From Basidiobolus meristosporus CBS 931.73 (lineage: Eukaryota; Fungi; Basidiobolomycota), in assembly GCA_002104905.1 (NCBI GenBank), contig MCFE01000324.1, positions 1-64,000 on the forward strand: a DNA stretch of 64,000 bases. The letters are read 5' to 3'. Every line of letters starts with the position of its first letter. Position 1 is the stretch's first letter. A program made the position numbers and the translations under genes. Below are positions 1-64,000 of the stretch, in pieces. The notes under the pieces are model-generated. The model was not told the DNA's origin, did no database searches, and saw only the letters and a program-made list of their open reading frames with translations.

Positions 1-140
1 GTAAAATGCCATCTCAATCACATTATAAGATTGTGTGGTGCATCAGTAATCCCAAGCTGCTTGCATTATTATGGACTCATTGTGAGATCCTGATAACTAA
101 TCCAGATTGAATCCACCAACAGGACCAAGTCATTTTTCAC

Positions 141-330
141 AGGGGTTGCAGCACTTCTTCAAGAGCAATGATCAAGAAAACCTACTTGAATACTTTAAGG
201 ATTTATTGCAAATACTGGCAGGTGAGGTGTTGGACCTTGCAGTGCTTGCTGAAGACCAGGATATATGGAAAGCAATGATTAAACAGTAGCATAAAGCCCT
301 AGGGTTCCCACCAAAATCTTGGGAAAGGGT
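141..330 (+). repeat. Unclassified dispersed repeat (copy 1); C-terminal coding remnant
   Basis: Aligns by eye to 11620-11815: QGLQHFFKSNDQENLLEYFKDLLQILAGEVLDLAVLAEDQDIWKAMIKQ* vs KRLQHCFKSCPQEKVLEYCKDILPRLAVEMLDHAILANNQELRELVNEKLR*. Confidence 0.6.
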
Positions 331-1017
331 GTTATAACAGAAATGCTTATTGACTAGTGGACTTTAATGGATTTACTTGTTGAATGTGGAGTTGGGCTTG
401 ATATAGGTGTTGGGTATAGGGGCTGGTATAGTTAGTTACAATTGGCAATTGTGATACAATTATAGTGTCAACAGAAATAAATCAAGTTGTATGCATGAGA
501 AGTAAGAGGATTGTTTGAGTCAGGAAGTAAGGAGTGTGAAGAAGAGGCAATATCCAAGCAATGTACATACACATAGGAGGTGATTGATTGTCGAAGATCA
601 GAAAGTGTGAGAACTAGCAGAAGACCAACCAAGAGCCACTTATGTACTGTTACAATGAAAATTTTTGACCCAGTTTTTTGTGAAATCTGTTGTGCAACTA
701 TCTTTAAATAATCTTTGCACAGTGTCCCAAGGGGATCAGTACATCTTAGTCATGAGACTTTTATTTTGGGACAGCCTTTTGGTGAGATTGTTGCATTTAT
801 TTCTCATATGGCATTATTGTGAATTTAAGCATGCAAACAGATTTTTGGCTAGCATTGGTATGCTAAGAAAGTATCTCAAGAATAGCAGAGACTATCAAAG
901 GCAAAAGAACAAGGGTACTATGGCTAAAAACTAGTGGCTTCCTCAAGAGCTTGTCACAAGCAGGGCTGAAAGCTTCAAACAAGCATCAAAGAAATTTCAG
1001 GTAGCCAGAAGAGTGCT

Positions 1018-2430
1018 ATTTGTATACATCCTTGCTTATCTTGAAAAAAGCAATAGGCATTTATTGACATAGGCCTAAATCTGTAAATAGCTTTCTCCAC
1101 CACATTGCTTCTTTTGTAGCTTTACAGGGACCACAAGTCCCAAATCTTAGCAGGCCTCCACCTTACCAGTTTGGTCATTTTTCCAAACCTTGCCCCTGCT
1201 CCTCCCCCTTTGTCCACCCCGCAGTTTGCCCTGCCTTGCCCCCCCCCATCTGTTTAGCAAGGGGGAGCCACCAAATTGGGGGGGCTTTGGGGGGGCAGTA
1301 AAGCACACTGGTTGCCCTCCGGCTTTCCCACAAAAAACAGGCAGGGGCCCCCCAGGGGGGGAAATCCCCCGATTGGCCCCCCAACCCTTTGGGCTGGTGG
1401 GGGGTGGGGGGAATGGGGGGAAAGCACTCCCAGTAGTGGAAAGTGTTACAGTTGGTTGCTCTCTTGAATTCTATGAAATAGCACCTCAACAGTAAAGAAA
1501 GATGTATATGCTGTGAATCATTTGTGCTCTCAATTCTGCTCTATGAGCTTCAGAGTATCTTACAATATCCCAGTCTGAATTCTTATCAGTGTACCTTAAG
1601 GAGTTAAATCTGCTTAATTGCTGCAATATGATCTGATCATAGTTCTAATTATGCTGGCTGTCAACTCCCATAGAATATAAGATATCTTGACATGCTTCAA
1701 GTCTGACTTGCATCAGACTGCCAACCTTGGATATGTAAGTGAATTCTGAGCTTTAAGATCACACCAAGCTTTCCAAATTAAGCAGAATTCTGGCCTGGTT
1801 AGGGTTTGTCTCCATTGAGGTGGCTGCAGGTTTCCAGTTTACCATATGGTACTTCTTCTGTATATCTTGGATAAACTTGAGCTTATTTAGGGTGATAGCC
1901 TGGGCACTTCTGTCAATGAATTACTTTATCCCTAAGTAGTAGCTGAGCTCTCCTAGGTTGGATATACTGAGTTCCTTTGAAAGTTGGGATTTTGTCACTT
2001 TCAATATTTTATAGTTACAAGTAGCAATAATAAGATCATCCAAACAGAGTGCCAATAGAGCTGGATTGGCTCTATCTTGCAAGTGGTAGATGCTATAGTC
2101 AGCAGTTATTCCTTGAAAACTCAGATATTATGAATAAACATTTATGTTGCAATTTCAGGCTTTTTTCACTGTTTCAGGTCATTTAGTACTTTTTTAAGCC
2201 GGTAAACCAAATGGGGCTATCTTAGCCCAGAAACTCATCAGGCTGATTTATGTACATGTGCTCACCAGGTTCCTCACTCCAAGATGCCGCTTTTACATCC
2301 ATTTTTTGAATGAAGAATGTATATTGGGCTGCAAGAGCCAACAGTAGTCTCATGGAATTACACTTGGCTACTGGTGCAAAAGCTTGGTGCAGTCAAGCCC
2401 TTTTGTTAAAGAGTATCCCTTGCTCACAAG
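1018..2430 (-). mobile_element. Degenerate Ty1/copia RT-RNase H fragment, inverted relative to neighbours
   Basis: Reverse complement matches the plus-strand copia pol at ~6770-8440 (RLVAKGYS region through ALSTTEAEY/EATKEAMW); many stops and frameshifts. Confidence 0.9.
1131..1425. other. GC-rich, homopolymer-rich block interrupting the inverted RNase H
   Basis: Runs of C then runs of G between two collinear RNase H segments; no clear TSD. Confidence 0.6.
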
Positions 2431-3457
2431 TTGCTCATACTACTCTGTGATTCTACCTCATTTGAAGCATGGCTTAGACACAGACCAAGTGCAGAACATG
2501 TTGGAATATTTGGGTGTAGAGCATATGCAATGAAACTGCCTGGGAATCAGTCAAAATTTGAGCCAAAAAGTGTAAAATTCATATTTTTGGGCTACTGCAA
2601 TGAGAGTGAAGCATGCAGACTCAACAATACAAAGCAAAGATGCTGGTCAGGTCCAGGGATGTGTGTTTTGATGAAAGTTCAAAATTATCACAGATAATGA
2701 TATCAAATGATAAGAAAATTTTGATCTCAAGTCCACCAACCGTCAGGAATGAATCCAAGCAAAGCAATGAGAACTTTTTACTCCAAAGAACTCTACAATC
2801 ATGCTTCATCCTGAATCTGGGCCCAAGAATATCCCAGAAGTGATCATTTCTGTAACAAATGCCAGAGGATCCAACTGGACAAGATATAGCCCAAAGTACT
2901 AAATCAATGAGGGTGCAAACTTAGCCTATGCCTATTCAGTCAATATTGATGAACCCAGACTTTAAAAGAGGCCTTAAATAGCCCTCAGACAAAGTTTTGG
3001 AGATCTGCAATGACTGAGGAATATCAGGCTCTGATGGAAAATCAAACTTGGGACTTGGTCAAATTAGCAATCAACCAAAAATCTATTGAATGCAGATGGG
3101 CCTTAAAGACAAATATAAGGCTGATGGTACAATTGAAAGATACAAAGCAACACTTGTGACAAAAGATATTCTCAAACAAAAGGACTTGACTATACTGAGA
3201 CCTTTGCACTAGTAGCCAAGTTTAATGTTGTAAATACTAAGTTGTCACCAAAATATTCATGCTAAATTAGTCGCATAGATTTTATTCTTTGATTAGCATT
3301 CTGTCCTGATCAAATCTCTTGTTGGGATTTGCTTGGATTATTTTCATCAAATTATCAGGTACCCAGATTATGATCTTTCTCAAAGTTGTCCAAAAGCCCC
3401 CAAACTTTGCACACATATTCTTGGGACCTTCCTTAACAAACTCTGCATGTTTGTTTT

Positions 3458-3806
3458 TGTTGTAAAAATTTGTAATTCCACCTATATATTCACCTAACTT
3501 AGCCACTTGAATCTTTACCCTCAAGTTCTAGAGAATACTGACCAAATTCCTTGTTGGGATTTACTTAGAATATTTTCACCAAAATACCAGGTACCCAGAA
3601 CATGAGATATTACAAAGTTGTCAAAACTGCCCCAAACTTTGCACACATGCTCTTGGGACCTTCCTTAGCCTATTCTATGAGTTTTTAACGCCAAGACCAG
3701 GTAAAAGTATAAATACTACCTATACATTTAATAAATCATTAAGTGAAAGCCACATAATCAACTTGTTCTTCCAATCACTTCCAATATCTCCAGAACTCTT
3801 ACAACA
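3458..3806 (+). repeat. 5' LTR (LTR-A)
   Basis: TGTTGTAA...TTACAACA inverted termini; TATAAATA box inside. Confidence 0.95.
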
Positions 3807-3818
3807 GGTTATGAGCCC
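3807..3818 (+). other. Primer-binding site complementary to the anticodon arm of initiator tRNA-Met
   Basis: GGTTATGAGCCC immediately after the LTR; contains the gag ATG (3811). Confidence 0.85.
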
Positions 3819-4883
3819 CAAGCTGTCACTCTCTGCAATATCTACTACTGCTCTTACTGGAATTGTTCCCTCTGCTGAAAAGTTGGATGGATCTAACTGC
3901 AAAGTGTGGAAGGTGAAGATGAAGATGCTACAACAAGAAAGAGGCCTTTGGGATATTGTCATGGGAGAAGAATACCCTCCTAAAAATGTGGGAGAGGAAG
4001 CCTTGAGGTACCAGAAGAAAGAACAAAGTGCCTTTAACTGCATTTGCCTTAATGTTAAGGACAAATTGCTAATTCAATGCTCAAGAGCAAAAACGGCAAA
4101 GAATGCCTGGAAGGCATTAGAAGACACCTACCAGTCATTTCAGCTGCCAAGAAAACGTATCTGAGACAAAAATTCTTTACTACAAAGATGCTGCCAGGAG
4201 AAGAAATGAAAAATCTAATTAACAGAATACCCTGCTGTTAGATGAGATGGAATCTGTGGGCATACCAACTACTGATGATGATGTGATAGATACCATCCTG
4301 AATAGCCTGACAGACAAGTTTCAGGGCCTTGTATCAGCCCCAGAGTCCAACTCTGAAGATTTGACCTTAAATTATGTATGTGGAAGGCTCCTGGATGATG
4401 AATTAAGGAAATCAAGTGCCAATCAGAAGGAAGAAGAAAATGCTTTAATAAGCAGTGATAACAAACAAAGGAGGTACCCAAGACCCTACAAAGGCAACAG
4501 CAACCTGTTTTGCAACTACTGCAAAAGGAAAGGACACATATCAGACCGGTGCTTCAAAAAGAAAGACAGTCAGCAGAAAAAGCCTGAATATGGAAATGCT
4601 GCAACAACTGAAGATAGACTATTCATATCTGCACTAAACACAACCCCGAACAAGGATTCTCAGATGTGGTATATTGACTCTGGAGCATCTCAAGACTTTA
4701 CACACCAAAAAGAACTCTTTACCCAATATCAAGAAATTCCAATTAAGAATGTTTTCATGGGTGACAATCAAACACTTGATGCAGTGGGAGAAGGAACTAT
4801 TCAAGTAAACCTAAGAAGCAGTGAAGGAAGTCATACACTGACCTTTAAAGAAGTACTCTATGTACCAGAAATAGCCAAGAACC

Positions 4884-5231
4884 TGTTGTAAAAATTTGTA
4901 ATTCCACCTAAATATTCACCTAACTTAGTCACTTTGATCATTACCCTCAAATCCTAGAGAATACTGACCAAATCCCTTGTTGGGATTTACTTGGAATATT
5001 TTCACCAAAATACCAGGTACCCCAAACATGAGAATTCTCAAAGTTGTCCAAACAGCCCCAAACTTTGCACACATGTTCTTGGGACCTTCCTTAACCTATT
5101 CTACGTGTTTGTAATGCCAAGACCAGGTAAAAGTATATATGCTACTTTACATTCAATAAATCTTCAAGTGAAAACCACATAATCTACCTGTCCTCCCAAT
5201 CACTTCCAATATCTCCAAGACTTTTACAACA
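4884..5231 (+). repeat. Solo LTR-A inserted at the end of the protease region of the layer-3 element (layer 4)
   Basis: TG..CA termini; exact TSD GAACC at 4879-4883 and 5232-5236; removal restores the KNLLSVS motif. Confidence 0.95.
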
Positions 5232-8200
5232 GAACCTACTATCTGTAAGCAAGGCCACTGCAGAAGGACTCAGTTTCAGCTTTGACAATTCTGGATGCAA
5301 GATCACTGATCAAAATGGTGCCCATATTGCTTTAGGTATTGGAGATCAGAAACTATACAAGTTGACTTATGTTCCAACATATTTGGAAGCCAATATAAGT
5401 AACTTAAATGAAGAAACACCAATGCTTTGGCACAGGAGATTTGGGCACATCAATTTTGATTCTTTGCGCAAAATGATCAAAGATCAGCTATTTTACAGAG
5501 TAAAAATTGATCCCACAGCTAATTTGGAGCACTGTGAAGCCTGCAGATATGGGAAACAAGTCAGACAACTGTTCAAGAGCTCTGGGCTAATCAAAACTAA
5601 GAGAAAATTAGATCAATTCACTCAAATTTGTGTGGACCTATGCAAAATTTATCCTTAGGCAGGATGAAGTATTTCATCACTTTTATTAATGATTATACAA
5701 GATACACATGGATCTACTTTGTGGAGAGAAAGGAAGAAGCTCTTCCTAAGCTTTGGGAGCTTAAAGCCATGGTGGAGAGAGAAACTGGTGAAAAAATCAA
5801 GAAAATATGCTCTGACAATAGTGGAGAATATACCTTAAAACTCTTCATCCACTTCTGCAAAATTCATGGGATAAAGCAGGAGACTACTGAACCATACTTC
5901 CCACAGCAAAATGAAGTAGCAGAACGTGCTAACAGATCAATAATTGATATGGCAAGATCTATGATCCATGATCAATAATTATCCTATGATTTTTGGGCGT
6001 AATCAGTTGCCACTGCTATATATCTTAAAAATTGGAGTTATAACAGAATAACTTGTGATTCTACTCCAACTGAAGCATGGTATGGAAACAGACCAAGTGC
6101 AGAACATCTAAGAATATTTGGGTGTACAGCATATGCCAAGAAACTGCCCAGAAATCCATCAAAATTTGAGCCAAAAAGTGTAAAATGCATATTTTTGCGC
6201 TACTGCAATGAGAGTAAAGCATACACACTCTACAATACCAAAGCAAAGAAGCTGATCAAGTCCAGGGATGTGTTGTTTGATGAAAATTCAAAATTTTCAC
6301 AAAAAATGACATCAGATGATGACAAATTCTGATCTCAAATCCATCAATTGTCAGGATTGAATCAGAGCAAAACAATAAAAGTTTTTTCACTCCCAAGGAC
6401 TCTACAACCATGGTTCTGCTAGAATCAGTGCCCAGGAATACCCCAGAAGTGATCATTCTAGTATCAAATGCCCAGAGATCCAATCAGACAAGAAATAGCC
6501 CAAATTACTGTATCAATGAGAGTACAAACTTAGCCTATGCCTATTCAGTCCATATTGATGAGCCCCAGACTGTAAAAGAGGCCCTAAATAGCCCTCAGAC
6601 AAAGCTTTGGAGATCTGCAATGACTGAGGAATATCAGGCTCTGATGGAAAATCAAACTTGGGACTTGGTAAAATTAGCAATCAACCAAATATCAATTGGA
6701 TGCAGATGGGTCTTCAAGACAAAATACAAGGCTGATGGTACAATTGAAAGATACAAAGCAAGACTTGTGGCCAAAGGATACTCTCAAGCAAAAGGACTTG
6801 ACTATACTGAGACCTTTGCACTGGTAGCCAAGTTTAATTCCATCAGATTAATATTGGTTATTGCAGCCAAATATAAGTCATTTATTCATTGAATGGACAT
6901 AAAAGCTGCATCTTTGAATGAAGAACTTGATGAGGACATGTGTATGGACCAGCCTGATGGGCTTGTTGACCAAGATAACCCCCATTTGGTCTGAAAGCTT
7001 AAAAAGTCACAATATAGTCTCAAACAATCACCAAGAGCCTGGAGTTGCAAGATAGATTATTATTTGGAATCTTTGAGTTTTCAAAGAGGTAATGCTGACT
7101 ATAGTATATACTATAAGCCAGATAGAGCAAATCCAGCTCTATTAGATCTATATGTGGATTATTGTATTATGGCTGCCAATAACCTAGAAACTTTGGAATT
7201 GACTGAATTCAGCCTATCTAAAGAGCTCAAGATGTCTGATCTAGGAGAACTCAGTTACTACTTAGGGATAAAGCTCTCCATAGACAGAGGTACCCACACT
7301 ATCACCCTAAGCCAATCCAAGTATACTCAAGATATACTTAAGAAGTACCAAATGGAAGACTGCAAACCAGCAGCTACTCCTATGGAGACAAACCTTAACT
7401 TGGTCAAAACTCAACCAAATCAAGAGAACTTGGTACCATTGGAAAGCCCTAACTTTCCTTTTCATTCTATGACTGGCAGCCTGGTGTACATCTTGCTTGG
7501 GATATGTCCAGGCATCTCACATTCAGTGTGAGATGTCAGCCAGCATAATCAGAACTATGAATATAATCATATTGTAGCAGATGAGCAGATCTTTAGGAAA
7601 GGAACTGCTGATATCTGCTTAAGATACACTTATAAAAATTCAGAACAGGATCTTGTGGGATACCATGATGCTGATTGGGGACAAAATTTGGAAGACAGAA
7701 GATCCACCACAGGATTCATCTTTCCTCACTGTCAAGGAGCAACTTCATAGAACCTCTAGGAGAACTTAGTTACTACTTAGGGATTAAGTTCTCCATAGAC
7801 AGAAGTACCCACACTATCACCCTAAGCCAATCCAAGTATATTCAAGATATACTAAAGAAGTACCAAATGGAAGACTATAAACCAGCAGCTACCCCAGTGG
7901 AGACAAGCCTTAACTTGGTCAAAACTCAACCAAATCAAGAAAGCTTAGTGCCATCTGAAAGCCATGACTTTCCTTATCAATATATGGTCGGCAGTCTGAA
8001 GTATATCATGCTTGGAACATGTCCAGATATCTCATATTCAGTGGGAGTTATCAGCCAACATAATCAGAACTATGGATCTGATCATATTGCAGCAGTTAAG
8101 CGTATTTTTAGATACCTAAAAGGAACTTCTGACATCTGCTTAAGATACACTTATAAGGACTCAGAACAGGATCTTGTGGGATACTCTGATGCTGATTGGG

Positions 8201-8648
8201 GACAAAATTTAGAAGACAAAAGATCCACCACAGGATACACCTTTCTCTACTCTAAAGGAGCAATTTCATGGAATTCAAGAAAGCAACCAACCGCAGCACT
8301 TTCTACCACAGAGGCAGAGTATATGGCAGTCTTTGAGGCTACAAAAGAAGCAATGTGGTTAAGAAAGCTTTTTACAGATTTAGGCCTATGTCAAAAAATG
8401 CCTATTACTTTATTTCAAGATAATCAAGGATGCATACAATTAGGTAGATATCCAACTTTTCATGCTAGAACCAAGCACATAGATATTAGACATCATTTCA
8501 TATGTGAAGCTATAGAGACTAACTTAGTCAGCTTAGTTTACTGTCCTACAGATGAAATGATTGCAGACATATTTACCAAACCATTAGCTAGAGACAAATT
8601 TGAATATTTTGGGTTAAAATTTGGACTTGTCAGTATGAACATTTAGCT

Positions 8649-9005
8649 GAGTGGGAGTGTAGTAAAATTTGTAATTACACCTAAATATTCACCTAACTTA
8701 GTCACTTAAATCATTACCCTCAAATTCTAGAGAATACTGACCAAGTTCTTTGTCAGGATTTACTTGGAATATTTTCACCAAAATACCAGGTACCCAGAAC
8801 ATGAGAATTCTCAAAGTTGTCCAAACAGCCCCAAACTTTGCACACATGTTCTTGGGACCTTCCTTAACCTATTCTATGTGTTTGTTTTGCCAAGACCAGG
8901 TAAAAGTATAAATACTACCTTTACATTCAATAAATCATTAAGTGAAAGCCACATAATCAACTTGTTCTTCCAATCACTTCCAATATCTCCAAGACTCTTA
9001 CAGCA
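8649..9005 (+). repeat. Polypurine tract (8649-8657) and 3' LTR (8658-9005)
   Basis: GAGTGGGAG followed by TGTAGTAA...TTACAGCA; homologous to 3458-3806. Confidence 0.93.
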
Positions 9006-10428
9006 GTTTTCTCTACACTATCAAAAGAATAAATACCATACTTTTGATCAATAAATCAACAAGTGATTAACATGTAAATCCTCTAGGTCTCCGCAACACT
9101 TCCAGTACTCCTCAGAATATTGCAACATTTAATTCCATCAGACTAATATTGGCTATTGCAGCCAAATATAAGTTTTTTATGCATCAAATGGATGTAAAAG
9201 CTGCATTTTTGAATGAAGAACTCACAGAGGATGTGTATATGGACCAGTCTGATGGTATGCTGACCATGCTAGCCTGCATTTGGTCAGCAAGTTTAAAAAA
9301 TCTCAATATGATCCCAAACAATCACTAAGAGCCTGGAATTGCAAAATAGATTCTTATTTGGAATCTTTGAGTTTCAAAAGAAGTAATGCTGACTATAGTA
9401 TATACTTCAAGCTAGATAGAGCAAATCTGGTTTGGTTGATTTGATATGTGGATGATTGTATTATACCTAACCTAAAAACATTGGGAGAGAATAAATCCAG
9501 CCTATAAAGAGTTCAAGATGTCTGATCTAGGAGAACTTAGTTATTACTTAGGGATAAAGCTCTCCATAGACAGAAGTACCCACACTATCACCCTAAGTCA
9601 ATCCAAGTATATTCAAGATATACTTAAGAAGTACCAAATGGAAGACTGTAAACCAGCAGCTACCCTTATGGAGACAAACCTTAACTTGGTCAAAACTCAA
9701 CCAAATCAAGAGAACTTGGTACCATTGGAAAGCCCTAACTTTCCTTTTCATTCTATGACTGGCAGCCTGATGTACATCTTGCTTGGGATATGTCCAGGTA
9801 TCTCACATTCAGTGTGATTTGTCAGCCAGCATAATCAGAACTATGAATATGATCATATTGTAGCAGTTGAGTGGATTTTTAGATACCTGAAAGGAACTGC
9901 TGATATCTGCTCAAGATACACTTATAACAATTCAGAACAGGATCTTGTGGGATACTCTGATGCTGATTGGGGACAAAATTTAGAAGACGGAAGATCTACC
10001 ACAGGATACACCTTTCTCTAATGTAAAGGAGAAATTTCATGGAATTCAAGAAAGCAATCAACTGTAGCACTTTCTACCACAGAGGCAGAGTATATGGCAG
10101 CCTGTGAAGCTACAAAAGAAGCAATGTGGTTAAGTAAGCTTTTTACAGATTTATGCCTATGTCAAAAAATGCCTATTACTTTATTTCAAGATATTCAAGG
10201 ATGTATACAATTAGGTAGAAATCTATCTTTTCATGCTACAGCTAAGCACATAGGTATTAGACATCATTTCATATGTGAAGCTATAGAGAATAGCTTAGTT
10301 AGCTTAGCTTACTGTTCTTCAGATGAAATGATTGCAGATATATTTACCAAACCATACACTATAGACCAGTTTGAATATCTTAGGTTAAAATTAGGACTAG
10401 TCAGTGTGAACATTTAGCTTAGTGAGAG

Positions 10429-10748
10429 TGTTGTAAGAGTTGGTAATTCCACCTAAATATTCATCTAATCCTAGAAAGTGCTGACCAAATTCCTCACTGG
10501 GATTTACTTAGAATATTTTCACCAAATACCAGGTACCCAGAACATGAAAATTCTCAAAGTTGTCCAAACAGCCCCAAACTTTGTACATATATTCTTGGGG
10601 TCTTCCTGAGTCTATACTATGTGTTTGTTCAGCCAAGACCATGTAAAAGTATAAGTACTACTTTTACATTCAATAGATCATTAAGTGAAAACCACATAAT
10701 CTACTTGTTCTCCCAAATCACTTCCAATATTTCCAAGACTCTTCAACA
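10429..10748 (+). repeat. 3' LTR of the outer element
   Basis: TGTTGTAA start after purine tract; LTR-A homology up to ...CTCTTCAACA. Confidence 0.85.
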
Positions 10749-10882
10749 CTCTACACATCTGTTTACTCTACTTTATCAAAAATATAAATATCATGCTTTT
10801 GCTCAGTAAATCTACAAGTGAATAACATGTTAATCCTCTAGTTCTCTACATCACTTCTAATACTCCTTAGAATATTGCAACA
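10749..10882 (+). repeat. 3' half of another LTR-B copy
   Basis: Homologous to ~3440-3457 plus 9011-9127; ends AATATTGCAACA. Confidence 0.8.
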
Positions 10883-11619
10883 GAGGCCAGCATATCATTG
10901 AACCTTCAGGAGCTCAAGGCCAAGCAGAATGTGGCTGACTTGATCCATTAGCATTATTCAGAATACAATCAAGCAAACAGACACTGAGCCAGTATTGATA
11001 TGCTCAGAGACATGCCCTCAAAAATGCAGAAGAGCAAAGGTACCAGGGCCAAAGACAAGTGGCTGCCACAAGTGCCCATTTCAGGCAGGGTTGAAAGCTC
11101 TGGGCCAGTGGCAATGAAGCATCTGGTGGCCAGAAGAGTGCCAATAAGGGAAAAGCAAGTAGAAGCAGATGCAACAGTGCAGCATTTATCAAGGAAAAGT
11201 GTATCACAACACAAGAGGCACTCAGTTAAAGGAGCAGTTAAGGGTGTTGCAGTGATTGAGTAAAAGGGAAAAAGGAAGGAAAAAAGTGCACCCATGCCAG
11301 TCACATAGAAGTGTGAATATAATACCACAGCTCTTGCTAATTGACACTGTCAGTGCAGAATATTCTCAATCCTTAATAGCCAACACAAATTACCAACAAG
11401 ATCATAGTTGCTGTCACAGGTTCAAAGCACAGTCAGATGTGCTACACTCCAGTAAGGTTGATGAGTTTGCAGAGAAAAGCTTTTTGTCTACCACTGCCTC
11501 CATTTCCTTCTTTGTTGACAAAGTAGAGCCCCCACTGTAAGGTAAAGCAGCAATGTCAAGGAAATACAGGACTAGTACAATACCAGCAGTAGAACTCAGA
11601 GTATTAATAAGCTCACCAA

Positions 11620-11815
11620 GAGGTTGCAGCACTGCTTCAAGAGTTGTCCTCAAGAGAAAGTACTTGAATACTGCAAGGATATATTGCCAAGGCTGGCAGT
11701 TGAGATGCTAGACCATGCAATACTGGCCAATAACCAGGAGTTAAGAGAACTGGTGAATGAAAAATTGCGTTAGGCTGCATGGCTCCTACCAAAGTCATGG
11801 GCAAAGGGCCTTAGA
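11620..11815 (+). repeat. Unclassified dispersed repeat (copy 2)
   Basis: Homologous to 141-330; CpG-depleted. Confidence 0.6.
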
Positions 11816-13370
11816 GCAGAGACACTTATTGAATGGGCTTAATGTTGATGTTGCCCATAAGGACCCCCTGATAAAATATCTGCTTGTCTTCTGTGAGCCT
11901 TGTATCTGAGATATTAAGAGTGGCTGTTTTTGAGATAGTTGGAGTTCAACTGGTATTATGAAGGCATTTTTGTGGGCCTTTGATCAAGTTCTTTCCTATG
12001 GATATTGAGGAATATAGCTTAGCATCTTGATGCATAGTGGGCCTGTGGCCTCATCTACAGTTTTAGAGTAACTCTGTCTTTGACCTTTCTTTAGGAACCA
12101 ATATTTTATATACTGGGTAAATGCTCAGAAAGGTCCAAGGCATGGACTTAGAAGGTGCACAATTTTTTGCATCCAGAGCATGTCACATTGAGTTGATATG
12201 TAAAAAGGTGATTGTAGCCAGGCAGTTGGGATTTGGAGACTATTGTGTCAGTGGTGACATTGATGTAGTATTGAGGTATAATAAAAGTTTCCCACACCAG
12301 TTATTCCTCTAAGGATCTTACAAGGCATGTTTTTTTGCCAGACTTCCTGCTGATACAAGCTTATGAAATGATTTCATAATATGGTGATTATTGTTCCCCT
12401 TTAATATATTCAGTATAGATACATAGCCACCTAGCAAGTGAGAATAAAGACCATGACTATCTAATAACACTATTGCAAACTCTGTATCCAATACTCACTG
12501 TTATATTAGCTTATTTACATAAGTTATTGTGTATGTGTATCCTCAAGCAGTTGCTGGTGAGAAGCATAGGCTAGATTTGTTGGTGCTCATTTGTAACCTG
12601 AACTCTACTCATTAAACTGCCAAGCAAAGGCAATCAAAGTAAACACGTACCATTATTTTATCATGCTAACAACAATTGTGAATTGCTGTACGATTCAATG
12701 GTAATCCAGGTTGTCCATCTTGATAGCACATAAAGACAAATAACTAAACACAAGTATTGTGTACCACAAAAGGAGTGGTTTGGGTATATTTGAGTTGCAC
12801 TGCGATTATATAAAGTGCCTTGTATCCGTTATTTTGTTTGTGTAAAATACGCAGGTGCGATGAGGATACTGTCACTGATTTGAGGAACACTTGGACTCCG
12901 CACTGTCAGAGCTAGGCTTCAACATGGTTTGTAATAGGGCATCGGTACTGTGTATATAGCAGGTAATGACAGTGAGTACCTATTGCAAAAAAAGGAAGCC
13001 GTAGTTGCCACCTGGAGTACGTGACTTGCTATTAACACCAAAGCCCTCGTGTATATCTTGCAAACCAGAGCTCCAGTCTTGTTTACATAGAAGCATATGT
13101 CATCTTGAGACAAACACGGCACAAAATTCAGCATGGTGTGTATGTCATGATGATGTCAACGGATGTTTGCCATTGATATTGGGTTATTTCAAGCCACAAT
13201 CGTACGCGAGATAACCCAGTTTTGGTCAAGTAATTATAAGTAGTTATGGCAATTTCCGGATTTTGCCCTTGCCCGACCACATGGACCATATGTGCATCGA
13301 TGGAATGGTTTTCCTAATTTGGAAAGCAGTCTGGTTTGGTTGCTCGTGCTTTTATAAATAAACAAACGCT

Positions 13371-13475
13371 ATGAAAAAGCCATTCATGCATGCACTTAAA
13401 TTTTCCCTTGTTATCCTGTTTTCCTTTGCTCTAAAAGCGCTTGCTAAAGGCGGAGGTGGGGGTGGGGGTGGGAGT

Positions 13476-13510
<35 letters not shown>

Positions 13511-14612
13511 TTTTGTTGGTGGGGGTGGTTTTAGTGGTGGTGGCTCATCTGGAAAATCTAAGATGCCGGTCTGGGCCGTAATTCTTATAATACTCGGGCC
13601 ATTCTTTCTGCTTTTCATTTGTTCGTGCTGTTGTACAGCATGGAAAAAGAGAAATAGAACCCCAAGGCAAAGACCATCTCTCCGCCTACATTCCGTTGGC
13701 TCGCATACCAATGAATCATTACCAGTAGGCTCGCATACCAATGAATCATTACCAGCTTACACTGTAGACCACGAGAATGATAGCATTCCACCAACACTAC
13801 CTCCACCTGTGTATGTCAACGTACTCCCTGATACGTCGCCTAATCACCATTACTCGACCAACAATGCTACCAGAAAGCAATTCGAGGCTGGCTTGAGATT
13901 TAGTCAAGACTTTCCACCATCCATCAGCCCGCCCAGTCTGGAGGAACTCAATTTCCTGGGATATTACAAACACTTGGCGTTGAGTCACTGGCTGATCAGC
14001 CCACTGCTGGATGATTATGTATCCACCACCTCCTCGAAGACTTCCCACACTCAGGCAAGCATCCGCTTTCACCCGCAGGGCAATGACCTATCTATTCAGA
14101 CACAACTCCCACTTCCAGCATCAATAACCGATGCACTTCTGCGGGACACCATATGCCAAGATTCGGAACATCCACTGGAGAGTATCACATCTATATCGTA
14201 TTTCGAGGTGACAATCTTGGCAAAGCCTAAGCCCAATACCGTATTTGCTATTGGCTTGGCAACCAGGCCCTACCCGCACTTCAGACTACCAGGATGGAAT
14301 ATCTATAGTGTTGGCTACCATTCGGATGACGGACGTAGGTATGTAGATGACGGGTATGGTGGACGCGACTATTCAAGGCCATTTGGTGTAGGGGATATTG
14401 TCGGCTGTGGATATGACCGTACCACTGGCAGTGTCTTTTTCACCAGGAATGGGGTGCATCTTGGTATTGCACGGCAAGGAATGTGGCACCTGGTGTTCCC
14501 TACGCTTGGCGCAGATGGTGATGCTAAAGTGCGAGTCAACTTTGGTGAGACTCCCTTTAAATACTCCCTTTCAACCTCGTCAACTCGGGAGGGAATGGCC
14601 GGTACTAAATAG
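13371..14612 (+). CDS. Type I membrane SPRY-domain protein (Ssh4/Ear1-like Rsp5 adaptor) with poly-Gly ectodomain
   Basis: Intronless 413 aa ORF: signal peptide, Gly tract, TM helix, CSCCC, LPAY and PPVY motifs, SPRY core (YFEVTI..IGLAT..LPGW..SVGYHSDDG..GDIVGCG..VFFTRNG). Confidence 0.88.
13695..13754 (+). repeat. In-frame 30-bp tandem duplication (VGSHTNESLP x2)
   Basis: Two copies with 1 mismatch. Confidence 0.95.
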
Positions 14613-15589
14613 GAAAGTCACACAATGAATGTATAGCAAGACTTGAAATTGAATAAATTAGTAGATCTGAGAACTGTAGTCAAGCTTAATGCAAGGATTT
14701 GGCTAGGATGGCTTAGGTATTCAACTTCAAAAAACATCGATGAGCCCTGGGTATGAATCCGAATTGGCCGTATTGTTCCGCAATGGATATCCAAAATCTC
14801 TCGCAAGTTGAGTGGGATAGCTACATCAGAAACCACGCCCAATTGAGCCATTTGTAGGCTTGGTTTAACCAACGGTTCCAATCCAACTCTCAACCTGCTT
14901 TCTGTGTTATATAGTTCAGCTTGGAAAATCGTAACCTCTGTTGACATGAAAACTCCTGTGTGGAATAATGAAAGTGCACTAGATATCCTTGACTCCACAA
15001 TGTTGTTCTGGTCAAACTATAATACAGAGACACTCAGCTGCGGGGTTACAAAGCTATCATCAGCAGTGAGAGTCCTCTAATGCATAGTTTGAAATTGACT
15101 GGACTATTTCTTATTATTTCCGTATAGTGAGGAGCTAAATGTCTTGGGCACTACTAGCACTGGACCAGCAAAATCTCACCAAGTAGGGATATAAATACTG
15201 ACTCAACTGGGTTTGTCATAACAATCTATTTTTAATTCCACCTACTTCAGTAAGCAGCAAAATACATCAAACAACTCTAACTAAGCTGGTCAGCTACTTC
15301 TGCTGGGTATATATTTAATTATGTCCTTCATGTTCAATGTAATCCTACCAATAGACCATTTATTTGAAAGAATATATGCTTTTGGGTTGCATCAAGCACT
15401 TATAACTTGCAGATGCTTCATCAAGTTTATGTCAAATTCTATTTGTATAACTTCTGGATTGCTATCTTGAATATAATTAGATAGGCCTAATCTACTAGTT
15501 TGCCACTACTTATTATGAAAGAGTATGTGCCAGAGTAGTAGCTAAGACACATGATATATGCCATCTTCAACTGTACATATAGCCTAAGC

Positions 15590-15934
15590 TGTTGTAAAAG
15601 TTTGTAATTCCACATAAATATTCACCTAACTTAGTCACATCAATCATTACCTTCAAACCCTAGAGAATACTGACCAAATTCCCAGTTGGGACTTAGAATA
15701 TTTTCACCAAAATATCAGGTACCCAGAGCATGAGAATTCTCAACATTGTCCAAACAGCCCCAAACTTTGCACACATGTTCTTGGGACCTTTCTAAACCTA
15801 CTCTAAGTGTTCTTTATGCCAAGACCATGTAAAAAGATAAATACTACTTTTACATTCAATCAATCATTAGGTGAAAACCACATATTCTACTTGTCCTCCC
15901 AATCACTTCCAATATCTCCAAGACTCTTACAACA
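15590..15934 (+). repeat. Solo LTR-A
   Basis: TGTTGTAA..TTACAACA; near-TSD TAAGC/TAAAC. Confidence 0.92.
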
Positions 15935-16335
15935 TAAACTTGGCTTCTTCAGATGCTCTATCAATACAACAAGCCGTAACAGAGTTTTGTACACATTAGT
16001 TTGATAATACTTAGTATAGTTGTCTGACTTGCAATGGGAGCTCTAGACAACAGCAGCTCTTTTGTGCATGAGGAATTACAAGCAAGTGCCTATTTGATAA
16101 TGTGACAGTAATGGAATACTTGTCTCTGCTGTCCAGGCAAGAAAACTCTTTATAGGTTGGACAGATATGAGCCCTGCAGCTCTAGTGCAAATAGGCTTCT
16201 ATCAATCTGCCAGCAGAGCTGTAGATGTATAAACTTAGAAATCTTGGCTGCTGGTTATAGTGAAAAACTCACAGATATAAAGTTCAGATTATTACTTTAA
16301 ACTAGTTGAAGCATATCTGAGATTTATTATAAATC

Positions 16336-16681
16336 TGTTATAAGAATCTTAGAGATATTGGTAGTGATTGGGAGAGCTAGTACACTATGTAGTCATTACG
16401 CAATACTTCATTGAACTTCAAAATAGTATTATACTTTTACATACGCTTGGCAAAACAAACATGCTAAATATGCCCAGGAGGGTACCATGAATATGTGTGC
16501 AAGGTTTGAGGTTGTTTTGACAACTAGGAGACTTCTTGTGCTCAGAATAGCTGATATACTGATTAAAATGTTGCAAATAAATCCAACAAGGAATCTGGGC
16601 AAAATTCACCACTATTCATACACCAAAATCCAAGTGACTAAGTTAGGTGAATATTGAGATGTAATTACAAAATCTACAGCA
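16336..16681 (-). repeat. Diverged solo LTR (same family), reverse orientation
   Basis: Reverse complement aligns to LTR-A over ~346 bp; flanks AAATC/AGACC. Confidence 0.8.
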
Positions 16682-17150
16682 AGACCTACCAATAGAAGAG
16701 TGCAGACTAGCAGTAGCCAAATGGAGTCTAACTATTTAGTAGCTAAAAGTTGCAGATGTTAAGAAACTTCATATTTTTGGAAGAAAAGTATTAGTGAGCA
16801 GTGTTCACTTCTAATCTGCTGTACCTGGTATGTAGTATCTGACTTTTAACTACTTTGCATCTCACTGGCATCTTAAGGTTTAGCTTTTCCCATTTTTGTG
16901 GATCTTTCCCTTAATCCCCAAGAAAGAATATTAAGAAAAGGCCATCAGAATCCCATCACACTATTATCAGAATTCCACAAATCTCTTAACTTACAACTCT
17001 CAATATCTCAGGTACTAGCTCTTTGGCAGACAAGCAGACATATTTTCTGGGAGGAGACCAGGCCAACCAGCATCTGCACCAAATTTGGTAATCATCTACT
17101 CTCCACATGCAACAAAATTGCAACTAAAAATGGTAGAAAAAACATCAGCT

Positions 17151-17204
17151 GAATGCCAGCAAAATACCATTGAAATGCCAGTAAAATACCATTGAAATGC
17201 CAGT
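17151..17204. repeat. 22-bp tandem repeat (~2.5 copies)
   Basis: AAAATACCATTGAAATGCCAGT repeated. Confidence 0.85.
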
Positions 17205-17941
17205 AGTCTAACAGTAAATAATTAAATGAATTCAAAGTTTGTGATTTTTGATAGGGAATACAGCAAGTTGCTGCAAACCTAGTGGGAGTGATTAGCCATC
17301 CTAATCAAACCTAGGCTCTGTTATCAATGCAATATTGGAGCAAATATTCAGAGTCTTCAAAGGAGTTTCAAGGTCTACTTTGAGTATATCTTGTAAGATT
17401 TAGAGTATGACTAACTGTATTATTCTATGTGTCCCATCACAGAGTTGACTGTCACCTGTTACTTCTTCAAGATATACTTACACCCAATAGCTAAATGAAA
17501 GCACCAACTATATGTTGGAGGTATGTGCTTGTTTTCCTATCCAATGTATCTTCCAGTTTGTGGATACATTGTATAAGTATAATGGGGTGAGTAGTGAGCC
17601 AACCTAACTGAAGCTATTGACTTCCCAATATTGATGCAGCTAAGCAGAGTGTTTATGCAAAATATTAGATAAGGACTGCATATGGTATACTGTAGACTTT
17701 ATATAGTTATCTTTCATCCAATTTTTTTGGCACAACTATTCTAGAAGTTGGTGAGCTGACTATGAAGTCAATATGTTGCAATCTAAATCTTTAATTAATG
17801 ATTCATAATTTGGCAATAAGTTAAATAGAGTGTGAAGGTGTACCAATGGCTTAGGTGTAAACTAGATATTTGCAGCAGGGAAGGCTTATCCTGTGGTGGA
17901 TCTTTTGTCTATATGGCTTGATAACTGACTTGCATCACAGC

Positions 17942-18288
17942 AGTTGTAAGAGTTTAGAAGAAATTACAAGTGATTTGAAGAACAAGCAGATTATGTGGTT
18001 ATCACTTCATGATACATTGAATGTGAAATAGTATTCATACTTCAAGATAGTCTTGGCAAAACAGACACATAAAATATGCTTAGGAAGATCCCAAGAACAT
18101 GTGTGCAAAGTTTGGGACTGTTTGGACCACTTGAGGATGTCACATGATCTGGGTGGTTGATATTTTGGTGAAAGCATTCCAAGTAAATCCCAACAAGGAA
18201 CTTGGGAAGAATTCTCTAAGATTTGTAGACTATGATCCAAGTGACTAAGTTAAGTGAGTATTTAGGTGTGATTTCAAAATCCAAATAT
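17942..18288 (-). repeat. Diverged solo LTR, reverse orientation; marks the edge of the repeat block
   Basis: Reverse complement aligns to LTR-A; termini degraded; no TSD found. Confidence 0.8.
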
Positions 18289-18533
18289 CTTTTGATGCCC
18301 ACCAGCTCCCTACCAGGCGTCAAATCAACTTCCAGAGTCTTTCGAGTGATAAAAATCAATTTCCTATGATGTATGTATGGTGGTGATTTCAAGACCAACA
18401 CGCCTGGCTTGGTGGTCGGGATGACGTCATGAAGGTTGATTCATTTGGGTGCGTCAAGCGGGGTATGTATATTGGATTCGACCAAAACGAGACGATTTAA
18501 ATATCAGTAGGCAAGTAGGATGATTCAGGATAG

Positions 18534-19598
18534 ATGTTATTGAAGCAAAGACCCCACATCACCAGAACCGGGCTTGGCTTCACCAAATGCTTACATGACC
18601 GGGCCAGGGTGGGTAAGTCTGGCGAGAGGTTGAAAAGCCACGAACCTGAGGCGGAGAAGAAGACGTTTCTTCAGGGGGAATACTGGGTACGTCCCATCTA
18701 CCTGGCACCCAGAAACCCCATCGCACTGTGCCACGGCCTGTTCGGCTTCGACACACTCGGTCCACAGCTGATACCCGACCTCCAAATCCATTACTGGCGT
18801 GGCATCCCCGAGGCCCTGCAGCAGCTTGGAGCCCGGGTGTTCGTCACCAAAGTTTCTAGCATCGGAAGCATCCACGACCGTGCTCTGGCCCTTGACAAGG
18901 TCTTGCAGGGGACGTTGGACAAAGGCAAGGAACAAGTCAATCTGATCGGACATTCGATGGGTGGGTTGGATGCGCGTTACCTTGTCGCCCACATCCAACC
19001 ACAGCACTACCGGGTTGCCTCGGTGACAACGGTGGGTACCCCGCATCATGGAAGCACCTTCATGGATTTCTGCCGGGACTACACTGGCCTGGGTAGGTTG
19101 GAGCAGAAGATCACCGAGAAGGCGGCCAGCGAGGAGGCGGGGCCAAGAAAGCCGCCAACCACTTCGGAAGGATGGCTTGGCTTTTCCGGGCTATTCGCCA
19201 GCTCCGTGCTTCGTTGGCACGGTTTCTGGAAATACGCGAAGAGCTGCCTGGATTACCCAGCGTATTCGAACCTGACGACGGACTACCTGAGGGACCATTT
19301 CAATCCGAATACTCCGGATAACCCCGCGGTGCAGTACTTCTCATACGCAGGCGATCCCGAGCGAATGTCGATATTCTCCCCACTCCGTGGTCCTTGGGAG
19401 GTCATCCGCGCTCGGGAGGGCCCGAACGACGGGCTAGTTAGTGTGAAGTCTGCGCAGTGGGGCCAGCTGGTGGAGACGGTCCCTGCCAACCATCTGGACC
19501 TGAGCAACGTGTGGAAGCCACGGTTCACCTCCCCCACCTTCGACCCCATTGAGTTCTACCTGCGCATGGCAACCTTTTTGAATAGACAAGGGCTGTAG
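18534..19598 (+). CDS. TGL2: Triacylglycerol lipase (alpha/beta hydrolase, Tgl2-like)
   Basis: PIALCHGLFG, GHSMGGLDARY nucleophile elbow, NDGLVSV, HLD; intronless 354 aa. Confidence 0.85.
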   Translation: MLLKQRPHITRTGLGFTKCLHDRARVGKSGERLKSHEPEAEKKTFLQGEYWVRPIYLAPRNPIALCHGLFGFDTLGPQLIPDLQIHYWRGIPEALQQLGARVFVTKVSSIGSIHDRALALDKVLQGTLDKGKEQVNLIGHSMGGLDARYLVAHIQPQHYRVASVTTVGTPHHGSTFMDFCRDYTGLGRLEQKITEKAASEEAGPRKPPTTSEGWLGFSGLFASSVLRWHGFWKYAKSCLDYPAYSNLTTDYLRDHFNPNTPDNPAVQYFSYAGDPERMSIFSPLRGPWEVIRAREGPNDGLVSVKSAQWGQLVETVPANHLDLSNVWKPRFTSPTFDPIEFYLRMATFLNRQGL

Positions 19599-19685
19599 AT
19601 GAGTGGAATAAAGTGGGATGACCGAAATGCGGTTGACAAATCATTTATTGTTGTAGAATAGCACATTGACCATCGCGCGTGCGAC

Positions 19686-20237
19686 CTATTGACGGCTGGC
19701 GACCAATCTCTTGCGGGCCAACTGGCGCTTGTTGAGCTTGGGGGACTTGCCGTCATCCTCGCGCTTGACGGTAGCCTCTTCCTCGGAAACGATGATCTCG
19801 ATGTGGCAAGGGCTGCTCATGTAGGGGTTGATTCTACCGTGAGCGCGGTAGGTACGTCTGCGTTGCTTGGGGGCTTGGTTGACTTGGACATGCTTGATGA
19901 CCAACTCCTCGAGGGTCAATCCCTTGTTCTCAGCGTTGCTTTCGGCGTTCTTGAGGAGACCCAAGAGGAACTCGGCACTCTTGACGGGCCAGCGACCCTT
20001 GGTAGTTCCGAAAGCCTTGGCTTGGGCACAACGGCCGATTCCTCCGGCGAAACGACGGAAGGGAATGCATTGCTTGTGTGCCTTGACATCCTCAAGATAT
20101 GTGATGGCCTTTTGCAACTTCATGCCGGTGATGGCGGCAGCAGCCTCACGGGTGTTCTTGAAGTGGACACGAAGGTAAGAACCACGGGTTTGAGCAGACT
20201 TGGCGCTGTTGGCAGGGGTGGCGGAGTATCTAACCAT
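19686..20237 (-). CDS. RPL17: 60S ribosomal protein L17 (uL22)
   Basis: [41 protein letters not shown]; strong codon bias; intronless. Confidence 0.98.
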
Positions 20238-20603
20238 ATTGAAACGTCTGACCTAGCGAAGAGTGGTTAGTAAGGGTGGTTCGAGGCATGTGGATGGATG
20301 AATGGGGTCGGGCGATAGATGAATGGTGACTGCCCCGTGGAAAATCTGGTTGATGGGATGGACCGAGGAATCGTATCATTACCTACAAGACTATGCTCCG
20401 GAACCGGAAAGAGAACGAGGGAATAGCGATTTCCGCGACTATATCTGAACGTCGAGAAATTTTCTGTAGGCTAAGTGGCTCGGTTGCGCTATTCATTTAA
20501 CCCGCTTTGATCAAGGTTGATTAACTTTTATTCACCTTCTGTTTTCCTTATCTCCACCGGAGTAGACGTACCCTCTTCGCAACCCCTCCTCTACGCCTTC
20601 ACT

Positions 20604-21949
20604 ATGGATCCTTTCTCACTCCATGCTTGGGACGACGTCACCCCTATAAAACAGGACGACGGCCCGAATCCCTTGGCGCCCATCGCCTATGCTGCGGACT
20701 GTAGGGCTCTTTCTGCCATGTTTCCGGTGGCTTACTGATACTTACGTGTTGACAACAATCACTTAGATGTGCAGGCCATGGATTATTACCGTGCGCTGGC
20801 CAAGGTCGAGGAAATCTCCCAGCGGGCGCTGGATTTAACCTCATACATTATCGAGATGAACCCGGCACACTACACAATCTGGTAAAGATAGTCACCCAGC
20901 CGGACGAGCCCAACCTGAACTCTCAACCTCTCTTCCCTGCAGGATCTATCGCGAGAAGCTGCTATTTTCCTTGGGTAAGGATCTGTCGGAAGAGTTGGAC
21001 TACATCGACGAGTTCGCCGAAGAGAACCCAAAATGCTATCAATTGTGGTAGGTTGCAAGGGACGGGGACTCCCTTCTCCCGTTGCGGCATGTTGCTCAGC
21101 TGTTGTTCTGTAGGCACCATCGTCAAGCTGTGGTGGACAAACTTGGGGACCCCAGTAGAGAGCTCAACTTCGTCAACGGAATCTTGGCCGAGGACTCGAA
21201 GAACTATCATGCATGGAGTTACAGGTCAGCCACCCCACGGAGACTTGTCTGACACAAATGTGATGGCTAACAAGTGGTCCACGTCCAGACAATGGATCAA
21301 CATTCGATTCGCACTGTGGGACCAAGAGCTGAGCGATATCGATTCACTGCTTACCTCGGACGTCAGAAACAACTCGGCTTGGAACCAAAGATACTTTGTC
21401 CTTACAAACAGGCCAAACAAGCTTTCTTTGGAAACGATCGAAGCCGAGATCGCGTTAGTGTTTTGCCGCTTTGCCAGGTTCCCCTTCCAGCCCCAACTAA
21501 CGGCTCGTAACCCTTTAGCTATACTATTTCCAAAATCCGCCTGGCTCCTCACAACGAGAGCCCCTGGGTGTTCCTTCGAGGGTAACATGGCCAACATCCG
21601 ATCGACCTCATTGATTCCTAATCCAGCCGCCTTTCTCTTTAGTATCATTGACTACACGGGCTACGACGGCTCCCAGGTTATCTTGGACCTCTGCCAAGAG
21701 TTGAAGGATTCGCAATCCCCCTACATGTTCGGCGCCTTGGTGGACGTGTGCGAGAAGAAAGCTCGTGTCGGGGACAAGCCATCGTTGGATCTGGCCGTCG
21801 CGGTAAGTAGCCCCAGACATCCCCACGTAAAAGATTCGAGGCTAATCTGGCTCATATAGACCTGCGAGAAGCTTGCCAAGCACTTTGACATCATTAGAAA
21901 GAACTTCTGGCTCTACAAAAAAGAGCAGCTACTATCCATCGCCTGTTAG
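20604..21949 (+). CDS. RAM2: Protein farnesyltransferase/geranylgeranyltransferase-I alpha subunit (multi-exon)
   Basis: WDDVTPIKQDDGPNPLAPIAY; PFTA repeats (NPAHYTIW, KNYHAW, DVRNNSAWNQRYF); GT-AG introns. Confidence 0.92.
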
Positions 21950-22971
21950 CTCCTCAAATGCAAATAAACACTTGCCTTGTACCATCAAAGCACCATTTCC
22001 CCAAATGTACCCGGGTATCGTGGCAGCCAACACTGGCACCGACACCGACACCACCACCACCACCACCTCGCCTCACCTTACTTCACCCCTACGCTCGCTG
22101 CATTTGGTTAGTCATGATCTGGCCCAACTAGGATATATTGTACCGAGCAGCGTCGCTTGCTCAAATCCAAGTAATAAATCGATCCGCACCATCTCTGAAG
22201 CCTAGCTCAGCCACAGCGGCCAGCAGATCGATAACGCACATCATCTACTTACGGGAAGGAGAACGGGATGCGGTTGTCAACGCATCAAACAACCAACAAC
22301 CAGATGTTGAGCAGGGATGTTTCGATCTCCCACTGATCCGCTCAGCAAATGCTATCAAATGAAATCGGCGAGTGCGAGATCCCGTGACCTGAATCAATCA
22401 ATCAGTGGGGTGTATCAGGTGCGAGTATCTGGGCCTATTTATGATCAACCCAAATCATGCAGCTGAGACCTTAATGCACACGTGCGAAACATGATCAAAT
22501 CCCAGTGAAGCGCAGATGAAATATAGCCAAAAGTGAGGGCTGGTGAGCATTATTCACCGTTCCCACTTACCACTTCCCACAATTCGATACGCTACACAGG
22601 GCCATCCCCTGAGAACAAGATCAGCTCATCCCCAAAGGACTGACCACCAACGCACCCAGAGGGACGCGTAGCAACAAGGATGCTTTGTCCAGACTAGGAG
22701 TCTATCAAAGGGATCGCTTGGGATCATTCGATTTAAAAGGTGATCCGATAACATCTCGCAGTGAAAACGGGACTGAATTGGTTGCGACTCCACCCCACCT
22801 CAGTATATATCATCCCTTGGATCCTGATTTGATTTCCATGCACCTATAAAAGCGACAGGAGCTCGTTGTGTGAATGATTGTTGTGCAAGTAGTTCCTAGA
22901 CTTCCTTTTAAGCGACTATCCGCCCACACATCACACCCCTTGAGTTGCTTAGTCGACCTACTTAATTTCAC

Positions 22972-24498
22972 ATGTACTCAGCTACTGATCCCGAACCCGC
23001 GAAATCCTCCACTTGGCCAAAAAGAAGAGTCTCCCTCCGCTCCTCCTCCCCCAACCCACTTCTTCAGACTCCCAAATCCCCAGATGCCTCACGGTACGTG
23101 AGGGATCCCAGTGCTGGCGTGGAGGCTGCCTCCCAGTCACAGGAAACCAAAAACCCACCTGTGCAGCCTCAGAAACCAAGGGAACCGCTGCACGAAGCAC
23201 CCAAGAGTGCCACCCGAAGTATGGGCAAGGGCGGGGCCAAAGAGTCTGCATTCAACTCCAGAAAGCCCGTGTTGACCATCCCCATCCCCCCGCCCCCGCT
23301 GGTGAGGAAGAAGAGCGGCGAGGTGGTGAAGTCAGCGTTGAAAGGAAGAACTCGCTCTATGCCAACGACGCCCACCAAATTCGTCCACTTCGGCGTCAAG
23401 CTGGAGCACGTCAAGCTGTTCCAGAAGGAGCAGAAGCCGGAATCGATCTCCAACCCAGTGTCGGACGACGAGGACGACTACTCCTCGGATGAGGACGGTG
23501 AGTACGTGCTGACCATACGCCTCCCAAACTTCCCTCCTCCCATCTTCTCCAGATCCATCTACAACTCCAAAACCATATCAGTGGACAAGATCCTGCTCTC
23601 GGAGGACAAGCAGGATCTCATGGGCACCGTGCAAATCCAGAACCTGTCGTTCCGCAAGGTGGTCGCCATCCGATACACGTTCGATTTCTGGAAAACGGTG
23701 GAGGAGGTGGTGGCCGACTACAAGGACTCGCCGGTCAGGCCCTGCCCGCAGTTCGTAGGCATCGATCGATTCACCTTCACCATCAACCTGGAGAACCGGA
23801 TCACCTTCTCCTCGCTGTCCCCTAAAAAAACCATGTTCTTCGCAGTGCGATACCAGGTCAATAACCAGGAGTTCTGGGACAACAACGACGGGATGAACTA
23901 CCAAGTAGATCTTGTGTACTCAAAGCCGTACCGCTTCCAGGCCTGGCCCTTCGACCTGGGGACAACCAAGGCCTCCGTCTCACCCGATACCCACGAGATA
24001 GCCCAGCCACGGAACCCCCTGTATGCATTCGGTTCGCCAGAGACCCCGTCGTTCCTCAGCCTTCATAGCAAAAATCTGGGCTCTAGATACGACTTCGGGG
24101 TCTCCCTCTCGGCAACCGTCCAAGGCGACGCCACCTTCGAGAAAATCCCCACCAAGGGGGCCTCCAACGGAGACGAGGCTCCCGACGCGAATCACGATCT
24201 GAGGCCCAAATCCTCGCTCTCCAGTCTTTTCGCCCATCCTGCACACAAGTCCTACAACCACCCGAATGGCGGTGATGTCATCCCATGGGATGAGCAGCCT
24301 GCCACTTGGAATGGGTATGACAACTATACCCCCGACTACTTCATCAGCAGCCCAAGTACCACCGAGTTCACTAACCCTGTACCTATTCCGCCCCGCAACA
24401 ACTCCCCCGGTGAAGACGAGCAATCGTACTCTGGCCTCTATTCAGGCTCATCCTTTGGCAACTACTCCACCTCCCCCGTATCTCGCATCCGAGGATAA
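22972..24498 (+). CDS. Glycogen-targeting protein phosphatase 1 regulatory subunit (CBM21; Gac1/Pig/Gip2 family)
   Basis: RVxF-type KFVHF motif; CBM21 (GTVQIQNLSFRKVVAIRYTFDFW..FAVRYQVNNQEFWDNNDGMNY); true start codon uncertain. Confidence 0.88.
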   Translation: MYSATDPEPAKSSTWPKRRVSLRSSSPNPLLQTPKSPDASRYVRDPSAGVEAASQSQETKNPPVQPQKPREPLHEAPKSATRSMGKGGAKESAFNSRKPVLTIPIPPPPLVRKKSGEVVKSALKGRTRSMPTTPTKFVHFGVKLEHVKLFQKEQKPESISNPVSDDEDDYSSDEDGEYVLTIRLPNFPPPIFSRSIYNSKTISVDKILLSEDKQDLMGTVQIQNLSFRKVVAIRYTFDFWKTVEEVVADYKDSPVRPCPQFVGIDRFTFTINLENRITFSSLSPKKTMFFAVRYQVNNQEFWDNNDGMNYQVDLVYSKPYRFQAWPFDLGTTKASVSPDTHEIAQPRNPLYAFGSPETPSFLSLHSKNLGSRYDFGVSLSATVQGDATFEKIPTKGASNGDEAPDANHDLRPKSSLSSLFAHPAHKSYNHPNGGDVIPWDEQPATWNGYDNYTPDYFISSPSTTEFTNPVPIPPRNNSPGEDEQSYSGLYSGSSFGNYSTSPVSRIRG

Positions 24499-25435
24499 GC
24501 TTAGACCCGCCGACCGACCTACACGATAGACATCCCCTTCTATCAACTCTTACGTAATATATATATATATCTCCCTTTAGTTTTTCATTTCCCTGTCCAT
24601 GCATCACAAGGACTGCTACCATGCTGTAACATATGTATCATCTTGACTTATTAAAATCCATCGATATGGACGACGCGGCAAAAGCAAGTCACAGCCTCAG
24701 CCTCAGCCTCTATCGATGATGATGTTGTGTGTAACACATGTTGGGAATCGCTGGGAGACGATGGCCAGCCATTGGCTATATTAGGAACCCGCCTGGGTTA
24801 TTTAAGGCAATCCCATCAGGGCGTCTTACCCTCCACCCCAAGACTGCGATTGATTGCAAATTCCACCGCCCCTATGTGGCTGAGAGAGAGATTGGTTCGA
24901 TTGGCGGTAGGGGGTGAAACATGGGGCAGCGTGTGCTGTGTTGGCTCCGGTTCCTAACTGGATGGCGGTTGGAAGTGGTCGTTGGTAAGCGTCTCCCCTT
25001 TCGTCCATTGCGGGCCTCGATTGGCTGGGATGCAATAGGGTTAAGTTGGCTTCCTCGATTTGGCCCTCATTTGACCATGGTTGATTTAGCGATCTTTATC
25101 GATGAATCGCTCGGTAGATAAGGCCGGCTTTGGGAAACGATTTTCCAGGTCGTTGTAACCCATTTAGACTAAGACTCGAACTCCAAGCGGAGGCAAGGAC
25201 GATCGCGAAGATTAGGATGCCGAGGATCGTCTGACCGTTGAGCCTCATTAATTACCCAACAGCCATTCGTCATGCGAAGGCAGGGTAGGATGGGTTGTGC
25301 GAAGTGGATTTATTTCTTACAAGTAAAGGTCTATCCTCACAATATGTACTAATTTCTACAGATAAAAGTTCAGAACGCCTAGCAAAATCATATTTAAACA
25401 ATTGGACGTGACCCCGTCGAGTGACCCCGTCGAGG

Positions 25436-30088
<4,653 letters not shown>

Positions 30089-30165
30089 GGTTTACTATGA
30101 ACAAGTAGCTTTCGTATCACGAAAGTTTACTTCAATTATACCGTTAAGAATAGGGAATGGTGTCG

Positions 30166-30171
30166 ACGCGT
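30166..30171. promoter_or_regulatory. MCB-like element ACGCGT upstream of SMC3
   Basis: Exact MluI box ~80 bp before the SMC3 ATG; a single hexamer. Confidence 0.4.
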
Positions 30172-30850
30172 TTGTCAGTCCTTAATCCCGCACAAACGAA
30201 TGCCTTTTTAATTGTATAAGAGGGGAATTGATTTCGAGAATTTCATTCGTTTTGAACGAGCCAACTGTAAACAAATCTCTTCGTTGGTACTAATAGAATC
30301 GTGGTAGATTCATAGTTGTTGAGGTCAATAATAATGTGATCAACCTCTGGTATTTACTGCTATGTTTGTTTGTCTATGGATCATCATTACAATGAATTTT
30401 TCTGGAATATCGATATTTTCTTGGTTAAATGTTTACATATTCAAGCACTAGAAAGTATACCTATTGATATCGGGTTTCAAGTCCATCGCCCTCCTCAGTA
30501 TGACCACTCACGAACACCAAGTCCAACTGATGAATACACTGGTTTTCGCATTCAAGTATTACCTTTTCTATACAGGGACATGGGTGTTGGTTTCTGAGTA
30601 AATGCTACCACTAATGAGTAAATGCATACACTCCAATATATATCTAATCTTGTGAAATTGAAGCCGGAAATAATCTGGCCAATAGTGTGAAACTAGGCAG
30701 ATTAAACGATTTAGTTAGTTTTAGCAAGGATCTAATTACATTGATAACAGTGCCTCAATGGTTATATGAATCTTCAATGCTTGGGCTGGGTGTGGAGATG
30801 ACCTTCTGTTCTCCTATTCCATTTGACGTCTTATTCTTCTAAAATCAAAG

Positions 30851-33800
30851 ATGAATAGTGACTTCACATTTAAGCGAAAAGACCTTAATAGGCGCACAGC
30901 AAGTCCTCTGCCTAGCTCCATTTCTCCCATAGGTGTTCGTACCTCCCGTTCCAACGATGGCCGACTCTCACAGGAACCAAACGTTGAAACAGACGCCTTG
31001 GATTGGGGTGGTGACGTTTTGGAACGTAGAGTGGCGTATGACAACTTCACAACCATAGGTGGGGCATAGCTCTTACAGTAGTGCGATGCGACTCTAGATT
31101 ACTGTTGCAAGGAAGCTCATAGACCATTCTAAACAACTCTTTATAGATTGGATCCACGATTTTGCAAAGGAGCGTTCCCGCCTTAGGAAATTAAAGAAAA
31201 AGAAAGGAACCAGAGGAAAATGGTTACAAGTATCGGATGCTACTCAAGCGTGGATAATTGTCTTTGCTGTTGGTAATTGCGGTCTGTTCGCATTCCATTG
31301 ATCTCCATCTCACGCCTTTCTCTGTTCAGGGCTTGCTGCTGGGTTGATTGCTGCCCTTATTGATATATCTTCTGAATGGTTGAGTGATCTCCGAGAGGGA
31401 TATTGCACCACTGGGTTCTATCTGAACAAGAAATTTTGTTGCTGGGAAATCGATGGTACTCATTGTTGGTTAGCTGAGCGCCTGTAATACACCACTCACC
31501 AGTTTTCATCAATGCAGATGGTGTTTCTTGTGATTATTGGCACAACTGGACCGGAAAATTCTGGGTTTCATACATCATCTACATAGTCACCGGGGTAACA
31601 CTTCCCCTTCTCATTTAATCGACACATCGTCTAACCCTTTTCTTTAGATCGGGTTTGCAGTAACCAGTGGTATCCTTGTCAAGCTTTATGCACCATACGC
31701 TATTTGGGACGGACTAGCTGAGGTGAAAACTATTCTTGGAGGGTTCATCATCAAAGGATTTCTAGGTGTTTGGACCTTAGTTATCAAGAGTCTTGGTTTG
31801 GTATGATCCAGGCAGCGGCTGTTTTATTGAAATGTCCGATTAACAAGCTTTGCACTGTTAGATCCTTGCCGTAGCATCCGGACTGTCGCTTGGTAAAGAA
31901 GGTCCTCTGGTTCATATCACTTGCTGCTGCGGGAACGTGTTTCTTCGCCTTTTCCCTAAATACAGTCAAAATGAAGGTATAGGTAGCATGCATATACCGT
32001 CTAGCTCCGGTTTTTCTAATGGAAAATTTAGCGAAAAAAAGAGAGATTTTGTCGGCAGCTTCCGCAGGAGGAATTTCGGTTGCGTTCGGTGCACCTATCG
32101 GTGGAGTACTTTTCAGTTTGGAGGTATGATTTCTTCCAGCCTGCTTGGCTCCAAGCATCTCACTTAGCCCAGATATTAGGAAGTGTCGTATTATTTCTCT
32201 GACTCAACAATGTGGAGAAGTTTCTTTTGCGCGATGGTTGCTTCAGTCGTCCTCCAGGTATGGAACGCCAAGCATTGAAGTCGCACCGTTTTACCGATTC
32301 TCATATCTTCCTTAGATGGTGAACCCGTTCAGGACTGGAAAATTGGTTTTGTTCCAAGCCTCTTACAACCGCGATTGGCACGGTTTCGAAATGATCTTCT
32401 TCGTCTTCTTGGGGATTTTGGGTGGGCTGTTGGGTGCACTCATCATCCGGTTAAATCTACGCATTACACGCATTCGAAACACATCTTTTATTCGCCATTA
32501 CCCTATCACCGAAATTGTTATAGTGGCAGCGATTACTGCGCTAATAAGTTATTTGAATATCTTCATGAGAGTAGACTCTACCGAACTCATCTCCAATCTA
32601 TTTCGTGAGTGTGAGGGGAACGACTACTATACACTATGTAATCATAACACCTTTGCCTCCAACGTGGGGCTACTGATCGTGGCAGCCATTCTCAAGATAG
32701 TACTCACCGTCCTAACGTTTGGTATTCAACTCCCTGCGGGTATTTTCATGCCTTCTATGGTTGTGGGGGCATGCTGTGGTAGAGCACTGGGCATTTTGGT
32801 GGAAGCATGGCAACGGTAAGAATAATACGTATGTCTCCATCGACCTTGTACTCAATTCGTTCCTTCGAAATGAACCAGATATTATCCAACATTCTGGCTT
32901 TTTGCAAGCTGCCCACCTGAAGGCTCATGCATCACTCCCGGAACGTACGCATTGGTCGGAGCAACAGCCGCGCTCGGTGGCGTTACTAGAATGACAGGTA
33001 TGCATGCACAAGCACTTGGACACCTATGAAGTCGCTAACATCCTTTCTTTAGTTTCTCTGGTCGTTATCATGTTCGAGTTGACTGGTGCACTGACATATG
33101 TGTTGCCTATCATGATTGCAGGTATTGTGAGGGAACTTTGTGTGGGCCTACTAGCCTTCGAGCTAATCATCGCTTTTTAGTTATGCTGAGCAAATGGGTT
33201 GGTGATGCGTTCGGAAAAGGAGGGATTTACGATGGAGTCATCAAGCTTCAGGGATATCCGTTCCTGGATAATAAAGAAACCTACAATTATGACTTCATCG
33301 GGTCCCAGGTAATGACTCGGGTTGATGATCTCGTGGTGATACCTGCCAATTCCACCACCCTGGATAGTCTAGGTAATTCCTTATGATGAACTGGCCTGCA
33401 GAAGTGTCGCTTAAGTTGGAGCAAATTCTAGATGAAATCATGCAGTTTACCGACTACAAAGGGTTCCCGGTAGTGAGCTCACTGCGCGATATGATGCTGA
33501 TCGGATTTATCTCGCGTAACGAGCTTCGGTTTGCCATCGGTAAGTTTCATACGATCCACTACAAACAAGCGAATACCAAGGATCCATTCCTAACTCTACT
33601 TAAGATCAAGCCAAACGAGCAGATGGGATTTCTGGATCAAGCCCGTGCTACTTTGGTACGGCCTTGCCAGTTCTTGAGGCAACAGCGTATGTTGATCTCC
33701 GCCCGTGGATGGATATGGTAATGTGGTGAAGATGGCTCCGTCAATGAGCAACCTATTGACATCGTTTGTGTTTAGACGCCGATCACCGCTTCGTACAAGC

Positions 33801-34062
33801 TTTCTATGGAGACAGTGATGGAGTTGTTCCGCAAAATGGTAAGCGGAAGAATGGTACTCGTGCTCTCCGTCGTCAGGAGTCGACTAACTGGTGTTCTCAG
33901 GGAATCCGCTACCTACTCTTCGTGCAAAACGGAAAGCTCCACGGGCTGCTTACGAAGAAAGACATCCTCCGGCACTTAGCCGTCGTCCACCGCATCCAAC
34001 GAATGGACGGGGAAAACCGGTTTCATTCGCTAAATCTTCGACTCAACGAGTTCGACAGTTGA
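30851..34062 (+). CDS. GEF1: CLC-family Cl-/H+ exchanger (ClC-3/Gef1-like) with CBS domains, multi-exon
   Basis: YDNFTTI|[34 protein letters not shown] pair; 5' exons uncertain. Confidence 0.9.
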
Positions 34063-34721
34063 CTTGGCCTGGCCCATTCCACATCCCACACCCCACGCCC
34101 CACACACATACACCCAACCGTACAAGTCAAACAACTGTAATATACCATCATGTCACCCCCACATAAAGAGAAGTTCGCTGAATTTTATTGACTGCAGTTA
34201 ATGTGTGGTTTTTACATGGGATAGGAAGTAAAATACACGAGCGGACTCTTCGTTGGAGTCGGGTCGAGGATGTTCATGAGTCACAGAATACGCTGGTTGA
34301 TAAAACTACAAAAAAAAGCACGGAACGGGATGGGTGGAGTCACGGAGATAGGATAAGATATAGAGGGGATTTCGCTGGTGCATTAATGGATTTCAAGAAG
34401 GGGCATTAGCGTGGTGGATATATATTATGTAGGTTGGCTTTTCTAACTCTCGTCAATAGGGGGGGGGGAATGGTTTCGGTTGAATCGACTCTAGTGTGCT
34501 GTTTACATACTCTCTACATACCCTATCACTTTCTCCTATTCCCTTGATTCAGTGTTATCCAAGAAATGGTCAAGCAACATGAGACGAGGATTATACACAT
34601 TGGGATAGTTTTGTAAAGGTACAAGATTATTTACTCTGGCGATGGGGTTAGAAGATTGCCCGGGAAGGTTGCATGAGGGAGAATGTGAACCACTTACAGG
34701 ATATATGTTGCTTCGAACAGG

Positions 34722-37700
34722 TTATATCTGAGTCAAGAAAGTCAAGCCCTACACAATGCCTGCCGTCAGTACCGGTCGGAATGGTGGACTATGCAATGGG
34801 TCACTTACATTGGATTCCAAATACCCCGCCAGGCCATCCGAGTTCTGCTTACTGGCTGCCAGGAACTTCTTCAGGTCCACTTTCGATTGCTTGTACTCGG
34901 TTGCCAACTGCGCTTCGCCCTGCACAAGAACGTAAGGTTCAGCTTTCCCGAATGGGAACTCACTTGCACAGACCGGGACTTACCTGCTCATCTCTTCTTC
35001 GCTTGAGGAAAGACGCCACGACCTTGGACGCGGGCGGGTTCAGAGCCGACGACTTTGTCAACGGCTCCAGCACGCGTGGTAGATCGGCCAGCTCGATTCG
35101 GGCCCCCTCCATCATGATCCCCATGTACTCGAAGGCCTGTGGGACGTCTATCGAGATGTCCTCCAGTTCGGATGCGACCGCGACGACGCTATCCACGAAG
35201 GCATTCTTTTCGATGATGTGCTCGGTGGCCAAGGTGTTGAGGAGGTTACTGGTTTGCTTGACTTGGTCCGGCTTCTTGTCAAACGCCTCGAAGAAGAACT
35301 CGGTCACTACGTGCTCATGGTATTCGGGACCACCGAGCTCCTGTATACACAGTTTCACCTCGTTCACGTCGCGGACCGAGAAATACTCCTCGATCATGGC
35401 CTTGATCTTAGCGTGGGCTTCATCCTTGCTCAGTTTGCCCTTTGCCGTCGGGGCGGAGTTGGCGAGGTTTCTCTCGGGGGTGGTAGGTTCCTTGGTCGAG
35501 TCGTCGGCCTTCTTGGATCTTTCCGAGGACATCAATGCGCTAAACATGTTCTTGCTGTTGCTGTGGTTCTTAGGCTTGGCATCATCCTTTCCCTTTGTGT
35601 CCGCACTCTTCCAGCCTTTAGAGCCTCCCCCGAGCACGCCAAATACGCCGCCACCTGGCCCGAGGCTGACCTGAGCCCCTGTCTTGCTACGTGTGAAGTT
35701 CCCGAAGCCAGAAAGATCCACCTTGCGAGAGGTGTTGCTGGCGGTGTTTCCAACTGTGTTCCAGCCGTCATGGGACATACCGCCAGAGCGTCGGTCTCTG
35801 CGTTCCGAGCCGGTACGAGAGAGATGATGGTGGTTCGGTCCATAGCCTCTGCCCCCGGAGCTAGTCGTTTTCCTCAGCATCTCCGCAGTCTCCTCCTTCT
35901 CCTTCTGTGCATCCTCGTGGATCTGAGAGATGGTCTTGGGGCCAGCGGCTTCCCTTCGAGGCACCCAGTTGTGAGCACGTAGCTCGATGATGTCGAGGAG
36001 CATGAAGCGGATGCGGCTGCTTAATTTACGGTTCACCGACATCTCCTTCACTCGGGCGAAGTAGGTGTCCATGTAAGCCTTCGCTTCTTTACGATCCAGC
36101 TGCTTTCCGACGGTGGTCATCAGTTTGCACAGACTTTCCGTCTCTTCCTCCTCAGGAGATTGGACGTTGCTGAGCAAGCGTTTGATGCATTCGTGCATGA
36201 TTCGCTCGGTCAACATCCCCAACTTGAACAGCTCCCCGATGAACATAATCAGGCCCAAGCCACGACGCTTGGCCTTTGCCGCTATGTAGTACTCATCACT
36301 GAGCAATGCATCGGCGCCTTCGGCGGCGGGATCCAGGGGTGAGTTGACCTTCCAGCCTTTCTCGAACTCCTCCTGGCATCTGCTCAGCAGATATTTGCGG
36401 AACAGGGAGCCGCCGATGATGTACTTGCCGTCCTTGTTCTTGACGTTCTCGTCCTTGACCTCCGGACTGAGCTTGTCCATCATTCTCCGGCAGAGCGAGG
36501 CGTAAATGGATACGAAGTTCGGCTCGTCGGTGGCCTTCTCGAACGTGATCTGGATCACGGTCTGGAGGGATTTCCCGTCGTTCTCCTGGGCGGAAAGGTT
36601 TCCGTACTCCGTAATCTTCTCGCTGATCGAGTCGAACTTCTCCAGGGTCAGCTTGTTGAGGAGTGACTTGACCTTGCGCACTATATCCTCGCTCCTGATC
36701 TCATCCTCGTGGTTGCTGGTCGGCTTTAAGGAGACGGGGACCCATCGGTTTTCGGAATGGTCCAGCGGGGCCACTTCGTCCAACGGAATGGTGGGCCCGC
36801 CGATTTGTGGTCGGTCATGCTTACGCTTGTCCCCACGACCAGAGCGAGAGCCACGGTTATCTCCTCGGGGACCCATGTTAAGGTGCATGCCCTGGTTTGA
36901 TCCAATATTCAGGCCCATCCCCATAGGCATTGATGGCATGCCGCCACTCGCCGTTCTTGGACCCAACCCGCGGCCGAAGCCACCCATGCCATTCCGGTGC
37001 ATATTCGGCCCTGGGAATCGCTCCTCGTTGTTGCGGGGTGTGTGCTTGAATGCCCCCATGTCATTGGGAAAGGCATTCGGTCCTTTAAAGCTTCCGCGGC
37101 CGGCACCCCCAGGTCTACGGCCCATACTGCTAGGCCTCCTCTCGGCACTCTCCTCGATTCCGAGGGATTCCAGGCTTGGCATGCTGGCCGGTTTCTCCCT
37201 GCACACCTCTGAGAACTGCAGCAAAAACGAGCGGTCGTACCGTAGTTTTCCCTCGGTGACCGAGGCGGGGCCTTGAATGTTGGGAGGATAAGGCACATGA
37301 TTCAATTGGTCGTGGTTAAGAATGCTTGGTGTGGTCGGGTTGGCGTCGGGTTTGACCGAGTCTTCGCATTGCTCTTCCACATCCTCGTCAGCTTCGCTCT
37401 CACTGAGTGTCGCCTCACTGTTATCGATGGCTGTGGCATCGTCGACCGTCTTCTTGGCATCGTCGGTGGTCTTGAGAGCATCGTCTACCTCAGGCTCCGC
37501 GCTTACAGGTTCTACGGGTGCTTTCTCGGCTTCGACCAGTAGCTCTGATGCTTGCTCTGTAGAGCTAGCCTCAGCTGCCTTGGATTCTACGAGAGCTACA
37601 TTACTGTGAGAGGGTTCGGCCAGCAGGCTGCCGGCTGCAGGGAGCTTGTCACTATCTACTGCTGGATGCTCTTCTGAGATTGCATCTACGGTTGCTTGGG

Positions 37701-39670
37701 CGTCATTATTCTTGTGGGTCTCTTCGGAGACCTCGGGATGAGCCTGCAATACAGGAAGAATTTCAACTGCATCAGACTTGATCTCCTCCGACTTAGCACC
37801 AGTCACCCCAGATGGGAGAGTCTCTTCTGTCGCCGAATGGTGGCTCTCATCCTTCGCCGGCTCCGGAGCCACCTCGGCCTTGACAATCGGCACTGGGGCC
37901 TCTTTCTTGATCTCCAACTCCTGGACGACACTCTTGACGTCCACCTTTTTATCGGGCTCCTCGTGGTGTTGCAGTTTGGTGGCAGGGTTGACGATTGGTA
38001 TGGCCTTGGAGATCTTCTTCTGGGGCACGCTAAAGAACTCCGCATCGGAGTCTAGCGACTTGGGATCCCTATCCTTCTTCTCCGCCTGGCTTGCCGCAGC
38101 GGCGAGGGCCTCAGTGGATGAGGATTTCTTGGAAATGTCCACCACACCACCCGTCTCGGGATTCACAATCTTGATCGCCTTGCTCTGCTTCGGCTGCGGT
38201 GTCACGAACCCACCGGAGCCGGAGGGCATCCGCTGCTGAGGAATCCCACCCGGCATGTGAGGAACCACCCCGTAAGGCATCTGGTACACTGGCCTATAGT
38301 ACGCCTGCTGCGTCGAAGGATCGAACTGCGGGGGGTAGCTAGCATACTGGTACGGGTACTAAAAATACGAGAATCATCAATGTTTGCTTTCGGGGGGAAG
38401 TCTACAAGATACATACATATGGCGCACCCCACGCTTGCACTGGAGTACCCGGAGGGATCGCTACCGACATGGGCGACATGCTTGGGGACAAGGTAACGTG
38501 TGGGATAGGTGGGGTGAGTGGGATTTGGGCCGGGCTGAGGCCTGGCTTTTCTCTACCTCTCTGCTGGGGTGACGTAAACTGGCCGTGAACGGCAGGGCCA
38601 TTGGCGAGGATGGGGGAAGCCATAGTCATAGAGATAGGAGACTGTGGGTATGGCGGCCGGATATGTGTTTGTAGTGGTGAGGGATGAGGCTGATGCATTT
38701 GTAAAGGGGATTGCGGGTGAAAATGATGAGACGGTTGGTGTGCAGGTGGTGCGTGGTGTACAGTTGGGGAGGGGATACTTGGCGGTCTTGGCGAAGGTTG
38801 GGGCGTCCGATGAGTAGGCTGGGCCTCCGGGTATCCATTCGGATGAGCAGTGTGGGGTTTCGACTTGGAGCCATCAGAAGCTGATGGGCCTCTGTAGTTC
38901 GGATTAGTACTGCTTTTCGAATGGTAGCCGCCGTAAGATTTATTGGAGTTATCCTGGAGCCGGTTGTGGAGCTGAGGAGAGTGTGAACCGCCCCTAGAGC
39001 CATTTTGATATCTCGAACTGCCGCCTCCCACCGGCCGAACGGGTGTAGGGGGCCTTGGTGAGGATTTCAGAGGGAAGGACTGGGAAAGTTTTAGTGGTGG
39101 GGAGACATCATCTAAACGACTTTGCCTTTTACTCACCGCGGCCTCTTTAGAGATCACGACTGGGGAAGTTGGATTTTTGCTGAAAGGTGGCTCGGTATTT
39201 AGCGAGCTCTGGCCCAAAGTTCCGAATTGAATCCCAGGCGCTGCAAAAATACCAGGGTAAGATGGTTGAAAAGTGGCCCGTGGGGAAGTGACTTGGTTAC
39301 CTGTGGTGTTCGGGTTGGGCTGAGAGGGAGTGTCGGCCGATTTAGAAAAAGGTTTTTTCCCCCAAGCATTATTACTTGAGGTCAGATGTGAAGGGTTCCG
39401 TGGGCCGGATCTAATAGGTGGATAGCAGTTAAGGAGAGCAAGTGGGACAAGTCAGCAATGGGCTGTTCAAAGCAAGTAAGGATACGAGTAATGTGGTGTC
39501 TTTCCCGAGGTGGAGGGAGCCCCATTTGTGTTTTTGTGTTGTGTGGATGGAATGGTTGATACTGGCTCAGAAGCGGTGGATTTCGATTGAGTGGACGGTT
39601 GCTGTCTAGTGGTTTGGGCATATGAGATAGGCGGTGCACCGTTACTAAAATGATTGGACTTGCGGTTCAT
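34722..39670 (-). CDS. TIF4631: Translation initiation factor eIF4G (eIF4E-binding motif, MIF4G, MA3)
   Basis: YDRSFLL eIF4E-binding motif; KVKSLLNKLTLEKFD MIF4G; MA3 region; manually spliced exons in frame from ATG 39670 to TAA 34722. Confidence 0.93.
39411..39485 (-). other. U12-type GT-AG first intron of eIF4G
   Basis: Donor GTATCCTTAC, branch TCCTTAAC; splicing keeps exon 1-2-3 in frame to ...IQFG. Confidence 0.85.
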
Positions 39671-40193
39671 AACTAATGATGCTTGAGGACGCAAACCGTT
39701 AAGGTTTAAAGGCTTGAAACAATGGGTAGGCCAGGGTTTGATGGAGTGCACGTTTAGTTGCCAGCAGTCAGGGGGTATATTGAGGTCAGATTCAATTGAA
39801 ATCAATTAAATCCAGAGAAATGCTATCCTGCTATAATGTGAGCTGGATGAAATCCCGATAAATCTTTCAGGAACCCGATAGTTTTATAGGAGTGACGGGA
39901 GCAAGTCATCGCTTGTTGAAATCAACGTTTATTGTCCGCAAATGCACTACTCTGACTACACAAATCAATCACGAATATCAAAACAAATGGCCAATCAAAC
40001 CCATCACCAACACTGTGGAAACAAGGAGAAGAACAGAGGGAACGTTGTTGACAAGAAGTGCAAAGCAAAGCATCGTGTGACGGCCTAGTTGTAAGGTGAC
40101 GCAAGCGCCCAATCACAGTCAGCCATGAGTTTTGTACTTCGATTCATTCATTCATAAATTGGATTATATTTTGATTTGGCTGTATAACCTACT

Positions 40194-42023
40194 CTAGGCC
40201 CAGGCATGAACCATCAGCTTTTGGACTGCAAGCAAAGCCTGATATCTAACATCGGAGCTTTCGTGAGCCATAAGCTCCATGATGCGTTGCTTGGCCCCAA
40301 TGTCCTGTACGACTTTCTTGCCATTCGCGAAGTGCTTGACGTACTGGCCAACATCGTGAGCGCCGACTGCAAGCACCAGTGGATCATTGGATGTGGCGAG
40401 AAGTCGACTTAGACGCCTGCAATCAACGTTAGACAACTCAATAAGCTAAACAGCTCGGCTCATGCGCTTACTTCAATAGCTCATAATCGTTCTCGTTGAG
40501 ACGGCTGCTGTTTTGTGCCCAGAACTGCTCCGATTGATGGGCTGGCGACCATGACAGTTTTCCTGATTCCAGCTCGCTGACATATTCATCAAAAGTGCTG
40601 GAAATTCGATGTTTAGCGACTGCTCTCCAAAGAACAGGCTTATGCGCTTACGTTAGGCTCTGGAAATTCTCCTCCAGCTCTGCTCTGATATATTCCAAGT
40701 CGTCAATAATATCAGGATCTGACCACTTTCTGGTGGCAAGGTTCTTGGTGAAATTCAAGATCTTGTGAACCAGGAGAGCAGCCATATTTTCTTCGGGTGC
40801 CTTCTCTAACAGATTCTGTCAAGTGTCTGTTAGCGCATGGTCGGAAAGAAAGAGGCAGCATGAGCTTACTCTATAAGTGGCAAAGACAACTCGGATCACC
40901 TTCTCCTTGACAGAGGCTTTGGCCACATTGAGGAAGGCAGGAATGACGTCATATTTCCTTTGGAGAGGACGTCAGTTGTATATTCGACTGCTTAACATCA
41001 TCACACTTACGCATTGACCTCCTCAGCAATATGCTTCTCGAAGGTTAGAAGCCAGAAGCAGAAGATGATCTGGTATTGCATTTGAGAGTTACTGCCGCTT
41101 CGTTCAAGCAAATCTGCCAATCTATTGGCAATGCTTAGCTGCCGCACTGGATTAGGAAGCCGAGGATTACACTTACGAAGAGACCCCGTTACGGGTTTCA
41201 TAGAATTGAACCCTGTAGTTGGAAACACGCAAGAGTGACTCTAGATTCTGCACGGCAATATCGGCTACGTTGGCGTTTTTGCTTTGAAGTTGAGCGGCGA
41301 TCCATTGGAAAAAGTCCTTGAGGTCAACCCCAGCAGGCTTCTTCGCAGTACTTCAGAGTTGGAGCACGGTTAGCGCATTTCTGCATAGGGATGATTCTGC
41401 TACTTACGAAAGGAGCGTTGTCAAAATTTTACTTGATTTTAGAGCAAGAAAATCATCATCCTTAGTGAGGCATCTAGAGAAATATTCCATTGTCACTATA
41501 TAGATTTCCTGTTGCACTACATCTGCACTTACTTTAGCAACGGGGCATAAGGCAGCTTTGCATTCCCAACTGAGGTCTCATGGAAAAAGGCTGCATTGGT
41601 GTCTTTACCTTCCAGAATATCATCCATGAGTACCAACAGCCGTTGAAGGGTATCTGTGCGAGTGAGTTTATCGGTGAGATTGACCAAAGCTTGGGCCAAC
41701 ACTGCCCCTTCCTCCTTGTAAACATTCAGTTGTGTCAGTGGCTCATACACAAACCATTTTCGAGCAGTTATTCCCTGTACCTGAGAAACCTCTTGAAGCT
41801 TTACACCAGACTTATCATAGATACTCAGTATACGTAGTTCTTCCTCGCTGATGAGTCCGAGCCCGCGGCATTCCTACAGGTGAGCAGTCAGTGAGGTGGG
41901 ATAGTTGACTATTTATTGCTAAGAGCAACTTGCCTCCCACAAGACTGGCTTTTGGCGGGCAGCAGAGGTGAGCTCCTCTAAATGAGGGTTTGAGACTAGT
42001 GAAGTAGGGAATATCTCGGCCAT
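40194..42023 (-). CDS. VMA13: V-ATPase V1 subunit H (multi-exon; first intron 41874-41933 is GC-AG)
   Basis: QMQYQIIFCFWLLTF, LEWSP-type repeat region, VLAVGAHDVGQYVK, DVRYQALLAVQKLM. Confidence 0.93.
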
Positions 42024-42561
42024 AGCTAGGAAAAAGAGTTCAGTTTAATGGAGGTACCAAGCGTTTATGAGGAACGCCTTAATGTGAAGACAGCTGAGAC
42101 TGGGAAATCCCACCCTGTCGATTTAAACTTGTCAAGCCTGGAACTTCAATGGATACTCCTCGGATTTCAACAGAAATCGCCCATTTTAGATTTGTATCTC
42201 ACCGTAATTATCCACTCCATTATGGCAACCAATGAGCAGTTGTCCTTGAAAGTTTATTTCACAGGTTTGAAGGTGGCGTTTCAATCTTTCTTAAACTAAT
42301 GTACCAATCAGACCTACATAAATTAATTGCAGAATTTCTGCTGACGGGGGTATTGATCTTTACCACAGTGCTACTATATTGGGAAGAGGTAACAGCTGTA
42401 TTCACAAATGTTACTGATCAACGAGTTTATTCGAAAGCTGTTGTTTAGACAGTCTAGTCTGAATGGGTTGAATTGGCTGGATTTGGGGCAAAACGGCTTG
42501 TTCAAAGGTGTGACCTGCAGCACCATACGAACAGAGCATTCGCCAACACGGAACGCTTCGT

Positions 42562-45500
42562 CTACCCAGATGGCTTCCGCCGAGTCGTATCATAGGCACG
42601 AATCAGACTCGCCTGGCCGGTTTCTGTTTGAGAGAAAGCATATCCGCGGCTCATCTTCATTCTCTGGATGATTCGAACTTTGCGTACCACCTTGCGGAAC
42701 CTTTCCATACGTGGTCGATAGTCAGGAACGTTGAATTTCTGGATCTCTTGAACATGGTGATATGGCTTAGCAAAGTACATGCGTTTTACACTACCGTCGG
42801 TATATGTGGTTAGTTTGGGGTGGTTTACGGACATGTAGAAGTGCCTTACTATTTCCAGATGTAGTCGCGCAGAATGCAGATGACGGGAACTAAGACTATA
42901 GAGAACCAGAATATGGGGTTACCATACAGTACCGGCAATAACCCATCATATTCCTCTGCTATTCCAAGGGATGAAGCAGCTGTTGCATATATGGGAAAGA
43001 AGATTAGCCATATAATAAACGATCCCGGAATCGCTAACCAGGTGTATTTAGTCCATAGGCTTGATGGTGGTGTTAGGTAGATACGTTTAAGGTTATGTAA
43101 ACATAAACACATACTTGGTGATGAGTGCTGCTTTCAAAAGCACGGTCAGTAGAACCGCGGTATAAAGCGTGGTTCCGAAAACCCACTGGCCTCCAATCTC
43201 ACCATTCTTGAGGATTGTGTCGTTCCAAAAGATTCCCATGGTGAGGAAGTATAAGAGTAACGAATGATAAAACGCATTCATTGTCCAGCACCAGAAGGTT
43301 CTCACGTTGAACTAGATAACAAACGATCAGCAATCTTCGGTCCATGAGTCTCCCGTGGCAGCTTTCTACTCACGAATTCTTTGCTTTGTCCAAGTTTGTA
43401 CATCTCGGGGTAGCGGTCAAGCATTCTTGCACAAACAAATTGATCGAATATGCCAATCACCATGGGCGGCATTACTGTAAACAGTACATTGTACAAGGTG
43501 ATGGTCCAAGATTCGTAAGCGCTCTAATTCCAAAGAAGTAGAGTTAGAAAGAAAGATCGAGATCAGCAGCATTATATCCGAGTGGCTCTTACTTGGCCGG
43601 AAAACCCATTGAAAAATGCAAACTAGACAATGAGTTAGATCGGTTTGGGTGCATTTTGCTTGGCACAACTTACCCAAAACTGTGTCATATACAACGTGAT
43701 ATTCTTGTAGAACGAGTACAGGATCAGCTTGCTTAGCCTTTGATAACTCCAAGCGCCGTGTACAAGTAGTAGCTTGGTAAGATAGCGGAATTGGCTTATT
43801 GCAAAATCGGCACTACGAGCTGCCTGCAACCCCTCTAGACCATTGATGCCGACGCCAATATGTGCAGCCTGTATCATACTTACGTCGTTGGCACCATCAC
43901 CAATAGCCAAAAGAATTGACTTCAGATGCTTTTTCACTAATTTAACAACTAACGCCTTTTGCAGCGGAGAAACGCGACAACAAATCACTGCTTTACATCT
44001 GGTAGCGAGCTCCAGAAATTGGACTTCCAAGTCCTCGCCTAGTGCGTAAGTCAGTGCCGCTCCATTGATAACTAAGGCTAGCGGCTCACTCTCAAGAGTG
44101 CACTTTTTGGCACTCTGAATAGCATAAAGTCTCTCCGTCAGCTCTTTTTCAAAATCAACATGAGATTCTTGATCAAAGACCAGCAACCTCATATCTTCGG
44201 TCAACAACTTGCAACTGTAGCCGATATTGATGGCCGTCTCTTGCCTATCACCAGTTAAGATCCATATTTTGATTCCTGCCTGTTACAAAGCGGTCAGCAA
44301 TATACCAGGAACATTCAAGAACCTCGCCGTCAACGAACCTGCGCAAGAGTATGAATGGTAGTGGGCACACCATCCTGTAGTTTATCTTCGATTGCGGTGG
44401 CTCCCAGTAGAAATAGATCTTTCTCGATTATCTCCGCCGCCTTGTCGAGTTCCTCCTGGCGATTTACCAGTGTGGTGGCCGCATTCTCATAGATTAACGA
44501 CCAAGATTGATACTCCTCTTCCGGTATTTCTCTCATAGAGATGCATAGCGTGCGCAATCCCTCGGTAGCATATTCCTGCTCATCACGTGTGAGAAATGGT
44601 CTCATTCTGCTTGATTACAAAACCTACCTCCAGGTGAGCCACGGTACTTGCTAGAAATGGATTTTGAGGCGCCAGCCTTTCCAAAATTACCGTATCTGCC
44701 CCCTTGCAGTATAACTTGATTTTGCCATCAGGTCCTCGGACTATGGCAGACATCCGTTTTCTGGTGCTATTGAATTCGCAAATATTCAGAATCTCAAACT
44801 CCTTGTCTTCTCCACGGATGTTAATAGTTACAGATTTAGGCCGGCGCGTCTATTTGAAACTGTAAGTACGGCGTCAGTTTTTGGTAGCTCAACTTCCTAC
44901 CGTAAAGACGTAGCCTAATAATGAGGCGCCTTTGACTAATGCACCTTCATCGGGAGAAGCAGCCTGATACGTAATATCTGATAACCCAAAGCATTAGCAG
45001 TTGTTGTTTCTGTTCGCTATTTTCATCTTATGTGTTACCATCAGGGTCACTCTCACTACGTTCAGGGATCACTGTGTGGCAAGTGGATAACAAGGTCAGA
45101 AACTCCTGGATGACTACGGAGGTAGAATGCGAGTGGACATTCGAATGGATTCTATCAAAGTCATGTTGGCCGGCTGGTAGAGATCCCTCCACTGATTGAG
45201 TATGCTTAATAGGGTCAACTTTGTCGGTATATCCGATCCCTCCTATCGAGCATTGACGAAATTCCATTTCATTGCACGTTAGCGTCCCAGTCTTGTCTGA
45301 GAAAATGTATTCAATCTGTCGTAGCTCAGTGTAAGTCACAAGCTAAGCATCGGATTTGGTTTGATAATACCTGGCCAAGCTCCTCGACTAAGGAGCTAGT
45401 TCTAGCAAGAGCAGGCGTATCCGTTTTCTCCGAGTACATGTCCAAGTCAGAATTGATAAGCGCGGCCTGCTGATATTTGACGACCTCCATGGTAACAATC

Positions 45501-47037
45501 AAACTGAGTATCCCAGAGTTAAAGGCAGAAATGAAGAAGAAGAATATTAGCGGGACTGTACCTGATAGGGATTAGATTGTTAAAAAGGATTAAAAACGTG
45601 AGGATATTCATTCCGAACTCTGCCCATTTGTCAGTGGTATTTAGATATAAATAGTCCGTAGTGTCCGAGTAATATATCTATAAAACACTTATACTGTTAG
45701 GGCCTGCTCTTGATGGAAAGCACCACGAATACCATAGCTTACACGGCGAATCAGCGATCCAAGAGAACAAGCAACACTCAAGACAATGAGTATTCCGAAC
45801 AGAAAGAGGATTTGTTGGTTGGTCATTTTCTCCACACTGGTTCTTTTGATTGGAGTAGCACTGTTCAGGGAATATACATCAATAAGATCAGCTGTACAAG
45901 CACTCGTGCCAAACCGAGGAATTTACCTGGCGTTCCTCATCAACTTGGACTCATGACCTGTGAATACAACAACACCATAGATCCATTTCGTATTGCGTAG
46001 TTGCGCACCCTATTTGGAACCATTCAGCACCTTGGAGATCATTCATAGTCAAACTATGCCGAGCACTTACCCTCAACAAAACCTGATCAGGGTTGAGAGG
46101 AAAGGCTTTTTCGACCTTGTCTACAATGGTGAATAGAGTGCCATCGAAGGTATATAAGCTACTGTTGGGTAATTCAGATTTGATGTATCCTGGAATCGAA
46201 TCGGTCACTTCACCATTTGTAAACTGTGAGTGTCTAAAGTGGAAATTACCTTGCAGCTCGCAAATCTCATCTGGGGAAGTTAGATTGCTGGTAACTTGCA
46301 GGCCCTGCTTGATCTTCAAATTGGTTTCACTGTAGATAGTTGAGGTCAGTAATATGTTGACAATGTGGTGAGGGAAAGCGGTCGTACCCATCGAGATTAC
46401 TAGTTTCAATGTAGCATAATGCCTCTGGCTCACTACTACTCAATAATACTATATCAGCTGGAAAGAACTCCTTATCAGCGATACGGACTATATCTCCAAC
46501 TACAACATCCTTCCATCTTCTATCCTCGAAGCTCTTTCCAGCCAAGACCTTGCAGTGACTATTGTTCGCCTCAGCATCCGACTGGTGTCGCTTCTGCATT
46601 CGTGAAACCCTGCCATTAATTCAAGGCAACTTTTGAAGTGAAGCGAATGGAGATACCGAAAACTTACATAGTCCTCGAATATCTCTTTGAAGGAGGTTGC
46701 AACTAAAACCACAATTAAAGGCACAAGAGTCGAGAATCTTGAGGTTGGTGAGATGTCCTTGATTTGCTGTATTGTGGTGAATGTGAGTGCAACCTTTGAT
46801 GGAAAACTGCTTTTCAAAGCAGTAGTAGCAACTACCTACCTGAATGCAGGATATAAACAGGAAGAAAATGTTCGCATACTTTGAGAATTGCTCGTACAAA
46901 AACTTGGGCAAGAAGGATACAAAATTGTATTTTGCCGTAGATATGCTATTGTGAATATATTTGAATTGGCTGTTTCGTAAAGAGGAATTGAGATATACAA
47001 GGCGAAAGTCCGTATTTTGCGAATGTGTTGTGGTCAT
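42562..47037 (-). CDS. DRS2: P4-type phospholipid flippase (Drs2/ATP8A-like), multi-exon
   Basis: [54 protein letters not shown]-terminal GYAFSQ autoinhibitory motif. Confidence 0.95.
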
Positions 47038-47763
47038 TTCTGAAGCGTCACAAAGACCTAAGCGAATAGTGGAATATAAATCACTCCTGCAAACTCGATA
47101 GTGCGAAATAGAACAGTGAAACACATACCATGCAAACAAGGTAGCTGTAGTCAACGGTCAGAATTTCAACGGAGAGAGAGGGGGTAAAGATAGACCTACT
47201 TGAGGAGAGTGGTGGCTTGTTAATGGGCACTGAAAAGGATCTCGATAGGAGTCGCTAGTTAGCGCTGTGCAACAAACTAGCTAGCAAAGGCTATATGCGC
47301 GGATTAATGAAGTGTATGAAAAGAACAGTCGTGGACAGATGAAACTGATATCGGAGGACCCTCAATAGGATTTGAAGTTCATCCATCGGTGGCTGTGACA
47401 ATGCCCACCACATCACACTCGCCCAGGATTCAGTGGAGGAATGCAATAAAGTAGATTTTGTGATAAATCGTCTTACCAATTAAGGCTACACTAATAGAAG
47501 GCTACACTCAAGGAGAATACGCCAATGAGAACGACTAGAAAGCCAAAACTAGATTCAAATAAGGAACCACCAAAATAGGACATATCAAAATCTCTTTATT
47601 CCGGGCGGAGCGCTTAGCCCAACTGGGAATATGCAACCACGGCGATTCATTGAATACGTAGCGCGTCCTAAGCACAATTCATTTTCGTACATGAACCGTT
47701 GCAGCGCATACGCAACGTAGCCCTCAATGCATGGAATGGAATGGAATGGACAACGAGCATCAT

Positions 47764-47852
47764 CATTACAAAGTAGAATGGATGCAACGCCAATGAGTAC
47801 CAGCATGACAAAGTAGAATGGATGCAACGTCAATGAATATCAGCATTACAAA
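47764..47852. repeat. 40-bp tandem repeat (~2.2 copies), preceded by (GGAAT)3
   Basis: CATTACAAAGTAGAATGGATGCAACGCCAATGAGTACCAG / CATGACAAAGTAGAATGGATGCAACGTCAATGAATATCAG. Confidence 0.9.
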
Positions 47853-48622
47853 TTACGCTCAGCATTATCGCCCAAACAAGCAAATCCATAGGTACATTGA
47901 AAATACGACACCAAAAAGGTTCGCCAATGTGCAAACCCGACCATGTGCATTGCTGGTCAATCTAACCTCCTTGAACTTGAATCCAATGAATCCTCGAAAT
48001 CCCCCCGATAATTAACGTAAAGTGGGACCAAATAAGAGAAAACTAGCGGGAAGTAAGACAAAGCATCGAGAAGTGGGACAGGTGAAGTAGGACAGACTAT
48101 GAATAGATCATGATGGTGAGAAGTAGGACACTGAGACACCAAGGGTATTAACTTCAAACCCAAGCTTAACAAATTCACCGCAATCAACGATCATTGGATC
48201 ACCAAGCCAGGCAACCCCATGGGCAATACCAATGACATGATCATTAGTGTTATGTGGTCATCCCACCTATCATCAACCACCCTCCTTGCCTGGACCCCAA
48301 CCAACATCGGGAATAGCTACGACTTATTCCTGGTACCTCGCTTCTGCGTTGGAAACCATCGAAATTTTTTCGTTCGTAAATATCCTTCCAAAAATATCCA
48401 CCATATATGGAGCCCTTGCCTTATTGATGGTGGTGATTGGTAAAAAAACGAACCCGGGTTTTCTCTCATAAAAGGCGCGAATGCGCAGCCTTGGAAAAAC
48501 TCATACTGCTTAGTACTTGTCCTTCAAGCCTTACAGTTGTCAGGATTACGATCAGCGCTCGCTCGTAGAGTACATCTCTCTAGGTTTCCCGTAATAGTCT
48601 GCTCAGTGAATTGCTTTTCTAA

Positions 48623-48838
48623 AGCGATCTTAATATCTTCGGCTTTTCAACCCTCCCGTTAGTTGAGAAGTTATTTACCTGGTTTCCCTCGTGGTCTGAA
48701 CTTTTGTTCCTGCACTTTTCCCGTACCTGGAGAAGTGCTTTTATCATCGCGACCATTCTCGCAAATTTGTCAGTGACAGCAGTTAAGGATTTCCCTGAGC
48801 CACCTCCTTGGTTGCCTTGCTCTCTCGGCCTTGCCTGA
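48623..48838 (+). promoter_or_regulatory. Candidate non-AUG upstream conserved coding region (uCC) with PPW motif in the ODC leader
   Basis: Open frame without ATG ending ...KDFPEPPPWLPCSLGLA*; stop 102 nt before the ODC ATG; candidate starts ATC 48635 and ACC-ATT 48755. Confidence 0.72.
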
Positions 48839-48940
48839 CATCGTTTAACTCGATTCCACCAGTAGCTCCTTTTCTGCTGATCACTGTTTGTGAAAAGTAC
48901 CTGACGTTTGAGCTCTCTTTGATTAACGAAACCCGATAAA

Positions 48941-50308
48941 ATGAAGAATCTTTTGGAAGCCACTCCTTTTGATGAGCTAGCCACCAGCTCTGTTAAATCC
49001 CTCATGAAGACGAAGCTTTCTGCTGAAGAAAGTTACGAACCTTTGGAATCTGCTTCTATCGACGCCCTCCTCTCCCAGCGCGTGATGGTGGAGGATGGGC
49101 CGGAAGAGGCGTTTTTCGTTGCTGACCTTGGTGAAGTGTATCGCCAATTCGTTCAGTGGCACAATTTACTTCCCTCCGTTGAACCTTTCTATGCGGTCAA
49201 GTGCAACCCTGACCCCATGGTTTTGCGGTTCCTCGCCAGACTCGGCGTCAATTTCGATTGCGCTAGTTTGAAGGAGATGGAGATGGTCTTGAACTTGGGT
49301 GTGGATCCCTCCAGGATCATTTTCGCCAACCCATGCAAGCAGGCCTCCCATCTTCGCTATGCTCGTGACAACGGTGTCCTGATGATGACCTTCGACAATG
49401 CTGATGAGCTGCATAAGATCAAGCGCATCCATCCTGACGCCAAGTTGGTTCTTCGAGTTTTGACCGATGATTCCAAGGCATTGTGCAAATTGGGATTGAA
49501 GTTCGGTGCTTCCTTGGATGTCACCGGCTCCCTGCTCCAAACTGCCAAGGATTTGGACTTGAATGTCATTGGCGTCAGCTTCCATGTTGGTAGTGGTTGC
49601 TATGACGCCGGTGCCTTTGCCGACGCTGTCGGTCGCGCCCGATTTGTCTTCGACCAAGGTGAGGCGCTGGGATTCAGCTTTGACTTCCTCGATATTGGTG
49701 GCGGCTTCCCCAGCCCAATGATTCAAGATGGCCCCACCTTCCCGGAGATCGCCTCCATCTTGCGTACCGCTATGGCTCAACTCTTCCCCCCAGGCTGCGG
49801 AGTACGTATCGTTGCTGAGCCTGGCCGTTACTTTGTCAGCTCTGCCTTTGTTCTTGCTTGCAACGTCATGGCGCGCCGTATGGTGACCCGCGACTCCAAT
49901 GCTCAAACCGTTAACGCCGATGGGGAGATTGTTAACGACTCGGCTCCCACCATGGATGATCACCCCGCCTACATGTATTACATCAATGACGGTGTGTATG
50001 GGTCATTCAATTGCATTATGTTTGATCATCAGGAGGTCACTCCCTTGATTCTGAAGCGCCGTGGTGTTTACACCTACGGAAGCGAAGTGAATGACATCAC
50101 TTACGACTACTCCATGTGGGGACCCACGTGCGATTCCATCGATTGCATTGTCAAAAGCAGCACTCTCCCCGAGCTGAACATCGGTGACTGGGTGTACTTC
50201 GAGAACATGGGCGCGTACACTATGTGCGCTGCCTCCCAGTTCAATGGTTTCCAGAAGAGTAGCGTTATGTACACCACCACCGAACCATGTGTTTTGGATC
50301 TCTTTTAA
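48941..50308 (+). CDS. SPE1: Ornithine decarboxylase
   Basis: PFYAVKCN (PLP lysine), HVGSG, DIGGGFP, EPGRYF, WGPTCDSID; intronless 455 aa. Confidence 0.98.
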   Translation: MKNLLEATPFDELATSSVKSLMKTKLSAEESYEPLESASIDALLSQRVMVEDGPEEAFFVADLGEVYRQFVQWHNLLPSVEPFYAVKCNPDPMVLRFLARLGVNFDCASLKEMEMVLNLGVDPSRIIFANPCKQASHLRYARDNGVLMMTFDNADELHKIKRIHPDAKLVLRVLTDDSKALCKLGLKFGASLDVTGSLLQTAKDLDLNVIGVSFHVGSGCYDAGAFADAVGRARFVFDQGEALGFSFDFLDIGGGFPSPMIQDGPTFPEIASILRTAMAQLFPPGCGVRIVAEPGRYFVSSAFVLACNVMARRMVTRDSNAQTVNADGEIVNDSAPTMDDHPAYMYYINDGVYGSFNCIMFDHQEVTPLILKRRGVYTYGSEVNDITYDYSMWGPTCDSIDCIVKSSTLPELNIGDWVYFENMGAYTMCAASQFNGFQKSSVMYTTTEPCVLDLF

Positions 50309-50563
50309 TCAATAAACTTCAATAGAACCCAATCTATTCACATCCATTGGTTCCCAACCGAACCTTGCTATGATAATCAATCCCGTTCAAGCGGACACTA
50401 TTCCTGAACATCTGCATTCATGGCTAACCATCGAGATTTTTCTTCCATCGCACCAAGAATCTCGATTTTTTAGAATCATTCCCATTTATTTGAGTGTCAA
50501 CGACACCGCATCACTCATCAGAATTCTTTGACTCTTGGGAAGTTGCAAGCACCCCTAATCTAT

Positions 50564-51987
50564 ATGACCACTTCCCCCAACGACCAAGCGAACCCAGAAG
50601 CTGTGTTGGTTCAAAAGAAGGCCAAGAAAACCAAAAGAAAGCCCAGAGCTAAGAAAAGCAATAAACGTGTAGAGGGCCCTAAGACCAAGGTTGTCATTCG
50701 TCGATTGCCACCAAATCTTCCGGAGGAATTGTTTTTCAAATCCATCCAGCCATATATAACCGATGAGAACATCGATTGGAAGCTTTACGTGCCAGGGAAA
50801 ATCAGCACCAAGTAATTAAGCCTTTCCTTTCATCAGATCTTGCAACCCGCCGCCTCCACGAACTCCCTTGTTCATAGGGCCACAGCTTGGCAAGCAATTG
50901 ACCCTGTTCTGTTGGCTAATCCGCTTCACTTCTCTTTGTAGTAAGAACAAGGAGAATCATTTCTCGAGGGGGTATTTGCATTTCAAAACCATCGATGATG
51001 TGATTTTATTCCACCGTGGTTACGATGGGCATCTTTTCGTCGATTCTAAGGGTATTACGACATGCTATGATGGATCACGGTACTTTCGAAAGCTAACACG
51101 GAACTCATATCGTGCTAGGTAACGAGAGTAGAGCCGTAGTAGAATTTGCTCCGTTCCAGAAAATCCCGAAAGAGAACCAGAAACCTGACCCAAGAGAGGG
51201 CACGCTCGAGGAGGGTATGTGTACTCTTTTCTGTTCGTTGAGGGTTGCCTGTTGACCTGATTCCTGTGCTTAGACCCCGACTATCTGGCATTTCTGGAAA
51301 CCCTGAAGGAGGAGAAGGAGAATAAAGAGAGCAACGGTATCAGCGATGGCACCACGCAGTTAGAAAAGTTGGAGGCTAGGCTCTCTAAAGAATCAGGTAA
51401 AGTTCGCTATTCTTGGGCTGCAGTAAAAGAGCTGTATTTTGACAAAGGCTGGCGCTTGCTTAGTTGTTCCACTCAGCACAAACTCGACTCCAAAATCAAC
51501 CCCTCTGTTGGATTATCTCCGTGCTCAAAAGGCTGCCTCTAAATCAAAGAAGAAAAACCAGTCTGGCAAGCAAGCACCTGTTATGATTCTTACCAATCGC
51601 AAGAAGGGAGGAGCCGGAGGAAACGGGGGCAATGCCAATGGCACCTCTACCGGTGCCAAGACCGACTCCAAACCGAAAAAGCCCAGTAAAAAAGAGAGAG
51701 AGAGACGTCGCAAAGAACGTGCGAAGGAGAAGGGGGAAGCACCCGAAGCTCTGGCTAAACCTGCCAAGGACGTGCTTCCTCCTAAGCCTCCAAAATCCTC
51801 GAGGCCTAGAAAGGAGCGTGATCCAAATCCCGAGGGAGGGAACAAAGAGAAGCCGCCCAAGAAAAAAGGCAACAAGTCCAACAAACCCCCTAAAGAGGCA
51901 GGCAAGGGGCAGAAACCCAAAGACCTCGACAGTCCAGCACCCAAAATCATGCAAAAGCCAAACTCACAGCCCAAACTGGAGTCTTGA
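50564..51987 (+). CDS. UPF3: Nonsense-mediated decay factor Upf3 (multi-exon)
   Basis: KVVIRRLPPNL, SRGYLHF, F..KG..RAVVEFAPFQKIP, DPDYLAFLE, TPLLDYLR. Confidence 0.92.
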
Positions 51988-52415
51988 ATGACACTGCTTG
52001 CTTCTCAAATTAAGAAGGTTCAGTTCACTAGAGGAAGCATCATATGTGGCATTGTTGGGAAGGAGTATTCTCAATCGACAATATTCATGTTGATTTTTAT
52101 ATTGGAAACTGGACTTCGCCTAACCAAAGAGGACTAGTTCTATGGTGTGTAATAGTAATGAACATGGACCCGACTTTTTTCACCCAAGCGTTGGATGTTG
52201 CCACACGAGTTTTGTCAATAAATCCAACGGAATTCCACTATTTTATCGAGCGTTTGATTTGAGTTTATGTTCCCCCAAACGAAGTCGCCAATCAGATCCA
52301 CCGATCAAGTCATAATAAACGTAAACAAGCTTTATCATCCATTCTGGCATTTTGTTATTTACTTTACCCCTCTTTCCTACACACTTACTACCCTCCCACC
52401 CAGCCTAGCACTATC

Positions 52416-53373
52416 ATGGATATTCCAAAAATTCAGGTGGATTCCAAGGAAGACATCAAATACCTCAAAAATGAATTCTCCCAGGCAAGTGAGAAAGCCT
52501 TCAAAGCCAACGAAAAGCTATTCGTGAAGGGCAGGAAGAAGAATGTTGATCTGGAGGAACGCGCCCAAGGTTTGGTCAACAAGGTCAGGACAGGAGTTCT
52601 AATAGGATTGTCGTGTTTCTTCAACCTGTTTTTACTTACTTGATACGCGCTTTACGGATTTGTAGTGGATCGAACAGATGTTTAAGTTGGCTGGTAATAG
52701 CTTATCAGTGAATGGCATGGAGTATAAGGACGCGATGACTTCTGCTGAAGGTAGCCTATAACGCATTTCTATCCCTAATTTCTTGCTTGACGCGTTTTTC
52801 TACATATTAGAAATCGAACCTTTCGATGAAGCTCTACATCAAGAGGTGCTCAATCTCCAACTTACTACCGAGGAGCTCACTATGCGCGTGGTTGAGCGCA
52901 GAAAGAAGGTTCCGGAGCAAGTTCAATTTCTTGTTACCGATGCCCTCAAGAAAGGGTCTATGTTTGCAAGCAATATAGAGTGTCTTGATACAGAAGAGCC
53001 GGTAGAATGCACTGCCGAGGAAATTCCCACTCGCGTCAAGAAGTCTTATGAAGATACAGTTAAATTGATGAATGAACTTAAGGAGGTAAACCCAATGTCA
53101 ATGTTGTATTTGTTGCGCTTGCACAATACTGACATACATGTGTCGTTTCAGTCTATTCCAAACACCTTAGCTAAGCTAGAAAGAGCACAAGGGGTGCTTG
53201 AGCAAGAGAGCAAGGCCAAACCTCATGATGATACTCACCAGGTTATCCAAGGAATATTTGCAAAGGAATCGGCTGCGGATGAAGGCTCAACAAGTGGCGC
53301 CGCTACTTCCCTTAAGGCACGCTCGGTTCTTGCGCAAAAGTTGAAGCAGCGGGCCCACCAGAAACCGTACTAG
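52416..53373 (+). CDS. NSL1: Kinetochore Mis12-complex subunit Nsl1/Mis14-like (multi-exon)
   Basis: KIQVDSKEDIKYL, LSVNG, EIEPFDEAL..VVERRKKVP pattern; coiled coil. Confidence 0.65.
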
Positions 53374-53658
53374 AGTATATCGCAGATGTTCAATTTGCTT
53401 TGGTCTATATTTCTTCCACGTTGATCCGTTTTTTTGCTATTCTTTTTCATTTAGAGTAAATGTATCCCACGTCGATACTGTTGTAGAAAGTTCCTTCTCA
53501 CTCCTATTGATAGTTATTGTTTACTCCCAAAATAAAGTGTATATATTTTTATTCTCAGAATTAATCTTTGGGCTGGAATATCTTTGTTTCCGTGCAGGTC
53601 AAGCGTGTTCTAAATGTTCATTGGAAATTACGAAGTATAATTAAGTCGTTACAACTGA

Positions 53659-54834
53659 CTACTTCACTCTAGAGTTCAAAACTGCATCTGATATGAACCG
53701 AGCTGCAGTACACGGAGCATTATTCGGCTGTCGCTGGAATGGATGAATCAGGTGCAGCGGTAAGTTCTTCACTCTTGTTGGCGTTCTTCTTCTTACGCTT
53801 ACGAGGCTTCTTTTTTGGGAGATCCTCTTCAGCAGTTGGTGTGGCTTTTTCGTCCACATCATCTGATGTTTCTAACTTCCGTTTCTATTGTATGAAGATG
53901 GATTAGCGTATGGCTCTTGTTGGCGCGTTTTAAGGATCCTTACCCCATTCTCATTGACTTGTTTATTCGCGGGCGTATCACTTTTATCAGTCGCAGCTTT
54001 ATCCTTGGTATCCTTCTTCTTTTTGCAAGACAGTGGGTTAGGTGCCTTCGCCTTCTTCTTTTTTGGCTTGGGAGGCTCCTTTGTTTGGGTGGTGGGGTTG
54101 GCTTTGTTCAAGAAAGCCAATTCTTGGGCACTGGGTAACGTCTTGGCCCTTTCAACCTGTGAAATAAGGTTAAACGATGTTCTACGGCAGTTGTACATTT
54201 TCTCGAAAAGGTTCACTTACTTGAGCTACTTTTTCAAGTGTTTTACCTGAGGGTGGCTCTAGAATCATGACACTTCTATTGAGATAAAGCAAAGGGACAC
54301 CAGGAATCTGACGAAAGCTGCTTCGTAATTGTGTGTTCTGGGTTGCGATACAATAATTGTGCTGATTGTCCTTTCCAATGATCTCTGACAAGCATTCTGC
54401 CGAGGAGATCGGCGTCTTGTGTGGACATCTTCTTTTCTCAAAACGTTTCATGGCAATCACAGTGCCCAGAAAATCCTCTCCTTTCTCACGCAGCTCTGCA
54501 AGACCACAAGTGGTATACACTTGACAGAGGCAGGTTAGCTCTAGGATATATGTATGTATGATCACAACATATCGCTTACTTGGTTTGGCTTGGCCAAGGA
54601 GCGTCTTAGGAACCTGCTCCTTAAGATTAATTCTGGAATCCAAAGCAGCCTGACAGAAATCCCCATCCACTATTCAAATAAATATGCAAAGCGAAAGAGT
54701 GAGTCAGGCGAGGCTCCGCGAAAGTGACTCAGTTAGTGGATATTACCTATGACTTGATACGGCTCACGGAAACCGAAGGTATTTTGGTACACTTGCATAC
54801 ATTTTTTGTACTGCTTTTGACGTTTAGCCTTCAT
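53659..54834 (-). CDS. UTP23: SSU processome PIN-domain protein Utp23 (multi-exon)
   Basis: MKAKRQK..FGFREPYQV, DGDFC, RRCPH..CL, YCIATQ, PGVPLLY, KKKAKAPNPLSCKKK. Confidence 0.95.
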
Positions 54835-55056
54835 TCTGGATTGATACGCTGGGTTGACCCGCGGAGGGTGAGGTTCATTTCATCTAATAATTCGAAAATT
54901 TCAGTGGTCACATTTTTTTTCTTTTTCCTTTGAACCCTCGTTTTGAATGTCTATCTGATTGAATGCTCTTTCTGAAACACATCGAAACGCGGTGTTTCAG
55001 GTCCAAAGCTCATTTAAAGCGACGATCCACGCAGGCGGGCCCAAGTGAAAGCGACC

Positions 55057-55554
55057 ATGGCGTTTCTCACTCGGATTGTGGTCTTGTTTTCTCTACTTCT
55101 CTTTGCGCAGGCGCGATTCTCTCAGTTCCACCTCCAAACGGTGAAGCGCCCAATCACGAACCGAGCCCAGCCGATCAATTGTCCCTCCAACCTTCCGCCA
55201 CAGGGCTTTCTGAAGGATGCAGGCTGTAGCGCCATTCGCACGTTAGAAAATGGATTGTTCAGCCCATGCTGCGATTTGAAGGAGACGTGCTACTCTCGGT
55301 GTGGGGTCACCAAGTTCGAGTGCGAGAATCAATTTCGCATGTGTATGCGTGGCTTTTGCCCTCAGATCACCCAGAACCCACCCAAGGACTGCAACACTGT
55401 CTGGGGCTTCCCGACCGGCAGCGGGTTTGCTGACATGAACCTGGACCGCGCCGAAGATTTCTCCTGTGATGCTTTCCTCAATGCGCAGTTAACCGCAAAG
55501 TGCCCCGGAGTCCTGCTGGGCTCACCTGTGGTAACTAACCCATATGTATATTAG
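55057..55554 (+). CDS. Secreted Cys-rich group XII-like phospholipase A2 homologue lacking the catalytic His/Asp
   Basis: Signal peptide, KR site, CCDLKETCYSRCGVTKFECENQFRMC matching CCxxHDxCYxxCGxxKxxCDxxFxxC. Confidence 0.75.
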   Translation: MAFLTRIVVLFSLLLFAQARFSQFHLQTVKRPITNRAQPINCPSNLPPQGFLKDAGCSAIRTLENGLFSPCCDLKETCYSRCGVTKFECENQFRMCMRGFCPQITQNPPKDCNTVWGFPTGSGFADMNLDRAEDFSCDAFLNAQLTAKCPGVLLGSPVVTNPYVY

Positions 55555-55679
55555 AGCATCCAAAATGCAATAAATTCATGGCAAGTTTATTTGATAAAAG
55601 TTGAATAGCATTGATGAATTAGATTAGAATACATTAGGCGGTGGCATATATATAATTACAAGGTCAATTGGTGGGGAGA

Positions 55680-56069
55680 TTATCTTCGTTGACGTTTCTC
55701 AGGACCTGTGGAGGGGCCCGGCTCGCCATACCGCTTGTTGTTCTCATTGAGCTGATCTAGCGGATTTCTGCCTGTTGGTCTCTTGCTACGGATTTCTGGA
55801 TATCTTTGGCTGGGATCTTCGGGCTCTTCATCGGAGTCGCCATGGATAATCGACTCCAGAAGACGAATTCTCCTTGCCTTGAAAGCTTCGGTATCTACAT
55901 CATGTTCTAGAGGGGTGGTGACAGCAGGCACCTCAAAGGTGAAGTCGTAGTCGAAAAGAGGGATCTCATGAAATTTATCTAGCTGGTGACCTGGGAGATT
56001 CACCGGTGCACTGTCGATGCTACGATGTAGCGACAATAGAGTGAGCAGGAGACTCAAGGGCAAACGCAT
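55680..56069 (-). CDS. Small secreted protein with several dibasic sites
   Basis: Clear signal peptide (MRLPLSLLLTLLSL..S-AP); acidic/Pro-rich body; RR and KR x3, C-terminal RR. Confidence 0.7.
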   Translation of the reverse strand: MRLPLSLLLTLLSLHRSIDSAPVNLPGHQLDKFHEIPLFDYDFTFEVPAVTTPLEHDVDTEAFKARRIRLLESIIHGDSDEEPEDPSQRYPEIRSKRPTGRNPLDQLNENNKRYGEPGPSTGPEKRQRR

Positions 56070-56495
56070 GATTAAGGTGGATAGTACGGTAGGCTGTTGA
56101 TGACAGGCAGCGGTATATATAATTACAAAATAGGGATCATCTGAGGTCTTGGCAAGCCCTTACACACCAAACCACGTTTAGATCCTCTGAATGGTTCAAA
56201 TGTTCTGCGGAATCTTGAAATTATTCTAGAACCTTACTTGGCTAGACACTCCTGAATTATCACATGGTATTTGATGAGCTAGGGTTAGGGTTGGGGATGC
56301 GTGGATGCGGGAATGCCTCCGATGATGAATTGGTGCAAACAGAATGTTCCAATCGTTTTCGCAAGAGTTAATCGGAGGTTTTCTGTTGATGTTGCTACAA
56401 TGTTGGCTTCTGAGTCATAAATAATGGCGAGGCGGGTGGATTTTCGAGGCTCCCGCACAACCCCCTTAACCCTTTAACCTAACCGCCTAACCTTC

Positions 56496-57486
56496 ATGTA
56501 CTTGGCGCTTTTTATATTGCTGGCCACTGCCCATGCCAACACCGAAATCGCCCAATTGATTACCGAGCGTCTGTCGATGCCACGTAGCGACGACTTTCAT
56601 ATCACCAATATGGTAAACTCCCACCACTCTCTGTCCGATGAGGGGACATTAACGCTTCAAGCCAATCGGCTTGAAGGCATCCTACGGACTGAAGTGAATG
56701 GCTTTGCAATCACACTGGAATATGACGTGAAACTTGATGCCTTGACTCCTGGCTTCTTGCCAGGCCTCTTCGGCGGCAATGATGAGTGTGGGCCCTTGGG
56801 CTACGGAAAAGACTGCTTCATCATCAGGTAAATCCATTCGTCCAGTTTCTCCCCAACTTGGGGTTGGCTGATCATCCTGTTGCTTTAGTCCCAGGTTTCT
56901 GCAGAATGGTGTTGGCGAGGTTTTTGCAGGCATTCCAGATAAGCCACAGCTACCAAGCCTATGCTCCGCTGGCGAAGAAGCCGTCTCCGTACCACCGAAA
57001 CTTGGGGAGATTGTTTCCATTTGTCGGGATACTGGAGTCTCGCTTTATCGTGGCACCTATCAGCTACAAACAGATCGTTGGCATCACTTTAAGCTCTCCG
57101 TCCAGTTAAACACAATCGGAGAGCCAGATGGAATATTATTATTAGATGTAGATCAAATCAACGTAATTTATACTCGCAATCTATTGTACAGAGAAAGTCC
57201 CGATTTGATCCTTGATGGGATCTCCTTCAACTTGACCACTTCTGGAGCTGGTATGCAGTTCAGAAATATCCACATCGATTATGAGATAAAGGAGCCCTTC
57301 AATTCTACGTTTGCTCCGTACTCGGACGTCCCAGTGGAGAGTTGCAACGAGGACGAGTACAGATGCGAGGTGGAGGGTGGCCCGTTCTTCTTTCAATGCG
57401 TTGACGAAACCTTCATTAAAAGGACCTGCGGGAGAGGCACTCAGTGCCATCAAATCGACTCCGAGATAGAATGTGTATTCCCTTAG
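56496..57486 (+). CDS. Secreted PL14 polysaccharide-lyase-like domain plus C-terminal CBM19 chitin-binding module (intron 56828-56888; 309 aa)
   Basis: LEYDV..PGFLPGLFGG..C..CF.ISPR..GVGEVF; WHHFKLSVQLNTIGEPDG; C-terminal C..C..F.QC..C..GTQC; splicing keeps the frame. Confidence 0.7.
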
Positions 57487-57944
57487 TACAGCACCACTTG
57501 ACTCTATGATAATCTATTAGATCCTCGTTCACCACCAACTACATTACCCACATAAATTTGCTTGAAACTGGGATAGGGGGATGGCTTGCCAGTGCTTTCC
57601 TAATGCTTCTCTATTGCTTCCACCCTCTGGACAGCTGCCGTGCTTGCTGCTTAAATGAACGTATATGGGTGGGTCATTCAACATATTGGGCAATTAATGA
57701 TTCGAGCACCCATTTAGAACCTGAAATCACCGAGTCCAGATCATTGGTCCGTATGCATAATGAAACGTATCCCAACATCCATCTATCCTTGTTGCTAAAT
57801 GGATGAATCAAGATAAAGAAATATTAATCAATACACTAAACTCACCCTTGCCTTCGACCTCTTTGCCGATTAGTAACTGGCATTAAGCTGTGGCCAATGG
57901 GCCTGCCTCACTCTTTCACAGAGCACGCCTGATTGGCTGGAAGC

Positions 57945-58359
57945 TTATCACGCGAGTCTCCTTAACATCAACTCTTTTCCTATTTGAAGCGTGGCTGGAG
58001 AAGCTGGGGGTTTCAGATGGTGTGGCGATTAAGCGACGGAAGTGAACAAATTATCATGCTTTATCGCATTAATGTGGCTTGGTTCATCGTCAAGCTGATA
58101 CTTGGGCCTTTATTTGGCGATTGTGTATCACAACGCTGACAACTCTACGCATGGTTGTTGTGGTGGAATTATCTTGGATCTGATTAATCTATGGCTGGTG
58201 TTCATCAACGACTGGTCTGTTGGATGCACCCTTCCCAAGTAAACTCCACAATTGTTGCGGTTTGATCCGATATGGTATCACCAATCTCCTGATAGCTACA
58301 AATCCAATCCTATCAAGAGATAGCTTCTCAAGCCCCTCAATTTTCGATTGCTGTTATCA
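57945..58359. promoter_or_regulatory. Cluster of eight HGATAR sites plus CCAAT boxes upstream of ACL
   Basis: Sites at 57945, 58051, 58061, 58169, 58290, 58310, 58318 and 58354. Confidence 0.45.
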
Positions 58360-58529
58360 TCCAAGTGGTGATCCAATGTGCTAATCTCAAGGAATCGTTA
58401 CACTGGAAAGACCTTTAAATAGACACGGCTGACTACTCTGAATAGCACTGCCCTTTGCTTTCAAACTTCGATCGGATTGTCGAAAGCCTCTCTGTATAGC
58501 CCTTTCGTTCGTATCACTATAATAAACTA

Positions 58530-61500
58530 ATGTCTGCCAAGGCCATTCGCGAATTCGATGGAAAGCACCTGCTTGCCCACTGGCTGTTGAACTCTCCAGC
58601 CCTACCCGGTGCCTCAGCTACCACTTCCGCTTTTGTTCCACCAGCCACAAAATTGGCCCAGGTTAAGATTGATACTTCCAAAGTTCAAGAAGATGCTGCT
58701 ACCTTTGCTGCTCTCGTTGAGGCCACTCTTGATAACATCGAGGCCACTCAACCATGGGTTCTCACCGAGAAGTTGGTTGCCAAGCCCGACCAGTTGATCA
58801 AGCGTCGCGGTAAGAGCGGCCTTTTGTTGCTCAACGCAGATTGGGCTGATGTCAGAAAGTGGATTGTCGAGCATGCTGGCAAGGAAGTAAAGGTGTGTAT
58901 ATTTAGAGCCGTGTCCATTCGCTGGATTGAGACTAACTAGCTTTAAGGTTGACAGCGTTGAAGGCGTTCTTAAAACCTTCCTTGTCGAGCCATTCATTCC
59001 TCACTCCCAGGACACCGAATACTACATCTGTATTCAATCCGTTCGCGAGGGAGATATCATCCTTTTCCACCACGAAGGTGGTATTGATGTTGGAGATGTT
59101 GACTCCAAGGCCGTCAAATACACTGTGAAGGTCAACGCTGACTTTGCCTCTGCCGAGGAAATCAAGAATAACCTTCTTGTAAACGTCCCCAAGGAGAAGC
59201 AAGACGTATTGGTTGACTTCATCACCCGTCTCTACTCTGTCTACGTTGACCTTCATTTCACCTACCTCGAAATCAACCCGCTCGTTGTTGTCGATGGTCA
59301 GGATGGTAAGCCCCCTCAGGTTTACTACTTGGATCTCGCCGCCAAGCTTGATCAGACTGGTGAGTTTGAGGCCGGTTCTAAGTGGGCCATTGCTCGCAAA
59401 GGAACTGGGGAGAGCGAACAACAAAACATCGATCAAGGCCCACCAATGGAATTCCCCGCTCCTTTCGGCCGTGATCTCACCAAAGAAGAAGCATACATCC
59501 AGGAATTGGACGCCAAGACTGGTGCCAGCTTGAAATTGACCATCCTCAACAAGGACGGTCGCATCTGGACCATGGTTGCTGGTGGTGGTGCCTCTGTAGT
59601 GTACAGTGATGCCATTGCCGCCCTTGGCTATGCCAACGAGCTTGCCAACTACGGTGAATATTCTGGTGCTCCAACTGAGACCCAAACCTACGAATACGCC
59701 AAAACCATCTTGGATTTGATGACCCGTGGTGCTGAGCCTCATCCTGAAGGCAAGGTCCTCATCATCGGTGGAGGTATTGCCAACTTCACCAATGTAGCCA
59801 CCACATTCAAGGGCATCATCCGTGCCCTCAAGGAATTCCAACAAAAGCTGATCTTCCACAATGTCAAGATCTTCATTCGCCGTGCTGGTCCTAATTACCA
59901 GGAAGGCCTTCGTGCTATGCGCGAATTAGGTCAAACTTTGGGTGTGGAGATTAAGGTTTTCGGTCCTGAAACCCATGTTACCGCGATCGTGCCAATGGCC
60001 TTGAAGGGAGTGGATCCCTCGAAGGCATCCACTAAGAGCACCGCCCCTGCAACCCCCAGCCAAGGAGCTTCTGCTCAATCCTCTGCTCTTCCTTCTCCCA
60101 CCAAGGAGTCTCCTTCCGCTGCTCAGGAGAATACTAGCTATTTCACCGAGTCAAAATCCGAGGAAAACCCTTGGTACAGACCCTTCTCCAGCACCACCCG
60201 TGCCATTATCTACGGTCTTCAAACTCGTGCAGTTCAAGGCATGCTCGACTTTGACTTCATCTGTGGCCGTAAAACTCCCTCCGTTGCTGCTATGGTGTAT
60301 CCATTTGGTGGCAACCACAACCAGAAATTCTACTGGGGAACGAAGGAGACCCTGGTCCCCGTGTACAAATCTCTTGATGAAGCCATCCACAAGCACGCCG
60401 ATGTCGATACCATCATCAACTTTGCCTCTAGCCGCTCAGTATACTCCTCTACTGTAGAGATTATGGAGTACTCTGAGCAAATCAAGTCCATCTCGATCAT
60501 TGCTGAGGGTGTTCCTGAAAGAAGAGCTCGTCAGATCCTGCACTTGGCTGAACAGAAGGGAGTGCTCATCATTGGTCCCGCTACTGTTGGTGGCATCAAA
60601 CCCGGATGCTTCAAGATTGGTAACACTGGAGGTATGATGGATAACATTGTTTCCTCCAAACTCTACCGCCCTGGCTCCGTTGGCTATGTTTCCAAGTCTG
60701 GAGGTATGTCCAATGAGCTGAACAACATCATTAGTAGATCCACCAACGGTGTCTACGAGGGCGTTGCTATCGGCGGTGATCGTTATCCAGGATCTACCTT
60801 CATTGATCACTTGTTGAGATATGAGGCCGATCCTGACTGCAAAATGCTGGTTTTGCTTGGTGAAGTTGGTGGCGTTGAAGAATACAAGGTCGCCGAAGCC
60901 GTCAAATCCGGAAAGATCACCAAACCCGTTGTTGCTTGGTGTATTGGTACTTGTGCTAGCATGTTCCAGACTGAGGTCCAATTCGGACATGCTGGTGCAT
61001 GTGCTAACTCTGACGGCGAAACCGCTGATGCTAAAAACAGAGGTCTGCGCGCCGCTGGTGTTATTGTCCCTGACACCTTCGAGGAGCTGCCCTTGGTCTT
61101 GAACCAAACCTACCAGAAGTTGGTCGACAGCGGAGTTATTGTGCCCGCTGCTGAGCCCGAGCCACCCAAGATCCCCATTGATTACAACTGGGCCATGGAA
61201 CTTGGATTGGTGCGTAAGCCTGCCTCCTTCGTGTCTACCATCTGTGATGACCGTGGCCAAGAACTTCTCTATGCCGGTATGAGAATTAGTGAAGTCTTCG
61301 AGCAGGATGTCGGTGTTGGTGGTGTTCTTAGCTTGCTTTGGTTCAAGCGTCGCCTTCCCGATTATGCATCCAAATTCATTGAGATGGTTTTGATGCTGAC
61401 TGCTGATCACGGACCTGCCGTGTCTGGCGCACACAATACCATTGTAACTGCTCGTGCTGGCAAAGACCTTGTCAGCTCATTGGTCTCTGGTTTGTTGACC

Positions 61501-62055
61501 ATTGGTGATAGATTCGGTGGAGCCCTTGACGGTGCTGCCCAAACCTTCTCTAACGCATATGACCAGAACTTGACTCCCCGTGAGTTTGTCGACACCATGC
61601 GCAAGCAGAACAAGTTGATTTTGGGTATTGGCCACAAGATCAAGTCTCGCAACAACCCTGATTTGCGTGTCACCTTGGTAACTGAGTATGCCAAGAAGCA
61701 CTTCCCCTCCACCCCAGTCTTGGATTACGCACTCGCCGTCGAGCAAATCACCACCTCCAAGAAGGACAACCTGATTCTAAACGTTGATGGCGCTATTGGC
61801 GTTCTCTTTGTTGATCTTCTTCGCAACAGCGGTGCATTCTCCCGCGAGGAGGCCGATGAATATGTCCGCATCGGAACCCTTAACGGCCTCTTCGTTCTCG
61901 GTAGAAGCATTGGTTTCATTGGTCACTACATCGATCAGAAGCGCCTCAAGCAAGGTCTCTACAGACACCCTTGGGATGATATCTCCTATATTCTCCCCGA
62001 AAGCGAATCCGCTCGCGCATTTGTTAGTGCCAAGAAAGTCTCCAAATCATCCTAA
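58530..62055 (+). CDS. ACL1: Single-chain (fused) ATP-citrate lyase (intron 58894-58947)
   Basis: [39 protein letters not shown] phosphohistidine, [21 protein letters not shown]. Confidence 0.98.
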
Positions 62056-62658
62056 ATACCACATTCACCATCCAGTTGTGTCTCAATAGTGACGACAGTC
62101 TCCAAGCATTTATCTTCACATACGCATATTAAATTACCACTTATCACATTCAATCATAACAATTCGATAAATTAAGTCAATCTTTTTGATTAACTCATTT
62201 TGTGGGGTGGATTGCATTGTGAGTAACAAGTGCTTTTGTAGAGGCGTTGAAGGCATCGCATTTCCCGTGCTTTCATCACCGAATGGTTGTCGTGCAGCAG
62301 CCACCAAATCCCACAATACTTCAAGCCCAGCGGCTACTCCGATAGGTCAACCACTGTAGATCAAGCGAAGCCATTTTACCGTTGCCGGAAGACTTGCTTT
62401 TCAGAGAAATACTGAGGAGCTGTCCTAGGAGCTGTCCTACCATACTTACTCACACTCAATCAAATCATGTGTCGATTTCTAAATTAAGCTTACCTTAAAG
62501 CGAGTCCACGTTCACATACGACCATTATAGATAGTAAATTGGGGTCCCAACCGGAATGGGGTGTTGGGTTTCAATGACAGCTAGGTTAGACAAAACTAGC
62601 CATCGCCATTTCTTTGCCAGGTCACCGCTCTCTATCTTTCGTAACAATACACCCCAAT

Positions 62659-63061
62659 ATGCAGCCTACTTTTGTGAGATTAGCTGTAACTGTACCCAAG
62701 AAACACGTCCCCTTGATCAAGTTCCTGGGGCCTCGCAAGAAGCTTAATTTACAAAACACCTATGGTAGGGAGTCGAAATGTGCCATCACACTCCATTTAG
62801 TCTAATCCATTATTTACTCTTCCCCCATCTCTAGCTACCCAAAATACCATCTCCAATACCAATAGTGTCTCTCAAAAGGCTGCTGAAAAGAGCAGTGTCA
62901 CCTACAACGAACTTCCCGCTCGTTTCAAGAGAATTCCATTAACACCCGAAGAGATCGAAGCAGTCGAGGTACCTATAGATATAAGTTTTAGCGTTATTGA
63001 TGGAGCAATGCCACTGACCATTTTTCGTCGTTAGATGGGTGGAGCTGGATTCGTTTATTGA
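62659..63061 (+). CDS. KGD4: Alpha-ketoglutarate dehydrogenase subunit 4 (Kgd4/Ymr31/MRPS36), 3 exons, 88 aa; missed by the ORF track
   Basis: HVPLIKFLGPRK N-terminal motif and ELPARFKRIPLTPEEIEAVEMGGA C-terminal motif; exons 62659-62764, 62835-62968, 63035-63061 sum to 267 nt. Confidence 0.85.
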
Positions 63062-63598
63062 AGCTTGCGTGTCTTGGGTTAGCATGACATGAGCAATAAC
63101 ACTGTAATTTACCCTGATTTCCAAACATTGTATGCACTCTACTCACTAAATTATGTGCTCAGCACTAAAGTCCTGATAGTCTTCATTTTATCAATCAAAT
63201 CCTAATAATTGCATTATTCTCGCGTATCCAGTACCATCAGACTGGAAAGTGGATGCTGATAATTATCATCTTCAGTATTCGCGGTGGTAATATAACTTAT
63301 TTGGGTCCAAGTTTTAGTGGATACACATGATATTTAAGCCAAGCTGCTGACTTGACGATTATATTGATGTTTAACACGATCTTTTTCTTCGAATAAAACA
63401 TCCGGAAATATTAAATAGACAAATATTAAGATAATCTGAGGTTTGGAAGATTATGGATCTGTCGAGGTAACTAATTGATCGTGGCGGGGAAGCGATGACG
63501 GGTAAGCTAAAAATTTTACTATAGAACGGGTATTCCGGTTAGCTCACACCACTCAGTTTCCACTTCTTCAAACCACTTTCTTTTGAATAACGTTCAAT

Positions 63599-64000
63599 AT
63601 GGCTCAGCAAGCTGCTAACTTCATGAGAGGCAATGGTAAGTCCCTTTTCACCGGGGCTGGTGCCTTGATTACTTTGGGTGCCCTTGGTTATGGTATCAAC
63701 GCTTCCTTGTTCAACGGTAGGTGCTGTTTGATTTTGAGTTGTTGGAGACGCACAACTTAACTCTTTTTACAGTCGATGGTGGTCACAGAGCCGTCAAGTA
63801 CTCGAGAATTTTTGGTGTCCAGAAGGAGATTTACCAAGAAGGTACCCACATCGTTATTCCTTGGTTGGAAACCCCAATCATCTATGATGTCCGTGCCAAG
63901 CCCAGAAACATTGCCTCCTTGACCGGTACCAAGGGTAAGTCGTCACGAGTCATGATAATTTCGGACATGTATCCTTAGTCACGCATATTATTCAGATCTT
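63599..64000 (+). CDS. PHB2: Prohibitin 2 (5' part; runs off the window)
   Basis: ASLFNVDGGHRAVKYSRI.GV..EGTH..IPWLETPIIYDVRAKPRNIASLTGTK. Confidence 0.95.

Follow-up and report, generated by a model that had tools for sequence, protein, structure and literature searches.

Is the ornithine decarboxylase (ODC) gene of Basidiobolus meristosporus CBS 931.73 controlled by a peptide that is encoded in its own mRNA leader? We addressed this question in a 64-kb stretch of contig MCFE01000324.1 (GCA_002104905.1), here called the window, whose coordinates are those of the contig. A sequence-only reading of the window had proposed that an ODC gene is preceded by a leader free of ATG codons, and that this leader hides a Pro-Pro-Trp (PPW) frame ending 102 nt before the ODC ATG. 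All three elements of this anatomy are in place. The gene at 48941–50308 matches PF02784 (2e-84) and PF00278 (1e-26) in Pfam, and its protein product is 55–62% identical to the ODCs of Mortierella, Glomeromycotina, Mucorales, Kickxellales, and chytrids. On the plus strand, no ATG lies between one at 48481 and the ODC start codon at 48941, leaving a 460-nt gap that ranks as the second longest ATG-free stretch in the window, where ATGs occur at a density of 17.4 per kb. The base composition of the leader predicts ~6 ATGs in 460 nt, and the probability of finding none is ~0.002. Within the gap, a frame is open from 48623 to a TGA stop codon at 48836–48838, 102 nt upstream of the ODC ATG, and its end reads ...PPPWLPCSLGLA (also given as ...KDFPEPPPWLPCSLGLA) before the stop. 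Public annotation of this locus comprises ODC and a downstream UPF3-like gene, and the leader is empty; an AUG-less regulatory uORF escapes ORF finders. Pfam searches gave no match for the peptide of the conserved part of the PPW frame, nor for an antisense 128-aa ORF at 48619–49005. The gene directly downstream of ODC, starting at 50564, encodes a homolog of the nonsense-mediated-decay factor Smg4/UPF3, and its position there is probably a coincidence.

The leader is colinear with sequence from a close relative. In one public run (X1), a 1751-nt contig of a relative with ~97% identity aligns to 48524–50283 without a joint. The stretch is present in two public runs, both as assembled contigs, and the RNA nature of these runs is a guess. 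About 50 nt separate a TATA-like ATAAAAG motif (48468–48474) from the 5' end of the X1 contig downstream of it, which is consistent with a transcription start near 48500–48525. Compared with the window, the X1 relative lacks 17 nt within the unconserved part of the leader (48610–48626), a deletion that takes out the TAA opening the 48623 frame, and a single further nucleotide at 48575. The leader around 48610 tolerates indels, and constraint there is relaxed, as these differences show. Among the differences listed for X1, one falls inside the conserved part of the PPW frame (48823 T>C) and is synonymous; there are 14 further differences beyond these. The features of the locus, and those of related leaders described below, are collected in Table 1.

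Table 1. Features of the B. meristosporus ODC leader in the window, and equivalent upstream frames in other fungi and in metagenome contigs.
Feature	Location	Strand	Basis or particulars
TATA-like ATAAAAG, likely core promoter of ODC transcript (presumed function)	48468-48474	+	Common to paralog leader within poorly aligned region
ODC mRNA 5' leader, minimum extent, AUG-free, unspliced	48524-48940	+	Colinear relative contig (run X1, RNA nature guessed)
RNA hairpin, 10-bp stem, 7-nt loop, ends 7 nt before AUC 48746	48712-48738	+	Predicted fold and comparison
uCC with TGA stop; 27 (AUU start) or 30 (AUC start) sense codons	48746-48838	+	Paralog identity, homologous fungal uCCs
Upstream candidate for uCC start, AUC (-3 A, +4 G)	48746-48748	+	Positional equivalent of zygomycete ACG start
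Downstream candidate for uCC start, AUU (-3 A, +4 C)	48755-48757	+	Conserved in paralog
Pro-Pro-Trp codons CCT CCT TGG, third Pro before at 48800	48803-48811	+	Putative stall site
ODC main ORF, 455 aa, intronless	48941-50308	+	Pfam match and annotated gene in GCA_002104905.1
Martensiomyces uCC	L003		ACG plus AUU; Trp is codon 22
Coemansia uCC	L007		AUC only after hairpin
Rhizopus uCC	L004		22 codons from ACG
Umbelopsis uCC	L009		22 codons from ACG
Bifiguratus uCC	L092		ACG start; without strong hairpin
Mortierella uCC	L005		Tail PPWLP..GLV, then stop
Rhizophagus uCC	L006 (1793-1980)		uCC split by 110-nt intron
Geosiphon uCC	L091 (1647-1830)		uCC split by 78-nt intron
Metagenome contigs	L011, L012, L018		Uninterrupted ODC ORF

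Upstream conserved coding regions (uCCs) of ODC mRNAs have been reported as a class in animals, Pezizomycotina, Basidiomycota, and 'Zygomycota', and the animal and fungal groups are regarded as independent inventions (PMC2811004). The 'Zygomycota' group is described as 22 codons long with a putative ACG start (Ivanov et al, 2009, PMC2811004, summarising Ivanov, Loughran & Atkins, 2008). In the mechanism known for AZIN1, a uORF started at AUU carries a PPW motif at which ribosomes stall, with the involvement of eIF5A and of ribosome queuing (PMC9082881, PMC8705083, citing Ivanov et al, 2018). By analogy, we think it likely that the Basidiobolus frame is an ODC-homolog uCC of the zygomycete form, and that a polyamine- and eIF5A-dependent stall at PPW gives feedback on ODC. 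Scanning 43S complexes would mostly skip the weak AUC at 48746 and/or AUU at 48755, so that ODC is translated from the AUG at 48941. Those ribosomes that do initiate in the leader would make a peptide of 27–30 codons and arrive at Pro-Pro-Trp. High polyamines would interfere with eIF5A and, as in AZIN1, formation of the Pro-Pro-Trp bonds would then fail and the ribosome would stall. The stalled ribosome and one behind it would block the leader, and the next 43S complex would be held near the weak start 48–60 nt upstream. Such a queue would raise initiation at the uCC and lower ODC synthesis, a negative feedback on polyamine production. Since eight codons follow the tryptophan, termination would be no part of this stall.

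A translated uCC might instead act as a constitutive damper that is independent of polyamines, imposing a leaky-scanning or reinitiation barrier, with PPW kept for some other reason, for example as a general sensor of eIF5A activity. A polyamine response is known only for AZIN1, and a common mechanism need not be assumed if the four uCC groups are independent in origin, as the 2009 review argues (PMC2811004). [quoted passage not shown]

The B. meristosporus genome itself offers a comparison for the PPW frame. We identified a second ODC gene on contig MCFE01000576.1 (locus L001), 82% identical to the window ODC in amino acids and 73.8% in nucleotides. Its leader is ATG-free over 495 nt and mostly unalignable to the window leader, with the exception of one island; in L001 the hairpin and uCC occupy 2754–2880 and the ODC ORF 3001–4368, and the uCC ends with ...PPPWLPYSLGLA followed by the stop. 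In window coordinates, the first part of the island is a 27-nt block at 48712–48738 that is 93% identical between the paralogs, with both differences in the middle of the block. The second part spans 48746–48835 and is 86% identical, against 65–67% in the immediate flanks; upstream of 48712, identity is 65% or less. Both copies have kept a regulatory module while the remaining leader diverged beyond alignment. The substitutions within the uCC follow a coding-type pattern, with 2, 3, and 8 differences at first, second, and third codon positions (8 of 13 at third positions), and 5 of the 30 residues differ between the two peptides. At the nucleotide level the uCC is more conserved than the ODC coding sequence (86% versus 74%). 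Third positions in ODC are near saturation (241 of 456 changed), compared to 8 of 30 in the uCC, so some nucleotide-level constraint must act on the uCC as well.

Two further observations were made. The 12 nt directly after the uCC stop (48839–48850, CATCGTTTAACT) hold one difference between the paralogs, after which identity collapses; they may form a termination or reinitiation context. Among ODC proteins ranked by bit score, the next after the Basidiobolus paralog are two from the mayfly Ephemera danica (P0003 and P0004; 718–734 aa, 622–635 bits, 43–45% identity). This ranking is odd for an animal ODC homolog of such length, and these proteins could represent a fusion, a tandem arrangement, or contamination.

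We next compared the DNA upstream of ODC in ten further genomes and in 80 ODC-encoding metagenome contigs. Besides the second Basidiobolus paralog, seven further early-diverging fungal lineages keep the uCC (Table 1). These leaders follow a common layout: an ATG-free stretch of ~500–800 nt (495–800 in the relatives), an in-frame near-cognate codon with A at -3, 16–20 codons leading to Pro-Pro-Trp, and 2–13 further codons before the stop. Start and second proline are 48–60 nt apart in all lineages, about two ribosome lengths. In an alignment of eight fungal uCC peptides, PPW are the sole invariant residues, and the proline codons of the motif vary synonymously among CCT, CCC, and CCA over all lineages examined. 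In the two Glomeromycotina, Rhizophagus and Geosiphon, an intron separates the ...GHQ codons from those of RSPPW, and splicing restores the frame to encode a common peptide, ...FRGHQRSPPW. It is difficult to see how the frame would survive across this intron if it were not read, and we infer that the uCC is translated. The metagenome contigs L011, L012, and L018 are very likely derived from cDNA, since their ODC ORF is uninterrupted while the genomic Mortierella ODC has introns.

The same comparison bears on whether the conserved island could be an untranslated cis-element, be it an RNA structure, a protein-binding site, or a DNA promoter element, within which the PPW frame is incidental. Such an element would account for the nucleotide identity of the paralog uCCs exceeding that of the ODC coding sequence and for their slower third positions, and the adjacent hairpin described below is evidence of RNA-level constraint in this leader. 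Across lineages, however, uCC nucleotides are unalignable, yet frame, length, PPW, and stop are kept; the proline codons change synonymously; the frame is restored over introns of different length in Glomeromycotina; and a near-cognate start with A at -3 stays 48–60 nt from the second proline. A promoter element in particular is at odds with the presence of the uCC inside contigs with an uninterrupted ODC ORF, which places it in the mRNA. We therefore judge an untranslated element to be quite unlikely.

The sequence-only reading had proposed that this is an unannotated non-AUG uCC of the ODC/AZIN PPW class and had named ODC leaders of related fungi as the place to look for its conservation. 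The paralog and the seven lineages bear out the proposal, with PPW invariant in eight uCCs, synonymous change in the proline codons, a frame that spans an intron, and a near-cognate start with A at -3 throughout. It had also called the frame a longer-tailed variant of the class, and had overlooked the conserved hairpin, described below, that directly precedes the start. The tail exists, as eight residues (LPCSLGLA) after the tryptophan, but it is not peculiar to Basidiobolus: it matches the LPxxxGLV form of Mortierella, where the uCC likewise ends PPWLP..GLV before the stop, and is thus a lineage-level variant.

Beyond the zygomycetes, we found an AUG-started PPW uORF of 13 codons in the chytrid Spizellomyces (L010:1844-1885), which reads MFLEPPWAGAEGA to its stop and lies 118 nt before the ODC ATG. 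A PPW uORF thus exists outside zygomycetes, there with a normal start codon. In Dimargaris verticillata (L008:800-2000), no PPW frame was found within 1.2 kb upstream of ODC, where the leader is ATG-free for 599 nt; here the uCC may have been lost or replaced, or may lie further upstream. As a separate matter, the longest ODC ORFs of Martensiomyces and Coemansia begin 57 and 81 nt before the annotated starts (L003:1944 and L007:1920, respectively), giving proteins of 455 and 464 aa in place of the annotated 436 and 424, and the deposited models may begin at the wrong ATG.

The 27-nt block upstream of the uCC is predicted to fold into an RNA hairpin with an MFE of -14.3 kcal/mol (z = -5.1). None of 200 shuffled sequences was equally stable, and neither was any of 278 50-nt windows of the leader. 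In 12 of 13 lineages, a hairpin ends 7–13 nt before the uCC start. Both Basidiobolus copies, Martensiomyces, Coemansia, Rhizophagus, and Geosiphon have a near-identical stem in which GCACUUUUCC pairs with GGARAGGUGY. In an alignment of these six sequences, all 60 of 60 stem cells are paired, 5 of the 10 pairs vary (four by G-U wobble and one by a two-sided change from A-U to G-C), and the loop varies freely; a control in which the pairing partner was slid along the sequence gave only 48–62% pairing. A column-shuffle control of covariation was not significant (77 of 500) with these six sequences, which are too few, and likewise with a four-sequence set.

Other lineages have unrelated stems at the same place: CGGACUG/CAGUCCG in Mucorales and Umbelopsis, GCAGRCC/GGUUUGC in Mortierella, and a 13-bp stem in L018. 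They stop 9–12 nt short of the ACG, and in most cases nothing else in the leader folds as stably: 4 of 379, 4 of 377, 13 of 627, 1 of 634, and 0 of 319 background windows are at least as stable. The L011 hairpin is a weak case (100 of 462 background windows are as stable), Bifiguratus has no convincing hairpin before the start (-5.6 kcal/mol), and animal-type metagenome leaders have none directly upstream of their AUU. The replacement of stems at a fixed position is a stronger argument for conservation of the hairpin than covariation counts. A search of Rfam 15 with 48450–48960 on both strands returned no match at E <= 1. Our bacterial-type promoter scan is irrelevant to this locus, yet its terminator pattern also marks the hairpin.

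We considered and rejected the idea that the hairpin region is conserved as a peptide (FSRxWRSA, common to Martensiomyces). Its codons are identical at six-fold sites and variation is confined to the loop. The frame of the 5' arm in Mucorales differs between Rhizopus and Umbelopsis, the 3' arm in Mortierella occurs in three frames, and there are in-frame stops inside the L018 hairpin.

These comparisons also narrow down where the uCC starts. Conservation is limited to ~48743 onward, and the 48623–48711 portion of the open frame is unconserved. The sequence-only reading had named two near-cognate starts, AAT-ATC at 48635 and ACC-ATT at 48755. Both are in frame, and the paralog and Kickxellales also have ACC-ATT; ATC 48635 is rejected, because the paralog carries an in-frame TGA between this position and the conserved part. 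It is very improbable that the uORF is the whole 72-codon frame that is open from 48623, in which ATC 48635 does have an A at -3, given that the paralog TGA (12 codons upstream of the hairpin block) shows neither the long frame nor this start to be conserved, that paralog identity is poor upstream of 48712, that the hairpin region is non-coding elsewhere (frame shifts between species, in-frame stops in L018), and that the 17-nt deletion of the X1 relative lies at 48610, just upstream. TTG 48704 was also rejected as a start: it is present in both paralogs, but its context is poor, only 5 nt separate it from the hairpin, Kickxellales have no counterpart, and L018 has stops at this place.

Two candidates are left. 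At the upstream one, 'AUC AUC GCG' in Basidiobolus matches 'AUC ACG GCN' of Rhizopus, Umbelopsis, Mortierella, Rhizophagus, Geosiphon, and Bifiguratus, and a start at AUC 48746 makes the tryptophan codon 22, the same as in Martensiomyces, Rhizophagus, and Geosiphon. The downstream AUU 48755 is aligned with AUU in Martensiomyces and with AUC in Coemansia, which has no in-frame near-cognate codon between the hairpin and this AUC. Sequence alone does not discriminate between AUC 48746 and AUU 48755, and both may be in use.

We then asked how the Basidiobolus uCC relates to the known groups. It resembles the Zygomycota uCC in its AUG-free ODC leader, its non-AUG start of the ACG/AUU type in good context, its very short length, and its adjacent prolines near the C-terminus. 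With that subgroup it has in common the start context, the 48–60 nt spacing, and the PPWL core, and with the 22-codon form of Rhizopus and Umbelopsis in particular also an alanine second codon, a ...F-P-P-W-L core, and the position of the upstream hairpin. It differs from the Rhizopus and Umbelopsis uCC in having 27–30 codons, PPPW, a tail of 8 residues instead of 2, and an AUC/AUU instead of an ACG start. To our knowledge, Basidiobolus, a member of Zoopagomycota, was absent from the genomes available in 2008.

Our metagenome set also contained 11 contigs, probably transcripts, with an animal-type ODC uCC (L022, L027, L028, L031, L033, L036, L037, L038, L043, L044, and L048). These begin with an AUU with A at -3 and C at +4 that lies 41–44 codons before PPW, have a common QGGF / SPEG core, and end with EPPWDPS, EPPWEPS, EPPWDPC, or EPPWDPE directly before the stop; in L044 the end is duplicated (PPWD...YWDPE). 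The Basidiobolus uCC is like those of AZIN1 and invertebrate ODC in its non-AUG start with A at -3, its invariant PPW, its stop a few codons on, and its position upstream of an ODC-family ORF. The AZIN1 and Basidiobolus uCCs presumably also have a common logic, a polyamine-dependent stall combined with queue-enhanced initiation at a weak start. In contrast to the animal type, with its PPW(D/E)PS endings before the stop and no hairpin directly upstream, the Basidiobolus start lies 16–20 codons before PPW, the tail is another one, and a hairpin precedes the start.

The role of this hairpin in our model is speculative. Kozak reportedly found in 1990 that a hairpin downstream of a weak start enhances its use, and at ~14 nt downstream it is said to pause the 40S subunit over the start codon. 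The Basidiobolus hairpin is likewise moderately stable, and its spacing from a suboptimal start is short and fixed. It is located upstream, however, ending 7–13 nt before the start, so its mechanism must differ from Kozak's and might involve exit-side contact or refolding behind the 40S subunit. With the P site of a 40S subunit on the start codon, the 3' edge of the hairpin would lie about where the mRNA exits the subunit. Our preferred guess, offered as speculation, is that the hairpin would there stabilise or retain the complex on the near-cognate codon; binding of a protein or of polyamines is an equally open role. More broadly, we tentatively propose, with somewhat more doubt than belief, that the hairpin is an ancient and integral part of the zygomycete ODC sensor, raising near-cognate initiation from the mRNA-exit side of the 40S subunit or by refolding behind the scanning complex, possibly in a polyamine-sensitive manner. 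The 2009 review (PMC2811004) and our text searches yielded no description of such a hairpin, and Ivanov's papers of 2008 in PNAS and of 2018 in Mol Cell may contain one. This conserved and tightly placed hairpin is possibly new biology, and the sole such element of the locus.

With the Basidiobolus uCC, a class described in 2008–2009 gains a genuine member that is absent from annotation, and the class now extends to Basidiobolus as well as to Kickxellales, Glomeromycotina, and Mortierellomycotina. The presence of the module in Zoopagomycota, Glomeromycotina, Mortierellomycotina, and Mucoromycotina, together with the chytrid PPW uORF, suggests an old origin and a wide distribution of PPW-based ODC control among early-diverging fungi. 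This spread bears on the question of whether the fungal and animal uCCs truly arose independently. Should our reading of the hairpin prove true, the ribosome-queuing model would gain an RNA-structure input. As an addition to that model of weak-start selection, the upstream hairpin is concrete and can be tested, with Mucor, Rhizopus, and Mortierella as tractable hosts.
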